A program made the translations under genes and the position numbers. From positions 4,919,957-4,983,956 of the forward strand of contig MU053881.1 of the NCBI GenBank assembly GCA_013239625.1: 64,000 nucleotides of DNA, written 5' to 3'. Positions within the stretch are counted from its first letter, which is position 1. Each line of letters begins with the position of its first letter. The stretch is from Lama guanicoe. Lineage: Eukaryota. Below the pieces are notes generated by a model, which was not told the origin of the DNA, did no database searches, and saw only the letters and a list, made by a program, of their open reading frames with translations. Shown here piece by piece: positions 1-64,000 of this stretch.

Positions 1-3000
1 TAAAAAGTTCAGCAAGGATGAGAGTTGTCCAAGGTCTCTTAGTAAATGAATGCCTCTGTGTAAACCTATCATCAGAGAGACCATCTCTGCTCTCACTGCC
101 TCAAAGATCATCTCAAAAGGACTCCCAAATCTCATGTTCATCCTAAACACGTCAGTGCACCATCCCTGCCACCTGAGATCAAGGTATTCCCATGTTCATT
201 CCCTTTCCATGACCTCAGACATGACATGCCACCTCTTCACCCAAACTCTCCTATTCTGTTTACAGTACCATCACTCTCAGACATCTAGCATGTAAGACTC
301 ATCTCAGCCTTGACTCCTTTCTTCCTCTTCCCCATTTGCTTTGTTATTAAATCATGCAAGTCTCTTTATCAAAGATATGACAACTTACCTTGTATACAGC
401 ATGCATATACCTGTCTTGACTTTGACTTCCCACTTCCTCAGCCCTTGCTTGGGCCTCACCATTCTACATTTATCACTCCAATATCTGCTCTACAGACCGT
501 CCTGTCTCCAGTCTGTCCCCCTCTCCAGTTCTAGTGCCTATTATAAAGTTATTCTCCCTAATCACCACATCATATCAGCACTATGGTTCATAAGTTTTAA
601 AATACTCAAACACAAGGAAGACTATCTTTCCAATCCCATCTTCCATTACTCCTTGACAAACAAAACATCAGTATTAGTTTGATTTTACAATTTCCCCCAG
701 ACCTTTGAGGTCCTTACAGTCCCACTTCACTCCACTAAGGATCTCCAGCAGTAAGACTGGCTTTTCATGCCTTTGTTCACAAGGTTTTCCTTTTCCTCCT
801 CCCAACCCCTTGCCTCTAGTACCACAGACTGTACAATCTTTGGGAACGACCATTCTATCTCATGTCTATTTCACTACAGTGCCAAAAGCAGCACTTTGCC
901 CAGCACAGACATGCAGACAAGAGGTGACTGACAACAAATAAGAAATTCCCAAAGACCACAGGTCCTTCTGGATAAGGAGTCAGAGTCAGATGTGCGATGT
1001 TCTTTATAAAGAGGACATTACAAAGAAGTCAGTCATTCAATATATATTTATTATCTTTTACGTGCTCCAAAGTAGCTTGTAGGAGCTTGTGAATTTGAGT
1101 CTTGAAGCACTGTAGTATAGTATAATAAAAATATTTAAAATTGTACTCCTGAATTTTCTTTTAAATTTCTTGGAAGAGTGCTGTTCAAATTTCAGTCAAT
1201 TTGAAAGACCTGAAATAATTTTTGTCTAGTGAGGAGAGCATAGAGGAAAGGGTAAGATTAAAATTTGTTTAAACTAATTGAATTGAGGCACTGGACTGAT
1301 ACATGTTCCAGTATTCTCTCTTTTGCTCTCACATATTTCTAATCAAAACAAAATATTGTATGCAGGTTAAACACTGGAGTTTTAAAGAATCATTTTGTTT
1401 TCTGAGCTGATCTGCAGAAATTTACAAAATGTAAAAAGGGAACAGTACAATTAAAGGTAGGAACATAAAAACAAGACGGTGCTGCAGGTGAGAACACACT
1501 TGAGCCATCCAGCAGGATTCCAGGGAAACATTCATCACAGGACACTCTGGACACACCCTGATGACATCAGTGTTCTTGTTATCAGGGATCTGGGTACCTC
1601 CTCAAAATTTATCTTCTCCTCCCTTTTTCCTCAGATTTGGCATTTTTCAAAAGTAGCATAAATACATACTAGAGAAATTTTGAAATTTCCTTCCAATTCC
1701 TTCCTACTGTGTGAAATGGGCTACATATACACCACTGACACAGGACTCCAGAGGTACAGAGGTTATGGTGCAGGCTACAGAGAAGCTGTAAATACAGTTT
1801 GCAGTCATTTCTTTCAACATTGAGAAAGGCGGGCTGCCTCTGACTCCAATGCTCCTAAAAGGCTTGCTCTATGAGAAGCAAACTCTAGATTCAAGATAAA
1901 AGGTTCTGCTTTAAAACTGAATATTTCGCATTTCATTCCAGATTCTCACTTGCCATCTTTTACGTACAAATACTAGAACTCCCCCTTACTTTGCAGGGAT
2001 ATTGCGGTTCGCGATAATATGTAAAGAATCCAGCCCTGGCACAAAACAGACAATAAATGGTGACTATTTTTGTTTTCAGATTCCTTTCTTAGTATAAGAT
2101 GTTCCTGGGATGTGGCTGCTATTGAATGTATAAACCCGAACTCAACTCAGAGTCCTAGATTGTCTGAATTCCACACTTAATTATCACAAAAACCCAACTG
2201 CCTGGAACTAGGGTGAATGAAAAATACGCAGGCAACACAGGTCATTTAACACCCTTGCCCTGGCTTTATGAGGGTGAAACATCCATTATGCTGGTTTAAT
2301 CAGCAAAAGAATCTTCGGATTCACAAAGTAATTCAAAAACTGCAAACTAGTCACCTCTATACACAGTAAAGAATTGGCAGATAAGTTACAAGGAGAAAGG
2401 GCTTCTTTTGAGAGATTATTGCTCTTATTGTTCAAACAATTACATACAATTTATCTTTTTTCAAAATAGTTATTTACACTGGCTTCACCATAGATTCTGA
2501 GCAACTCAAGGGAGCAGATTTATACAGAATTTCTCTTTGTATTCATTAATACCTTAACACAGTTTCTAATAAATACACACACACACATTAATCTATATCA
2601 TACTTGTCTCAACAGGGCTCAGAATAAATCAAACAAAGGAGGCAGACTATCCCAACTGCTGGGAAAACATAGCTTGGAATAGAATCAGCAGCTATCAAAG
2701 AAGTACGAAGAGTAACACGAACCTGGTCCCACCCTTCCATTATACACTCATAATTCTTATATCCCTCTAATCAGAGAAATGAATAAAATTCATTTACAAT
2801 AATTCACTAGTTTTTAATTTGGGAGTTTGGACAACCAGCAAGCTATTATGCTAAGTTATAAAACACAGGAAACAAGGTCCTAATAAGTTCACTCTACCTG
2901 ATGTATTTACATTTTAAAACAGGAGACAAAAAACTGAAGATTTAAAGCAAAGGTCTCAAACTGCACTGCAGCCACAAACTGGTATCTACATATATGGGTT

Positions 3001-3041
3001 CTGTTCAGCCCACACATCAGTGTTTTTAAAAAATTAAATTT

Positions 3042-3126
3042 GGGGAGGGGGTAATAACTCAGTGGTAGAGTGCATGCTTAACATGTCCTGAGTTCAATCC
3101 CCAGTGCCTCCTTAAAAAATAAAAAA
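3042..3126 (+). mobile_element. camelid-type tRNA-derived SINE
   Basis: GGGGAGGG..TAACTCAGTGGTAGAGTGCATGCTTAACATG..TCCTGAGTTCAATCCCCAGTGCCTCC plus A-rich tail; contains A/B-box-like motifs. Confidence 0.85.
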
Positions 3127-3489
3127 TTTAAATTTAACTGCCAGCACTTAACTTGGAAATTTAATATAAAATTTCTGAATCCTGTTATCAAATGCCACTC
3201 TCCTGGGAGGAAAAAACCCAGACCTAACCACACTGGGTACGTATTCCTGGCAAGATCACCTGACCTGAAGTGAGAGTTACCCCTTGAAACTGGCCTGTGA
3301 TCTCCAGCTTGCTCCAATCTCCACCCAGTCCCATCTTACAGATGGGGAATCTGAAAGATTCTCGAAACCACAGAGCTAGCAAGAACCTTCTTTGTGACTA
3401 TAGCTAACTCTAGGACTTTTATTCCTAACCATTTTGCAACTCGACCTCCAAATTAAAGGTAGTGTTAAAATAGGTATTTAAAAGAACTG

Positions 3490-3910
3490 TACATGATTAT
3501 AGCAGCTTTATTCACAACAGCCTAAAATCTGGAAGCAACCCAAATACCCATCGACTGGTAAATGGATAGACAAATTGCAGTATGTCCACACAACAACAAG
3601 TACTCAACTGATACTTGAAATGACATGAGCAAGTCTCAAAAGCATTAGGTTAAGTAAAAGCAGTCAGACTCAAAAGACGACACATTCTATCACTGCATTT
3701 ACATGAAATTCCAGAAAAGAAAAAACTCCAGTGACAGAAAGGACATCAGTAATCGGGGCCGGCGTGAAGCGGGGCACGAATGAACTCCTGTGGTGATGGA
3801 AATGCTCCCTATCGTGACTCTAGAGGTGATTAAATGACTGCATACATTTATTAAAACTCAAAACTGGGTGAATTTTACGGAAACTATACCTCAATAAAGC
3901 TGGTTTTTAA
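3490..3910 (+). mobile_element. L1MB/L1ME-like 3' end
   Basis: TATAGCAGCTTTATTCACAACAGCC..GGAAGCAACCCAAATACCCATCGACTGGTAAATGGATAGACAAATTG ... CTATACCTCAATAAAG. Confidence 0.7.
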
Positions 3911-5871
3911 AAGAGGTGTTTAGAAAATACTGTAAAACTAGAGGGAAGAGTACTGCTACCTCTCCCTGGGGAAGTTCAGGAGAAGGTGAGACCTGCACTG
4001 GGTCTCGCCACGAGAAGTCTAAGGCGCGTAAGAAGTAGACAGCACAGGACGTGAGTAGCGGTTTTCGGCACTGCAGCCTATGAGAAGTGGCATCTCTGAA
4101 CACAAAGGGAAATGCTTCAAAAACAAGAAATTTCATATGGATTCATGGATAATTAGTACCTGGGCAGGCATCAAAAACAAGCTGGTCTTACAAGATTTCC
4201 CAAGAAGGAATCATCTCAGACACATATTGCAGATCATATGCTAAATAAGCAGTGTTTAAGAATTTGTTTCGTTTTTAAGTAAAACAAAAGGAAAAAGATA
4301 AGTCAAAAAAAAAAAAAAGAAAAAAAAAAAAAAAAAAGGAATAGAAACCCAAAGGGAGTAAAGGAGGGGATGAAATTAAGGAGATGAAACAAAGGCAAGG
4401 GACATACTGGGTCAGAATCAAAGGTACCTTGGCACCCACAGATTAGAAGAGAGAAGAAAGGTGAGTCAGACCTTGATGACAGACTAAAAGAAAAACTAAA
4501 AGCAAGAGGGAAAGACACCAACCAATCAAAGGCAGAGCTACAGAGAAAAGAGGACAGAGACCGGACAGTATAAAGCAGGCCCAGGAGGATGAGATGACGA
4601 GGGAACGCAAAGAAGTTCTTTCCTCCTAAACCTCACAAAGCAGTCGCTTCCTCTTCCAACTATGCGTCTGCCTTAGGTGAAGTCCTCACACCAACGCCAC
4701 CCCACCCACCTTGTACACCTTTTATATTTCCTTGACTTCTTTCCCTAGTCTTCAAAGGCCAGTCAAAGGTCACCTTTTCTGGGAAGCTTCTCCAACTTTT
4801 CCTGGCAGAGTTAGTAGCCCTTCTTTCATATTTTCAGAACATTATTCTAAATAATGTTGAACTACAACATCCGTCTCTTCTACTATGGGCAACTCCGGCG
4901 GAAGATTCAGTTGTAAGGATGAAAACCCTTACTAAGAAGCAGTTCAAAAAACTATAAAGCCCACCTCGTGTCACACAGCCAGGTAGATGCTTGAAGCCTT
5001 GCTGTTTAATGGGCATGGTGATCTTTCAAACAAGAGTAAATCCACCCTACCCCTAGTTTCTCCCCATACCATCAAGAACGTTTTTGGTTTTTTTTTTTTT
5101 TTCAAGAACATTCTAAGTTTTGTTTTCGTAATGTTTTACATTTCTCACTGAATGGCAAACACAAAATAGAGAAGGCCAGGAATGGTGTGTAGCAATCAAA
5201 GAAGAAACTTCCTCTACAAATAAAAGGAGCAGCTTAAACTCGCCAAGACGGAACATGATCTAGAAGAAAATAAGTGTACAAGAATTTGAAGAAAACGGAA
5301 GGACAAAAAAATCAGCCACCTCATGAGGTTTTCATGGGAAACTTGTCAAAGTCAACAATACTCAAAGATAAATAAGTGAAAACATGACTTTGTAACAAAA
5401 GATGTAAAAGTGGTTTTGGCGTTAAAAGGACAGCATGACAGGATGATCAGAGTTGCTGGGAACTAGTGGGGAGATGAGCAGTTTGGAAAGCTGTCAAGGG
5501 AGGAGAGCTTCAATATAGATTTTTGGAAGAAAGGTCATGAACTGGTGAAAGGGCACAGAAGGCTGGGCTGGCCATGGAATGGGATGGTACTGCAGTCACA
5601 AAGTACCAATGCAGCCCCTGCATCAAACTCCCTCCACGTCCAGCCCTCCCCAGCGGGGTGAATCAGACTTATTTGCAAGAATGATTTTACAGTGCTTCCC
5701 CGCAAAAGGGACTCTGCTATACAGATGAATAATTACCCCAAACCTCTAAGAAATAAGAGGTTTCACTCACATTGGCCAGAAACCCAGAGACCAAGTGTGC
5801 CAAGAGCTAATGACAAATCCAAAGGACAAAGCACAAGGTTTTTTTTTGTTGATGTTTTTTCAGTTTTCAGG

Positions 5872-5904
<33 letters not shown>

Positions 5905-5918
5905 CGCGAGTGCGTGTG
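5872..5918. repeat. (GT)n(GC)n compound microsatellite
   Basis: About 12 GT units followed directly by about 6 GC units. Confidence 0.95.
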
Positions 5919-7276
5919 CCTGGAAGGAACAGTCAACAACTCTAACTAATGGAATGCATCTGAAAAAATTAACAGAAGAATTCAAGCGATTTTTAGACAT
6001 CATCAAAATAGCCTCTCTATAAACTTTCCTACAAGAAAGAGTCAATTTTAAAATGACGACTTGTTATATGCGCAGATAGTGATTGACTACTCCATTCCAG
6101 CTAAGCCCAACCTCTCTCCTAATGGTAGACTGCCTTGTTGCCTTCCAGATACGCAGTTTTTAGCAATTCACTCATTTTAAAAAGTAGTTCAGAAGCACTA
6201 AAAGGTGTGAGGCACTGGGGATACAGAAATAAGAGGCAGACTCTGACCTCAAGTTGCTCACAGTTAAATGGGTAGAGAAATACTGCAGAGTTGGGAAGTT
6301 CTAATAAACTGAGAGAAAGAAAACTGAATCCAGATTTGAGAGGTGGTTTCAAGCAGCTATTAGCGTATTCAAGGACTTTTAGCATATTCAAAGTACAAGA
6401 GCTTGAAAATACAGTAACTGACAATTTCCCAATATCCCTCTGTGAGATGGAAACAATCATTAACACCTACCATCAACAAATTAATAAACTGAATTACTGA
6501 GTCACCAAGGCAAACACAGGTTAACCAGAACAAGAAACAAGATTATAGGCTACATGATGCTTTTCAATATATAGTCTCCTTCCTAAAGTTTCATGCTCAC
6601 AGTTGAAATCCAGTTCAAGTCAACAAGATTGGCACAAAAAAAAATTACATAAAAACAAAACAAAAAGCCACATAGGAAAAAATTACGTTTCTGCCTGTAA
6701 TATTTTTAGTTATGGCATCTCTGCTTCAGTGAGCACTTAGCACCACTTGACATTTTCCAAGGAAGAGGAGAGGTAGCAACCTATGTTTTCAGGGTCTACT
6801 TTGAAAAAGCACCCTACCCTATACAGGCAATTCTACAGAGATCTCAGGCAACAGTACAATCAATGTGGCTCCCTAATTAACTGTATGATATATATGAGTA
6901 TAAGAGCTAAGTGTGACAAAGTTCTCTTCAAACAGCTGTACCCAGTTTTGTTAGGAGTGATATGCTAAATGCACTTTTAAACCTCAACAGGGTCATACTC
7001 TTGAATATATTAAGGCTCTTTGATATATCTTAAAGCTAAAGGTTTTTCAACCAGAAAGCATCGCTAAAATAAACAGAACTTTTAAAGATCTTTTCAGGAA
7101 AACATCTCCTTGCAAGTGAAATAAAAATATAGAATACAATATTGCCATGTGCTCTTATTCTAAAAATTCTCAAGACAGGTGATATGTACATTTTGCAAGT
7201 GCTCAAATATTACATTTACATATGCCGCAATATCTTAACATCTAAGTACTTAAAACCCAGTGACTGATGTCTTGGA

Positions 7277-7480
7277 ACACGAGTTGACAAACAAACTACG
7301 GCCTTCAACTATAGCCTGTTCTTGTAAATAAAGTTTTTTTGGATCTTAATTCCAAACATACTGCCTATGGCTGTTTTCATGCCACAATTCGCAGAGCTGA
7401 ACAGTTCTGACAAACACTATACAGCCCACAAAACCTAAGTTTTTACTACTTGACCCTGTCCAGAAAGTCCGTCAACCCCT
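7277..7480 (+). mobile_element. MER58A-like hAT-Charlie DNA transposon
   Basis: GAGTTGACAAAC..CTACGGCC..TTGTAAATAAAGTTTT..CTATGGCTGTTTTCATGCCACA..GCAGAGCTGAACAGTT..GTCAACCCCT, with complementary ends. Confidence 0.7.
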
Positions 7481-10240
7481 ATCTTGGAATCATCAGAACC
7501 AACGATCCGACATATTTATGTCCAGCCTAAGAGTTTATCTACCCTGAAAGATGAATTACTGAATATGGTGAAAGACAATTCTTTGCCCAAACGGATCCAA
7601 GTGCATGGAAAGAAACCTCTGCTGATTCATTCAAACTCATGTCGTTGTCAACCTTGACTAAACTTTAAAAGCAAATGGTGAATTCAGTGATCTCAATCTT
7701 TCAAAACTGTGCTACATGAATAGAATTAACTAGCAAATTCATCATACATTCACTGTCACTTGTGTTTAGTTCCCCACCACCAGCCACCATACTAATTATG
7801 CCTTTATGCCTTACACTGGCATCCAAAAACCCACACTCATTCAACTACTAAACTAGGTAGGACATAGTATTTGTAAAAGTTTGTCTTCACCTACCATGAC
7901 AGACAGACAAGAAAATGGGATGGTAAATGGAGGCGTCAAATCTCTTCTTCTGGATGTATTTAGCCTCTTATGTGCTTAACAGTCTAAAAATTCCAAAGAT
8001 GCTTTATCAGTCACATAAAAGAATTACATCCAAATAAGTCCTGTTGGATCTATCTGCCATTCTTAGAATAAGAGAGAAAAAAAGCTAATATTTTTATTTG
8101 CCATAAAAATTATATTTAAGAACCGAACTCTACCAAATAATTAGGGATTATATTTTTATATATCATTCTTAACAGACCTGAGACAACCATATCAAATCAA
8201 TACAGAAATCGATAAATCATTTATTTACCAACTACTTTTCTCCAGTTAACAAAAAAGGAGATAAAGCAAATTCCTAAATAAATACAATTAACTCTTGAAT
8301 AGCCCCTGCATTACATACCTAAGGCATGTTCCTAACCCTAAGTCTTAACCAAAGATGCATCAACAGCCTGGTACCCTTGACAATACCAATGCCATCAGTC
8401 ACAGGTTGTAAGGTGACAATAAAATAAAACTAAACTAAGCATTTAATACGGCCGACATGATGCCAAAATAATCATGAAACAAATAAAAGTAAGATAAGTG
8501 ATTTTCTAATTACTCATACCATCTCTTCCTTCATTTTTGGTGTTTCTCTTAGCTACTTCGGATTAAAAGGAAAATGGGAGAAAATATTTTAAAGTACAAT
8601 CAGGTGACAACCAGTTTACCACAGATTACACGATTTACACAGAAGTCTTATTTTCTGCTTTTTTAAAAGAAATAAGTCAAATCTTGATCCTATTTCTCAC
8701 CTGCAGGGTATTCGCAAGACAAAGTCCTAAAGAACCTTCATACCTAAATAATTTTCTCAAGGTTCAGCTTTCTCATGAAGCTGATTTACTTGAGGTACCA
8801 ATTTATGTAAGCAGGAGGCGCAAATTACTACTAAGACTAGGGCAAGCACCAGGGGCCTGATCTTTAGAAGGTATCCTGATGAAAAAATGGAGACCCCGTC
8901 CAGCCCTTAACTTTCTCGGCTTTTCTAGTCCTGGTTTTCTCTGGGCAAAATCCAGAAAAGCAGAACTTCCTCCTCACTGCCTGCTTCTTTCGGAGGCCTG
9001 GTGCAGAAATTCAGACCGCTAGTTATCCAAGTACCTTCTTAAGGTAGTCTTAAGGCTCAAGCTCGCTCATAAACAGCAATAAAGGTTTTGCTTTCTTGAG
9101 TTAAAGGAGGGCAATTACAGGGTTTGGCGGCCGGGTTTGTCAGGAAGCGTAGGGCCGGGAAAGAGGGAGAATCCGGAGACTGAGCTCCATCTAGTCCCAA
9201 GAACCACCCCCAAGGGGCGGCTAGACTGCCCTCGGTACTTCCCTGCCTCCTCTGCTCGGGTAGGGAGAGCGGTGGGTCGGGGTCGGGCTCGCCTGAGCTA
9301 CTTCCTGGTCCGATCGGACTCGCCTTCGGACACCCGAAGCGCCCCCGGCCCGGCTCCCTTGCCCTTTGCCCTGTCTCCTCCCCTCTCAGTGACCCACCAC
9401 CACTGTTCCCCTCCCATCTAACATGGCCGCCCCACCCGGCCCACCCCCAGCACAGCCTAACCAATTGCGGGTCCTCGGCACCGCATCTCCACGCCCATTG
9501 GCACGGTAGCCTCCGTCCGCCTGCCCCATTGGATGGCACGCCCTGCCACTCGGTGCCGAGGGCTCCGCCCCCATGCCGCTTCAAGCTGCTTTGAGAAGAC
9601 ATATAAACAAATCCCGGGAGGGAGGCCCGTCTCGCCTGTCTATGGGGCGGAGACGGGAAAGGGGAGCGGCCACCCCCGAGACACCCCTGCCTGGACCCCC
9701 CCACCCCAAGCCCGCGCCTCCCTGTCTCCTGCCAGCCTGGTTCCAACCTTCGTGGCCCCAGCCCTTCCTCACACGCCCCTCTCTCTCCTCCTCCCCCGCC
9801 AGCCTCGCCTCCCCTCCCTTCCCCGGCCCCTCCCACCCGCTCGCTTCTCTGACAGGCCGGTTGCCGGCAGCCACGGCCCCGGGCTCGAAGACAGCCGTGA
9901 AGGGCCGGGCAGCCTGGCAGGGAGGACGCCAGGCACTGCCTATCCCTGGCCTAGCCTGCCGCCAGCCCGTGGGTCCCTCTATTGCCGCCCCGCGCTTTTA
10001 TATAATCGTCCCGGGCCGGGGGTGGGGGAGGGGAGCCGGAGCCCCCGTGACCGGCAGGCGGCAGCCTGCTGCCCGCGCGCCCCCAGACTCGGCCCTGGTC
10101 CCGGCCCCCGCCCCGCGCCGGCCCGGCCCAGAGCCCCGGCGCTGCCGCCTCCTAGGCCAGCGGCCCTCCTCCGCCCCCCGCCCGGCTAGTCTCCTAGCCC
10201 AAGCCCCTGCAGGCTCTGGGCGACAGGCAGCGGAGCTCAC

Positions 10241-10368
10241 CTGTGGGTGTGGGGGCGGCTCAGGGGCTGGGTCCGGTTCCGCTGCAGGGGCCGCGGCCCC
10301 TCTCCATGCTGCCTCGGGTTTGTTTTGTTTATGTCCTTCCTGACGGGTTCCCGGAAATCGCGTGACTC
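10241..10368 (-). other. CREBRF: CREBRF exon 1 (5' UTR; TSS approximate)
   Basis: Donor GTGAGC on the minus strand at 10240-10235. The exon lies inside a CpG island with CCAAT, GC and E-boxes just upstream. Confidence 0.85.
10260..10307 (-). CDS. candidate upstream ORF (15 aa, MERGRGPCSGTGPSP*) in CREBRF exon 1
   Basis: gcAgcATGG has A at -3 and G at +4. ATG at 10307-10305 and TGA at 10262-10260, both inside exon 1. Translation is not demonstrated. Confidence 0.5.
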   Translation of the reverse strand: MERGRGPCSGTGPSP

Positions 10369-13300
10369 GCCCCCCTCACGTGGGCCGCGGCAAGGAGGAG
10401 GAGGGAGGCGGGGGCCCGCCGGCCCCGGGCCAATCGCGAGGCGTTCTGCAGCCCGGCCAATCAGGAGCTCGGCCCGGCAGGGCACCCCTGTCACATGACG
10501 CCGGAGGGGCGGGATGCCGGGAAAACCAGGAAGAGGGGGCGGAGCGGGGGCTCGGCGCCTGCCACTGCACCGTGGGTGTGGGCTGTGTCTGGTACCCAGT
10601 TACACTCAAGTTTGTGAAGGATGATCATTTATAAAAGCTTTCGCATCCAGCGTTTATCTAACTCACAACTGCGCGATGAGGCCTGAAGTGCCCGTTATGC
10701 CCATTTTACAGTTTAAGTTCAGTGAAACTTGAAGGGACTAGGGATTGTATCCACTTTGTTTTATGAATGTCCTCCCCATCTGAACCTCTTAATTCACCGA
10801 GAAGCTGACCTTGCCTTCTGCCATTCGTTCATTCTTTCAATTAATATATTTTGCGCACGTATGCTCCAGACACTGGAATCAACCAGATTTCGTGCACCTT
10901 TATGAGAAAGAGCTGTACACAACCGTACAAAAAGAATGCTACCAGAAGAGCCTAGACAAACAAACCTTCATAACACACGGGAGAGGGAGGGAGGGAGGGA
11001 GGGAGGGAGAGAGATGACTAATCCTATTGATAATAACACGCAGTGGTAATATATGCCAGTTTTTCAGACAGGGAAGGTAAGACAGAGGGTGGTTAAGTTA
11101 CTTGCTCAAGGTAAAGCAGCTTGTAAATGACCTAGCCGGGACTGGAACCCAGGTCTGTCACCACAGCCTGTGCTTCCACACTCATCTTTAAGGGCACAGA
11201 ATTTATCTTCTGAGCACAGGTCAGAAATCTAATTTTAGTAAGTATAGGGAAAGGAGGATTGAGGAACAGAAATGCTTGCCCAGATTCCTTTAGGATGCCA
11301 GTTTTCTCTTAGGAGTAATTGCCTTTGGAAAGGTGGGTCCTCTTTGCACAGTTCTATGGAATTAGTACTGTCAGTGTCAAAACCATGAACTTTTGAGTTT
11401 TATAGATCTTAAACTTCAAAAGGACAAAGACTATCTGTGTTGTTTTTCCTCTGCCTTTCCTGCCTGCCGCATACTGGTTGAACAGCAACCTGGATTTGAA
11501 TCCTTGCTCTACCCTGTGTGAACCAGCACACATTACTTAAGCTTTGTGAGGCTCCTCTGTAAGTACCTCACTGGGTGGATGTGAGAATTGAGTGAAAAAA
11601 TTCATATGAAGCGTTTACCATAGTGCTTTGAATACAGTGAGTACTTTATGAATGATAGATTGTTTCAAGGACATCATTTAAGAAGATCCACTGCAGACTA
11701 AAAAGCAAGTAAGGATAACTCTAGACTTTAGCAGTTTAGCAGCTACTAAAATAATACTTTGTACACGATGTTAAAAGGTAAGTATATGTAGATACCTGAA
11801 AGGAAAGTAAAAGTAAATCTCACCTCTGTATCCTTCAAAATGCCTTAAGGTCTCCATACGCAGTGAAGGAATGAGTATTTTGCCTACTGTACAGGAGGCA
11901 GCAGGGTTATAATCATTTTCTTCAGTCTAACATATCACATTCAATTTTTCCACATGAACTGCCGTTTAAAAAAGAAACCCCAATAGAAAAACTAGCTTGG
12001 GAAGTTTGAGCCAGGTTCCTCTCACTCATTCATGAGATTCACGCATTAAATCTCCACGGAATGCATATGACAGATGATCCTCTCTCGTAATACTATATTT
12101 GGGGAAACTCCAGCAGATGGTTGGTTGGCTTTTCCACTGTCACGCTGTCCTCTGAATATAGGCATTTTCACCTCCTCTACTGGGCAACAGTTCCTCGGGC
12201 TCAAGGAGTGCCCAGATTCTTCTGCTAGTGTGAGGCTGTGCCCATGGAAGGCACTTACTGGTGAATTATATTGTATTCCCGCCTTTGCATCTTCTGTTGC
12301 CTTGGAAAGGACAGACTTTTGGCTAACAGAGACCTTTCCATCAAAGTTTATTAATGACTATATCCTGTTCCGAAGTGAATGAAATCGCTGACTCCTAATT
12401 GATTTGTGTTTCTCTGGGTTTTATCCTGCCAGATTGTGCCACAGTCAAAGCTGGCAGGGAGTTAGGACTCTGGAATCGCACTGGTTTGAGTTTCAGAAGC
12501 CTCTTCTTGTTCTAGCCACAAAGTAATAACCAGCGGCCGTGTCCACTTCCAAAGTGCTGAACCTTGCTCCTGCAGAATCATTTGCATACTGGGATAGCCT
12601 GAGTCAGAAAAAACATGTTTTACACAAACACGAGACAATGGGGTAAGAAAAAAAATACAAGGACTCCACTGAATTCTTAAAAATAAAATTTTTATTGGAT
12701 GATTGGGTAATATATATGCACTGTACAAAATTCAAAAGGTACACAAAGTCTTTGGTGAATATTGAATCTCTCTCCCCACCCTGTTCCCTGGTCACTCATT
12801 TCTCCTTCTCAGAGCCACCCACAGTTACTCTCTGTATCCTTCCAGAGATATTCTCTGTGTATGCAGACATTTCACCCACTTTAAACCTTGACGTTTTTGA
12901 AACACTGTTCTTGGAGCCAAGACCCCAGTTTAAGCTCTACCACCAACTATGAGATCCAGAGGGGCTAGACCTCGCGGGGTTATAGTTTCTTCACCAGAAG
13001 GGATCTGGACTAGAACTGGATGTTTTCTCCAATCCTTCTCACTTCAACATTGAGTTCTCCTGAAAGAATTAAAAGTTGCCACAGATCCTCCCTTTCCTTT
13101 TGACCTAAAGTTGGCACTGTGTGTGATTCTTCACTAGAGCACAGGCAGCCCTACCTGCTGATCACGGACACTTCTCTAAATGAGTGTTATCCTTACAAAT
13201 ATATGTTTTCTTTCCCGACCCCTCTGGACCTGTGTGATGTAAAGATTTCACAGCTTCAGAAGTGAGATTAATTAACTCAGCACTGGAAGATCTCCAGGAA

Positions 13301-15110
13301 AAGCTGTGTCCCTCTGATGCTTTTAAAAAGTGATTTTCTTCCTGAGAGAAGACCAGAGCATTGCTGAGGGGGAATCTAAGAAAGATATTAATTGATGGTT
13401 GGCAATTGGCACCCATCCCTCATTCATTTCCTCCTAAAAAATTTTCTCGCGGGGAAGAGGAAAGATCAGTTTCTGCCCATTGCCTTAGCCTCTCAACAGG
13501 ATGCAGTGTTCTTATGTGACTGCTCTGAGCTTCGGTTTATTACTTCTCCCAGAAAGAGCCAAAGTTCAGTCCCAAATGCCCTTCCTTTTAGTCGATCATT
13601 TACTTATTCACCCCGAATCCTTGTTCTCCATACCCAGATCCAGGTCTGCCACAGGATAGAAGCTTGGTAACTGCTTGTGGTCTGAATGCAGAGATTAACC
13701 CCCTAATCCGATTCATCCTTCATGGCTCAAGATCCCACATCCTATCTTTTTGAACCAATTCTTTTATTGTGGTTGGCTTTATTCCTTTGATAACTGTGTA
13801 TGTTTAAAAAGCTAAAGCTCTAAACGTTCTTAGAAACAATGAACAGTACATATATGTAAATTTTTTAAATGTGCAGTATATTGTGTATATGTATTTACAT
13901 GCAATATATTGTATATGTGCAAATTGTAACAATTCTACCTAATAAAACTGAAAAATGAAAAAAAGATCTCACATCTTTTATCAAGTCTATTTCTACCATG
14001 TCTATTTCTGCCCTCATTAATCTCCTTTCTTCCACCACCCAGCTGAGCACTGGCTGTACTTACTGCTTTGTATTATTTGTATCACTTGTGTTGATATTAT
14101 TTCTTCAGTTAGATCAAGTGGCACAAACACTGATACATCCTTGAATTATGGAGAATGCAAGGCACATCATTAGACAGCATATTCAAGCTTACTTAGTAAT
14201 GGATAAGAGGAGAGAAAGAGAGAAACTGATATTTGCTTGGGCGCCAAATGGGAGACAGTCTTTGCCCTGGAGGAACTCAGACCCTGATGAAAGATGTGGG
14301 AAATCGACAATACAGTAGAGCTTCTAAGAGAGGAAGCCCTGACTGGTTGTTAAGAACATGATATATTCATGATTCAGGGCCACTTTCTTGCTGATTGGGG
14401 CAAGTAACTAATCTGTCTATTCCTTGATGTTTGTCGTCACCTGTCTCACAAATTGATTTTGAGGATTAAATGCAGGGCCTGATACATAATATGTGCTCAG
14501 CAGTGTTGGTCTCCCCCTCCTCCACCTTCGGGAGGTGGAGGAATGTGACTGGAAGTTTCTCAGAAGAGAAGTGGCAGCAGAGGGAAAGCCACAAGAGAAG
14601 GCAGCAAGCAACTCAGACTGTTTTCTGATTGCAGTATCTTCCGAGGTAGCATTCCTGTCAAAACTTCTGTCTGTTTCACTCAGACTGAAAGTGTCTAGGA
14701 CATCTAATAGTTCCTGCGGGTTTTTGTTTTTTGTTTTTTTGTTAGTGCTGAGCTGAACATACTAGTATCAGCAACTCTAACTGATAGTGAACTGGGAAGC
14801 CAGGCAGTGAGAACAATCTAGTGTTTGTTGTAGGAAAGACTCCCAAAGGACAGGTACAATAAGACATTCTTGTTGGTGAGGCTAGAAGTAGGGCGATAAA
14901 AACAGAAAGTGCAGAAAGTGGAGGAACAGATTGATAAGAAGCAGGAACCAAGACCTGCAGCCAGATAATAGTTTGTTGAACTACAAATAGAGGCACATTC
15001 CAAAAGACCCAAGCTGGTGTGAAACTGTGAAGCTGGGTTTCTGAACACAAGAAGAAAACAGTCCAGTGAGTTCGCTAAAGGAAGGGAAAAATTAAAAGTT
15101 CAGAGAAGTG

Positions 15111-15163
15111 AGGGGGAAGTGGCGGGGGTGGGGGGGGTGGGGGGGGGTGTGGGGGGGGAGGGT
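15111..15163 (+). repeat. G-run tract (G-quadruplex-forming potential)
   Basis: AGGGGGAAGTGGCGGGGGTGGGGGGGGTGGGGGGGGGTGTGGGGGGGGAGGG. Confidence 0.85.
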
Positions 15164-16994
15164 GTTTCCTGTGTCTCCAAGTTTTTTTTCCCCCAAAATT
15201 CACAAGGCCATGAATTTCCCTCATGCTACAGCAAAACCAGGGATGGTGCCCAGTCCTGAGGTTTTTCATCCTGTTTTCACAAGGTCCAGCCCAAGAGTGA
15301 GATGCATGAAACAAATGGGCGCGATATTCTGCCCCTGCATTCACTCCAGTCACAGTGAGACATGTTAACAAGCCTGAATGCCAAGTGTGGATTCTATCCT
15401 GTGTTAGGAGGGCAGTACCAGGAAGGAGTCTCGTTACTCCACTGCCATAAGTCAGTGCCCACCTAGGCTCCCGAAGGGCTGCCTGTCTTTCTATACAGAC
15501 CCTGAGGGCACCTGCTCCCCGCAACCTGGGCGGTGCACCCATCACTCAGGCACAAGTCAGAGTTCTGGCTGCAGGAGTCCTGGTGAGCCGGCCACAGCTC
15601 TTTCCTGGTGCCCCAACGACCAGTCAGCTCGGCATCAGGAGGATTCTTTGCCTACTTACCCAATCACCTCTTCCCAGTCTGGCAAAAGAGGAAGTCGCCT
15701 TTGGGGGAACTTGGGAGTGGCAATGGGAGTTGAAGTGGGATTAGAACAAAGTTGGGGGCAGTTCTCCTTGCCTCCTAATAAAGGAGGTAATAAAAGGTTT
15801 AGATTCCAGCAAACTCCATAGGAGAAGGGAGGTTTTCTTCTCCCCTCTGGTTGGGGAACAGAGGAGTAGGGAGTATTAGAAAGGAGGAAATACAATACTG
15901 TTCTTTGCCTTGGCTCAACCCAGTTACACTCTGGGGGAAGGGGAAGGCAACACATGTCAAGTCCTTAGGGTCTGGCACACAACACACCTAAGTAAAGAGT
16001 AGCTGTTACTGTTATTATTAAAAACAATCGCTCTGAACTTTCCTGGGGGTCTGATGAAAGCCAAAAACTTGCTCCCCAGAAAAACACACACAAGTATACA
16101 CATATCTAATTTTGCAGGTGATTTCAGGGGGCGGGTGAATATCTGTGTAATATCCCGATTAGGACCCACTGAGGTAGGAGGGGGACACTCCAGCCTGGAG
16201 CAACAGCTGTGTAACTTGCAGGTTCGAGTGCAAAATGAAAATGCAAGGATGCCTTGTTCGAAAATTATTGTGAAATTCATGACGAGAGCAGAACATTAAA
16301 CCAAGTGTTGGGACCCTTCTACGCCTGGGGCCCCGTGTGACCGCACAGGTCTCATGTCCATGCAGCTGGTTCAAGGAGACCTTAGAGCTCAAGGTCAGAC
16401 AGCTGTACCCTTGCTTTAAGCAAACTCAGTATCTAGAGAATGGAATTTATAACACGTGCACTTGAAGCGGGCCTCCCACAGGACTCTTGCTGTGCAACTT
16501 TGTGCAAGGTTGTAGAGATCAAACACTTGAACCAGCCAGAGATCCTGCCCAGTAAAGCTTCTGCAGCCCGGGGGAAGAGATCTATATATGATACAGCTGT
16601 GATGACAGGAATAAGCCATGGTTGCTGTGGGAACCCGGGGAGGGGTCACAAGTTAGGAGAGGAGGTAGGAGAGAGCCTCCAGGGCCTGACTGAGGTCAGA
16701 GGCATGATGAGAAGGGTGCTGGCTGTTCTAGGCAGAGGGAGGTGAGAGAGGGGACGAGGCTTTGCCCAGACCTGCACTCTCTGTGCATACTCGATGTTGT
16801 ACCCGAAAATTCCATTTCTGACTCCAGTTTTCAGGAATGCCAGCAGAGAGCAGGAAGTGTGCATGCGCCCTCACTCGGGTGCGCAGGTGTGGGTGAGGGC
16901 TGCTACTTCACCGCAGGAACCTGGGAAACTGACCCTGGGGAAAAATGCCACAGAGCCTCAGTGGCAGCCCTGGACCCTGTGATCAGACGCCTCT

Positions 16995-17170
16995 GGAGTA
17001 AATCCCATTACCTCTAAGCGGCCTTGTGCCTCAATTGTTTCATCTGTAAAATAGGGACAATAATAGTACTTACCTAACACGGTTGTTGTGGGGATTAAAT
17101 GAGGTAACGTATGTGAAGCATTTAGAACAATGTTTTGGTTATGCAACTGCTACCTAAGTGTTAGCTATTC
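16995..17170 (+). mobile_element. MIR SINE
   Basis: MIR core: CTTGTGCCTCAATTGTTTCATCTGTAAAATAGGGACAATAATAGTAC..GGATTAAATGAGGTAA. Confidence 0.75.
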
Positions 17171-19784
17171 TCATTAGCAATAGGACTGATAACGATGAAG
17201 GGAAAAAGCCACACACACACATACAGAAACCCACAAAACCCAGCAAAGAAAAAAAAAAAAAAGCAGGCACAAAAGGACCAAAAGGGCTCCTAGATCTCAG
17301 AGATGGGAAGAGGCGTGGATGTGAGTGAGTGAGGAAGGGAAGGTTGGAGGCCCTGTAACCACACCTGCTGAAGGGGTAGGGAAACCTTTGGAATGAGAGG
17401 GTCTTTGATGTTTTGGGAAGGTAGACCTCTGGGTGGAATTGGTTAAGTCACACAACCTTTGCTGACCTCAGTTTCTCCAACTGTAAAATAGGAATGTGTC
17501 TACAGGGTAAAGCATGTGAAAATACTGGGTAAGCTGGAGGGTGGTGCTGACTGCCGTCTAAGCCACGGCATTTACCAGGATCTGCTGTATAGACTCCTCT
17601 TCTTCCTCTGCCTGCCCCTTAAGAGTGGGTGCTTCTCAGGTCTCCAGCCAAGACAGCATCTCTTCTCACTCTACATACTCTCTTCCTGGCCCCCATTCAC
17701 ACCCACTGCTTCAGTCATCTCCATGTTGGTGCCCTGCATCCCTGATTCCAACCTCATGCTCCTTCTCAACGTCCAGACCCATGTAACAACTGCCCACTGG
17801 CTATCTCCATGTGGACACCTCAGGCACCTGAAAACTCTCATTGTCCATGATTCATCACGGCCCCCATCTCAGTGAAAGGTTCTCCAGTCCACCCCGCAGG
17901 GAACCTGGGTATAATCCTCGACTCCTCCCCTCCAACATCCATCAGCTATCTTTATATGCTAATAAATACGGCCCCAGTTCAGCTACTTCTCTGACTTCAT
18001 TTCATTTCCATTTCTCTAATACAGAAGACCTCTCTCCCTCTCCTAGACTCCTGCAACAACTTAATCACTCGTCAGCCTAGAACACCTCAACTATTCCTCT
18101 TTGCCTAGCTCTTACTCATTCTTTGGGTTTCCTCTTAAAGGTCACTTCCTTTAAAAAGCTTCCCCTACCATTAGTTAAGTGTTTCTAGTGCTCTTGCCCA
18201 GCAACCTGTACTTGCTAAGATACTGCACCTGCACCGGGGTCCACTGCTAAATTCTAAGCTCTAGGTCAGGGTCTGCTGCTCCTGTTTACCATCATCTCGA
18301 GCAGCTAACACCAGGACAAGGACCAGGAGCTGAAGATACCTGCTGAATGTGGTTGAAAACCTTACATGCTTTGCAAAGTCACATTTAGCTTCAGTGCTTA
18401 TTTTTCAAAACAGCTGCTCCTCTTGCTCATTTTGGGGTGGCGCACAGCAGTACCACAATTTGGACAGTGTAAAGAAACTACGGAACCATGTCAAAATCCT
18501 GACAGCAGTTTAAATAGACTCCTGACTAGATTCACGTGGGTAGCGGTATTTGTCGCTGGGCATCCTTGCCTAGAATCTTCCTGTTTTGAGTTGGCCCGGG
18601 GGGTGAGGGAGAGTGGGGAGTTGGGGGAAAAGGGGCCAGTACATTTCACAAGGGGGCGGGGGTTTAACTGAAGCAGCAACACAGCCTGAATGAAAGACTT
18701 GCTCGGAGCAGTTGGGAGTTGAAGAACAGTGGGGCTTGTTCATAGCCATGTGGGACCCCAGAACATTAATACCCCAGGCGTCCACTTTTCTATGTGGGCA
18801 GAATCAAAATCAATGCTCCCTTTTCATTCCACCATGCCGTCACTGTGAGCACCTATACAAAAGTAGGCCGGCGTTTTATGAGCTGAATGCTCTGTACTCT
18901 GTCCTCCACAATGCAAACAGTTAATCAGAACTGCTGTGTGAACGCGCTCATTTTCATTGATTCAGAATAGCTTCAGTGTTTTAATAAATCTAGCTGACTT
19001 CACTTCCCTTGACCCTGAATTACTTAAAAAAAATGTGTGTGTGTGTGTGTGTTATATAATGTTTGAAGGAAGTATTAACACTATTCTGACAATGTTCCCT
19101 CCCAAAACACCGTTTTCCCCCGATTATAAAATACATGCTTTGTGGAAAATTTGGAAAATACACAAGGCTGTAGAATAATCATTATCAACATTTTGGTCTA
19201 TGTCCTATCAGGTTTTTTTTTCTATGCATGTAAGTTTAAAATCCTGTTTTTTTCCCCCCTCTTAACATAATATCCTATTATCTTTTGTTATTAAAGTAAC
19301 TTGTTTCTTTTTGCTGAACTATTACATCATCATTGGAGAAAATGCTCAAAGGAAAAAGAAAATTAAAGTCACTTGCAATCACCAACCAGAGGCAATATTA
19401 ATAGCTTTGTTGCTTGTCTTTTCAATCTCTTTTCTAGGCATATATTCTGAGAAAAGAAGTTACTAAAATGCATTGCAGTATTCCTCCATTTGGATGCAGC
19501 ATGGCTTACATAAGCATCTCCTTTTGTTGAACATTACGTTTGCTGTCCATTAACTGTGCTATGATAGATATCTTCTACAACGGCATTTTACACTGTGCTT
19601 TTTTCCTTCGAAAACTATGGATTTTCTACCATTAATTTCATACATTCAATTCTTGCGAGAAAACTGAAATAAAAGGGCAGGGGGAAGAAAAATAACATCT
19701 CCGCTTTGAATACATCTGTTTCCCAAGCAGAAGAGAGCTCCAGCATAGAGGGATGGGGTGATGAAGCCATTCTAACATGCTTAT

Positions 19785-19928
19785 GGGGGAAGGTATAGCT
19801 CAGTGGTGGAGTGTGTGCTTAGCTCGCACGAAGTCCTGGGTTCAATGCCCAGTTCCTCCATTAAAAAGAAAACAAAACAAAAAAACAAATAAATAAGTAG
19901 ACCTAATTACCTCCCCTCACCCAAAAAA
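19785..19928 (+). mobile_element. camelid-type tRNA-derived SINE
   Basis: GGGGGAAGGTATAGCTCAGTGGTGGAGTGTGTGCTTAGCTCGCACGAAGTCCTGGGTTCAATGCCCAG, then an A-rich tract and the CCTAATTACCTCCCC tail motif. Confidence 0.88.
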
Positions 19929-20629
19929 GGCTTAGATACATATTTTTAGAATACAACTTAAATATAGTTAATGAAGAAGCAAATGACTTCAAGTTTTTGG
20001 AAGATGAAATAATCTAGGGTGAAATCTTCCAAGAGTCAAAGCAACAATTTAAAATAATTTCTCAATTCTAAATTTGCCTCTGTATGGCAGAATACCTACC
20101 ATTGCTAAAAATAACAACTGGCCAGAAGAAATAAACAAAAAGGTGCTACTTTTGAAGCAACACCAAAGGAAGATATAATAAAAAGTTGTTGGGTCAGTAA
20201 TAAATGAAGGTATAGACATCATTCTATGTTTAAAGAAAATAACAAAAACAATGTTAAAAGAAACCAATGACCCTCGGACTGCATCTTCAAAAGCATGCCA
20301 GAAATACTGCCGTTCTGGTACACGAGCTGCCAGAACCTGGAAGGGCAGGAAGGATGTGGTCTAGATACTTATGTGATGATTGTTTCTGAGATCCAGCTCC
20401 CTGCTCAGAGCTCAGGCCTGGAGCCTGGGGTGTGCCTTTTATTTTTCTGTAACCCAAGTACAAATGACTAAACAAAAGGGAAACCATATGTTTAAAACAA
20501 AAAATCAATTGGTTGCCCCTCTGGGGCCTATCTTTTTAGAAAACTACTGTCGGTGGGTCCTAGGGATTTCGCCGTTTCTTTGAAAAATATCTTTTGTGTA
20601 TTATCATAATTTACAAATCATCTTTACCA

Positions 20630-20790
20630 CCATCTCACTTGGTAACAACCTGTGTAGCAGAAAAGTCTGGTATTATCCCCATTTTATAGATGAAAAAACT
20701 GAGGCTCAGATGTTAAATGACTTTCTCAAAGTTACATAGCTAGCAAATGATGGAATAATTGCAAACCTAGGGCTTCCCCTAGTCTAGTGA
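20630..20790 (-). mobile_element. MIR SINE
   Basis: TATTATCCCCATTTTATAGATGAAAAAACTGAGGCTCAGA..TTAAATGACTTTCTCAAAGTTACATAGCTAG. Confidence 0.75.
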
Positions 20791-23217
20791 TCATCCCAGG
20801 CCACACCATGTTCACCAACAGGCTTTGGAAGAGAGAGACACCTCCAGGATCCTTTTAAAGGGCTGGATGGAGCTTCTTGCAATCTGGGCCCTGGCAAGCA
20901 CAGGAGAAAGGGCACTGACAAAGGAAACAGGATTCATAAGCATATCCATCTCAGATGCTGGGCTGTGTTGTAACAAAATGGTTCAGTTATTAGGGAGGTG
21001 ACAGGAAAACATATGTCTGAGTTTACCTGTTAATTGCATTTAATATCCTAGAGAATTTCATAAGTGAGGAAACAGGCTCAAAGGTGAAGTGACTTCCTGG
21101 ACAAAGGGAACTTACTGAGTTTCCCCCACAAAAGCCGACTTGATCTCATCATTCCCTCATTTCAACAACACTGATACAGCTCAGTGAGGACAGAGAGCCA
21201 GAGGACCTGGCTGCTAGGAGCTTGCAATCAGTCTTTCTGGGGGACTAATCTTTGATCTCCAGGCTGGCTGAGAAATGAGCTCCTTTTTTCTTCATAGCCT
21301 TTATGCTGAGGCTTCATTAGGAGTAAATACCAGGGGGGTTTGGAGAAAACCATCTAGGTTCAGGCCTGAGTTGCTGCCTTATTAGGGCCTTCACCTCCCA
21401 AGCAGGCTTACTGAGCAGGATTTTCAAAACCTCCCTGGCACATCACCAGGCCCTTCAGTGCTCATGGCCCTGTGTTCCCCACTGTTAGTGCTGTCAACAC
21501 ACAAAATTTCCTTACTCGTATCTGTAGGAAATCGGATCCCACCAAACGGTGAGCAGGTCCAAGTGCAAAAAGCAATGTAATCCCAATGTCTCACAGCAAA
21601 CAAGGAGTGTGAAAATGGATCTGGACAAAGTGACAGAATAAGGCAGAACCTGGGGGCTTGGATCAGCAAGGACATGACCTCTGCCGTGAGACCGGGAATG
21701 TGTCCAGCCATGACCATAAATGAGAAGAGCCTGAGGCTGCCCTCCATCATGGCTGCAAACACGCCGCAGCCTGGTCTGCTGCCCTGGACCTGTGGAGGCT
21801 GCCCATCAGGCAAAAGCAACTCTCAAGGGAAGCAACGTATTAGGCACACCATGCAGCTCAGCTTCAAACCCACGGGGGCCTGCTGGAAAGCAGTGGGGGC
21901 GGAGGTGGGTGGTGGTGGAAAGGTTTCAGGCCAACCTCCAGCGATGATGGGCAGTGGGTGACTGATCTGAATCTGGGTACACAGTCATACTCCCCTGACC
22001 ACAGTCAGGGCTCAAAGACTGTGGCATCCTTTTATGTACCCATGGTAACCATCAGCATTGCTTTCTTCGATGACAAATAATGATTGAGGGTCAAATAAGT
22101 TGCTCTGATGAAATTCAGCTTGGTCACCCACAAAGGCAGAATTCTTCCCTCCCACCCGAGCCCCAGAGGTGGCTCCTGGCCAACGAAACTCTGAGAAGGG
22201 CAGGGGGCAAGTGAGAAGTGCCCCAGGGCGGAAACGAGAGAACGCGGATCCTACTCCCCTGTCCGCCCCAACCAGCTACGTTACACTGCGCACGGAGTTC
22301 TCCCTGTCTGGGCTCCGGTTCCTCGTCATAAAACGATGGAGTCAGCATATATCACTGTGGTCCCTTCGACACCAACTCTTCAGTGTTTTCTGGACTCCAT
22401 GAAATTAGCTACAGAGGCCTGTTTGCTGGAAATGTAAAGTATGGAGTTGCCTCTTAGGAAAACTTTTAAGTTCAAAATGAAAGCCCAGGATGAAAAGAAA
22501 GAAATGAAAGCAGGAGAGTCACTTCAGCTTGAAACTCTCTTTGGTCGTAAGAATAGCAAAGCAATGAGTTCAGATAGACTGGGAGGAATAGAAAAGCACA
22601 AACTGCAAAACAGGAAATCCACTCTTGGCTGGCTGTCAAAGAACCATGAGCTGGTGAAAATTTAGATCCATTTTCATTTTTAATTTCTTAAAACTAATAA
22701 AGGCCTCAAATTAGTGAATTACTGAACTGCCCACTACCAAAACACAAATTTACCGTCCCTGTCCTCGGCTTTTTCATCGCCTGATTTTTCAGTCCTATTT
22801 CCGGCCGCGTGATGATACAAGAAACTGCTGGTTCCAGCTCATCCCTGTGGCTGGTCCTGCCCCTCTACATGCCCAGCATCATAACCATGTTTTTGCGGAC
22901 AATGGTCAAACACGGCCTGGTGTTACAGTTCTGTGTGTACCAACCTTACCTCTCCAAATAGCACATCAGCTCTTGAACTTCCAGGGACCCGATTTCCACA
23001 TCTTTGATTCCTCCAGTGGCTACAGCGAGCACTCAAATGTTTACTGGATTGATGAAGAAAAGTACTTACCAGACTATTCTGGTATCTTGAACCAAATGGC
23101 CAGTTTTATACATTCAAGCTAAGTTTGAACTACAAAATCATTTTTCCAAAAGGAATTATCTAGAGATAGGAAAGCTTAAAAAAAAATGAGCTTAACAAAC
23201 ACTGAAACCAGATTTCC

Positions 23218-23709
23218 ATAGAAAGCAGAAAAATAATTTATTCCAAGAGATGGCAGAAATAAGAAATTCACCCTGAAAATATACTTTGGTATAAGTCTGC
23301 TGAGACAGATTTTCCCCTCTGAACATGTTTTCCCACTGACTGCCCCACTGGGGTCCTGTTGTCTTGTGACAGTTTTTAAACGCTTCGCTGATTCCCATGT
23401 TGTGAGCTGCACGAGCCATCTTCAAATCCACAGGATCCAAGGAGAGAGTAACGTGATTCCCAGAAGAACAGCACTTTCCGTCTCAGAAGAGGACAGAAAC
23501 ATTTTGCGGAGGCAGCACAGTTTAGGTTAAATAGGCACGTCATTCATCAAAGTGTAAAAAAAGGTGATAGGAAAAAATACTGCGTTGTAGACTAAGATAT
23601 TCAAGTGTGGTGTGAACGTTTAAGGCAGCGGATGGCCGAAAGGGGCGAGTCGAGGAAGGCGGTCTGGGTATGGAGGTGATTTTGCATCTAGAGGCACTGT
23701 CTTCGTGAC
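23218..23709 (-). other. ATP6V0E1: ATP6V0E1 exon 4 (3' UTR only)
   Basis: Acceptor TTGTTTTGCAG|GTCACGAAG. The sequence resembles my recollection of the human 3' UTR (TCTAGATGCAAAATCACCTCC, GTGGATTTGAAGATGGCTC). It ends shortly after AATAAA. Confidence 0.85.
23237..23242 (-). terminator. ATP6V0E1 polyadenylation signal AATAAA
   Basis: Plus-strand tttatt at 23237-23242 at the end of exon 4, followed on the minus strand by GT/T-rich sequence. Confidence 0.8.
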
Positions 23710-26700
23710 CTGCAAAACAAAACCGTCCCAGTGACTGGGCCTCACGCCATCCGCAGGAGGGCGAAATGTTAGCATGGAGAAAGTCAACCAGTTCAATAAT
23801 TTAAAATATACGGGTGCTCCCTAAATACTGGAATGAAACCGGGCTCAGTGAACGTGCAGGTTTGGGCAGGTTGTGCAGGGCTGTGACAGGAGGTCCGGGT
23901 ACCAAGGACAATGCTAAACTGAGGATCCCAAGTCACGGTTTGACTGTGTCATGGAAAGCAGGAAGGGCGAAGCGACCGTACTGGGATCTGACGCGGTCAC
24001 CTGGGTTTCAAGCACCTGCATGTGCACCTGCCCTCTTACAGCACGGAAGGGGGCTTCCCGCAGGCGGGCCAGCTTTCCTCTACGTCCTAAAAAGCAGGGT
24101 CCTCGGTCCTCGAGGTTGCTCATTGTTCTTGTCTCCCCCCAAGTATAGGTGACAGATGAGAATTTCTTTTTCTGGAAGCTTCAAGCTGCACCACCACCTT
24201 CGCAAAGTTAGCAAACACTTAAAATAGGTATCTTCACACAACATTGCGAATCGACTATACTCCAGTAAAAAAGAGAGAGAGAAAATAGAAATTAAATAGT
24301 GTCTTTCAGAGGGAAGCTCCACACAAGCCTTGAGTTGGTGGGTGAGAAAACAAGCTGGTCATGACCCACTATTTGCCAGAATGTTGAGGGTTAAGGGCAG
24401 CAGAGCGAGGGGGCTAGTTAAATTCGGATGAGGCATGGCTGACGCAGGCAGGTCTGAAAAGACTGAAGGTTGAAAAGCGTGGAGAGAGATCAGGTGGGCC
24501 CTTGAGGTTTTCCAAATCAGTGGGCACAACCAGCAGAACCCACAGGGCAGGGTGACAAAATGAGAGGTTTCCCACGGCCCCAGCAGCAGACATGAGGCCG
24601 CTGCTACGTCTTACTGGGGCAGGCTGGGCGGTCTGACTGCCCTTGACGGCAGAAAGCCCCAGACTGCCGGGGACTCACCAGGGCAGGGCACTGCAAACAA
24701 AATACCCGTCAGGTCACGATGTGATTAGAGGACTGTTTTCGCCGTGTACTAAGGAAAAGAACCAGAGCAGGCCAAGTCGGGGCAATTACCAGAGCTACCG
24801 GTTTCTTCCACAGCTCCACAAAAACTCTCTTCTAATCTAATGATCATTTTCTCTTCTCCTTAGGCCAGCAAAACAGTCCTCTGCACAGACCTGACTTCCA
24901 GGCAGATTATACATTTCACTTGAGAAGACTTGAAGCAGTGAATCCAGACGTTTTGTGTGTTAATTTCTTATGAAGAGCACACTGGTTAGATTTCCTTAGA
25001 CTGTTCAGGCCTTTTTGGGCAAATGAATAATCACAAAGAGGGAAAATCGGTCTTCACTTTTGAAAAGTCACATAGAAACAGGGGGTAATTTTCACTCAAG
25101 CTCAGTGATACCAGTTTTAAGACATGTGAGTGAGTGTTATGTTAAACGGCACAGACTTGTGGTTCGATTTGAGTGAATTAAAGAAGCCCATACTCTAGTC
25201 ATCTCTCTGATATGAAATGGACATTTACGGGGGGAGGTGGGCAACTCAACAAAAGGGTCCCTGTCATCTTCTCATTTTTTAAATAAGGGAATCACAAGGC
25301 TACTTTCAGATAAAACCGAGAATGAAGACAACATAAAAATATTAGGACTGGAATCAGGATATCTGTTCAGGGAAGGATGAGTGAATATATTTTTTAAAAC
25401 ACAGAAAAGGTCTCATTTTTATCTGTATTTTTTCACTTCAGATAAATTCACAAAATAATTCCTTCTTTACTATTATGCATAAGGTATGTATTTATTGTAG
25501 GAGATTAACTATAAGAGGTATTTAAGCAAACTAAAGGCATGAGTGTTTCAAAATCCAAGGCAATGCACCGAATGGATGGCAAAAACTGCCGAGCTAAATA
25601 TACTGAGAAGAAATCACTGTGAAGCCCGGTGGCCAGGAAAGGAAGTACAGGGATTTGCAAGCTGGACACTCAAAGAGAAAGAAAATATATCAGAAAGAAT
25701 TCCGAGAGAATGAGTGAGTGGAGACAAGAATGCAGAAGAATGTTCACGGAATAGTAAGTTTACCAATCTGCCCTCTGAATTAATGAATGCTGTGAGGTAG
25801 TGAGAAGCAGGAAAAGCTAAGTAAAGCTAATTAGGTCAAGAGCATGAAAACGGTAGAACCAATAGGTAACCATGGAGGAAAGCAGTGAAAAAGAGGCTGA
25901 GAAGGTGATCTGAGGGCAGAACTGGGAAGGCCTTGACCGCCAAGTCAGAGAGCAGGACAGAACCTACAGATGAGTCATTCTTATCTTTTGCGGCCCATGG
26001 GGACCTTCAGTGACCCGGACAGGCTGTGCTTACAACATGTTACATACAGCATTTCAAGGGGCATGTATCCATGAAAATCAGGGCCTTCAGGTTAAAAGAA
26101 AAAAAAAGTCCTGCTGTAGGCCATGGAAAAGGGGTGAAAATTCTGGGGCAAAAAGCAGTGATGTGTTTCGGGAGGTGCTACATCAGGAAGATGAACAGGG
26201 CGATGGTTTGCAGACACCCTGAGTGAAGAGACAGGCAGGCCTGATGAGAAACCACTGCAATCATTCAGAGCTGCGGCGACTGGGTCAGAAGTTGGGGTCC
26301 CCGTCAGAGGAACAGAAAGGAGGGGCAGACACAAGAGACATCCCAGGCTCCACTGGATTCAAGGAAGACGAGAAAGAAGCGATCGAACACGTCCTGACCC
26401 TAAGGGACACAGAAAACTAGGGCAGGTTCTTTAACCATGAAACACCTTGTACAGTTGAACTTTTCACAAGCCTGGCTTCACTGCAACCTCTCAGCAGATC
26501 ATGAACCCCTTCAGAGCCCACAGCCTTCCCTGAAACCCTACGCACCTCGTGACACTCAAATATTTTTGGAACGCATAGAAAAACAGCTCCCTCGGGGCAG
26601 AGGCCTAATTACCAATACGCTGTTCCTCTCTGGTCCAGACTTTGTAATAAAGTAGAATGCCTGCCCTTTAGGACTGTGGCAGACCACACAGGCTTATCTA

Positions 26701-27959
26701 AACATACTACAATGATGTGGTTTATCAACTGACTTACAGCACACTGGTCTGAAGCCACTCCAAGGGGACTCTGTACAAGCATCAGACCCCCAAAGCTGCA
26801 GGAAAATGGGACATCGGAAAAACAGCAACCTTGATGTGATAGGTCCATTAGAACCTTAGGAATCGAGGCTCTAGAGGCAGACAAGGCTGGCAGGACGCAG
26901 AGATGGAGTGAGCACTGTTCTTAAAAGTACTGGGTAAGACTTCCGGCCAATAAACACAGTGTGCTGTAACTCAGCCTATCAACATATGAAAGAAAACCAT
27001 GGCAATGAAAGTGTTTAAAGTAGCGAAAGGACTGGCTAGCTATTTAACTGTGTGGTTTGAACCAATTCAACTTCATGTGTATAAAATTACGCAAAAGCTT
27101 TCATGACTGTTCCTCATTTTTCTCTGCTGAATACCATGCCTGGCTTACACCTCCTACTTTCTAAATCTGGCCTCTTAAAGAATCATATACAGACCTGAAC
27201 ACTTTTCCTTACCAGGTGGAGACAGGCCTATATCTGGTCTCTGCACTCCTTTATCATTCCACGTTGTGTAGAAGTTCAAAGTTCTAAAGGGGATTTCATT
27301 TAGCTCATTCTTTGGATTTTACCACCAAGAGAAGTGAAGTCCTGTCTTAAAAGTTCTGTTTGCTCCAATGTTAGGCAGAGATTAGATCTCCTGATGTGAT
27401 AACTCCAAAGGCCTACAATTACGGAACTACAATCACTGCCTCAAACATGGAATGAATGTGACATGTTTATAACTAGGGTTGCCTGGCTGTGCTCTATTTC
27501 CCAGTGTTTTGCTTTTAAAGGAACAACCTTTAATATAAAGGTTTTAAGCAGTGCTAGTCTGTGCTGTGGATCCAACTGCAAATGTTAGGAATTCATCAAT
27601 CAGGTTATGGACACATGAAACTGAAAAGACTGGCCAAAGGAAACCTTCCGATTTCACACACGCAGTGTTATTCAGGGCCAAAGGGCCCAATTTACTTCTT
27701 GTAAGGGAAGGAAATAAGGCTCAGAGATGGTAAATGAAAGGCAATGTTAGAACCAGATCCCACTCTGAGGCCTAAAGTTCTCTGCTTTAAACTCCAAGCA
27801 ACATCCATACCTAATATTCACTATAGTTAAGAAGAACGAGAGAAGACAGAACCTGATGAAAAAAAGGCAGGTTAAAAAAATACAGGAATCGTATTTTTAA
27901 AAAATCTGTATAAAAGGGAATCAAAATCCCTTTGGGCAAAGAAAGAACTCCAAGCGGGA

Positions 27960-29810
27960 AAAAAAAGCTGCCTATCTACCAGACTGGCAAACATCAGGCT
28001 TATGAGGAAAAGGCACTCACATATAATGTTGGCGGGAATGCAAAAATGGTGCAATTCCTATAGAACAGAATGCAGTAATATCAAGGAAAAGTATATATAC
28101 TGTTAACCCAGAGATTCCATTTTCAAGGACTCTAACCCAAAGATCACTGGTAAAAATACAAAAACATCATATGCACAGGATGGCACCATGGCTTTATCAG
28201 TAATAGCAAAAGACTGGAAATAATCCGAAAGGGTATCAATGGCTATAAAAAGAATTGAGGACGATCTCTAAACACTGACATGAGCAATCTCTAGGATATA
28301 TACTGTTCAGTGAGAAGAGCAAGGTACCGAATAGTACATGTAATATGGTATCTCTTCTGTAACAGCTGTGTGTGTAGAGGGGGATGGACACACACACACA
28401 CGTATATGTTTGCTGATCTTTGCACAGCGAAACAGTGGAAGGATATAGTCTTCTACGAATATATCTTAATGATAATCTTGACTCTGGAAATATTTTACAT
28501 ATTCAAAAAAAGTAGCAAAGAAAAAAGAAAAAAAATTACTAGAAAATTGAATACAAAATAAACCATCTTAATCTAACCGTGTATAAATTGATAACCAACA
28601 GAGGAAACAATTATTTCAGTTGACCTCCCAAAACAGCATTCTGTCCTTTATTTGTTCTAAGGACAATATAAAACAGCAAAGAAATCCTCAATTGCATTCG
28701 ATAAACTTATAGTTAGTAGTTATATTGGTGGTATTTTGAAACTATCTTATATATGTAACAGGATAATCAAAGTAAGTAATTTCGTTACTGCCTTTAGGAG
28801 CCAAGTTTTCAGCATATGTGAATGATATGCAAGTATAAAACCAAAGAAGTCAAATAAAAACCCTGTAATGTTAAATCTGAATTAGAAACACTAACATGAA
28901 CTCATGATAATTTTTTTTTTCTTTTTAAAAATCTATACTTCCTGCCTTTGTCTGCTGTAAAGGCTTGGCAGCAACAACACCTTGGCAGAAATGAATGCAC
29001 CTGGCCATCTGATCATGGCTTTTAAACACCACTACCGCTGAAAAAAATCAGGGTCCACAGGGCTTGAGGACTGTCTAGTGAACCAGGGATCCTTTCAAGT
29101 GGGAGACTCAGAAAGCAGTTGGAGGAAAAGCTGATTCCACGTCTGGGACAAGAAACATACAAGAGAGGTCTGAACACCTTGATGTTGCCAGAAAGAAAAC
29201 TATCAAAGACTAATATCAAAAGGACCCGGAAGCCAGTCTAGACAGAGACTCCCATAACGCCAAAGAAAGAACTGAACATAAAAAGGGTAACAAATGTGCA
29301 ACTGATTAAAACTGGAAATGAAAGAAAACCTTATTGGATACCCTAGAAGTAACTTGGGCACCAACATCTTACTCTGAAAAAGTAAAAGAAAAAAAAATTA
29401 AGTATGTATTCTGCTTTTCTTGTATGACCTATGTTTCAAGGTTACAAGTAATGGTAGCTGGTGAGGAAAAGCTCATCTTTTAAAGAAATAGTTCATCTAA
29501 TCAAATAGAGAGGTAATAATAGGATAGAAAATCACCGTCTGTGCAGTTTCTACTGAAATGCTTCATTCAGGCTAAGATCATTGATGGATAAATTCACTGG
29601 ATAAAGGCGGACAGAGACCGTTACATCTGGAGGGACCAGGCTGTTGTTACCTGAACCCACTGATCACCTTGGCATCACTGAAGACAGACATCGTGTGTCT
29701 CCTGATATAAGGCAATACGAAGTTCACGGAACCACTTGAGAGCCCTCGCCAAAAAAGCGGAACCTGAATCTAGTCAAGCATTTAGCGGTCACCTCCACTT
29801 AACGAAATAA
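27960..29810 (+). mobile_element. old L1M (L1MC-like) fragments
   Basis: End-of-ORF2 and 3' UTR motifs (GGGAATGCAAAATGGTGCAA, AGCAAAAGACTGGAAA, AACCTGAATCTAGTCAAGC). Boundaries approximate. Confidence 0.6.
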
Positions 29811-30341
29811 TGGAGACAGGAACAAACGAAATGACAGGTTTGCTGACTCTCAGCCTGTGAATAAGTCTTTCCATTACACCACTCCTTACTGCTCCTTCGC
29901 TGATCCTCAGAACCAAATGAAACCTGCAATTTTAAGACCAATTTTCAAAAAGCATCTGTCTCTCTCTATCCAAAGCATTCAGAGAGGCCCTTCATGTAAA
30001 ACCTGTCAGCCACTTAAAGTTGCAGAAGCTCGAAATACCAAGCATAAACAATCACGTACTTGATCTGTGTCTCCAAGACTGCATGCAAACCTACCTTTAT
30101 TTAAACATCTGGGGAAGACCACAATTTAAAATAAATCCTTTGGTATAGTGAATGGCCTAAGACCCACATCTATTTCTGCTAGTCAGATCGCGTTTACTTG
30201 CAAGAGCCTACCCTTGCAGAGGCCCGAGTTTTCCGAGGAAAAGTCAAGGCAAACTCCAGCTGACCGACGGACAACGCTCATGTGAAAGGTCAAGGGCATA
30301 GTCACCTCAACGACTGAGCACTGGCGAGCAGGTCTTCTTCC

Positions 30342-30533
<192 letters not shown>

Positions 30534-33500
30534 TTAAATCTATTCTGTTCAGACCAAACCTTCGATACACTTAAAGTTCATAAGACACATGGTGCTAACG
30601 GGACCATATTTTACAACAAAATGCTTCATAGAACACCCTGCCTTCGTTTGGATGCCTGACTGACAAAGCAGTGAGGCTTCACCACAGTATGTCTCTCTTC
30701 TCTCTTGTTATCTCAATTCCCTTTCCAAGTATCCAAGATTTCCTAAATTCATATGATATCTTCATCTCAGAGTGTTTTTGTCTAATCTCAGTTATCACCC
30801 TCACAACTTTCAGGCTCAGGAAAAATGGGTTTACTTTACTTTATCCATTTTCCAAAGGCTGGGACCCACAACCAATATGACACATCCATTTTTATTGGTA
30901 CAGCCATTTCAGCCTGCTGTCTCCCAATTAGACGATGACACCGGAGCATCCCATCTGGAATCACTATCACCACTAAAATGTGTTACATACATTTTGGGCC
31001 CCAGTGGAGCTGAGAAAATGGACATTTAACTCCCCCTGCTTACTCAGAATCTAAGTAACAAGGTATTCCTCTGCATCACAGACCAATTACGGAGGAAGTA
31101 CGATGGTGTACATACTGCCCCAGGGTTAGAAAAATAGCACATAGTCAAAACTGTCTTTAAAATTTTCTTATACAGCTCACCGAGGTCTGAATAAATGGTT
31201 CTATACCTGATCTAGGAATTCATAAGCCCACTGAAGTTGGAAAATCACTGAACTAAGACCAAAGCAGAGGAAAAAAAAGTGAAATATTTGCAAATCATGT
31301 ATCTGATAAGGGGTTAATAACCAAAATATATAAAGAACCCATGACTCAATAGAAGGACAGTGAGCAAACATCTAGCCATTCAAATCATTCCATGTTTTAC
31401 TTTATTAAACAAATATTTAATGAGCACCGAACAGGCTCCAGGCCCCAGAGAGACAAAGGAGAAAATGAAATGTTACTTCCCTCACAAAGTTTATATAATA
31501 TGTCAGGAAGGATGTAAAGTGGGGTGAAGGGACAGAAAAGATGGAGGTAATGGGGGTTCTACTTTGATGGGCTGGTCAGGAAGGCCTTTCCAAGGATGTG
31601 GGGCTTGAGTGGAGACCGGAATGAAGAACAACTGCCTTGAATTTCTATCCAAAATGTAGACATTCATCTTTAAATTAGAATTTAAACTGGAAATTGGAAT
31701 GGCTCTTATTTGTGGGGGGGGGGTGTTAAACAAGCCCTGACTCCGTCAACTAGTGATCCTGGAGGATGGATTTCAGCCTGGGACCCTGATGCTGCTGTCC
31801 TCTCTGCAGGGGACGTAGGGAGTTGCTTTCTACGGAGAAGGAGATGTCCTGTTAACAGTAGTTTCCTCCTAAAATTTCAGGACTTTCAATTCCCCTATAA
31901 GAGGGGGAACTAGCCAAAGCCAACCCAGGTCATGGTCTTGTTGGATCTCTGTTCTTCCACTTGCTGTCATTTTTAGAACTCTTCCAATGAGAGGATCAAG
32001 AAGCTGAGTCTGATCACTAATGGTCAGACTGCTGGGGAAGCGACCAGCACCAGCACCAGACGCTTCACTTGCAGAAACAAAGCACCGGCCCTCCCCTCCC
32101 CACCGCACCCCAACGGAAGGTGGTTCTGTGACCGGAAACATGACACCTGAGGACACTGGGCCAACACAGCTACCTCTAGCTGACTCACTTTTATAAACAA
32201 GAAGTTAATTCAGATGAGATTCTCTGATCTGTCCTTGGAACTAGAGAATTCAACACAAACAAAATACCAAGACTTGTCACCGAGGTTTAACATCTACCTG
32301 AAAAAAGGAACGCCGAGGGCAGCACAGGCAGACGCGCTGAGAAGCACTGTGACGGCAGTGAACACTAATGGTGCAGAGCGAGAGTCATGGAAAATTCCAG
32401 AGACCCAGGACCTCCCCAATCCCAGCAGGCAGTGGAAGCAGACTGTACAAACAGTCGTCCGTCCTCTCAGGACAGGCTGAAATCACTGGCCGGTGCTTAG
32501 AAATGCCAAACACAAAACATGTTAGAACCTCGCCTCTGTCTCTTTTCTTCACCCAAAATGCATACTACCCAGTAAAAACCCCATCTCCCCACACTTCGTA
32601 TGATGTTGGATTGTGGTGCTTCTCAATCCTGACAGTACGTTATAATCACCCAGGCAGCTTGGAGCTTTAAAAAAAAAATGATGTTATATCTTACAAATGC
32701 TCTTTCTTTTAATTCTCCCACAATCTGGTCAAGGAAACTGAGGCAGAGAGAGGTGAAATGATTTACCTATGGTCATAACACTAATCAGGTGGCAGCACCT
32801 CCTGAACCCGAAATCAGGTCTGACTAATATTCCTGTCTCACAAGTTACCTTCTGAAATATGTTAACTGACAATATTTCAGAAGGCATCAATTCAGCTCAA
32901 TCTAAACCGTCTGGGAGTCAGGGATACAGAGACTCCATCTGCTCACTCTTATGCCCATCATGAGCCTTTGGTACCAGAGGTAAAGAAGGAACATCCAGAA
33001 GCAAGAACGAAGTCCACTCTGCTTGCTCAGATCAGTATTCAGAAACTTTTTCGGATTTTATTTCACATACTATTTTTAATATTTCAAATCAAGCAAAACA
33101 TCTCACTTAAAAAAAAAAAAAACTAACAAACCACAGTACAAGAAAATTCCTTGGGAAACAGCCCAGGCCAGTTCATTTGAAATTCCAGGGAGGAATTTCC
33201 CCCCTCCAACCAGCTGAGCTCTGGACCCGCCCTTCTGACTACTGCCTGACTTCAGATTTTTCTTTAAAGCTGATAAACATAGTGGAAGGAGGAAAAAAAC
33301 ACCCTGAATTGATGGAAGTGGGTGGGGAAAGAGATCGTATTCCAGTGAATCTATTACTTCATGTATCCAAGAAGAGAGAACTAAATGTACCCTCCACATC
33401 TGCCTCCAGAACCCCTAGTCCCTTCTGAGATTATTCAGACAAATGAGGCAGCTATGGCGCCAGAACACCTTTCAGAGATCTGCAGAGCTGGAGTGGACCA

Positions 33501-34772
33501 GAGGTCAAGTCCGTGTTCCGCATTTTCACAATGAAGAAACCATGTCCTAGGGAGCTTAATACCCCATAGCGAATCAGTGATAGAGCCGGAAAGAGAACCC
33601 AGGACTTGTGAGTCTCATGGTACCAAGTTGCTCCCACAGGGTTATTAAGGATGAAACAGATCAGGCAGTTTGGGAGTTCCTCTTTCACGCCACAATCATT
33701 TCCCAATGCCAGGCTCCGTAAGTCTGGCTCTAAGGATGCCAAGGGGAATTGGCTGAGGGGCCATCCCCTAGGAGCTTATGACTTGTGAGGGACAAACCAA
33801 GGATGGTGGCGGAGTTCGCTGTGGGAGAGAGAGGCAGAGGGTGATTTCATCACAGACACTCCTGACCACTTCTCACGAGCTCAGCTCTTGGTTAGCTGAA
33901 TTCTTCAAGCACAAAATATGCCCTTCCCACAGAAAAGGCGACACCCAGCTCTCTCAAATCTTGCTTTGTTCTTTTGTTCCGCATTCAGATATGAAAACAG
34001 GGAACAGAGGCATGGTTACTTCCTGGTGATACACAGGTCAAGGGGGTAATTGCTTAGCTTCCCTGTTGGAATAGGGAGGCCTGGGTAGGACTTCTCTTCT
34101 GATCTGCTGCCCCTCTAAAGGGCCATGACAAGAGTGACCTCTATCAGCGGGCTCCTTAAGAGACAGCAGAGAAGTGACTTGCCCTGTCTCTACCAAGATG
34201 ACCCCTGTCAAATACCCTCACTCCAATTCAATGACGTAAATTCTTTCAACGCAGCAACATTATTAGACACTATTAGAAAACGTGGGATTCCGTATTAGAC
34301 GAGATTGGATTTTAATTTCAGCTACATCAAATATTACAGTGACTCCAGGCAAGTGAGCTTACAACCCTGAGTCTCAGTTTCCCCTTTTGTAAAATGAAGA
34401 TAATAATTCCTGCCTCACGATGTTAAGAATTAAAGGAATAATACATGAAAGTGCTCTGTGTAGTAGTTGACAAATGGATGTTTCATAAATACGAGTTATT
34501 CCTTCTCCTTCTCTGTGAGATCGCTAAAAATGTACTCAAGCCACAGAATGAAATACAACTGATTTTACTTTACAAAGGATTTTGTAAATGCAGCACTGAA
34601 TCATTCTCATTTCCACCTCCTCTCCTGCCCCCACCCCACCTACAGAAGGCAGAATTCTAAGATGTTGCCCCCAAATTCCCATTCCCTTGCGTAGACACCC
34701 TGTATAAACAAGGGATGGTGGATATGATGAGACAGTCACTCCCATGATTAGATTATGGGATATAGCTGGCTT

Positions 34773-35101
34773 GACAGAGAAAATCAAATACTCTCTGATA
34801 TTTGTTATACGTGGAATCTAAAAAATGCAACAAACTAGTGAATATAACAAAACAGACTCACAGATATAGAGAACTAGTCATTACCAATGGGAAGGGGAAA
34901 GGGAGGGGGAGAGAAGAGGGAGATACAAACTATAATGTACAAAACAAATAAGCTACAAGGATACACTGTGCAACACAGGGAATACAGCCACTATTTTATA
35001 ACCATAAATAGTGTATAACCTTTAAAAATTGCGAACCACTATGTTGTACACCTGAAACTTATATAATACTGTACATCAACTATACCTCAAAAAAAAAAAA
35101 A
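34773..35101 (+). mobile_element. LINE-1 3' end nested in the MLT1-like LTR
   Basis: GTGGAATCTAAAAA...CAACTATACCTCAAAAAAAAAAAAA. TSD gatatagctggctt (34759-34772) / gatacagttggctt (35102-35115). Confidence 0.8.
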
Positions 35102-35205
35102 GATACAGTTGGCTTTAAGAAAGGGAGATTATCCTGGGTGGGCCTGACCTGATCAGGTGAGTGCCTACAAGGGCCAGGACTCTCCTTGATGAAAGCTATC
35201 TGGAG

Positions 35206-35879
35206 TGTATGTACTTATGACTTTATTGCCAATCAGCTTGGAAAGTACCCTTTAAAATGTGCTCCGTAACAAACAACGCAATTCTTTTTTTCTCCTTGAA
35301 AGTGGGCATGATGTTAAGTTTTTCAGTAGAGGGAGCTGGAGGGACACTGCAGGCACGGGCCGGAAGCTGGGGGAGCGGGTGTGAGGGCATCTGGTAGGAC
35401 CCACACAGGCTCAGACCCGGAACACGGCCACTCTTGGATCTGGAAGGCTTGGCCTGGAGACAACCTTTCTGCAGCCCTCTCGATACAGAAACCAGAGCCC
35501 CTGCTTGGCCTACATGCTGTGGGGTCCTCCTGCTCGCAGTACACAGGGATTCCGGCTACACACCCAGGCCACTACGGCCCGCTTTCCTGCCTGTACTCCA
35601 GATGGTGGCCCACTGCCGGCAAGCCCAGACCAGCTCTGGCCTGGCCAAACTCATGAAGTTCTCTGCTCTCCGGCGGGCTGGACCACATCTTCTCCAACAA
35701 GGTCTGAGTCCCTTCCAAGTCGGTCCTTGCTTGGGTACCCCGCCTCAGCCTTCGGGTTCCATCTGCTGTTTTCTTGTAACTTACAGTTACTCTTTTGTCC
35801 TAGTGGATAATTATGTTACACCTCCCACATTCAACCTACCGTGTGGTGTTTATCTCCTCACTGGACCCAGACTGCTACA
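35206..35879 (+). mobile_element. ERVL-class solo LTR (MER54/MER74-like; family uncertain)
   Basis: TGT...ACA termini, ending TCTCCTCACTGGACCCAGACTGCTACA. It interrupts the MLT1-like element. Confidence 0.5.
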
Positions 35880-37219
35880 GGATGAGAAGGACTTGACACA
35901 AAGGAAGATTCTCTCTTGCTAGCTTTGGAAATGCAGGCACTACACGTGGGAGAGCAGCCTCAACTGACACCCAGCAAGGAAATGGGGCCTAAGCCCTACA
36001 AGCACGAGGAACTGAGGTCCGCCACAGCCATGGGAGCTCGGAAGAGGACCCCAGGTTCCAGATGAGAGGGTTATTTTCCACTAACCTGATGTCAGCCCTA
36101 TCTCTACTACAGCCCTTTCAGTACTATAGAAATATGCCCCATTTCTGCCTGCTCTGTACTTGATCTTTCCTTTCTTTTCTCTATTCTATACTAGGCCTTT
36201 CAATTCAAATTCTCTTATCTGCCAAATTATAAATGAAAAGATGATATGGTCAGAGTAAGAAAAATAAACTTTTTTATACAGCAGATAATAGTATGCTTGG
36301 TCAGGTCCCTAGATTTCCTTTCCACTGTCAACAGTCAGGACATCCAAACATTTCACATGTATCTGTGAGAAAGATGTAGGTAATTCTCAGACCACAAACC
36401 CAAGGGAAGGCAATAACCCAGAGAGGGAAGTAAAATGACTCCAGGTTGCTCTCCACAACCTGAGAGCATACACAAAACTAGAGGGATCTAAGCTTTGTTT
36501 TCAGACCTCACAGCGCATGAAAAATGATAGAGAAAACCCAGGGCCCATACAAGGTAGAGAGTCTAACCAAAGTTTCACCTCCCTCCTCCCAAATTTGAGA
36601 CCTCAAAGGGTGCTGTCTCAGTGTAAGGGTAAAATCAAACAAAACCCCTTCAGACGGAAAGAGAGAAAAACCAACTGTCATAAATGTAAACACCAAGGAG
36701 AAAAACACTGCCACTGAGAACTGGTCTTCACGAAGCTTTGCCAACTCAAATTCATACTACATGGTTTCACAAAAGCGCATACCAAGATTTTACTTAATTG
36801 AATGCCACACTGGTGACGGCCACAGACACCTGGCAGGAGCGATGTAAATCCTCTCTGGAGGAGCCTACCTTCACACCAGGCCTCAGAGGACTCACGCATA
36901 TAAAACTCTAGGGAAGATGAACAGATGGCAGATATAAATAAACACATACAGAACAGGGCGCCGAGAGTGAGAGGCAGCAGACACAGACCTGCAAGGGCTT
37001 CAGAAAAAGGAAAGATCAATATGGACTATACATAAACTGCCTACTACATTTTAAGAAATAAAGATACACTTAAAATACGTGCAGGAAGAAAGAAGGAAGG
37101 AAAGGGAGAGAGGGAGGGAAGGAGAAAAGGAGGGAAAACAAAACTGTAAAATCAGCAAAAAGAACTTCTACAGAAATGAAACACAGAATATATGAAAATA
37201 AAAAAAGTCTATACATGAG

Positions 37220-40200
37220 GTTCTGGTTCCAGTAATAGCACAGTAGCCTGCATCAGACTCATTCTCTAGGTAGTAATTATAAACTCCCAATAAAATACGA
37301 AAAACAATTCATAGAAGGTACAGGAGAGTATCCAAAGCAGGTAGAGACTGGAAAGGATTCAATCCTTGAAAGAAGGAAGCTCCACTGGAAACTTTAAAGA
37401 GCATCCTCCCTGAGGACACCGTCCAGACCACGTATGCGGCAGGATAAGTGAAGCCCAAGCAAAAACCCTGCAGTCTTCCTGGCTCGAGGAAGCCAAAGAT
37501 GAAGTTCAGAGCTGCCAGAGCAGTTGGAAATTAAGAGGGGAAATCTCAAAAAGGAGGGTGCCACGAAGGGGGGCCCCAAAACCCGTGCATAAATTCCCCT
37601 TAACTCCTTGGCTCATCCCTGATCCATGCATGCAAATGCCAAGGCCTGGTGGGAAACACCCAGAAGGCTGAGAAGACAGAGCAGAGATTTTTGCTGCTGC
37701 GTACCACGGAGAAGGAGAACTGGGAGTCTGAAGTTAGAGGGGCCTGGTAAACACCTCAGACTTTCCAATGAAACCCCAGGAGGGCTGGACCTTAACGGAC
37801 AAGGCCCTCTAAGGGCAAAACTGAAATAGATCTGCCCCGACAGAGTGTAAACCCAATCCTCCACGAGTTTAAGGTGATCAATTAATAATTTAATGGTTTG
37901 TTAGAACAAAATTTAACCTTTTTCAGAGGAACAAAGTAGAATCCAGCGTCACTATCACCTACAATATCTAGCATTTAGTAAAAAATACATGTGCAAAAAA
38001 CCAACTAATGTAACAAACAATCAAGAACAAAGGAGTTAACCAAATGAGACCAAAATGACACAGGGGCAGTTAAACGGTAACATCTCTAAAGCAGCCATTA
38101 TAGGGCCACCGTGGCCGAGCAGATGGCTATGTGCTGGGGGGAAGGAGCCAGAGTTCAGTCTGAGGAAAACCAAGGCCCAGAAAGGCAAATAAATCTTCCT
38201 GCTTCCCATCTTAGCTCAAGAACTAAAGGTGTTTACTGTTCTAAAAACAAAACAAACAAAAAGACAAACCACAAAACAATTATTATTTAAATATGATTAA
38301 GGACGTAAAAGAAAAATTGGCTATAAAGAATAAACAGATTGGGAATCTCAGAAAATAAATTAAAACTTTAAAAAAGAACCAAATGGAAATTCCAGAACTA
38401 AAAATCATAATATACAAACTGAAAAATATTTGGATGGGCTTACCAGAAGACTGGAGATGACTGAAGAAATAATGAACCTGATGAAAGAGCAACAGAACCT
38501 ATCCAGCCTGAAGAAACAAGGGAAAAAATACTGAAAAAAATCAAACACGAACATAGGTATAACTGGAGTCTCAGAAGGAGAAAATGAATAGAGCAAAAAG
38601 AAAAAAAAAATAGAACACAGGCTGAACTTTTCTTAAATTGGGTGCAAAACATTAACTTAAAGATCCAATAGCAAACCCAATGAGAATCAATTCAAAGACA
38701 ACAATCTACACACATCACAGTCAACCTATAAAAGCAAAGATAAAAAGAAAATCTTGGTAACATCCGGAGGAAAAAGAATGCATAAAGAATAATTATTCAA
38801 ATTACAGCTGAGTCCTTAGCAGAAACAATAGAGGCCAGAAGATCATGGGAGAGCACCTTTAAAACTGTCTGAAAGAAGGAAAAAAAAAAAATCTTGTCAA
38901 CCCAGAAAAAAAAATTCTTCAGAAACGAGAGTGAAATAAAGACATTTTCAGATAAATGAAACTGAAGGAATCTGTTGTCAGTACAACCGTCCTATAACAA
39001 ATACTAAAGGATGTTCTTCAGGCTGAAGGGATACCAGATAGAAACTCAAATCTCCAAAAAGAAACGAGGAACTCTTAAAAACTGTAAATATGTGGGCAAA
39101 AATAAAAGACTTTTTTCTCTTACTTTCTTCATAAGGCATATGATTCTTTAAAAATTGTAACACTGCAGCAAGGGTTTTACAACACATAAAGGTGTAACAA
39201 GAGCACAAGGATGGGGAGTAGACGGAATTATAGTGTGGCAAGATTAGTACATTTTACCTGAAGTAGCTCGATATTAACTCTAAGTAGACTGTGAAGAGTT
39301 AATCTCTAGAGCAATATTAAAAAAGAAAAATATAGAAATACAGCTAACCGACCCTAGAGGAATTAAAACAGAAAACTCAGAATATTCAGTTAACCTAAAG
39401 TAAGGCATAAAAGGAAGAACAGAGGAACAAAAAAGAGTTGAGACAAACCATTAACAAAATAGTGGACTCAAACCTAGCTATATCAATAGTTACATTAATG
39501 GTATACAGAATATCCATATGCCAAAAGGCAAAGACAGAACGGATAAAAAAGTCAGACCAAGCTCGTACTGTCTCCAAAAAGGCACATTCTAAATACAATG
39601 AGCACAGGAAAGGTGGCATGATTATTGATATCAGACAAAGTGAAACAGAGTTAAGGAGCAGTGCCAAAGATTAAGAGGGATATCTTATAATGATAAAAAT
39701 GTCATTTCATCAAGAAGACATAATAACCACAAACACGCATGCTCTTAATAACAGAGCTTCAAAACGTATGAAGCAAAAAGGGAAAGAATTAAAAAGAAAA
39801 ATAGAAAACTCTACAATCATAGCTAGGAGTTTTAACATCTTCTCTCAGTAATTAATAAAAACAGACCCCCAAAAATCAATAAGGACATAAAAGATTTGAA
39901 TTACCCTGAGTTGATGTTTATGGAACACTACAGACAACAACTGGTGAATACACATTCTTTTCAAATGCACATGGAATGGTCATAAAATAAGCCACAATCT
40001 CAAGACTGAAATTCTTACATAACACATCTTTGGACAAGATAACTAGAAAAGCATCAGGTATGTGGAAATTAAACACCACAATTAGAAAATGAAAACACAG
40101 CATCATCAAAATTCATAGGGTGTACCTAAAGCAATGCGTAAAGGGAACTATATAGTATTAAAGGTTTACATTTCAAAAGAAGAAAAGTTTAAATCAATGA

Positions 40201-40690
40201 TCTAAGTTTCCACTTTGAGCAGCTAGAAAAAGAGCAAATTAAACTCAAAGGAGTAGGGGAAAAAAAAGAAATAAAAGAGAAGTGAAATAAATGGAGAGAT
40301 ATACCATATTCAGGATCAGAGGACTCAGTGCCATTAGTGTGTAAGTCCTCTGTTCTTCGAGATTATTTTGGCTATTCTAAAATACCCATGTATTGTTCAT
40401 TGTTGATTCTAAAATTTACATGGCTACATTAGTATAGCCAAAATAATCCTGAAGAACAAACAGAGGACTCACACTTTCTGATTTCAATATACAGGTGTAA
40501 TATTGAAGACAGTGTGGTATTGTCATAAGGCTGGACAAACAGATCAATGAACAGAAGAGAGAGTCTGGAAACAGACTCACACATACAACCATTTTGAACA
40601 AACATATCAAAGCAATTTAATGGAGAAAGGGAAGTCTTTCAACAAATGATGCAGATAGACAACCAGATACTTGCATTGGGAAAACCAAAC
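37220..40690 (+). mobile_element. old degraded LINE-1 (5' UTR, ORF1 and ORF2 remnants), antisense within ATP6V0E1 intron 2
   Basis: Very A-rich plus strand with L1 hallmarks (GAAATAAAGACATTTTCAGATAAA, GAATACACATTCTTTTCAAATGCACATGGA, GGAGAGATATACCATATTCA, AAGACAGTGTGGTATTG). No intact ORF. Boundaries approximate. Confidence 0.8.
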
Positions 40691-41349
40691 AAAATTAACA
40701 GTAACAAAAACAAGGCTTGACCCCCCTTCTTGAGTGCCTGTGGCCCTGGGAAGCAGCCATGCCTAACTGCCAAACCCTCTGTCAGGCTCTAGTCCAAGTC
40801 CTCGCTTAAGAAGAGAAACTACAAGAAGTTCAACTGGTCTCGTATCTTTGTTTACCTCAATTTTTGCCAGAAAAAATTTCTCCAAACCTCTCAGGACCAT
40901 CTGGTATGACCCCAATCCCATTCCCAGCCTGCTCTGTTCATCTCACCACTTGATCCAACGTGCCCCCTCCCTTTCCTTTCTCCGGAACCCTCGCACTGTG
41001 CCCTCGGGAACTTGCTCAGTGATCTGCCCCTCACACACACCTCCTAACCTCTCACTTCCCGCTGCCTCCAGCTCCCTCCCCAGGCTCCCTCAAGCCGAGG
41101 AGGTGGCTGATTCTCACAGCAGGTAGCTGGAGCGTTGGCAATGGCACCAGTAACTTCTTTGCTCCTCCTTGGCTGCCTCCAGACAAGTCTCTCCCACTCT
41201 TGTGAAAAACTGCCTTCTGCTTGGGTGTGCAAGCCTACTGATTTTACTCCCCTTTCCTCCTCCCGATGTTCCAGTCACTTCTCCTTGTTCAACAGAAGAG
41301 GCATAGTTTGCCCTTTTCTGGCTCTTCCGTATCCGTACCTAAACACTGG

Positions 41350-42730
41350 CATCCCTTAGGCTTGGCCCTAACATCTCTTCTCTTCTCTTACCACACCCCT
41401 TCCCTCTGGTCAGGTTTCTCAAGCTCAGCACCATACTGACGTGCGAGGCCGCATCATTCTTCACTAGGGGGAAGGCGGGCTGTACTGCGCAGTGTGGGAT
41501 GTTTAGCTGCATCCCTGGCCTCCACCCACTGGATGCCAGCCCCAGAGAAGAATCACTGCCTTAGGTACATTCGTATGGCCTCAAATATCTCTTCTTCTAG
41601 CCAATGTCCTATTTAGTATCTCTTAGGAGGCTCGCAGGCCTCATTGAGCTATACCCACCCCCCACCCTCCCATCAAACCATTTGAACAAAGATGCCAAAG
41701 CAATTTAATGGAGAAAGGTAAGTCTTTTCAACAAATGACACGGCAACAACTAGCTATCTGCACTGGGGAGACCCAAACGAAATAACAGCAACATAAACAA
41801 AGCTTGACCCCACCTCTTTAGTGCCTGTGGCCCTCGGAAGCAGTCATGCCTAACGCCAAACCCTCTTAATCTCAAATCTCAACCTTAGCATGTCCTCAAC
41901 TTAAGTTTTGCTTTGAAATGTATCCTGTCCCCAGGCGTCACCATCTTAGTAAGTGGCCTGGCCCAGAAACCAGGGAGTCATCTCTGATTCCTCCCACATC
42001 CAATCCATCTGCAGGACCAATAAGTGCTACTCCCAAATTACCGCTCAAACCAGGCACCGTCTTCATCTTTGCTATCCTCACCTCGGACCAAACCACAAAG
42101 ATTCCCGGCCTGAATGAAGGCCATAACCTCTCCTAACCCGTGTCCTCTTCCACTCCGGCCTCCAAGCAGTCTACTCTCCACGGAGCAGCTAGAATCCTCA
42201 TCCGACCAAAACACTCTTTTATTTAAAATCTGAAAAGACTTCCCATTCGCTTAAAATAAAACCCAAAGTCCTTACCCTAGCCCATAAAATCCTACATGAC
42301 CTGGCCCTTACCTAAATCCCAAACCTACCTCTCCTCGCCTCTCTATGAAACCCCAGTCACACTACTACCCTCTCAGAACCTTCCAAGCTCCTCACCCCTC
42401 AGCGCCTTTGCATGTGCGGGAGACCTGCCTCCAGTTCCCCCCGTGGCTGATTCCTCCTCCACTAGGCTTTCTGGGATCACTCTGAACAAGTCTCACCCTC
42501 TCTCCCACCACCCTCATTGTTCTCTACCACAGCACCCCGTCTGGCTCCTTAAAGCACTTTCTCACTTTGTCTATTACAGATTGAGAACAGTTTGGCTGCT
42601 GCTGCTGTTAACCTGCTTGTTTCACTCCCCTGGCAGGACTGTCACCTCCAGGAGGGCGGGGATGTGGTTCTCTATTGTATATCCAGGAACTGGCACAGAG
42701 TAGGTATTCTATTAAATGCCTATTGGTTGA
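41350..42730 (-). mobile_element. LINE-2 relic
   Basis: C/T-rich plus strand with L2 motifs (AAAATAAAACCCAAAGTCCTTACC..CATGACCTGGCCC, GCCTTTGCATGTGC, CTGGCACAGAGTAGGTATTC..TTGGTTGAA). Confidence 0.65.
41410..41560 (+). mobile_element. MER20-like DNA transposon (internally deleted)
   Basis: GGTTTCTCAAGCTCAGCAC...GGGATGTTTAGCTGCATCCCTGGCCTCCACCCACTGGATGCCAG...GAATCACTG. Confidence 0.65.
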
Positions 42731-43228
42731 ACTTCAGGGGAAGGTGGGTAATAAGCTGCAGAACAAACAGCCACCTATAAATGTGAGATACCAACAGAAA
42801 ACCCAATGAAGGGAACGAGTCAGTTAGCTAAAACAGCTCATGGCTTCCTCTGGCTATCCACTTGGGAGTTCTAAGCTGAAAGGAGCAAGGGCAGGAGGAC
42901 CTCGTATTTCAGGAACAAATTTAAATTGAGTTACTCACTGTTTTCCATGATTGACGCCACAATTTCCTTTTATTAGCAGACATCATCAGACAAGACAGGA
43001 GACAGACACAAAAAAATGACCAGTCACTGGAGAGACGAGACAGAGACATTCCACCTATACAAAATACGCTTCCTGTCTGAAGGAGCTTCAAAGCTAGAAG
43101 TGAAGATAGAGCCTACCTACCAGCTAACAGAAGGTCAAATAAAACAGGTGCTTCCACTGGCCAAAGATAGGGCAATCTGACCACCAACAGGATCTTAATT
43201 ATACTGGATTGAAATACATCAAGTATGT

Positions 43229-43373
43229 TTATTGCTGTTGTTTTTTTCTGGAGCAGGGGATTAGGTTTATTTGTTTACTTGTCTGTCTGTTTATTAAACG
43301 GAAGTCCTGGGGGTTAAACCCAGGACCTTGTACCTGCTAAGCACATGCTCTACCACTGAGCTCTACCCTCCCC
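43229..43373 (-). mobile_element. camelid-type tRNA-derived SINE with target-site duplication
   Basis: Reverse-complement SINE body. TSD aaatacatcaagtatgt (43212-43228) / aaatacatcaaatatgt (43377-43393). Confidence 0.88.
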
Positions 43374-43995
43374 ACAAAATACATCAAATATGTATCAGAT
43401 CATGATGATACTAACAAAAAATAAAAATCATTGTTCATCATTGGAAGATACTAGAGAACCAACTTATTATTTTGAAAACTGGCAAGTAAACAGACTACCA
43501 CACATATATTCTAGGTTTTCTTTAAACTGTTTTTCAGTTATTTGGATAACGAAGTAGTTGACGAAGTAAATCTTTCTTTCTGGATGTACTCTAGCTAATG
43601 AATAAATAAGAAATTGTAGAAATAGAATGTCATCAATGATGCCAAAATACAAAAAAAAAAAAATCAGACATTTTATACCCCTTGATGAAAATGTCAACAC
43701 CATTTATAAAACAGACTTAAGAAAAATTTGAACATGAATGTGATCTAGCCCCTGAATATGACTACCAACTTACCGGATATGTAAAAGAAGGGTGTGTTAA
43801 ATGAGATCATGGGTATACAATTAATAAGGACCAGACTCTGGAAAACTATGGGGCAAACGATCTGGTTTCTTTCTATTAAAATATGCAAGGTAAAAAAGAA
43901 AGAGATTCAGAGAAGAAATCAACAGAGACTTGAAAGACACATCCACTAACTGCATGCATGGTCTTTATGTACATCTTTATTCAAGTAAACTGTAA

Positions 43996-43997
43996 AA

Positions 43998-44032
<35 letters not shown>
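43996..44032. repeat. (AAAT)n tetranucleotide microsatellite
   Basis: About 9 consecutive AAAT units. Confidence 0.95.
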
Positions 44033-44138
44033 CACGAGGGAAATTTAAATATGATACTTGATGATATTAAAGAATTAACTTTTTTGTGTGTGACAATGGT
44101 TTGGGGCTATATCTGAACAAAGAATGATTACCTTTTAG

Positions 44139-44168
44139 ATATATATATATATAGAGAGAGAGAGAGAA
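44139..44168. repeat. (AT)n(AG)n compound microsatellite
   Basis: atatatatatatatagagagagagagagaa. Confidence 0.9.
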
Positions 44169-45205
44169 AGACAGAGAGAAATATTTACAGATAAACTGAT
44201 ATATCTGAGATTTGCTTCAAAATAATCTGGACTAGAATGGGAAAGTGTGTCAGGATGAGACAAGATTGGCCATGAACTGATAACTGCTGAAGGTGGGTGA
44301 CAGGCAAATGAAGGTTCATCATACTATTCTTTACTTCTGTAGAGAGCATACAAGAGGCTTTAAAAGTCCCAAAAGAGAAAGTTAAAAAATAAATAAATAA
44401 ATAAAAAATAAAAGCTATAGTAAAGGACATCCCAGAAACTGACCACCTTGTGGTTACTTGGTGGGAAATTAAAGGGACAACCCTGGCTCTGGGAGGTGAT
44501 CACATCCTGTCCCCAAACTGGCTCTAGAGCCAGGACCAAAGCAAGGCTGGGCTTGGCTGTGGATCTGCAAATTTCTGGACAAGTGGGGAAAGTTTCTGTA
44601 AGCTGTGCAGGAGCTAGTGTGATGGGCAGTATTAGGAGGCTGGAGGGGTGAGTGACAGGAACACGTTTGGGGTCACAGAATAGGGGCTTGTGGGAATCAG
44701 CAGATGAGGCAAGCTCTTCAGGAAGGGACTGAGGGCTTCTCTGGCTCTTTGTTTGTTTACTGACTCTCCTCTCACTAGAGAGGGCAAAGAGATACATCTG
44801 TTTTATCCATTCACTCCTACATACCCAGTGCCTGGTACATAGTAGGCTCATTATACTCATATTTGTTTATTATCATTAACAGCAAATAAGTCGAGAATGG
44901 ATAGACAGATGATGAAGTATGTACAGTAAAATGTTAATGACAGAATCTATGTGGTGGATATTCAGGCGTTCACCATTAAGTTCTTTCAACCTTTCTGTAT
45001 GTTTGAAATTTTTCGTAATAAAATTTTGAGGGGAATTAAAAAACCACAATAAATAAGCTGAGAGAATGAACTCTAATAAGGACCAATAAAATAAATGCTA
45101 CAACAGTGTTGCACGCAAATCGTGCTTACAGGTAACATATGGATCTTTGAATAATTTACTTTAAAAAACCACTGGTAACATCACTCTACATTTTTCTTAT
45201 TCTTT

Positions 45206-45337
45206 TTTTTAACATTTTTTATTGATTTATAATCATTCTACAATGTTGTGTCAAATTCCAGTGTTCAGCACAATTTTTCAGTCATTCATGGACATATACA
45301 CACTCATTGTCACATTTTTTTCTCTGTGATTTATCAT
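45206..45337 (-). mobile_element. young, heavily 5'-truncated LINE-1 3' end with perfect 17-bp TSD
   Basis: Poly-T then TTTTTATTGATTTATAATCATTCTACAATGTTGTGTCAAATTCCAGTG. Flanked by identical catttttcttattcttt at 45189-45205 and 45338-45354. Confidence 0.85.
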
Positions 45338-46784
45338 CATTTTTCTTATTCTTTGTTCTAAGTTTTTACATATACAGCATCTTATTTAAAAACTCACCAA
45401 AGCATACTACCATATAATCAGGTCAAATATTATTCAGCCTAAGCAGAACCAAGGTTTCCTTCCTCCTAGTCAATATTTATTTTCCTTTATCACTCTGCTG
45501 GCAAGACTTACAATTAGTCAAGTGCTAAAGATACAGCACATTTTCCAAGAAGCAACTGTGTCTTCTAAGTTTCTAGTTTACCCTAAAGATGTGAGCTTTG
45601 TGACTCTGGGTAAGCTATAACGTAACTCGACATTAACAACTAACCTAAGAACAATAGAAAGTACAGAACGGTAACTAAAAGGACTGTATCCTTAAGAAAC
45701 AAGAGTGATCCTGGGCCTCAAAGAGGGAACCACATGTAGAACATTTAGACTTTCCTCTGCTGAACTAATAACACAAACTGGTTGTACTGGCAGAGATCCT
45801 GATTTATTCGGAGCTCAAACAAGGTACGCCCCACGGAATCTGAATTTAAACTAGAACAAACTGGAAAGAGGAAAAAAAACTGCCCCAAATGGAAGGCAAT
45901 TTAAAAGTCTGAATGTATTTCAAAACATGACTTTGAGACATCGGGTTTCTTTGGGCATATCTTGCTTCAAATGAGGTATTTTCAAGAAACTGTATGTACC
46001 AGTGCCAAAGAGTGAAATATTTTTTGAATTTCAAATTGAATTTATTACAGAATCCCACTCGTTTATGGAAAAAGATACATAAAATATTTGGGATTTGAAT
46101 TTCACTTACATGTTTCAAGCAGATATTTTTCTAACTAGGAGACATGATCAGGTGTCAAAGAAACAAAAGGAAAAAACTGCATAAAGTCTACTATCTAGCT
46201 TTTTCCCCATAAAATGGTCTCCAGAGCATTCAATGTTGGAACACTGTGTACTACGTTTATTAATACATTGATGACAGGACTGACGCACTGTCAACAGAGC
46301 AGTCTCCAGCACACCAGGTCAGAGGGAAAAATCTAGACAGCAAGAGGTGAGGGCTCACAGTTCTCAACTGAGTCACTAAGCCTCAAAGTGATAGAATTTC
46401 CAACCAAGCCCAGTTATTTTACTTTACACTTGAAAATGAAAATAAGAGACTCACTGGAAATGTTTCCTGTTTGTTTTAAAGACAATATCAGGAAAATTAA
46501 CCGCATTTCAAAGAGCATGGAGGACCAGAAAGTCACAAAACATTTCTGTCCTATCTTGGTTTAATCTCAAGTCATTCCTCTGCGCCACAATTTTCTCTCT
46601 TTAAAGCCCCACCTCCAACTTACTGCTCCTGCAGCAGAGATCAAAGGAATGAAAACAAAGGCTTTTTCTATCGCAGAACCAGTCCTTGGCTCCTGGATTG
46701 ATAAAGAGCTCCCTTGCTGGGATTTCTAGAGGATTTGATAGAATAGGCTGGTACTCAATTACCCCTACTTACACATGGAATATT

Positions 46785-46918
46785 TTTTTAAAAAAATTTT
46801 GGGGTTTAGGGGGCAGGAATTAGGTTTATTTATTTATTTTTAGACAAAGTACTGAGGCTTGAACCCAGGACCTTATGCATGCTAAGCACGCACTCTACCA
46901 TTTGAGCTATACTCTCCC
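46785..46918 (-). mobile_element. camelid-type tRNA-derived SINE
   Basis: Plus strand ...AATTAGGTTTATTT...GAACCCAGGACCTTATGCATGCTAAGCACGCACTCTACCATTTGAGCTATACTCTCCC. Confidence 0.85.
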
Positions 46919-48460
46919 AGCCGCTTAAGTGAGGAATTTTTGATGATGCACGTACTTCTTCTCATTTACTCTTAGAGCTAAACACAGTTAGTGTAAGAAT
47001 GCCCTCCAAACGCTGCCTGCCAGACTTCCATTCTCGGGGCTGAGCTGTACTCAGAAAAAGCCTCTTTACCCTTCTAACTGGGAAGAAAAGACTAAACAGG
47101 CCAACTGCACAAAGTCTCATTATCTCAGCCCTCGAGTGGAGGCAGTCAAACACCACCATCATCATTTAGCAAAACCTCCATCGTGCTGCGCGATGCAGCT
47201 CTGAACACTTCCAGGGGCACTTACGCGAGCGCCTGGATGGCCAAATAGCCAAAATTCACGGTACAAACTCTTTGTCAGGGGCAGATTTTGATCCATGCCA
47301 AGAACAAGAATTGGCTCATACCCACAGACCTCTTTGAAAAACCTCAGTGCACAAACCCCAGAATATAAGAAATTCATAGATTCAGAGCCACAGAGAACCA
47401 TGGCCTTTCATCACAGGATTAGAACCGCTGCTTCCTACCACATTCGGGAACTAAACACCAGTACTTACTTTCCATATAAGGAAGTCTCGGGGAGCTAGAA
47501 AGCTCTAAGAAAAGAGAATTGCAAAAAAAAAAAAAAAAAAAAAAGGACAAAAAAAAGAAAAAAAAGAAAGAGAAGAGAATCGCTGGTTCTCAACTCTAAA
47601 AAGCAAGCCCTGAAAGGATAAATTTTATGGTATGTGAAATATATATAAATATATTTTAAAAAAGAAAAAAAGAAACCGGAAGACCTTTAAATACTTTGAA
47701 GTGATTATTCTCTCCACAAACTGATTAATACTTAGTTTTTTCCTAGGGCTTGGCTTGTTCCATTCTTCGGGGGAGGGGAGAACGCAGAGAAGGGTTGGAA
47801 ACATCTTTAAAACAGTTCAACTGCAGTCCTGCCATTTCTAACAGTCAGGAGGATACAGAACAGTATTCTAAAAAAACATATGTTGAGAAATTACCTTACA
47901 TATCCTAAAGGTTTTCATTCAACTGTTTATACAAACTATATAATCTATTCAAACAGATGCCAATTACTATCAAACTTTGATACAGCGTACAATGAATTGT
48001 TAAAAAAACTGCCTTTTCTCTACTTGATGATAATTTTAGCTCAACTTCTAGCCATGAGATAAACAAAATTCATAGCAAAGAATGGTTGTATTGGCTTCAT
48101 AGTGAGATATCTAAGAAAAATGAGTAGGCCTAAATACTTCCCAATAGTAAAATATAAAGCAGTACAATGACAATTTCCAGCTAATTATATGATTTAAATT
48201 TGTGCCAAATAAATCACACCTGTATTGCCAGTAGAACAGAGCATCTGCACAGTTCTTAGGTCAATATACTGAACACAGGAAAAGTGTTCTTTTCAATCTT
48301 AAGATACTATCTCTAGATGTTACATGAGAGACAAGCCCCAATGATACTAAAGTGTGACGTTTCAGAACAATCATGCTCCACTTATTTTACTTTTAATCAC
48401 GCACATGATAAAGACCAAGAATAACTGCTTATTATTTTAGGGAAAAAAAAAACTACTTAC

Positions 48461-48508
48461 AAGAGATAGCAGCAAACTGAACAGGTCACCAACATGGTGA
48501 TGATAACT
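48461..48508 (-). CDS. ATP6V0E1: V-type proton ATPase subunit e1, coding exon 2
   Basis: Polypyrimidine tract plus AG at 48510-48509. Encodes (G)VIITMLVTCSVCCYL(F). Donor GTAAGT at 48460. Confidence 0.97.
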
Positions 48509-51500
48509 CTTGAAAAAAAAGAAGAAGAAAAGCAATCGTTAGACTACTAGCTTGCAGGAGTTTCACGTTCCCTTCCCAAGTGATCAAACTGACGAGGACT
48601 GCGCACCAGGAAAATGGATCTGAGTCTGTTCAAACGCCAGTAGACAGCAGCGCACCCCAGGGTACACTCGGCAGAACTCTATGTAAGTAATTCACATTTG
48701 TATTTAAAGGGACGTGTATTGATTCTACAGCTTAAGTGTTTAATCCAAAGCCATCTGAAACTGAACACAAAAACCTGCACTGACAATCAGCTTGGCGTCC
48801 AAGTCACTACCCTATGTGGTAGCATCCTCTGCAATGAAACGACACTATACTCCTAAAAATATGATTTTCTAGTGCTGACCGCTCCCTACCTCCAATCCTG
48901 TCTGAAGAACACTTTAACCTGGATCTCTGGTCAGTTGAATCTCAACATTTAAAAAACTGAATTCATGATATTCTCTTCCCATTTTTCTTTCCAAAGGCTT
49001 CTAAATCTGTTCCCGAGGAGCTCTGCCACTTCCACCCACCCAAACCACCCCTCAGAACCCTTTTGCTCACGCCTCCCCTGCACCCTCACAGTCACTGAAT
49101 GCTGTATATTAGTCCTCTGAAGCATCTCTTCCCTATGTGGATTTCTTCCTTTCCATTCCCACCGTTAACACCAAAATTCATCGGGTTCGCCTGGCAAACT
49201 AACCACTAGCAGATTCAAAACTTTCTTCCTTCCCTTTCATTCTATCCAATACGATCTTTCATTCATTTCTACAATCACATCAGATTACTCTTTCTAAAAT
49301 ATTCCTTTCATTACATCACTTAGCAGCTTAACACTTTTCAGTACCCTCCTCCATCATTTCCAGGAGTAATTTCCAAAGAGTGTGTGACTGTGAGGTCAGA
49401 GGGAACTTGTAGCCTCTGAAAGGAAAAGGGAAGCAATTTGGAGGGATCTGGGGAGAGGAGTGACAAAATCTGATCCAAATTCTAATAGGATCTCTCAGCG
49501 GGGTGTAAACAGTCGGGGCAAGAGAAGCGAAGGGAAAAGCAGAAAAACCAGTTAGGGGGAAACGGCACGAATGGAGCTGGCTGCTAGCAGCCACAGCGAG
49601 AACTGGTCTGACTCTGGATATATTCTGAAGGCACATTCTTCAAAGCACGTGCCTTATATAATATTATACCTAATATTACGCTTATAATACATACAGAAAT
49701 AGATAAGGTGGTTTGTGCTAAAAAAAATGCTGACAGCAGCACGACAAAAATGCTTGGTGATCTACAGAATCAAGTCCAGCTCCATCCATCCTTCTCACTG
49801 CTCTATACTTTCAAACAGCAACCCTTCACTCCAGAACGTGATGCCCAGCATGTCCCCACGACAACACGTTTATTACTCCATCCCAAGCTTCTGCTCATCT
49901 TCCTCCCCTCCCCTGTCCCACCTTGAATCCCTTCCTTCCTCAGCCTTTACTTTCCCCAAAAAGACCATCTCAGAGAGCGGAAACAGCTAGGGCCCTTAGT
50001 ACTACCTGCTTAATAGTTTGATATCAAAAGCTTCATCATTAAAGTATCAGCTCCTAACGTGCTTCTTCGTAGTTGCTGCGTGCTGAAGTGTTTAAGCGTC
50101 AGGTTGACTGCAATTTACTTCCAAATGGTTCAGCAAAGATACGTACATACACATGGATCCACAGATAGAGCAAACATGAATAAGCGAACATTATTGAACC
50201 TAGGCGGTGGAATATGACACTTGGACTACTCTTTCTACTTTGCTGTATGTTTGAAAAGGTTCTGTGATTCTGGAAACAACTGCAGATTGAACTCCTGGCA
50301 CACGAATCCCTGCACACTGGCCCCATCCCCTCCGCCTCATCTGCTCCTCAGGGGAGTCGCTGTGAAAAAAAATCTGAAGCTTTTGAAGAATCTGTAGATT
50401 CTTAAAGAATAAAGTGGGAAATCATGAAACATAGAAATGGTCAGGAAAGCTGATTCCAGACATAGACTTGGTTCTATCCAGCTGTTTTTCAGTTGGAGAA
50501 AAGAGAGTAAGGGGCTTGCTCTAGGTTATACATAGATTCAGAAGGGTTTCAACCTTTTTCCCCTTCCTCCCCCGCAGCTTCACCAGGTCCTGAAAACCTC
50601 ACAGAAGAGGATTTAACAGCGAAGTCTCCCTTCTTCCCTTCTCACCCAGTACCCTGACTTATCTCCTTAACGAAGATGTTTTCAATGCTTCAAATCAGAA
50701 ATGCTCTCCTGCATTAAAAATTGACCATAGTCCCTGAAGCAATTCAGCTCCTTCATGTATTAAAAAAAATTCTTTTTGTAGTCTTTTCAGGAGATAAAGG
50801 GAACTAATACTAATTCAGCACTAATATTTTTATTTTACAATGTGGAAATGGGAACCTGGAAAAGTTAACTAAATTATCCAAGGTCACAGGGATCATCCAG
50901 CTGGGAGCAGTGTATTTCAAAGTGTAATACAGTAACTCCTAGGAGACACCTTGTGTTTTAAGACCTGCTCAGTTCTGCCAAGGGCAGGAAATGCAAGGAC
51001 CGTGGTAGAAGCTATGAATCAGAACCAGATAACGTAGCTAGCAGGTCAAACCTGAATCATGACACCGAGTAGCCCATGTACCACAGGAGGCTTTCACTAC
51101 CCTGAAAAACAGCAGAGGCATCGAGACCCAAGGCTGGGCACGGTGAGCCCCAAATGGGGTCTTGAAGAAAGGAGTGGTCAATGTTACCAGCACATTAATA
51201 AAGTATGAAGTATGAGTATGAAGGCTGGAAAGGCAGACAGAGGTTAATGAAACAGTTGAAGACAGAAACACAACAAAGGGGCACCTTGTTGTTCTCTAAC
51301 TCCAGTAGGGGAAACAAACCCAATAGTTATATTTGGTTACTACAAACTGTTTTAGTAACCCCAGAATTCTGACACTCTAAATCATCTATTACTGACTGGA
51401 AAGACACCCTATATAACTGATGTTACAGTGGGGTGGAGGGGAACAAGAGACCTAATGTAACCAAACGATAGAAATTCACCTACCATTTTTCCATTGTAAA

Positions 51501-52485
51501 CAAATTATGATTTACTTGTAAGCTAATACAAGTTTATTCCAGAGACCAAAAGGGGTTCAAATATTAAAATGCTAAGGAAGTAACAGTATTTTCTTTCTTC
51601 TAACAGAGGCAATAGAATTATCCACTCAGTACAGTGGATATTCACTGAATGCTCACTATGCATGCAAAGCACTGTGAAGCCACCAGTTAGTGTCAAAGAA
51701 TAAAACAAGAGCTGGTGTTCCCAAAAAACTGTGGCTTCAGTCTGTTTCACCCCCACATGATCTTGCACTGAGGAAAAATGACTAAAAGGCAAAAGAGGAA
51801 CCAGAAAGAGGGTGTTCTAAAGCTCCTTTGAAGCTATGCCTCTGTCGCACATTACAATAAAAAAAGTTTACTTACAACAGAGATAAAGCTCTATTTCACG
51901 AAGAAGTCTGGGGGAAAAGTATTTCTTAACCAATCGCTCTAAGTGCTTGTTCCACTCAGGAACGAGGGCAGGAGCGCCCTCCCAAAGGTATGACGCAGGG
52001 GTTTCTAAACAATACCTCTTGTTCTTTGGTAATTAGTCTCGCTCTAGATCAGGCCCCAGCTACCTCCTGGCACTCACTAGATGCACGGCCTGAGCTCAAC
52101 GTTATTGCACAAACTTGTCCTGTGCAACTAGGACAGCCTATGAGGCAAAGAGGGCAATTTCTATTTTATTGGTTTGATCCGTTCCTTTAAAGTTTAGGCA
52201 AATGAGGCCTGTGGACTTAGCACGGCTAAAGGGGAGACAGTCGTTTAGCGACGAATCCCAGCTCTTCCTTGACTCGGTATAAATCCATTTCCGACTGCAC
52301 CGTCCCCACGCAGGGACGTGATGAGGAAAAAATTCCCCTAAAACTCCTTCCCAAGGAGGGTCCGCCGGAGGTTACCCTCCTCGCGCTCGTGCCGGGGGCC
52401 CCCGAGGCTGCTGCGATCAGGAAGTCGGGGGGCTGCACGGGGTCAGGGCCTGACTCGGACCTGTGCGGGGCCGCCCCCTTCCCCG

Positions 52486-52520
52486 CCCGGCCCGGCCCGG
52501 CCCGGCCCGGCCCGGCCCGG
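52486..52520. repeat. (CCCGG)7 pentanucleotide repeat in ATP6V0E1 intron 1
   Basis: Seven perfect CCCGG units, 57 nt downstream of the exon 1 donor. Confidence 0.95.
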
Positions 52521-52576
52521 CGCGACCCGGTCGGTCCTCACCGCGCGTCCCTCCCAGGGCAAGCCTGGCGCACTTA

Positions 52577-52912
<336 letters not shown>

Positions 52913-53054
52913 CTAGGGACAAGTCGCCAGGGGCTCAGTAAAGTTTTCTGATAAGAACGTGGCCCTTTTCAGCAAAGAGCGTAGTTATTTACAGTTTTGT
53001 CTTCTTATGCAGCAAGAGAGAACGTAGAGAGAACTTAATAATGGTAAGTTTCTG

Positions 53055-53290
53055 TTCGGAATTCCTGTGTGCCAGGCACTGGGCTGTGAACTTTAAGCAC
53101 TTTAATTCGTTCTGGACACCTCACTACAGCCGATGAAGTACTTTAAATTATTGCCCCCACTTTGTAATTGAAGAAACTGAGGCTCCAGGAGGAGGTTAAG
53201 GATCTTGCTCGGAGTCACATAGCCAGTAAGTGGCAGAGCCAGGATGATGTGATTTTCAAGGCCAGTGCTCTTAGCTACCGACCTACTGTA
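53055..53290 (-). mobile_element. MIR SINE just upstream of the ATP6V0E1 promoter
   Basis: TGTGTGCCAGGCACTGGGC...GAAGAAACTGAGGCTCCAG..GGTTAAG..CTTGCTCGGAGTCACATAGCCAGTAAGTGGCAGAGCCAGGA. Confidence 0.75.
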
Positions 53291-54202
53291 TGACTTGTGC
53301 ACTGTGCCAGGATTTGAGGTTACAGAAATCTACAGGTCCCCCGTGGGGAGCTCACAGGCTGGTGAGGAGATGGACTTGTGAGCAAGCCACTCAATGCAGT
53401 GAAGGTAGAGGGACCAGAGTGCAGGACTTTCCACCCTAGTCAGTCCTGAGCTGAGCTTTGGAAGAGGAGTGGGAATTGCCAGAAGAATTGTAAGAAGAAG
53501 GTAAACATGGAGCTTCTAATGCTTCCCGAGGATTTTCACGATGTTAACTGTAGTATGCAACAACCCTGGAACAGAGGAGGAGCCCAACTCTTAGAGAGAG
53601 GGAGGAAGTTTAGCTCCCAGGCAGAAGCAAGATGGAAAGCAGATCTGTAAACCAATGTGCTTTACCGTGGAGCACGGTTTCCCTGCAATGGTCACATATC
53701 CTGACCTCGAGTTACCTCTTGATTTCTTTCTCCATTCAACTAGAATGGATTCCTGGATTGAATAGGAAGCTGGACCAATGATCTTTAACATTTGTACCAA
53801 CTCTCTAAACATGATGCTAAGTCTTTACCCGAAGGACAAGGTAGGAAACTCCTTGTTCTCCTTTGTGCTCATCCTGCACCCCCAACGTAGCCTCGGCAGA
53901 AATTCTGTTGTCTTAAGTTTCAGTCCAAGCACCGCCTTCTCCAAGACCTGTTTCATTCTGTTGATGCATGTCTTGTGGCCTTGTGTGTGTAACTCAACTA
54001 ACCCTATGCTAGAGGGTAAACTCCTTGAGAATAAGCACTGTTCACTGATCTTTGCTCCTTAGGAGTGCTTTACACATGGAATGTGCTCAAGAAACAGTGG
54101 TACAACAGAATTGAGTAGAAAAGGTGAGATCAGCCAGAACTAAATTAGAGGGAAAAGTGTCTTCCTACTTCCTTCCCATTTCTCTTTTTTGAAACTTACT
54201 TC

Positions 54203-54327
54203 CTTTTTTGGTGGGAGGGGTAATTAGGTTTTTAAAAAAAAACTTTTTTTTAATGGAGGCCCTGGGGATTGAACCCAGGACCTTGTGCATGCTAAGCATG
54301 CGCTCTACCACTGTGCTATGCCCTCCC
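54203..54327 (-). mobile_element. camelid-type tRNA-derived SINE
   Basis: Plus strand GGTAATTAGGTTT...GGGGATTGAACCCAGGACCTTGTGCATGCTAAGCATGCGCTCTACCACTGTGCTATGCCCTCCC. Confidence 0.88.
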
Positions 54328-54401
54328 TACTCCCAAGCTTACTCTAATTGTGGTAAAATTAGAACATAAAAATAACCTAAAATTTACCTTCTTAACCATT
54401 T

Positions 54402-54804
54402 CTTCTTTATTTGTTTTTTAATTTTTTATTGAAGTATAGTTGATTTACAATGTTGTGCTAGTTTCTGGTGCACAACGTAGTGATTCAGTTATACATATAT
54501 GTATATATTCTTTTTCATTATAAGTTATTAAAAGTTACTGAATATAATTCCCTGTACAGTAGGACCTTGTTCTTTATCTATTCTGCATATAGTAGTTTGC
54601 ATCTACTAATCCCAAACTCTCAATTTATCCCTACCCCCGATAAATTTGTTTTCTATGTCTGTGAGTCTGTTTCTGTTTTGTAAATAAGTTCATTTGTGTC
54701 ATTTTTTTTTAGATTCCACGTATAAGTGATATCATATATTTGTCTTTGACTGACTTCACTTAGTATGATAATCTCTAGGTCCATCCATGTTGCTGCAAAT
54801 GGCT
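54402..54804 (-). mobile_element. LINE-1 3' end inserted into an older L1 (54345-55195)
   Basis: Starts with T-rich tail and TTTTATTGAAGTATAGTTGATTTACAATGTT. TSD cttcttaaccattt (54388-54401) / cttcctaaccattt (54805-54818). The older L1MA/MB 3' sequence continues on both sides. Confidence 0.8.
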
Positions 54805-55699
54805 CTTCCTAACCATTTTTAAGTATACAGTCCAGTAGTGTTAAGTATGTTCACGTTGTTGTGCACCCAATCTTCAGAATTTTTTCATACCCACTAAACA
54901 ACTCCCCATTCTCTCCTCCAGCCTCTGGCAACCACCATTCTACTTTCTGTTTTCTATAAGTTGGATTACTCAAGATACCTGTTATTAGTGGAATGACAGA
55001 ACATTTGTCTTTTTGTGACTGGCTTAATTCACTTAGCACAATGTCCTCAAGATTCATCCATGTTGTAGCATGTATCAGAATTTCCATCCTTTTTGAGGCT
55101 GACTAATATTCCATTGTATGTCTGTACCACATTTTGTTTCTCCATTCATCTGCTGTTGGATAGTTGGGTTGCTTCCACTTTTTTGGCTTTTGTAAAATTT
55201 TTCCTCCTTTCTTAAATAAATGCAGGTATTTTCTTTGAAGTTGATCCTCGTAAGTCTAACCTTTGCCTTGCCTTCTTGGCGGCCTCTCTGAGAAGCAGAT
55301 GTCAGGGAGCACAGGGACGTGGCTGTTCAGACACCAGTTCTGTCTAAATCTGTTTCATCCTCTGTGAAATGAGAAAAATCTTTAATCTCAGCGTTATATT
55401 TGTGGGCTAGTATTGGCCAATAGCTCCCTCTATCAGTCAGTCTGTCAAAAACATTTTATCACACGTTTCAAATGAAAACTGTGAACAAACACTAGGATTC
55501 AGTGACCCTCTGAATGAAGAAATATTCTCTGCCTTCAAGGCATTTAAAGTTGACTTCAGGCAATAAATCAGACTTTGGGCAGCGTGGTCCAAGGACCCTT
55601 GGGGAGTCCCTGAGACTCTCCGAGCAGCCATCCCAGGTCATCTCTTTTCTAACTACCAGTCTCTGTGGGGCTGAATTTTTTCCCTGTGCCTCACTCAAA

Positions 55700-56015
55700 A
55701 CAACAGATTGCAACAGATGGACCACAGAAGCGTTATAAGAATCTCTTTATCTTCTGTTAAGCCAGACATTAAGGAATTTTCCAAAAATGTAACACAATGT
55801 CACTCTTTTGGCTGCATTTCTTTTTGTTTTGTTGCGGCAAAGATAGTTATTTTGCATAAAAATGTTATTTGTGTTAACATGTTTTGGATTCATTATTATT
55901 AGCTTAAAATGAATTTAAAATAAATGTTTAATTTTTGTTTTAATGTGTAATATAGTACATCATATCAATCGATAGAACCCACATTAACAAGCTCTTCAGG
56001 TCCGCAATAGTTTTT
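55700..56015 (+). mobile_element. hAT-Charlie family DNA transposon fragment
   Basis: TCTTCTGTTAAGCCAGACATTAAGGAATTTTCCAAAAATGTAACACAATGTCACTCTT, a Charlie-type transposase 3' motif. Confidence 0.55.
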
Positions 56016-56426
56016 AAATTGCAGGAAAAGCCTTGGAGGCAACCTCAATAGGATAAGATAAACGGGAGCGAAGTAAAACACGACTGTGCAAGCCCCAAGG
56101 AACCCCTAAATAGGCACGCAGAGCCACAGAGTCATAAAGCTTCTTTCCAAGTTGATCTGGAAGTTTGGAAGTTAGCGGAGAAGCTGAAACACCAGCATAT
56201 TTCACTGCTCCTTTGCTCAGCACGTATGTAGGGAACGTGCATTGTGGGCAGCCCCCACCGATGACGGCAGCTGCCAGTTCCTGGTGATGGCCACGTGCCA
56301 GTCATTCAACAAGGCGCTTTGAATTTTCCTGTCTCATTCCATGCTGACAAAACCTAATACAGATGTTATTAAATCCATTTTACATATTACAAAGAGGGGC
56401 TCAGATTTGTAACTTGCCCAAAGTCT

Positions 56427-56530
56427 GTTTCTTGTTGTTAATGGAGGTACCGGGGACTGAACCCAGGACCGCGTGCGTGCTAAGCACGTGCTCTGCCACT
56501 GGGCAATACTCACCACCACCGGACCCCCCA
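56427..56530 (-). mobile_element. camelid-type tRNA-derived SINE inserted in a MIR
   Basis: Plus strand GGAGGTACCGGGGACTGAACCCAGGACCGCGTGCGTGCTAAGCACGTGCTCTGCCACTGGGC, with MIR-like sequence on both sides. Confidence 0.8.
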
Positions 56531-56911
56531 AGTCTCGCTGTTTTAAGAGACAAAACTGGGATTTGAAGCTAGGTCTTCATTGCTCCTGTTCTTCCCACTA
56601 AGCCATGCTCCCTCTCCTATTTCAAATAGTAAGTCAACCCCAAAACCTTAAATTATATACTTGACAAGGTAGAGACCTCTGATGCACAAGTTGAGACCTT
56701 CGAAATCCTGTTCCAGAATTCGCTGCCCTCCTACTAGGGAGAGGCTAGCGTGTGGTTCATTTAGTTATTTCTGATGGACAAAGTATACTTTATTTATTAT
56801 TGGTGTGTGTTTATATTGTAATTATGGTGTTCAGGCCATAAATCAGCCGTACACGACTTTAAATTTGGACAACCTGCTGTTCTCACGAAGACTTCTTCAT
56901 GGATTGTTTAA

Positions 56912-57275
56912 ATTTTTTTTAATTTTTAATTTTTTATTGAAGTATAGTTGATTTACAATGTTGTGTTAGTTTCCGATGTACAGCAAAGTGATACAGTCAT
57001 ACATACATGTATTCTTTTTAATATTCTTTTCCATTATGGTTTATTCAGGATATTAAATACAGTTCCCTGTGCCATACAGTAGGACCTTGTTGTTTATTTT
57101 ATATATAGTAGTTTGTGTCTGTTAATCCTAACTCCTGATTTGTCCCTACCCCACCCTTTCCCCTTTGGTAACCGTAAGTCTGTTTTCTGGGTCCGTGAGT
57201 CTGTTTCTATTTTGTAAATAAGTTCATGTGTATCATATTTTAGATTCCACATCTAAGTGATACCACATGCTATTT
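56912..57275 (-). mobile_element. LINE-1 3' end fused to the U6 copy
   Basis: Minus strand starts AAATAGCATGTGGTATCACTTAGATGTGGAATCTAAAA and ends ACATTGTAAATCAACTATACTTCAATAAAAAA, a typical laurasiatherian L1 3' UTR with an A-tail. Confidence 0.88.
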
Positions 57276-57369
57276 AAAAATACGGAACGCTTTGCTCATT
57301 TGTGTGTCATCCATGATAATCTTCTCTGTATTGTTCCCATTTCAGCATATGTGCTGCAGAAACAAGCAC
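57276..57369 (-). pseudogene. RNU6: U6 snRNA retrocopy (5' part of a U6-L1 chimera)
   Basis: Minus strand GTGCTTGTTTCTGCAGCACATATGCTGAAATGGGAACAATACAGAGAAGATTATCATGG/ATGACACACAAATGAGCAAAGCGTTCCGTATTTTT aligns to U6 from its 5' end to the U-tail, with a 13-nt internal deletion. Confidence 0.92.
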
Positions 57370-59589
57370 TCAAACTTTTAAATAAAAACCCAGTCGTATA
57401 TGCATAGAATATTTCTGGAAGGCTACAAAAGACTGGGGACAGCGACTGCTTCTGGGGAGAACTGAGTGACTGAGGGTCAATGTGACAAGGAAACGTACTT
57501 TTCACTGTATACCTTTTGTACCACCTTCTGGTGTACTACACAGAAGTATAACTTCTTAAAAAAAAACAAAACCAAAAACCTAATTTAAAAGAATAATGAA
57601 GTCAGACCCAAGCCACCCCCAGATTGCTCATAGTCTTAGCATCAGCAGAGTTCAAAGAACTCTTGGTTAGTACAGTTCTGCCTGGTTCCCAGAAGGTTCA
57701 AGACTTACTTGCCTACCCAGCTCACATTGAAAGCTCTGTCGCTGGACAGACATCTCAACCCCAGTGCGCTCTGAAAGCCGACATTCAGAAGCAGTTATCT
57801 GAAGTTTAAAAGCTTGGAGTCTTCCCAAAATAGCACAAGGGGACTCACTCAAGTAAGTGGACATCTGCAAATTTGATGAAAAGGTCAGTAGGAAACTGCT
57901 TAATTCAGACCCATTCCAGGAAACAGGCTAGAACCCCCACGCCTGAACCTTGATAAGCAGCCCACCCAGCTGGCATTCTCCAGTCCCCCGTCTCCCACAG
58001 CAGCCCAAACACAATACTGCTGCCTTTAACCCTCCTTCTTCGTTCAGGCATTTGTCCGAACTCCCTGGAGAAAACCTCTTCCCTGTGCCTAGGGCGACCC
58101 CCTGCCAATCTCTGAAAGACAAGCTTCTGCTGAGCTCCCCATGCTTTATGTGCGGAATCTCAAGGACTAAGTCTGGCACCTCTAATGAGGCAGGCACTCC
58201 TCTCATCTCCATTTCATAAAGGATAAAACTGAGGCCCAGAGAGGTTACGCCGTTTGCCCTGGGTCACACAGCTAGGGGCTGGCTGACTGAGCTGGGATTA
58301 GAGCTTTCAGTTGATGCTAAGTTCCTGCTTTTGATCAGGCCCCGCTGTTCACATGGCTGATGAGAAGCAGTCTGGCGTGATCTGGGAGGATTACAGCTCT
58401 CAACTATCACTTGCACTGAGCAAGTTGCTGAAAAGAAACCAAATCTGACTCCTAGGAGAAATCTCGTAATTTAAGTTTAATGATGACAGTGACAGCGGGA
58501 GCCTCGGGCCCAGACCAGGCATCCAAAGAGCTCATCCTACTGTAAACTTAATCTAGTGTGAAATCTGACTTTTATACAAATTTGGAGTCCTAAAACATGT
58601 GCTGGATGAGAATGAAGACAGAATTCAAATTAGAAAAACAAACTAAGCCCTTACTGGTCGACCTAGTTATTACGCTCGCTAGACAGAACAGCTCAATATG
58701 CTAACACAGCTACTGTGTGTGGGCACCCGCTCTGTTTTATGTGCTGTGGGTACGTATACATACACCCTAATCGACAATTTCCCACATTTCCCTGGTCATA
58801 AGTATCATACAAGGGCCGTATGGAAAATACACAGGCACACGAGACCTTAAGAGGTCTCTCTTCAGACCTGCTGCATCACAGAATCTCCAGGCAAAGAGGC
58901 GGAGACTCTTAGCAAGCACCCAAGGGACTCCTAAAATCTCAGGAGTCTGGTGGACTGCTGTTTTAATCTTCACAGCCTTGCAGATAAGCGTTCCCGGCTT
59001 CTTACATAGAACAGGGAAACAGAGGCTCCAAAGACCAGAGCCTACTCTTAAGTCAATGTCACAAAGTCAGAATGTGCACGTTGAGTTCTGTGGCTTGTGA
59101 GCTTACCAATCTTTTGTGGAAAAAATCGTTGCTTTTTTGAGTGCAAAGTGAATGTCAGAATTGGAAACAAGTTAACTGGACAGTAACAGCAATGTTAGAA
59201 TGCATCCACTCACACTTTCAAAGTGTGCTCAGAAATAGCCCATTTGATCCCGGCATTTCATTTCTGTGTTTCCCATGAGACAGGAAGGCAGTACAAGTAT
59301 CACCCTCTTTTTTCTGTAGATGAAACACACGAAAGACTGGCAGTGGGGAACTGAAAGTATGATGGATTTTATCTATAAAACAATAAATACCATTCAGGAC
59401 TAGAAAACATTTCCAGGTCTTCTTCATAAAACTATTAATTGAAACAGCAAAAGCAGATTTACAGAGCCACACATCAGTAACAAAACAGGAAGGAAACGAA
59501 CTGTTCCAGAGACATCTTGAAAAGTTTCAAAGGAATACACACCCGGCAAATAACCTACAGATAAACCGTGGCTGCACCACAGGTTAACT

Positions 59590-59715
59590 TCATTCCTGCA
59601 TTTTCTCAGCCAGTTCTTTACATTTGCCTTTCTCTTTTCCAACTTGTCGAGATTTGGCTTTGTGTTCAAGGATTTTTTTCCGATCTTTGTCCAGTTTCAG
59701 CCTGGTGATAACCAC
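59590..59715 (-). pseudogene. RPL26L1: RPL26L1 last coding exon (one codon short)
   Basis: After the CTAACAG acceptor it reads [41 protein letters not shown]. It is separated from the previous exon by a ~670-nt intron, so it is not a processed copy, and it sits in the syntenic position upstream of ATP6V0E1. Confidence 0.88.
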
Positions 59716-60383
59716 CTGTTAGCATGAAAAAACAAACATCTTAATTTTTTTTTTAAGTGGAAAGGACTTATAACTATAATTATCTTATACAGCAGATCTC
59801 CCCTTGACAATAGCAGCTACCCAACCTCCTACCTTCTAACTCCCGAGGATCTAGGACACCATTTAGACAGTTCAGTGATGAATTATCATTTAGGTTGTGA
59901 AAAATTATACTACCAACGTGGATGATTTGTTTATCACCCCTTGGCTGGCAAAATGCATTGTTTCAAAAATACCTGCATTCTAACTGGCTACTGGCAATAC
60001 AGAGATCATAAAGATGAGTAAGGCCCAACCATTCTGCCCTTAAGGATCTGAAACTCTGCAGAAGAGAGATGCTGCAATACCATGTGTAAAATGGGAGTGC
60101 AGAGGAGGAACAGTGTATTCCACTGGTGGGAGAGGGCCCCAGGAAGAGGTAGGTGTTCTCTCTTCTCCCCTGGACATCACCTGGTAAAGAAGTGATGCCT
60201 GGAATGCCTGGAACACTCCTGCAACCAGCTTGGAGATGGGGACTTCACCGAGGATGACAAAACAGACAGGTCTGCCTGACCTCCTTCTGGAAGCCCTTAC
60301 GATGGCCACCTGTGCAGACGGTACCGACACCCAACAACTCCAGCAGGAATGTTACGCTCCCTGGCTGGTACCACTGCTCGGTC

Positions 60384-60524
60384 CCGGCTTGGGTGAATGC
60401 CCACGTGGACAGTCGTGCCATTAGCCTTCTCACGCTGCACCCACTCGATGTAGATGACACGTTTCTTTCTGTACACCTGGAATCCCTTGCCGATCTGCTG
60501 ACCTTGGTAGTGTCCTCAAACCCC
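60384..60524 (-). pseudogene. RPL26L1: RPL26L1 penultimate coding exon, disrupted (in-frame TGA, lost splice donor)
   Basis: After the acceptor TTTTCCCTTAG it reads [46 protein letters not shown], homologous to uL24 [50 protein letters not shown] at 60518-60516. GA instead of GT at 60383-60382. Confidence 0.88.
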
Positions 60525-62689
60525 CTAAGGGAAAATACAAGACATTCCTTGAACTAGGATGGTCATCACAGGACTAGTCCTGAGAGTAAGAAAGTTATCA
60601 TCACTGTATACCTAAAACTAACACGATGTTATATGTCAATTATAGTTCAATTAAAAAAAATGCATATATATAATTACCCTCAAGATCTAAATAGAGAAGA
60701 ATGGTAAGAGAAATTACACTGAGATTCTCATGCAACCACCTAAAGTCTGTTTCAAGAAATAATCCATGACCTAGGAAGATGCTCAAGATATGATCTCCTG
60801 AGAAAAAAGACTACAAAGCTACATATAGAATATAGCCTGAATCTTGTGTGTGCATGTTTCATATATATGGCATAGAACACAATGAAATGAAAATAAATCC
60901 AAATGTCAATCATGGTTGCCATTGGGCAGGAAGCAGAATTACAGATGGCTATTTTAAAATGTATATTCTTCCAAATTTCAACATTTGTACAATTAATTCA
61001 AATATCTTATAATCAGAAAAAAATTAAAATGCTAAGTTACAATCTCGTGGGCTATTTTTGCATACTAAAAATCTGCTCACACTCCAGTTCTATTCAAAAA
61101 CCAACTCAACTGTGGTTTCCCTAAAGGCAAGAGCCCATTAAACAGCAGCCATAATATAAATGATGTTAACCAATACACAGAGAGAAAATATCACATAGAA
61201 AGAACTGGAAAATCTCAATACAGCTAGAATGTCTACCTAGGTTGTTCAGCTTACTCACCAAGGCGATGTTCAGGCTGAAAAGACAACAGCCAAGCACACT
61301 TCAGTGAAAATCCACCACAGTCCACATGAACAGAGATTCTCACGTGGAAAAAATTCTCTGAAAAAGCCCCTATTAACAATCATCAAGACTGAAGAAAGCT
61401 GTTAATAAAACAAGTCAAAGGAACACCCGTGATAGAGCAGTGGACAGACTAGCAAGGAGGGAGACGGGCTGAGACTAAGTGGGCTGGACTGGAAAGGTGA
61501 GGGAGGAGAGGCAAGGATGACATCCAGAGTCTGGCTGGGCACCTGGATGGATGGATATGCCTTCCCCAGAGATGGCAATTCAAAGCCTGATTTCACTTAG
61601 GGAGCTGGTGGTGAGAGAAGAGAGCAGAATGTAGAAATATGGAAGAAAAAAAAAAGTCAACATTTTGGAAGAGCTTGCCAAAGAGACTGAAGCAGCCAGA
61701 GAAAATGGGAAACCAGAGGAGTGTGGTGTTACAGGAGCCAAGAGAAGGTCAAATGTCGTGAATGGTCAACTACTGGAGGGGTAAAGTAACAGATGTGACA
61801 AGCTGGTCGCTGGTGGTCATGGCCAGAGTGCTTTTGGTGGAGCAGTGGGATGGAAGCCGTTTCCACTAGGCGATGAGTTCACCAGAGGTGAGAAGGCGAA
61901 GGTGAAAAAAGAGACCCAAGCATCTCGGGTCTGAAGAGGATGAGAGAGAGGACATGTGCTCAAGGGAGATGTTAGTTAAGGGACTTTTTTTTTAATTTTT
62001 AAAGAGGAGGAAACATGAATGTGCTTAAATGCTGGTGAGAAGGAACAAGTTTGGAGGAAGAGGTAAACTGCAGAGAAAGGGGCTAATGGACAGAAGGATC
62101 TCAGGAGGGGAGAAGAGTGGTGGGTGTCACATACCAGGGCAGAGGGATACCTTTAGATAGAAACAGGGATTTCACTTCCTCTGTAACAGGAGAGGACGAA
62201 GGCAGGAGGGTGGAACTCAGGTAAACCAGAGGGCTGGAACAGGAGCTCTGGAAGTTCCTGGATGATGGGTTTCGTTTCCTCTATCAAGCAGGGGGAATAG
62301 TCAACCGCTCAGAAAAAGCAGTAGGGGAGATTCAGAAGCTCCCAAGAGAGAAAAGGCAGTTTTAACAAACCTAATTGTGACTGTTTTATTCTCCTGGCGG
62401 ACAAGTGCTTACCCAGTATGGCTTTTGGAGTTAGAGACCTGAATTCCCAGCTCAGGCGCTCATTTTCTATACTATTTCTTTATGACTTAAACTAAGTTTC
62501 ATTTTCTTCATATCTAAAGAGAACAGTTCATATTCCGCCCTCAAAAATGGCAGCTCCGTCTCCCTGCCCTCTTTTTCTTTAGCTCACCGTCCAGTTCCAT
62601 CTAATCCATAGATTTTCATTCATTCAGTATTGACTGTGCCCTCGTTGTGTGCCCTCAGGCTCTGCACTGAGGTCTGGCAACAAAAGAAG

Positions 62690-64000
62690 TTCTCTGGCCT
62701 CCTGGACCTCAGTTTGATGGGTAGCAAGTAGTTAATAGGTAAACAGGCAAATATATGAGCACTAACTGGGAGAGGGCAGATGGTGATTAAAAACGGGTCT
62801 ACGTCGTATCAGGGTGTTGACTACGTGGTTTTATATCTGGCAAAACTCACCTGTGCATTCTACTGTACATAAATTATGCCTCGGTTGAAAAAAAAAGAAG
62901 AGATATCAAATTGTGTTCCTTGCTATGAAAGAAAAATAAACGATGCTATGCTAAAACATAGCTTAACTATCTGGGAACGCTTTTCTGAGGAGCCAACATT
63001 TAAGATAAGACCTCAAAAATGAGGAGTTAGCCAGGTAAAGAGGAGAAGAGCACTCCAGGCAGAGGGAGCACCCTGGACAAAGACCCAGAGGGTGCATTTA
63101 AGGACCCGAAAGGCCAGTGTGTTGGAAGTACAGAGCATGTGGGGGACAGTGAGATGAGAAGAGGTCAGGGAATTAGACCAGAACTGGATCACATGGGGCC
63201 TTGTCAATGATTTAGATTTTATAATTAGCACGTCAGGCACCACCGATAGGATCTGATTTGCAAATAATGCCACTCTGTGGAGGATGGACTAGGGTAAGAG
63301 GGGAAGCTGGAGATGCTGTAAATGAAAATGGAAATATAAAAAAGTGGTCAGAGTCAAGACTTATTTTGGAGGTAGAATCAATAAGAGTTAGTGACAGATT
63401 AGAAAAGAAGGGTTAGGGGAAGTTGTTAATAATAATTTAAAGGTTGATAGCATGCGCAAGTGGGGAGATAGAAGTGTCACTTACTGAGGTGGGAGAGATG
63501 GGAGGAGAATCAGATTTTAGAGGCAGTGAGAGTGTCAGGATCAAGAGGACCCTTGCATGAGAAGCTTGAGATGTCCGTGAGACAGCCAAATAAAGATGTT
63601 CAGCAGGCAGTTAGAGCTACAGGGCCGAGGTCAGAAAGATGGTTTGGACCGGAATATACAACAGGGAGGTGTTAGCACAGGGCAGACATTTAAAGCTCTG
63701 GGAATACATATTATCATCGAGGTGGACAATGTAGGCAAGACAATGGAAGACCGGGTGCCGGCCCCGACCAACTGCAGCAGTCAGGGACCAGACAGAGGAG
63801 AAACGGCTTGCAAGGGAGTCTGAGGAGTCAGAAGTAAACTGTGAACCTAAACAGAGAGACTATTTCAAGAAGGAAGGTGGTGACACATATGCAAAGTGCT
63901 GCTGAAAAAGTCAAGGACGGTGAGACCAAGATGTGCCCACTGAATTTAGTCACCAAGAGGCTACTGGTGATCTCAGCCAAAAGCAGTTTCTATAAAGTGC
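62690..64000 (+). mobile_element. LINE-2 relic
   Basis: Purine-rich, with L2 motifs (GGCCAGTGTGTTGGAA, GATCACATGGGGCCTTGT, TTTTGGAGGTAGAATCAATAAGA, CAAAGTGCTGCTGAAAAAGTCAAG). Confidence 0.7.

Follow-up and report, generated by a model that had tools for sequence, protein, structure and literature searches.

RPL26L1 is apparently a family-wide unitary pseudogene in camelids

A 64,000-nucleotide stretch of the guanaco (Lama guanicoe) genome, referred to here as the window, carries the remnant of RPL26L1, a spare ribosomal protein gene, dead at its normal site. We hold with high confidence that three lesions common to gene models from Camelus (a premature stop, the loss of a splice donor and the deletion of one codon) disabled the gene, that it was likely inactivated once, in the ancestor of all living camelids, and that it has since decayed without selection. 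No splice path through the locus yields a whole uL24 protein.

The identity of the locus, first proposed in a sequence-only reading, was borne out by gene order and by diagnostic residues. In guanaco the order is ERGIC1, RPL26L1, ATP6V0E1, with all three genes on one strand; the upstream ERGIC1 exons lie at 85–104 kb (extended coordinates, beyond the 64-kb window). The locus encodes V25 and L139, which are diagnostic for RPL26L1, where an RPL26-type gene would have I25 and T139. By flanking genes, common strand and these two residues, it is the orthologue of RPL26L1. The order of ERGIC1, a uL24 gene and ATP6V0E1 is reported likewise for chicken in a section of PMC12108394, and an ERGIC1–RPL26L1–ATP6V0E1 block is named for cattle in a section of PMC13053394. 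Human RPL26L1 (RL26L) is flanked by ERGIC1 and ATP6V0E1 like the guanaco copy, and also shares with it V25, L139 and introns that follow codons 56 and 103. One UniRef cluster comprises 72 eutherian entries in which the intact protein is the same letter for letter, whereas the guanaco copy is set apart from RPL26L1 of other eutherians by the stop at codon 59, the lost donor, the codon deletion and 15 amino-acid changes. As observations on the neighbourhood, the uL24 chain of PDB 7oya_Y1 is labelled 'ATPase H+ transporting V0 subunit e1', evidently after the neighbouring gene, and many vertebrate gene models fuse ERGIC1 in frame with RPL26L1, which hints at recurrent read-through splicing or a recurrent annotation artefact.

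Table 1. Features of the RPL26L1 locus and its surroundings (positions are those of the window unless marked as extended).
Feature	Position	Strand	Remarks
ATP6V0E1, first coding exon	52574..52681	(-)	downstream neighbour, synteny marker, outside the pseudogene
Exon 4, once the last coding exon (codons 104-145)	59590..59715	(-)	126 nt vs 129 in RPL26; acceptor intact
One-codon (Glu) deletion, KEEL to KEL	59611..59619	(-)	
Intron 3, 668 nt	59716..60383	(-)	
Lost exon-3 splice donor	60382..60383	(-)	GA where GT belongs
Former coding exon 3, codons 57-103	60384..60524	(-)	141 nt, the length of RPL26 exon 3; AG acceptor intact
Nonsense codon TGA, R59*	60516..60518	(-)	third codon of exon 3; CGA in guanaco RPL26
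Intron 2, 3' part	60525..64000	(-)	extends past the window to exon 2
Cryptic exon from intron 2	62101..62280	(-)	AG acceptor 62282-62281, GT donor 62150-62149
Exon 2	extended 65539-65372	(-)	open, 56 codons, 168 nt; 5 substitutions; start ATG and donor GT kept
Exon 1 and CpG island	about 65100-66300 (extended)		CpG o/e 0.7-0.95

Each coding lesion proposed earlier was found at the locus: a TGA in the penultimate exon where arginine is expected, the change of the following donor from GT to GA, and the loss of one codon near the C-terminus, by which exon 4 is shortened (Table 1). Every radical substitution listed earlier for this near-invariant protein was likewise present; the substitutions seen at the locus are V57G, K63Q, V70G, V71F, Y78R, R84W, K103R, R121H, Y135C and I140A. 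Exon 3 aligns with uL24 chains of known structure (E 1e-19), a homology far above chance, and 8 of its 47 codons are altered relative to the conserved eutherian protein, one of them to a stop. Exon 4 still encodes the UFM1-target lysines K132 and K134.

The earlier reading had also counted as a lesion the absence of a minus-strand AATAAA near the stop. None was found in the 2089 nt 3' of the stop, so the observation stood; as evidence of damage it is weak. Since only 0.14 copies are expected per 500 nt by chance, variant signals follow the stop (GATAAA at +216, ATTAAA at +622) and intact RPL26 itself has ATTAAA, we rejected the missing AATAAA as a disabling lesion.

Introns, both acceptors and the promoter are in place, as expected of a genomic locus rather than a retrocopy. 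The exons measure 168, 141 and 126 nt and the introns 4.8 kb and 668 nt, an unprocessed structure. We rejected the reading as a processed pseudogene, because introns, promoter and synteny are kept; processed RPL26 pseudogenes likewise have a broken uL24 coding sequence, and the dead locus differs from them in these same three respects. R59* and the GT to GA change, both common to Camelus models, are disabling mutations. In being unprocessed, disabled at the orthologous site and accompanied by functional orthologues in relatives, the locus resembles the unitary pseudogenes defined by Zhang et al. (2010), as far as covered in part of that paper (PMC2864566).

The upstream exons sought past the window were located as exon 2 and a CpG-island exon 1 region (Table 1); the exon 2 translation is identical to that of the alpaca RefSeq model at 56 of 56 residues. 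Two gene models choose the cryptic exon in intron 2: alpaca RefSeq XP_072803329.1, which runs on in it until a stop, and the model of the wild camel. It diverges like non-coding DNA, and a genome search with it as query returned no match but itself; the pyrimidine-rich DNA around it may come from an old L2 element, which it resembles. Elsewhere in intron 2, a stretch on the minus strand at about 61430-61050 contains what could be a small cassette (ttttcag ... gtgagt, around 61280-61255); the stretch might represent conserved non-coding sequence or a minor exon. A second GC/CpG-rich patch lies at extended 66930-67240, some 1 kb further upstream than the RPL26L1 promoter, and could be a divergent or alternative promoter.

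The breaks were then compared with predicted proteins of three Camelus species from separate assemblies, each break being seen in one model. Bactrian camel XP_074206386.1 ends in ...VQGV, that is, with the V57G change followed by a stop at the same place as R59*. Wild camel EPY82229.1 passes the end of exon 3 (..SR, then D) into the same intron sequence, a read-through that a GA donor there requires. Dromedary KAB1260117.1 skips exon 3 and lacks the same codon, with R121H and Y135C. The lesions might in principle be assembly errors or an allele private to one animal. However, the three breaks recur in models from independent assemblies, and 14 of 24 listed sequencing runs contain 0.91-0.97 of the window's sampled words (11 such runs, from 4 studies and 5 organism labels, when the possible source study is left out), a word content that supports the window as a whole and not single lesion bases. 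We regard the probability of such errors or of a private allele as negligible and rejected this reading on the recurrence of the breaks in Camelus, which also makes them older than the camel/llama split.

Comparison of the substitutions gave nine shared by guanaco and Camelus, seven private to guanaco and seven private to Camelus, with K63Q unplaced. The shared lesions and substitutions indicate that RPL26L1 was already decaying before Old World and New World camelids separated, 11-25 million years ago according to part of PMC4884201. The ratio of shared to private changes is 1.29, with a broad 95% interval (0.49-3.19) that does not allow firm dating; it suggests that decay before the split lasted a comparable span, which, if the split is put at 11-17 million years ago, would place the loss at ~25-40 million years. 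The upper bound rests on dolphin, hippo and ruminants, pig not being among the sequences: RPL26L1 is intact in these outgroups, matching the conserved protein at 145 of 145 residues in dolphin, deer and sheep and at 144 of 145 in hippo. The lineage-specific loss proposed earlier is real, but it is family-wide and old, being common to Camelus, and probably not unique among mammals.

Two intronic stretches that are translated in the wild camel model served as a neutral yardstick, a protein-level proxy and not dN/dS. Between guanaco and Camelus, 13 of 139 residues differ in the old exons and 8 of 67 in the intron-derived stretches (Fisher p=0.63), whereas RPL26 shows 0 of 145 (p=7e-5 against the old exons). 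Judged by this proxy, divergence in the old exons since the camel/llama split has kept pace with that of intron sequence, as in neutral evolution after inactivation, which argues against constraint on either the full protein or a 97-residue form without exon 3. Such a form, in which exon 2 would splice in frame to exon 4 and the product take on a new role, is exactly what the dromedary model depicts, and cattle and sloth models skip likewise. Both exons are phase 0, nothing is damaged in the ATG, the donor of exon 2, the acceptor of exon 4 or the CpG island, and the product would keep the basic N-terminus and the UFM1-target lysines while bypassing the stop and the bad donor. Yet exons 2 and 4 alone differ between guanaco and Camelus at 7 of 97 residues, which resembles the intron-derived stretches (p=0.41) and contrasts with RPL26 (0 of 98, p=0.007); the product would be without residues 57-103, and the precomputed Pfam list holds no KOW domain match. 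The exon skips were, we infer, picked by gene predictors merely to avoid stops, and a shortened survivor seems to us highly improbable.

The CpG island, the ATG, the exon-2 donor and both acceptors remain signs against the death of RPL26L1, and databases still annotate the gene as protein-coding. The protein might have died and the locus been kept as a non-coding or regulatory unit, as a promoter or through ERGIC1 read-through. Several mammalian models join ERGIC1 to RPL26L1, and RefSeq still builds transcripts at the locus in alpaca and Bactrian camel; the island itself persists, with a CpG o/e of 0.7-0.95. An island that stays unmethylated in the germ line can, however, be retained passively. 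We judge retention of this kind unlikely; it is in any case compatible with neutral decay of the coding gene and not exclusive of it. In that preferred account, transcripts from the surviving promoter, if made, would stop at codon 59 and be predicted targets of nonsense-mediated decay; alternatively exon 3 would be skipped, giving 97 residues without the core of the fold, or the cryptic intronic exon at 62280 would be used, as in two annotation pipelines. Six RNA runs contain 0.12-0.24 of the window's words and carry no weight on splicing.

A protein search of the 2.05 Gb guanaco genome gave 24 uL24 matches among the 34 best-scoring candidates, a lower bound. Two are intron-containing loci, RPL26L1 and RPL26, and the rest are processed copies; a second intact intron-containing copy, sought because it would have spoken against a loss, was found in none of the matches listed besides RPL26. 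Within the reach of this search there is no functional copy of the orthologue elsewhere in the genome, and an unplaced intact duplicate is improbable; the paralogue RPL26 is functional. RPL26 (uL24, Pfam PF16906), on contig C4274, has 145 intact codons, canonical splice sites and 0 of 145 differences from dromedary RPL26. It shares with the dead locus its exon structure and phases and ~80% of the nucleotides of exons 2 and 3, and is unlike it in being intact and at a different location. The intact RPL26 and RPL26L1 proteins differ at two residues, I25V and T139L. The loss of RPL26L1 was likely tolerated because RPL26 differs at these two residues only and carries K132 and K134, and RPL26 would supply all uL24, including these UFM1-accepting lysines. 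At 13 processed loci examined, L139 occurred in none (T in 8; 5 not informative). One retrocopy of RPL26 (C8676:1303876-1304310) is intronless with an open 145-codon frame and T139; it differs from RPL26 at 23 nucleotides and 12 amino acids (12 non-synonymous against 9 synonymous codons). We considered it as a backup for RPL26 and did not favour it on account of its 12 amino-acid changes; it is most likely decaying. The earlier statement that RPL26 is left without backup holds for intron-containing genes, with this open but diverged retrocopy as a small caveat. DNA-mediated duplicates of mammalian ribosomal protein genes are rare, 99.8% being RNA-mediated according to part of PMC4219774; the name RPL26L1 is absent from its supplement.

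The dead locus is probably the older of the two. Among 16 model fragments, 9 of which gave matches, those of electric eel, turtle, thrush, turkey and platypus are fused models that put a uL24 gene beside ATP6V0E1 or ERGIC1, and such diagnostic residues as they show are of RPL26 type; fragments from falcon, opossum, echidna, anole, dunnart, wombat and langur (7 of 16) gave no match. A bat RPL26 model is fused to a RING gene, and guanaco RPL26 on C4274 adjoins a RING gene matching this RNF222-type model. Since the dead gene occupies the old vertebrate uL24 site, RPL26L1 is likely the parental uL24 copy and RPL26 a relocated duplicate, as far as gene order can tell.

Damage to RPL26L1 was also seen outside camelids. 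Thirty-six RPL26L1-type models, picked by name from search output and not a systematic sample, comprised 13 identical to the conserved protein, 8 differing at 1-3 residues, 2 partial, and 13 broken or diverged (three Bos, two seals, two otters, mink, bear, two eared seals, sloth and hare), of which some may be odd isoforms or retrocopies and only those of Bos and bear are supported as the RPL26L1 locus. Cattle RefSeq RPL26L1 has 108 residues, a frameshift after exon 3 and four exon-3 substitutions, with sheep and deer intact; it looks independently broken. In cattle, RPL26L1 is a frequently proposed candidate gene within a QTL block for body size, according to a section of PMC13053394. Models from bear, seal, otter, mink and eared seal have at least 4 changes or no start codon (both eared-seal models are without the start Met), and lynx models are intact, a pattern that suggests relaxed selection in arctoid carnivores. 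To judge from such models, loss of RPL26L1 is probably recurrent among mammals. To our knowledge, RPL26L1 is absent in mouse. We lean slightly towards a wider view, in which RPL26L1, as the parental uL24 gene, still occupies the ancestral site of vertebrates, gave way in mammals to the relocated DNA duplicate RPL26 and is now being lost repeatedly (fully in camelids, by a frameshifting junction change in Bos, by relaxation or loss in bears, mustelids, seals and sea lions), although dozens of other placentals keep it letter-identical.

Among the matches listed for RPL26L1 with camel, pseudogene or gene loss, no title concerned its loss in any mammal; subscription papers lay mostly outside that search, and genome-wide loss tables may list it. 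The camelid gene is a family-wide unitary pseudogene, apparently unreported, and is mis-annotated as coding. The event is of an ordinary kind, a unitary pseudogene with a near-identical paralogue remaining, and is useful as a natural knockout; unlike the loss of GULO or UOX, it has left no biochemical function clearly lost. RPL26L1 is said to replace RPL26 in part. A section of PMC12108394 mentions such partial replacement at second hand. From parts of the respective sources, K132 and K134 are the UFMylated lysines of RPL26 and RPL26L1 is also listed as a UFM1 substrate (PMC7916544); RPL26L1 is listed as an RPL26 paralogue (PMC10093926), is testis-enriched with significance unknown (PMC7671327), is raised in breast carcinoma (PMC5123215), and on knockdown lowers cardiomyocyte proliferation, being a candidate for hypoplastic left heart (PMC12698088).

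The annotation stands corrected by these results, as alpaca, Bactrian, dromedary and wild camel databases carry four different protein models of one dead gene. The camelid loss bears on claims for human RPL26L1, from testis enrichment (PMC7671327) to heart roles (PMC12698088), and camelid cells would offer a single-uL24 background for UFMylation work. If the wider view is true, the affected lineages would form a natural knockout series for the function of a testis-enriched ribosomal paralogue that differs at two residues. The camelid case shows that mammals can do without RPL26L1 over tens of millions of years; this favours a role in dosage or as backup at the tissue level over one in an essential specialised ribosome.
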